A DNA stretch of 9,426 nucleotides. Origin: PVC group bacterium (GTDB lineage Bacteria; GCA-001730085; JADFSZ01). The translations under genes were made by a program, and so were the position numbers. The DNA lies in the NCBI GenBank assembly GCA_022560555.1, contig JADFSZ010000055.1, positions 1 through 9,426 on the forward strand, given 5' to 3'. Positions 1-9,426 of this stretch are shown piece after piece (positions within the stretch are counted from its first letter, which is position 1; each line of letters opens with the position of its first letter). A model generated the notes under the pieces. It saw only the letters and a program-made list of their open reading frames with translations. It searched no databases and was not told where the DNA came from.

Positions 1-90
1 ATTATGATTCTAACCATGGGTTCATTGGTCCTTTTTATTGTTGTCGCGATGATGCTCCCGATATTCCAAATGAACTCCATGCTTGGCTAG
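1..90 (+). CDS. gspF: Type II secretion / type IV pilus inner-membrane platform protein GspF/PilC, C-terminal fragment (5' end outside window)
   Basis: Frame 1 from base 1 reads IMILTMGSLVLFIVVAMMLPIFQMNSMLG, with stop TAG at 88-90. A final hydrophobic helix ending in A-M-x-LPIF-(Q/K)-(M/L)-x-S is the characteristic GspF/PilC C-terminus. It sits immediately upstream of gspG, as in canonical gsp operons. It is missing from the ORF track because it is open at the window edge. Confidence 0.8.
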   Translation: MMILTMGSLVLFIVVAMMLPIFQMNSMLG

Positions 91-97
91 TCATGGG

Positions 98-203
98 ACA
101 TGTGACATGAGCCAAAAAAATGATAGTTAAGAGTTCGGGATCATGTGACATGATTTAAGTATTTAAAAGACCCGTTTTTGACTTTTTACTCATGACTCAT
201 GAC
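98..203. promoter_or_regulatory. Array of CATG-centred palindromic repeats in the gspF-gspG spacer (candidate operator sites)
   Basis: The 12-mer CATGTGACATGA occurs exactly at 99-110 and 142-153. The second copy is a perfect 6-1-6 palindrome, TCATGT-G-ACATGA (141-153). The first is a 5-1-5 palindrome (99-109). A tandem TCATGAC x2 lies at 190-203, and each unit contains the self-complementary TCATGA. A further TCATG lies at 91-95. Confidence 0.35.
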
Positions 204-212
204 CAATATAAA
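185..212 (+). promoter_or_regulatory. Candidate sigma70-type promoter for the pseudopilin operon
   Basis: TTTACT (185-190), a 16-nt spacer, then TATAAA (207-212). A strong RBS AAGGAGG (234-240) sits 5 nt before the gspG ATG at 246. The tandem TCATGAC repeat occupies the spacer. This is by-eye consensus matching only. Confidence 0.3.
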
Positions 213-245
213 CTCATAAACGCAGAACATATTTAAGGAGGACAA

Positions 246-680
246 ATGTTGATTAAAACTAATAATGCATTTACTCTCATCGAGCTCATGCTTGTGATCA
301 TTATTATCGGGGTTTTGGGGACAATGGCCGTGAAAAATCTCAAAGGCCGGTCGGGTGAAGCCCGTATGGCTGTTGCCAGGGCGGATATAGAGACGAACAT
401 TGCCGGAGCCTTGGATCTGTATGAGCTTGATAATGGCCTGTATCCCACAACGGATCAGGGGCTCGCAGCGCTGATCAGAAAACCATCATCAGCGAAAAAT
501 TGGAATGGCCCCTATCTAAAGAAGAGAAGAATCCCGAAAGATCCATGGGGCAATCCGTATCAATTTCAAAACCCCGGGACAAACAATACGGACGATTATG
601 ATCTTTTCTCGATGGGAAAAGACGCTTCTCCCGGAACCGAAGATGATATTAGTAATTGGGATGATGAGGATGAGTTTTAG
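246..680 (+). CDS. gspG: Type II secretion system major pseudopilin GspG
   Basis: Class III (prepilin) signal MLIKTNNA|FTLIELMLVIIIIGVL with Glu at +5. GspG hallmark blocks are present: ALDLYELDNGLYPTTDQGLAAL, W-GPYL, PKDPWGNPYQFQNPG, YDLFSMGKD. AAGGAGG RBS upstream. Confidence 0.95.
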   Translation: MLIKTNNAFTLIELMLVIIIIGVLGTMAVKNLKGRSGEARMAVARADIETNIAGALDLYELDNGLYPTTDQGLAALIRKPSSAKNWNGPYLKKRRIPKDPWGNPYQFQNPGTNNTDDYDLFSMGKDASPGTEDDISNWDDEDEF

Positions 681-690
681 AAAGTGTTTT

Positions 691-1212
691 ATGGGGAGTT
701 CAAGCGGCCGTTTTAGGGAAAGTTTTAAAGTTTTTTTTAAAAAAGATTCAAAAAAAGCGTTTACCCTTATAGAGCTTCTTATTGTCGTGGTGATCGTGAG
801 CATTTTGGTTGTGATCACCGTACCCCGGTTTCGGGGAAGTTTTGAATTTATACGCTTTGAAAATAGTGTGAGGAATTTTACGAAACTTGTTCGTTACGGG
901 CAAGACCTTGCTGTGATTTACCGGAGACACTATCGATTGAAAGTGGAGGAGAGAGAAGGGGCGTTCTGGCTGGAGCACGAAGGAAAAACAAAGGGACGTT
1001 TTGAAAAGGTTTCGGGAAAATGGGGGAAAAAATATTTTATACCGAGTTTTGTTGACCTCAAAACCGATAAAAAAGAATACGTCTTTTATTTGGATGGCCG
1101 TTCCCAAACAGGAGAAGTTGAATTTGAATTTAGGGATCGGTATACGTATACGGTTAAACTTCTTGGTACGCGAGGACATGTTGAAATCATAGAGGAAACC
1201 AATCGACAGTGA
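691..1212 (+). CDS. gspH: Minor pseudopilin, GspH/FimT-like
   Basis: Prepilin motif KKA|FTLIELLIVVVIVSIL (Glu +5) followed by a beta-rich body. It holds the second pseudopilin position in G-H-I-J-K order. The tracked ORF starts at 598 inside gspG. ATG 691 is the first start after the gspG stop, and there is no in-frame ATG/GTG/TTG between 691 and the FTLIE motif. ATG 661/664/670 remain alternative starts. Confidence 0.7.
   Translation: MGSSSGRFRESFKVFFKKDSKKAFTLIELLIVVVIVSILVVITVPRFRGSFEFIRFENSVRNFTKLVRYGQDLAVIYRRHYRLKVEEREGAFWLEHEGKTKGRFEKVSGKWGKKYFIPSFVDLKTDKKEYVFYLDGRSQTGEVEFEFRDRYTYTVKLLGTRGHVEIIEETNRQ
731..756 (+). repeat. Homopolymer cluster T8 (731-738), A6 (739-744), A7 (750-756) inside the gspH leader-peptide coding region
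   Basis: Read directly from the sequence: gttttttttaaaaaagattcaaaaaaagcg. It encodes ...KVFFKKDSKKA immediately before the predicted prepilin cleavage site. Confidence 0.9.
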
Positions 1213-1610
1213 GTCCACCCCCCATAAAGGAAATAGAAAAAAAACAGGGCATGCTTCTTTTGGAAGTGATTGTCGCCATGGTTGTTTTATCTGTCGGTTT
1301 GACCATGATGATGCGGTCTTTTTCGATTTCCATTAAGGCGGCTCGCGTGGTTCAGAATTATTTTTACGCGGTTGTGCGCGTGGAAAATCTTGTTTGGGAT
1401 CTGGAAGAGAACTATGCGGGCCTGCAGGGTGAAGGTAAAAGAAGCGATATGTACGGTGAATATCAGACAGCGGTCGATTCGTTTGATCTTAGTCCTCAGG
1501 CCCTTAAAAAATCGACCGTTGAAGTCTATTGGCAAGAAGGAAAACGAAGAGAAGGCGTAAAATTCACTTCCTTGTTTTATGTCCCCCTACCCGGTGAGTC
1601 AGAGCGATGA
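1209..1610 (+). CDS. gspI: Minor pseudopilin, GspI-like
   Basis: The GTG start at 1209 overlaps the gspH stop (GTGA). Prepilin-type motif KKQG|MLLLEVIVAMVVLSVGL with Gly -1 and Glu +5. Small (~130 aa) body and third pseudopilin position. ATG 1251 is an alternative start but would remove the leader. Confidence 0.7.
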   Translation: MSPPPIKEIEKKQGMLLLEVIVAMVVLSVGLTMMMRSFSISIKAARVVQNYFYAVVRVENLVWDLEENYAGLQGEGKRSDMYGEYQTAVDSFDLSPQALKKSTVEVYWQEGKRREGVKFTSLFYVPLPGESER

Positions 1611-2260
1611 AAAATCAAAAGGCTTTTACCCTGATAGAACTTGTCGTTGCATTGACGATTTTTTCCGTATTGGGCATCGCGGTGTTTTCGACTCTTTCCA
1701 TGGGGCTAAGTTCCTGGCGTAGAGGAGAGAGCCAGGAAAAGGCTTATCAGGATATACGTATTTTTTTCGATGTTCTGGGAGAAGAAATGCGTAACGCCGT
1801 TGACCTTATTGATCAACCCTTTCAGGGAGAGGAACAAAAGATTAAATTTGCTTTTATCAAAAATGTTTACAATCCCGAAGATGCTTCTACAAATAAAGAG
1901 CTTGGTATTGTGGAGTATCTGTTGAAAAAGGAAAAATCAGCTTTGACTCTCTATCGGCAATATTGGGCGTATCCGGCTGATCCGAAGGCAAAGAACAGGG
2001 GCGGCAAAATTCTTTCAGGTATCAAGGAAATATCATTAAAATACTGGGGGTATGAATCAAACGAAGACGAAAGCCAAGAGCCTCCTGTTTACACATGGGC
2101 ATCATCTTGGGATTCATTGGGAGAATTACCGGGAGGCGTCAAAATCCATCTGGCCATGATGGCCGAAAAAGATTATGATCCAAAAATTTCGATTGAGAAG
2201 AAAATTAAAATATTCAGCGGCTCAGGAAAGATTGTCCGTTCTGAAGAGGCAGGAATCTAA
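1607..2260 (+). CDS. gspJ: Minor pseudopilin, GspJ/PulJ-like
   Basis: The ATG overlaps the gspI stop (ATGA). Motif MKNQKA|FTLIELVVALTIFSVLG with Glu +5. About 217 aa, with N-terminal helix continuation LSMGLSSWRRGE...AYQDIRIFFDVLGEEMRNA, typical of PulJ-family proteins. Fourth pseudopilin position. Confidence 0.8.
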   Translation: MKNQKAFTLIELVVALTIFSVLGIAVFSTLSMGLSSWRRGESQEKAYQDIRIFFDVLGEEMRNAVDLIDQPFQGEEQKIKFAFIKNVYNPEDASTNKELGIVEYLLKKEKSALTLYRQYWAYPADPKAKNRGGKILSGIKEISLKYWGYESNEDESQEPPVYTWASSWDSLGELPGGVKIHLAMMAEKDYDPKISIEKKIKIFSGSGKIVRSEEAGI

Positions 2261-2261
2261 A

Positions 2262-3401
2262 TTGTACACAAAGAACGGGGCGATTCTTATCCTCACCCTA
2301 TGGGTCATGATGATTATCACGGTTCTCGCGGTTGGCTTAGCGTTTAGAATGAGAATTGAGATTCGGATGACGCAAATTTTCATTGCCAAAACCGAAATTG
2401 TGGAAATCGCAAAATCCGCCCTCTATCGAGCGTTAGGTGAATCGATAAATGATCTCGAGCCTGTCGGCGAAGAGGAGGCTCAAGGCGGCGACGTTTTTTC
2501 CTACAATCTTTCTTGGGCCGTAAACACTGACTTGTATAAGGACATTGAGTTGGGGCGAGGCCGATTTGATATCCGATTTGAATACGAGCTATCCGAAGAT
2601 GAGAATCAAAAGGAAATATTTTACGGACTCAAAGATGAACAATCATTGATTAACTTAAATTTTGTGGCTTCGATGAAGGATAAAAGGAAAGCCAAGAGGA
2701 TCATTAAATCTATACTTGGCCCTGATGTGGATCAAGATGAAAAAACGCTTGTTGCCGGAGCCATTATTGATTGGGTCGACAAATCCGAAGAAGACGGAGG
2801 TTTATCTGAAGTTAGTATCGGGGGAGCCGAAGACAGCTTTTATGCCTCTTTGAGCCCGGCCTATCAAGCGAGAGATGGTTTGTTAAAGACCGTTGAGGAA
2901 TTAAAATTTGTCAGGGGTGTTACGGATGAGATTTATGAGCGCTTGAAGAAATATGTGACGGTTTACGGAAAGGGAAGCACAAATATTAATACGGCGCCGA
3001 GAGAGGTGCTTTTGGCTTTGGGGAATTTGGGGGAGAGTTTTGTTGATGCCATGTTGGATTGGCGTTTAGGTGAAGATGGCCGTATGGGGACCGATGATGA
3101 CGGCATTTTTACGAGCCTTCAGGATATAGAAGTGAATTTAGGGTATCCCTCCGGAAGTATCGCGGCTCTTGATGAGCTTCGGCAAACGAAGACCGTTTCA
3201 AAAGAAGCCGAAGATCAAGGCTTGGAAGCGGCTCAACTCATCGGTGTGACCTCCGATGTGTTTCGAGTACATATTTTTGCCTCTTTGGAAAACAGCCCGG
3301 TAACAAAGGAGCTTGATGTGGTGTTTCAAAGAGAGCGTCCCGAGCCTGGTGAAGAAAACAGTATTGAAAAGTACCGGATCCTTTATTGGTTTGAGAAATG
3401 A
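2262..3401 (+). CDS. gspK: Minor pseudopilin GspK-like (tip-complex cap)
   Basis: Hydrophobic N-terminus KNGAILILTLWVMMIITVLAVGLA without Glu +5, as in GspK. GspK hallmark blocks are present: GLKDEQSLINLN, IIDWVD...GAED.FY, LKTVEELKFVRGVT.EIYERLKKYVTVYG and helix-hairpin-helix-like NINTAPREVLLAL. The tracked ORF starts at 2175 inside gspJ. I prefer TTG 2262, 2 nt after the gspJ stop with GAGG/AGGAA upstream. The start is uncertain. Confidence 0.8.
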   Translation: MYTKNGAILILTLWVMMIITVLAVGLAFRMRIEIRMTQIFIAKTEIVEIAKSALYRALGESINDLEPVGEEEAQGGDVFSYNLSWAVNTDLYKDIELGRGRFDIRFEYELSEDENQKEIFYGLKDEQSLINLNFVASMKDKRKAKRIIKSILGPDVDQDEKTLVAGAIIDWVDKSEEDGGLSEVSIGGAEDSFYASLSPAYQARDGLLKTVEELKFVRGVTDEIYERLKKYVTVYGKGSTNINTAPREVLLALGNLGESFVDAMLDWRLGEDGRMGTDDDGIFTSLQDIEVNLGYPSGSIAALDELRQTKTVSKEAEDQGLEAAQLIGVTSDVFRVHIFASLENSPVTKELDVVFQRERPEPGEENSIEKYRILYWFEK

Positions 3402-3429
3402 GTTGCTTAGAGAAACGAAAAGAACATGT

Positions 3430-3642
3430 ATGAAAACATATGATATCGTATTGAAATCTTTTAACCTGAAGCGTGTCGATATTGCGCGTCAGTGTCTATC
3501 GGGCTTGTTCAAATTAACTGACGAACAGGCTCAGAACATATTAAATCAGGCTCCCGTCATTGTGCTTGAGCGTGTTTTGAAAAAAGAAGCTCACGTTGTC
3601 TCTAAAGAATTGAAGAACGGTGGAATTATAGTAAAAAGATAT
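3430..3642 (+). other. N-terminal ~71-aa accessory domain of the PilMN protein, resembling the ribosomal L7/L12 C-terminal domain
   Basis: By-eye alignment of YDIVLKSFNLKRVDIARQCLSGLFKLTDEQAQNILNQAPVIVLERVLKKEAHVVSKELKNGGIIVKRY to the E. coli L7/L12 CTD recalled from memory ([67 protein letters not shown]). The (F/Y)D(V/I)(I/V)LK strand, the GL..L..EA helix, the AP turn and the terminal G..V strand are shared. A basic/Pro-rich linker follows (3643-3792). Confidence 0.5.
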
Positions 3643-5250
3643 CCCGCCGGGCAGATGGGCAAAAAAGTTTCACGTATCGTATGGCCAAGCCCCCCCTCCA
3701 TACATGTACCCGGCACTCCCAAGGTTCGTAAAATCAAAACAACGATTTTGCGTGTCGTACGAAAAACCCAGCCCCAAGGACCTAAAGGAACGTTGTTAGG
3801 AATAGAATTCAATGCCGGGATTCTAAAAATGATAAAGTTTTCCGAGGAAAGAGATGGTTTGAAAACTGATCGTGTCGTTGTCTCTCAATTAAATGAATTG
3901 TCGGATGAAGAGATTGTCAGTCAGATCAAAACAATCATCTATCAATATAAAATGCAGTCAGAGCATATTATCGGCGTTCTTCCCCGCGAATATACTACGG
4001 CTCGCATGCTCGATTTTCCGTCCGCGGATGATACGGAAATTGAAAATATGGTCCGGTTCCAAGCCGTCAAAATGGTTCCTTTTTCAAAGGAGGAAATGAT
4101 TGTTGATTTTCAGGTTTTAGGGGCCTCTCAAGAAGGATTTTCCCGTGTGATGGTTTTTATCGTCAAGCGGGATATTATTGAGAGGTATCTTGGCATTTTC
4201 GCGAAATCAAATCTTTTCCCCACGCGGCTGACGATTAATACATCTGAAATGTGCGCCGCTCTCGGCGATTATTTTAAGGAGATCCGCCTGAATGAAACCT
4301 CCTCAACCATGGTCATTGATTTGGACTATCGAAATTCCAACATTCTTGTGTTTGATCATCAGTGGCCCCTGATCACGCGTTCCGTTGATATTGGGCTTGT
4401 GGATTTGGATGACCAAACCTTGCCCCGTACTCAGATCGAGAACGCGTGTCAGCAGCTTGCGGTTGAAATCCGGACAACGATAACGGCTGTCCGTAAGGAT
4501 TTGAAAGGACAAAAACTTGACCAAATTGTCGTTGTGACCGGTTCTGAGAGTATCTTTACCTGCCTCAAGACGTATGTACAGTCCTTTGGGGAAAATCTCA
4601 AAAGGATCGATTCGTCCCTGCTCTTAAAAAGAAAGATCACGGCTCATAAAAAGGATGTTTCCGAATTTGTATCTTTCCTGGGATGCATGGGCTTGCTCGT
4701 CCGGAGTAAAAAGCGTCCGTTGAATCTGATGCCGAAGGAACTCTTGGAAAAGAGAAAGCACATACTATTTCGGCAAAATATCCAACGTCTCGCCTTTTTA
4801 TCAGGGGTCCTTTTGGTATCCCTGGGGCTGGTATTTTCGGGGCATCTGGGACGTTACAAAAAGTATATTCGAGCGTTGGAGGCCAAAATCGAATCGTTCG
4901 GTCCTCAAGCCCGTAAAATAGAAGTTATGAAAAAAAGGCTTTCCATCTTAAATGATCAATTTGCTCCCGAAAAATCTGTTTTGAATGTTTTAAAAGAGCT
5001 TTATCGTCTCATTCCTGATGACGTTTTTATCAATCAATTCGAATTTGAAGATAGCCGCGTTGTGTCGATTCGGGGGTCCGCCAAAAACCGTGTTGATGTA
5101 TATGCCATGGTAAAAACCATGGACGAATCAGGGTTGTTTGAAAGTATTGAGCTGAGAGGCGGAATTAGCACTCGGAAAATTCGTCAAGAAGTACTATATG
5201 ATTTTAACGTATACGGAAAAATAAAAACGAGCATGAAAGAAGCGAATTAA
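3430..5250 (+). CDS. PilM-PilN fusion protein (GspL-equivalent assembly-platform component) with an extra N-terminal domain
   Basis: PilM-type blocks: LLGIEFNAGILKMIKF, ENMVRFQAVKMVPFSKEEMIVDFQVLG, VFIVKRDIIERY, IVVVTGSES. Then a PilN-type N-terminal motif RPLNLMPKE (from 4714), a TM helix LAFLSGVLLVSLGLVFSGHLG (4789-4851), a coiled-coil segment and a PilN-like ferredoxin-type domain (VFINQFEFEDSRVVSIRGSAKNRVDVYAMVKTMDESGLFESIEL). It occupies the gspL slot between gspK and a gspM/pilO-like gene. ATG 3430 is the first ATG after the gspK stop. TTG 3403 is an alternative start. Confidence 0.85.
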   Translation: MKTYDIVLKSFNLKRVDIARQCLSGLFKLTDEQAQNILNQAPVIVLERVLKKEAHVVSKELKNGGIIVKRYPAGQMGKKVSRIVWPSPPSIHVPGTPKVRKIKTTILRVVRKTQPQGPKGTLLGIEFNAGILKMIKFSEERDGLKTDRVVVSQLNELSDEEIVSQIKTIIYQYKMQSEHIIGVLPREYTTARMLDFPSADDTEIENMVRFQAVKMVPFSKEEMIVDFQVLGASQEGFSRVMVFIVKRDIIERYLGIFAKSNLFPTRLTINTSEMCAALGDYFKEIRLNETSSTMVIDLDYRNSNILVFDHQWPLITRSVDIGLVDLDDQTLPRTQIENACQQLAVEIRTTITAVRKDLKGQKLDQIVVVTGSESIFTCLKTYVQSFGENLKRIDSSLLLKRKITAHKKDVSEFVSFLGCMGLLVRSKKRPLNLMPKELLEKRKHILFRQNIQRLAFLSGVLLVSLGLVFSGHLGRYKKYIRALEAKIESFGPQARKIEVMKKRLSILNDQFAPEKSVLNVLKELYRLIPDDVFINQFEFEDSRVVSIRGSAKNRVDVYAMVKTMDESGLFESIELRGGISTRKIRQEVLYDFNVYGKIKTSMKEAN

Positions 5251-5251
5251 G

Positions 5252-5791
5252 ATGTTGTCTGTTCAGTTATCAAAAAGGGAAAAAAATATATTCATGCTTT
5301 GTGTTATCGTTATACTGGGCGCTCTTTTTTATACGTATATGGTTCAGCCCGTCGTGCGGTATGCGGGCAGTATCTTTGGACAGATAGACGAACTTGAAAC
5401 TTCCTTGGCTCACGACCGCAGGATTCTTGCTCTCGCTTCGACGATCGAAGCCAACTATCAAGAAATCATCGGACGGGTTAAAATGACTGATTCTGATGAT
5501 ATCAATGTGATGTTTACGGATATCGATCGTATCGCGGCCATTCATCAAATTGATATGACGGATATTAAGCCGCTCGATACAAAAGAAATGGAATTTTATA
5601 TCGAAAACAAAATTAATATTGAAGGGTTTGCCGCGGTTGAGAATCTTGTCAGGTTTATTTATGAAATTGAATCAGTCGCGAATCTCATGAAAGTGTATAA
5701 ACTGAGACTGACAGCCCGGAATCGAGCGGGCACAAAAGGGGTGGGGTTTAGTATGATTATTAATCGGGTGCGGATACCCACTCATGAGTAA
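5252..5791 (+). CDS. PilO/GspM-like assembly-platform protein
   Basis: Short cytoplasmic N-terminus, one TM helix (IFMLCVIVILGALFYTYMV), then a coiled-coil stretch (IDELETSLAHDRRILA). The C-terminal alpha/beta domain has a PilO-like pattern: INIEGFAAVENLVRFIYEIESVANLMKVYKLRL. It starts 1 nt after the PilMN stop. Confidence 0.7.
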   Translation: MLSVQLSKREKNIFMLCVIVILGALFYTYMVQPVVRYAGSIFGQIDELETSLAHDRRILALASTIEANYQEIIGRVKMTDSDDINVMFTDIDRIAAIHQIDMTDIKPLDTKEMEFYIENKINIEGFAAVENLVRFIYEIESVANLMKVYKLRLTARNRAGTKGVGFSMIINRVRIPTHE

Positions 5792-6557
5792 TCGGCGCTC
5801 TCGAGACATCCTAGCCGTTGACATCGGAAACACAACGATTTCTTTCGGTGTGGTTCGTAGGGGGCGACTGTTGTTTACGAGCCGTATGGAGACCGGCAAG
5901 AAAGCTCAGTCTCAGGACCGGATTGTGCATAAAGCCTGCAAAAAATATCACATCGATAAAATTGTTGTGAGCAGTGTTGTTCCTGAAAAAAACACGTGGA
6001 TGAAACGCGTGTCGCGAAAATATTTTTCCAAAACACCGCATTTTTTGGATGCCTTGGCTGTGAAAAAAATGGGAATTCGGATTGCCTACCGGCCTGTGTC
6101 TTCTGTCGGTGCTGACCGGCTGGCGCTGGCTCTTGCTTGTTTTTCCATGAAACTTCCGCTGGTGATTATCGATTTTGGGACGGCCCTCACTTTTGATGTT
6201 CTCAGTGATAAGAAAGAATACCTGGGGGGCATTATTTTTCCGGGCCCCGCGTTAGCCTTCAGGACGCTCGGTGAGAAGGCGAGCTTATTGAAAGGGATAG
6301 CCCCCTTGCGTGATCCAAAAAAAATACTTGGTTCATCCACACCGGAAAGCTTAGGGAGCGGAAAACAATACGGGTATTTATCTTTAGTCGAAGGAGTCAT
6401 CAGGCGACTCGAAAAACATCTTCGGCATCCTTGTACCGTAGTGTTCACGGGGGTCGATTCTAAATACGTGTATCAAGCGTACAAACATCCGCGTAAACAT
6501 TACAATCAGTTTCTTGTGCTCAAAGGATTGAGCCTTTGGGCACAAAATCTCACGTAG
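5784..6557 (+). CDS. coaX: Type III pantothenate kinase (CoaX)
   Basis: Motifs LAVDIGNTTISFGV (phosphate-1), VGADRLA and VIIDFGTALTFDV are the conserved CoaX/ASKHA signatures. About 257 aa, typical length. The ATG at 5784 overlaps the preceding gene's stop (5789-5791) by 8 nt. Confidence 0.9.
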   Translation: MSNRRSRDILAVDIGNTTISFGVVRRGRLLFTSRMETGKKAQSQDRIVHKACKKYHIDKIVVSSVVPEKNTWMKRVSRKYFSKTPHFLDALAVKKMGIRIAYRPVSSVGADRLALALACFSMKLPLVIIDFGTALTFDVLSDKKEYLGGIIFPGPALAFRTLGEKASLLKGIAPLRDPKKILGSSTPESLGSGKQYGYLSLVEGVIRRLEKHLRHPCTVVFTGVDSKYVYQAYKHPRKHYNQFLVLKGLSLWAQNLT

Positions 6558-6580
6558 AAACGATGGGATCGGAAGTGATA

Positions 6581-7684
6581 TTATTTGACCCCGGCCATGT
6601 CCGGAACAGGCAGGGGAACGTCTTTTTTGTGGGGAAGGTGCGGCATTTTTTCTGAATCAGGAGGGATGATGTTCGGCCCCAAAATCGTGCCTTTGATCGT
6701 TGCGAAAAATCCTTTGAGAGATCCGAACGTATAATCGACCGCCGTTGGTTCGTGACCGCAGTGGACCATGCAGTTGACACATTTTGGATTCCCGCTCGCT
6801 TGTCCGTATTTGTGCCACTCGGTTTTTTCCATGAGATCCTTAAACGTCGGAACATATCCTTCTTGCAGAAGATAGCAGGGCAATTGCCAGCCGAAAATAT
6901 TGTATGTTGGATTTCCCCATGGGGTACATTCAAAATGGCGTGATCCCGCAATGAATTCCAAAAAGAGAGGGGAATGATTAAACTTCCAGCTCTTTTTAGG
7001 TCGATAAAGCAACTCTCTAAAGAATTTATAGGATTGGTTTCTTTTAAGGAAGTGCTCTTGATCCGGAGCTTTGTCATAGCTGTAACCGGGAGACAGCATC
7101 ATGCTCTCAACGCCTAGAGCCATCATGTCATCCAAAAACCCGCGAAAATGTTCGCCGTCATGCCCGTCAAAAATGGTTGTATTGGTGGTGACGCGAAATC
7201 CGCGCTCAACGGTTTTTTTGATGGCCTGTACGGCTCTTTTATATGTCCCGTTTAAGCACACGGATATATCGTGCTCTTTCTCAGGTCCATCCATATGAAT
7301 GGAAAAACTCAAATATTTAGAAGGTGTGTATTGATCCATCTTCTTTTCAAGCAGAAGAGCGTTTGTGCATAGATATATGTATTTCTTTCGCTTGATGAGT
7401 GCTTCGACAATTTGAGGCATTTGAGGATGAAGTAAAGGCTCTCCTCCCGGAATGCTCACAATGGGAGCGCCGCATTCTTCGTCGGCTTGCATGCACTGCT
7501 CAAAACTTAACTGCTTCTTAAGAATATCTGCAGGATATTGGATTTTTCCGCAGCCCTTACAGGCAAGGTTGCACCGAAAGAGGGGCTCTAACATTAAAAC
7601 CAGCGGATATCGTTTACGTCTTTTGAGATGCTGCTTGATGACGTACGATGTGACAGTCCACATTTGTGAAATTGGAACACTCAT
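6581..7684 (-). CDS. hpnH: Radical SAM enzyme of the HpnH (adenosyl-hopene transferase, DUF3463-containing) family
   Basis: Radical SAM cluster motif CNLACKGCGK within YPLVLMLEPLFRCNLACKGCGKIQYP, then SIPGGEPLLHPQ, LCTNALLL and RVTTNTT. The C-terminal block APDQEHFL...NHSPLFLEFIAGSRHFECTPWGNPTYNIFGWQLPCYLL...KCVNCMVHCGHEPTAV matches HpnH sequences as I recall them, nearly colinearly. AGGAA RBS 8 nt upstream. Confidence 0.8.
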   Translation of the reverse strand: MSVPISQMWTVTSYVIKQHLKRRKRYPLVLMLEPLFRCNLACKGCGKIQYPADILKKQLSFEQCMQADEECGAPIVSIPGGEPLLHPQMPQIVEALIKRKKYIYLCTNALLLEKKMDQYTPSKYLSFSIHMDGPEKEHDISVCLNGTYKRAVQAIKKTVERGFRVTTNTTIFDGHDGEHFRGFLDDMMALGVESMMLSPGYSYDKAPDQEHFLKRNQSYKFFRELLYRPKKSWKFNHSPLFLEFIAGSRHFECTPWGNPTYNIFGWQLPCYLLQEGYVPTFKDLMEKTEWHKYGQASGNPKCVNCMVHCGHEPTAVDYTFGSLKGFFATIKGTILGPNIIPPDSEKMPHLPHKKDVPLPVPDMAGVK

Positions 7685-7697
7685 AACTTGATTTCCT

Positions 7698-9005
7698 TTA
7701 TAGACATAATCGACCCTCTAATCCCTCCGGGGCCGCTTGTGAGAGTTTAACGTTATATATCTGATTTTTTAAATGCTTGTCTGATTTTACAAAAACACGT
7801 ATGAAATTGCAAGTATAACCTAACCAAAATTCATGATCCTTTTCTTCAAATAAAACAGGTTTGATTTGGCCGATAAACGAAGCATTGTAGTGGCGGCGTT
7901 TATGTTCACTTAGGTGTCTGAGTTTGGCAGAGCGGGCTTTTTTGATAGCCTCAGACACGTGCCCTTTGAGGCCGCATGCACGCGTTCCGTCTCGCATTGA
8001 ATAGCTGAATACATGAGCATAAGCCAAGGGGCTTTTTTTGAAAAAGCAGCATGTGTCTTCAAAATCTTCCTCAGTCTCACCGGGGAATCCCACCATAATA
8101 TCTGTTCCAATGCAAATATCCTTAACCCGGGATTGTGCCATAGAGATAAATTCCTCAAATTCTTCTCGAGTGTATTTGCGTGACATGGCCTTAAGGGTCT
8201 TGTTTGAGCCGGATTGGAGAGGGATGTGTAGATAAGGCAGCAAGGCATGCGTATCGTCATTCATGGCTTTGAAAAGGCCGGGAGGAATCGTTGTGGGCTC
8301 TATGGAGCTGAGGCGTATTCTCTGAATGCCCGGGACTTCATTGAGCTTGTGGATGAGGGGCTCGATAGTGCTGTTTTCGCTTTGATATGTTCCAAGATTA
8401 ACTCCCGTAAGGATGATCTCCCGGGTTCCTTGTTGAGCGAGGGTGACGGCTTCATCAAGAATATTGGATAATTTACGACTTCGGGCACGTCCTCTCGCAA
8501 AAGGGATAATGCAAAAAGTGCACATAAAATCACACCCATCCTGAATTTTGAGATTTACGCGTGTGTTTAGCTTGGCCTGGCCGATGGGATCAATCGTAAA
8601 ATCTTCCCGAAGAAACTTATCCCTGATAATGACGGGTTCCTTGTTTTTCCCCAGATTGACGTAATGAAGCACATTGAGTTTTTCCTGATTGCCGATAATA
8701 AGGTCCACACCGGGAATGTTGGCAATAGCTCTATATCCCATTTGAGAGTAGCAGCCGACAACAGCCAGATAGGCGCCGGGGTTTTTCTTAATGAAAAAGC
8801 GAATGGCCCGCCGGGATTTTGCGTCAGCCATTGCTGTTACTGTGCATGTATTAATAATCGCCAAATCGGCTTTGTCCCCGAACGGAACGAGCTTGTATCC
8901 TGAATGCTCCAGTTGACGTGCCATAAGAGCCGTTTCGGATTGGTTGAGCCGACAGCCAAGGGTATGAACGGAGGCTTGTTTTGTTTGACTTTGTGTCTGA
9001 AGCAT
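7698..9005 (-). CDS. mtaB: tRNA (t6A37) methylthiotransferase MtaB (MiaB-like radical SAM)
   Basis: UPF0004 N-domain HTLGCRLNQSETALMA...INTCTVT...VVGCY. Radical SAM motif QDGCDFMCTFCIIPFARG. Further blocks LTGVNLG, IRLSSIEP, HLHIPLQSGS, MVGFPGETEEDF and a C-terminal TRAM-like region. Colinear with Bacillus YqeV/MtaB as recalled. Confidence 0.9.
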   Translation of the reverse strand: MLQTQSQTKQASVHTLGCRLNQSETALMARQLEHSGYKLVPFGDKADLAIINTCTVTAMADAKSRRAIRFFIKKNPGAYLAVVGCYSQMGYRAIANIPGVDLIIGNQEKLNVLHYVNLGKNKEPVIIRDKFLREDFTIDPIGQAKLNTRVNLKIQDGCDFMCTFCIIPFARGRARSRKLSNILDEAVTLAQQGTREIILTGVNLGTYQSENSTIEPLIHKLNEVPGIQRIRLSSIEPTTIPPGLFKAMNDDTHALLPYLHIPLQSGSNKTLKAMSRKYTREEFEEFISMAQSRVKDICIGTDIMVGFPGETEEDFEDTCCFFKKSPLAYAHVFSYSMRDGTRACGLKGHVSEAIKKARSAKLRHLSEHKRRHYNASFIGQIKPVLFEEKDHEFWLGYTCNFIRVFVKSDKHLKNQIYNVKLSQAAPEGLEGRLCL

Positions 9006-9053
9006 CCTTTACTCTCATTAAAAGTTAATAAACGTGGACTTATTCTAACTATA

Positions 9054-9082
9054 ATACTATGATCTTTCTATTTAAATCTCAA
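9054..9082 (-). promoter_or_regulatory. Candidate sigma70-type promoter for mtaB-hpnH
   Basis: On the minus strand: TTGAGA (9082-9077), a 17-nt spacer, then TAGTAT (9059-9054), about 50 nt upstream of the mtaB ATG. It lies in an AT-rich 202-bp divergent intergenic region. By-eye match only. Confidence 0.25.
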
Positions 9083-9207
9083 GTACCTTAAACAGCTGCG
9101 TCAAGAAGTGTCTGATTTTAAAACAAGAATTAAGATATAGATAACATTAAAGTTAAGAAGAATTTTATTGTCCTTATTTCGTCCGCGTGTACATAAGAGA
9201 AATTTTC

Positions 9208-9426
9208 ATGACACGGTTAAAAAAGCGAAAGTTTTATGATTCCGCATATGTTCCGCACGAAAATCGAAAGGCCACTATTTTAGCCTGTATTATGCTGTGG
9301 TCTTTGATATTTTGCTTTGTCATCACAAAATTTATTCTTGGAACCGTTGACATTGTCGGGCACAGCATGCTTCCAACGCTCAAAGACCAAGAGCGGTATG
9401 TGATAAATCGGATCGCGTACAATTTT
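9208..9426 (+). CDS. lepB: Signal peptidase I (LepB), N-terminal fragment running off the window
   Basis: Translation from ATG 9208: MTRLKKRKFYDSAYVPHENRKATILACIMLWSLIFCFVITKFILGTVDIVGHSMLPTLKDQERYVINRIAYNF. It has a basic N-terminus, a TM anchor and the SPase I box B motif G-x-SM-x-PTL containing the catalytic Ser. There is no stop before the window end, so it is absent from the ORF track. GTG 9187 is an alternative start. Confidence 0.8.
   Translation, partial: MTRLKKRKFYDSAYVPHENRKATILACIMLWSLIFCFVITKFILGTVDIVGHSMLPTLKDQERYVINRIAYNF

Follow-up and report, generated by a model that had tools for sequence, protein, structure and literature searches.

By sequence comparison, the first 72 residues of a secretion platform protein are a statistically real, full-length and highly diverged relative of ribosomal protein bL12's C-terminal domain (CTD). 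The protein is encoded by a 606-aa open reading frame in the window (the whole stretch of DNA that was analysed, 9,426 nt). This PilM-PilN fusion is the GspL-equivalent platform protein of a T2SS or type IV filament machine. In the list of open reading frames, its frame is uninterrupted from ATG 3430 to the stop codon at 5248-5250. The order of its parts is an L12-CTD-like domain, a basic tether, a PilM actin-like core, an INLLP-like motif, a TM helix and a periplasmic PilN domain (Table 1). The domain sequence is MKTYDIVLKSF...GGIIVKRYP (residues 1-72), and the linker quoted in the original prediction (PAGQMGKK...QPQGPKG) corresponds exactly to residues 72-120; both coordinates and sequence are as it described them.

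Table 1. Coordinates of the platform gene, its parts and the neighbouring genes in the window.
Feature	Position (nt)	Strand	Extent	Basis or remark
Whole ORF	3430..5250	+	606 aa + stop	ORF list, Pfam, NCBIfam, homologues
bL12-CTD-like domain	3430..3645	+	residues 1-72	HMM alignment covers about nt 3436-3630; predicted order beta-alpha-alpha-beta-alpha-beta
Tether	3646..3792	+	residues 73-121	composition, charge
PilM-type actin-like cytoplasmic core	3793..4719	+	residues 122-430	Pfam and NCBIfam matches
LNLMP motif	4720..4734	+	residues 431-435	resembles INLLP
Single predicted TM helix	4780..4845	+	about residues 451-472	Kyte-Doolittle 19-residue maximum 1.94 at residue 451
Periplasmic PilN domain	4987..5211	+	residues 520-594	PF05137 E=6.7e-10, 39.3 bits vs cut-off 22.8
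Alternative upstream start TTG 3391	3391..3429	+	adds 13 residues	used by gene caller on sister contig (P0152, L002)
gspG, H, I, J pseudopilin genes, same operon	246..2260	+		T2SSG E=5.2e-36, N_methyl motifs, T2SSJ E=7.8e-7
gspK (T2SSK_1st), directly upstream of fusion gene	2232..3401	+	start 2175 or 2232	Pfam E=5.2e-17
pilO/gspM-like gene, directly downstream	5252..5791	+		PilO E=5.1e-5, T2SSM E=8.3e-5

Several comparisons lead to bL12. The top Pfam match of the isolated domain is Ribosomal_L12 (PF00542; E=2.5e-4, 21.8 bits, under the gathering score of 25.9), aligned over profile positions 1-62 of 67. When the full-length protein is the query, the E-value is only 0.031. All 12 matches that phmmer finds in the PDB for residues 1-72 are bL12, and the best of them (E=0.014) extends across the whole CTD. 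With a local HMM built from 15 bL12 CTDs (the query was excluded), the domain reaches 28.2 bits, against a maximum of 9.5 bits among 5000 composition-preserving shuffles and 0.6 bits for the reversed sequence. With hhalign against 27 bL12 sequences, 65 columns align at 32% identity (probability 84%, P=7.7e-6), and MAFFT yields the same register. By these comparisons, the resemblance to the L7/L12 CTD that had been noticed by eye is more than chance; it is statistically significant, although the Pfam score falls short of the curated threshold.

The alignment runs end to end with the bL12 CTD (PF00542; PDB 1CTF), and the predicted beta-alpha-alpha-beta-alpha-beta layout of our domain, roughly 68 residues long, matches that of bL12. 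Structural residues of bL12 that are kept in our domain are T3, D5, L8, L29, A34, A41-P42, E47, V49, K51, A54, L61, G65 and V68. The domain boundaries fall on the N-terminus of the protein and on the onset of the low-complexity tether.

Could the similarity be convergent or coincidental, so that residues 1-72 form some small alpha/beta or helical domain with no relation to bL12? The low identity to bL12 (only 25-34% across alignments) and the sub-gathering Pfam score would fit such a reading, and so would the AF2 model of residues 1-121 from the single sequence, which is all-helical but poor (pLDDT 44). However, a per-model significance of about 1e-8 to 1e-10, a global and collinear alignment with a single one-residue indel, the exclusively bL12 matches in the PDB and the far lower scores of the shuffled and reversed controls make it very unlikely. 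When a bL12 alignment is forced on AF2, the pLDDT is 93 (E3-11 H13-27 H31-39 E43-50 H51-63 E66-71), and Foldseek places this model on 1ctf with a TM score of 0.86/0.91 and an rmsd of 1.2 A. Both results are circular. Because the alignment was filled with bL12 sequences, the confident model is no independent evidence.

ClpS, the Clp protease adaptor, belongs to a similar fold class. Its Foldseek TM score to the bL12-guided model (about 0.65-0.75) is clearly weaker than that of bL12, and in sequence ClpS (PF02617) has no match within residues 1-72 in Pfam or NCBIfam. The sole ClpS match in the protein (NCBIfam, residues 503-531, E=0.15) was rejected as chance, and so were weak matches to Peptidase_M9_N and SGTA_dimer (Pfam) and to CheY (NCBIfam), on the grounds of E≥0.05, partial coverage or a location elsewhere in the protein. 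PHROGs gives no match for residues 1-121.

The rest of the protein is a PilM-PilN fusion. PilM_2 (PF11104) matches residues 124-317 above its cut-off (E=2.2e-10, 40.4 bits vs 27). The score for pilM in TIGR01175 (E=1.3e-16, 60.6 bits) is under the cut-off of 133, and hence the PilM part is a divergent subfamily member. Alignments with homologues start at about residues 117-125 of our protein. In the PilN part, PF05137 exceeds its cut-off, the hydrophobic maximum of the TM helix lies at 451-472, and LNLMP begins at 431; this motif looks like the conserved N-terminal INLLP motif by which PilN binds PilM. The PilN part is 62-64% identical to one homologous fragment (P0004) and 96% identical to a second (L003).

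The original prediction of a PilM/GspL-type platform thus stands for the PilM+PilN architecture found by Pfam, but not for the GspL families: neither T2SSL (PF05134) nor GspL_C (PF12693) matches the fusion protein in Pfam at E up to 10. The protein is GspL-equivalent by position and architecture only. Likewise, PulL (GspL) is regarded as PilM fused to PilN (PMC10191384), and PilM is described as the ATPase socket (PMC11656802, PMC10191384). The PilM-PilN fusions of T2SS-like operons (about 480 aa) share PilM_2, the TM helix and PilN with our protein, and the best representatives are 25-30% identical to it over residues about 120-600. Some relatives of the fusion protein have weak, sub-threshold T2SSL matches.

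The operon supports this position. Its genes are ordered gspF-G-H-I-J-K, followed by the pilMN fusion and the pilO/gspM-like gene. Thus the fusion occupies the GspL slot, with gspK before it and pilO/gspM after it, a place that it shares with the PilM-PilN fusions of T2SS-like operons. The L12-like domain is therefore encoded inside a T2SS operon and not in an rplJ-rplL context. In the region of the fusion gene we found no relevant tRNA, Rfam family or internal promoter signal. The window contains neither gspE nor a secretin gene; the cognate gspE probably encodes an MshEN domain, like that of L006.

As the start of the gene we prefer ATG 3430 over TTG 3391. The codon score is negative across 3391..3429, and since gspK ends at 3401, position 3430 is the natural operon-coupled start. 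A start further downstream would change the picture. If the platform protein began near residue 122 (TTG 3793), as its relatives do, the 363 nt before that codon would go untranslated, be a remnant in decay or be made only in a minor long isoform. Almost all homologues (best 150 of 4357) have their N-terminus no more than about 10 residues from the core, and SD-like sequences (AAGGA and AAAGGA) precede TTG 3793 by 11 and 3 nt, whereas a weak purine-rich stretch is all that precedes ATG 3430. Most window genes, however, likewise lack a strong SD, and there is no promoter-like site on the + strand before 3793. Differences between strains point the same way as the SD-like sequences: in the sister contig (L002), mismatches are denser in the domain than elsewhere (7 in 183 vs 38 in 3429, p=0.005), and G25V and P42H are among the differences in the domain. 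Nevertheless, a non-coding stretch would not keep an end-to-end domain match of 28 bits, 121 open codons in phase with the core are unexpected in a non-coding or decaying sequence, and of all six frames, +0 has the best codon usage in both the domain and the tether. The comparison of strains, with 4 synonymous and 3 non-synonymous changes, also speaks for a coding sequence. We consider a start at TTG 3793 improbable.

Even less probable is that the fusion is an assembly artefact, in which a separate small L12-like gene ending near 3613 was misjoined to pilMN. The suspicion comes from the coverage of the junction. In the sister contig a TAG stands at 3613 and the sequence stops at 3682, and another contig (L005) begins only at 4044, so that 3650-4043 is covered by the window assembly alone. 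Yet the TAG lies inside a T-biased tail that looks like an artefact itself. Of the 19 mismatches in the last 70 nt of the sister contig, 15 are changes to T, while differences elsewhere are dominated by transitions; this spectrum marks the tail as a likely error tail. Furthermore, a chimeric join would have to keep the frame and avoid stop codons by chance. The succession of gspK and pilMN is conserved synteny (L006, L007, L008), and homologues have basic N-terminal tails with which the tether's end can be aligned. We therefore retain the reading of a single gene that starts at ATG 3430.

The L12-like domain appears to be confined to this lineage. A representative search returned 4357 PilM-PilN homologues, and the best 150 of them were examined for an N-terminal overhang and an L12-like domain. 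None of these 150 has the domain. Their overhang before the core has a median of 7 residues and a maximum of 75, which bears out the expectation that PilM/GspL-type proteins normally start at the actin-like fold. These relatives either start no more than about 7 residues before the core or carry short, unstructured basic tails; extensions of at least 15 residues are basic (K+R 23%, D+E 7%). One apparent match to the L12 HMM (P0094) was rejected, as it consists of two fragments of 4-5 bits around an internal GLGL motif. At three syntenic loci (L006, L007 and L008) gspK directly adjoins pilMN, again without an L12-like domain. Two of these operons (L006 and L008) have the same gene order and also contain gspE (MshEN+T2SSE) and gspF; one has a secretin. 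The question of whether homologues share the extension is thus answered in the negative for the best 150 of 4357 and for the three syntenic loci.

Broader searches agree. A six-frame scan finds the domain only in the window and in the sister contig, so that it is known from two assemblies that are about 98.6% identical, with the domain-core junction present in the window assembly alone. When the full protein is the query, a word-indexed search for homologues returns one distant PilM only, and with residues 1-121 it returns only a near-identical fragment (P0152). Exact look-up of the 606-aa product and of the 619-aa product from TTG 3391 gives no record. A scan of the genome collection yields one irrelevant match (a PilN-like protein of Tepidibacter), and a scan of metagenomes yields the 96% identical C-terminal fragment (L003) and one relative at 25%. 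A search with a profile of the N-terminal domain plus bL12 retrieves ordinary bL12 proteins only, which were used as a reference set. The base composition of the domain (GC 0.38, GC3 0.40) is not distinctive enough to argue for a recent foreign origin. Judged from these searches, the domain is a rare lineage-specific gain.

Full-text literature searches found no description of an L12-like domain in T4P or T2SS proteins, in line with the earlier impression that this architecture had not been described for type IV filament systems. Ribosomal_L12 does occur in non-ribosomal carriers, for example in one cyanobacterial orthocaspase (PMC8283722). The orthocaspase sets a precedent for the L12 CTD as an accessory domain of an unrelated multidomain protein, although its partner domains and cellular context differ from those of our protein.

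This domain is no functional bL12. In bL12 the CTD is C-terminal, whereas here it is N-terminal, and the N-terminal domain of bL12 that dimerises and binds uL10 is absent from our protein: PF16320 has no match, and the L12-like domain begins at residue 3. The full bL12 model (TIGR00855) has a cut-off of 84.4 bits, and its match here reaches only 12.8-14.8 bits. The surface of bL12 formed by helices 4-5, which is reportedly the factor-binding site, binds EF-Tu, EF-G, IF2 and RF3. In our domain this face (V/I-K-x-V-R...TGLGLKEAK in bL12) has been replaced almost entirely. Among positions conserved in at least 90% of 44 bL12 sequences, the domain keeps 2 of 17 in the helix 4-5 stretch (residues 13-40), compared to 12 of 27 elsewhere. 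The net charge is +6, while the median of bL12 is about -1. Since the CTD of bL12 is the common binding site for translational GTPases and its helix 4-5 face is the factor-binding site (PMC10931766), the replaced face, the inverted charge and the missing dimerisation domain make recruitment of translational GTPases by our domain unlikely. The specific analogy with L12 recruiting GTPases, from which the original prediction suggested NTPase or partner docking, is weakened by the first two of these changes.

What our domain would have in common with the bL12 CTD is a flexible linker to a multi-copy scaffold. The tether was correctly foreseen as rich in Lys, Arg and Pro: its roughly 49 residues contain 22% K+R, 14% Pro and 0% D+E, with a net charge of +11. 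In this respect it is unlike the hinge of bL12, which is Ala/Gly-rich. The tether is probably flexible, and in the single-sequence AF2 model residues 58-95 have a pLDDT below 50. At about residues 97-113 the same model has a low-confidence helix, which may be amphipathic and basic. Some homologues have basic N-terminal tails that align with roughly the final 10-20 residues of the tether (alignments start at 101-119).

Given this composition, the N-terminal 121 residues (net +17) might be no protein-docking arm and might simply act through their charge, by binding the anionic inner membrane, nucleic acid or polyphosphate; or they might fold onto the PilM core and plug it in an autoinhibitory way. 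The charges of domain and tether, the latter free of acidic residues, suit this idea, and the likewise basic tails of at least 15 residues in relatives suggest that what the family shares is the basic character and not the fold. But with a TM anchor already present, localisation does not call for a membrane-binding tail, and a folded domain of 70 residues exceeds the needs of a charge patch. We regard such a role as unlikely, though not negligible.

We infer that the domain most plausibly serves on the cytoplasmic PilM ring as a tethered module repurposed for partner docking. With slightly more confidence than doubt, we propose that a PilM-PilN platform subunit in the GspL slot has gained a tethered, diverged bL12-CTD domain that was repurposed for capture or docking. 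PilM-type subunits would assemble in many copies into a cytoplasmic ring or socket, where the GspE/PilB ATPase docks. Because of this multi-copy ring, many copies of the L12-like domain would be displayed on flexible arms around the socket, resembling the multi-copy L12 stalk. The domain would then capture or dock a partner in the cytoplasm that is not a translation factor, for which the N-terminal (MshEN/N1) region of the cognate ATPase, a regulator or an anionic surface are candidates. Docking would raise the local concentration of the partner at the platform.

A bolder version is that an exapted L12-fold "fishing" array around the PilM ring captures an NTPase and passes it to the platform, much as the ribosomal stalk recruits its GTPases. 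The captured NTPase could be the motor (GspE/PilB) or else a small GTPase of regulatory or translational type. We think such an array rather improbable. In its boldest form the idea would mean, if true, that an L12-like array physically couples the translation apparatus to a secretion or pilus machine.

The fusion has so far been confined to one uncultured lineage, and its general importance is therefore uncertain. For the recruitment and exchange of the motor ATPase or a regulator at the PilM/GspL socket, however, it offers a concrete and testable natural handle. This protein would, in addition, be a clear example of how a domain of the ribosomal stalk is reused in a non-ribosomal machine.

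The open reading frame that follows gspK encodes a diverged relative of the ribosomal L7/L12 (bL12) protein's C-terminal domain (CTD), set in frame with, and at the cytoplasmic end of, a PilM-PilN platform subunit and joined to it by a basic low-complexity linker. Domain and linker span 3430-3792, which corresponds to residues 1-121 of the 606-residue product.

The original prediction likened the N-terminal residues to the L7/L12 CTD by eye. Pfam, PDB, HMM, hhalign and MAFFT comparisons all agree, with Pfam staying below its gathering score. For residues 1-72 alone, Ribosomal_L12 (PF00542, the L7/L12 C-terminal domain family) is the top Pfam family (E=2.5e-4, 21.8 bits, gathering score 25.9) and matches over profile positions 1-62 of 67. 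With the whole protein as query the match is weaker (E=0.031). PDB-chain sequence matches are bL12 in 12 of 12 cases, aligned across the whole CTD (best E=0.014). A local bL12 HMM, built from 15 non-redundant CTDs of fetched bL12 sequences with the query left out, gives the domain a score of 28.2 bits, and 5000 shuffles score 9.5 at best, the reversed sequence 0.6. Hence, composition cannot explain the match. Alignment to 27 bL12 sequences with hhalign (84% probability, P=7.7e-6, 65 aligned columns, 32% identity) has the same register that MAFFT finds independently, with a single one-residue indel. From these comparisons, we consider the relationship to the bL12 CTD very probably real.

Structure prediction, which had been proposed as a check together with a Foldseek search, gives a divided answer. 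From the single sequence, without bias from an alignment, AlphaFold models residues 1-121 poorly, as helices only (pLDDT 44). When the input alignment consists of the domain and 44 bL12 proteins, pLDDT rises to 93 and the model, with its elements in the expected order (E3-11, H13-27, H31-39, E43-50, H51-63, E66-71), matches the bL12 CTD structure 1CTF in Foldseek (TM 0.86/0.91, rmsd 1.2 A); ClpS structures rank next (TM about 0.7). Because this alignment is filled with bL12, the model indicates that the sequence is compatible with the L12 fold and is no independent discovery of that fold. Overall, a genuine L12-fold domain is very likely.

The domain is no working bL12. The protein lacks the bL12 N-terminal domain and scores far below the cut-off of TIGR00855 (bL12). 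Helgstrand et al. 2007 and Diaconu et al. 2005 reportedly describe the factor-binding face of bL12 in residue-level detail. In our bL12 sample, 44 positions show at least 90% conservation; the domain is identical at 14 of them, and these are spread very unevenly. Strands, helix 6 and turns keep 12 of 27 (the kept residues include D5, L8, A41-P42, E47, V49, K51, A54, L61, G65 and V68), the helix 4-5 segment only 2 of 17. There the bL12 signature, K. followed by 14 further residues, is replaced by R.DIARQCLSGLFKLTDEQAQ. Net charge is +6, compared to a median of -1 (range -3 to +1) in bL12 CTDs. With strands and turns kept, helix 4-5 replaced and the charge at +6, the bL12 scaffold is retained and its functional surface rewritten. 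In bL12, the helix 4-5 face is the common binding site of translational GTPases (PMC10931766). Such a rewritten surface argues against recruitment of EF-Tu/EF-G-type factors, and thus against a literal analogy to GTPase recruitment, and for a new partner.

The rest of the protein is a bitopic PilM-PilN fusion that occupies the GspL slot, because PilM_2 (residues 124-317, 40.4 bits, cut-off 27) and PilN (520-594, 39.3 bits, cut-off 22.8) flank a single hydrophobic helix (about 451-472). An LNLMP motif at residue 431 also lies between the two domains, and no GspL family matches the protein in Pfam. PulL/GspL itself has been viewed as PilM fused to PilN (PMC10191384).

HMMER, run exhaustively against 1.84 billion representatives, finds 4357 relatives. 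The best are about 25-30% identical, typically about 480 aa long, and their alignments begin at query residues of about 117-125. Among the best 150 of the 4357, none matches residues 1-116, the L12 HMM finds nothing real, and the ten with the longest N-terminal overhang carry no Pfam domain in it. The extension is thus atypical for PilM/GspL-type proteins, as anticipated. A six-frame HMM scan finds the L12 domain only in the window and its near-identical sister contig L002, and nowhere in related loci. In our full-text literature search, no L12-like domain turned up for type IV filament proteins, in line with the original expectation. As an accessory domain, the L12 CTD has one earlier mention, in a cyanobacterial orthocaspase (PMC8283722).

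The tether (residues 73-121) contains 22% K+R, 14% Pro and no acidic residues, carries a net charge of +11 and is largely unstructured in the single-sequence AF2 prediction. The linker quoted in the original prediction is exactly residues 72-120. Relatives among the best 150 of 4357 with an overhang of at least 15 residues have strongly basic tails as well (K+R 23%, D+E 7%); these tails are unstructured and lie ahead of the PilM core. Because these tails are basic and some alignments extend back to query residues 101-119, the tether appears, in its final part, to share a feature of the family. What is new is the L12-like domain and the Pro-rich segment.

The frame is open without interruption from 3430 through 5248. 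Since gspK stops at 3401, the start to be expected next is 3430; on the sister contig, a gene caller chose TTG 3391. In a codon-usage score trained on the window's other genes, frame +0 beats the other five frames in the domain (0.15 bits/codon) and the tether (0.23), with a weaker signal in both than in the core (0.37). An isoform of canonical length might in principle begin at an internal TTG (3793) that follows AAGGA/AAAGGA; no promoter-like site was found upstream of this TTG.

Three strain-level contigs overlap the window: L002 (98.6% identical, nt 1-3649), L005 (97.5%, 4044-9052) and L003 (96.9%, 4828-6526). The domain-core junction (3650-4043) is documented by the window alone among them. 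L002 and the window differ at 7 sites of the domain, of which 4 are synonymous and 3 are not (R20C, G25V, P42H). This mismatch density (7/183, 3430-3612) is about 3.5 times higher than upstream (38/3429, binomial p=0.005), which could reflect relaxed constraint or errors approaching the contig end. In the L002 tail (3613-3682), the sole second view of the end of the domain, 19 of 70 nt mismatch, 15 of them to T, and a TAG appears at 3613. Outside the tail the two sequences differ by about 1%, mostly transitions. Because its mismatches have a different spectrum from those elsewhere in the contig, the tail looks like an error-ridden contig end, an assembly or read-end artefact. We regard the domain as probably truly fused and translated.

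On its + strand, the window carries a type II secretion / type IV filament operon.

Genes of the window and their supporting matches
Feature	Position (nt)	Strand	Evidence or remark
GspF/PilC-like protein, last 29 codons	1-90	+	read directly
gspG	246-680	+	T2SSG, E=5.2e-36
three more prepilin-type genes, including gspJ	598/670-2260	+	
gspK	2175/2232-3401	+	T2SSK_1st, E=5.2e-17
L12-like domain, tether and PilM-PilN fusion	3430-5250	+	
pilO/gspM-like gene	5252-5791	+	
coaX	5784-6557	+	overlaps pilO by 8 nt; unrelated gene
HpnH-like radical-SAM gene	6581-7684	-	Radical_SAM + DUF3463; unrelated to operon
MiaB/MtaB-like methylthiotransferase	7698-9005	-	UPF0004 + Radical_SAM; unrelated to operon

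Starts are ambiguous for the gspH-like gene (598-1212; start at 598 or 670) and gspK (2175 or 2232). In their longer versions, both run 83-86 nt into the gene before them; on L002, the gene caller picked 670 and 2232, and it cut gspH short at 1035 owing to strain differences at 1035-1036. Between gspF and gspG, two exact copies of a 12-nt direct repeat, CATGTGACATGA, lie 43 nt apart (99-110 and 142-153), near a CTCATGACTCATGAC element (about 189-204), all upstream of the strong ribosome-binding site of gspG (AAGGAGG). A regulator of the pseudopilin operon may use these elements as its operator. The two radical-SAM genes are convergent to the operon; the first resembles the hopanoid-pathway enzyme HpnH. 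Nucleotides 9006-9426 contain no ORF above 62 aa, no tRNA and no Rfam match.

In three relatives' loci gspK is directly followed by pilMN (gap of about 6 nt or overlap), and the operon order is the same, including gspE (MshEN+T2SSE), gspF and, in one, the secretin. The window has no secretin gene, coaX directly following pilO. In L008, a contig with a related locus, an AAA_22 ATPase (presumably GspA/ExeA-like), a 217-aa ORF and a secretin gene lie downstream of pilO (6042-9473). Two further such contigs, L006 (8565-9380, with a MerR-family gene before) and L009 (2472-3344), have an AAA_22 gene downstream of pilO, and no secretin is called before either contig ends. In the closest related operon (L006), the motor ATPase (1-1630) has an MshEN-type N-terminal domain (PF05157) before T2SSE; gspE of the window's own operon falls beyond the given sequence.

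PilM is the cytoplasmic socket or stator where PilB/GspE docks (PMC11656802), and bL12 brings factors to the ribosome by means of a small domain that is present in several copies on flexible hinges (PMC10931766). By analogy, with one tethered module per platform subunit, the ATPase socket would be surrounded by arms in a multi-copy array. Both the altered helix 4-5 face and the basic charge of the domain suggest a new, probably acidic partner, which may be the N-terminal region of the motor, a regulator or an anionic surface, for instance the membrane. A protein-partner docking arm as the specific function is a tentative and rather doubtful proposal. The observation behind the original prediction is confirmed and the domain-tether-PilM architecture is supported; the analogy to GTPase recruitment, taken literally, is not supported. 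The protein is a T2SS/T4P platform subunit with an accessory domain that is specific to this lineage; occurrence in a single lineage and a putative function keep its significance moderate.
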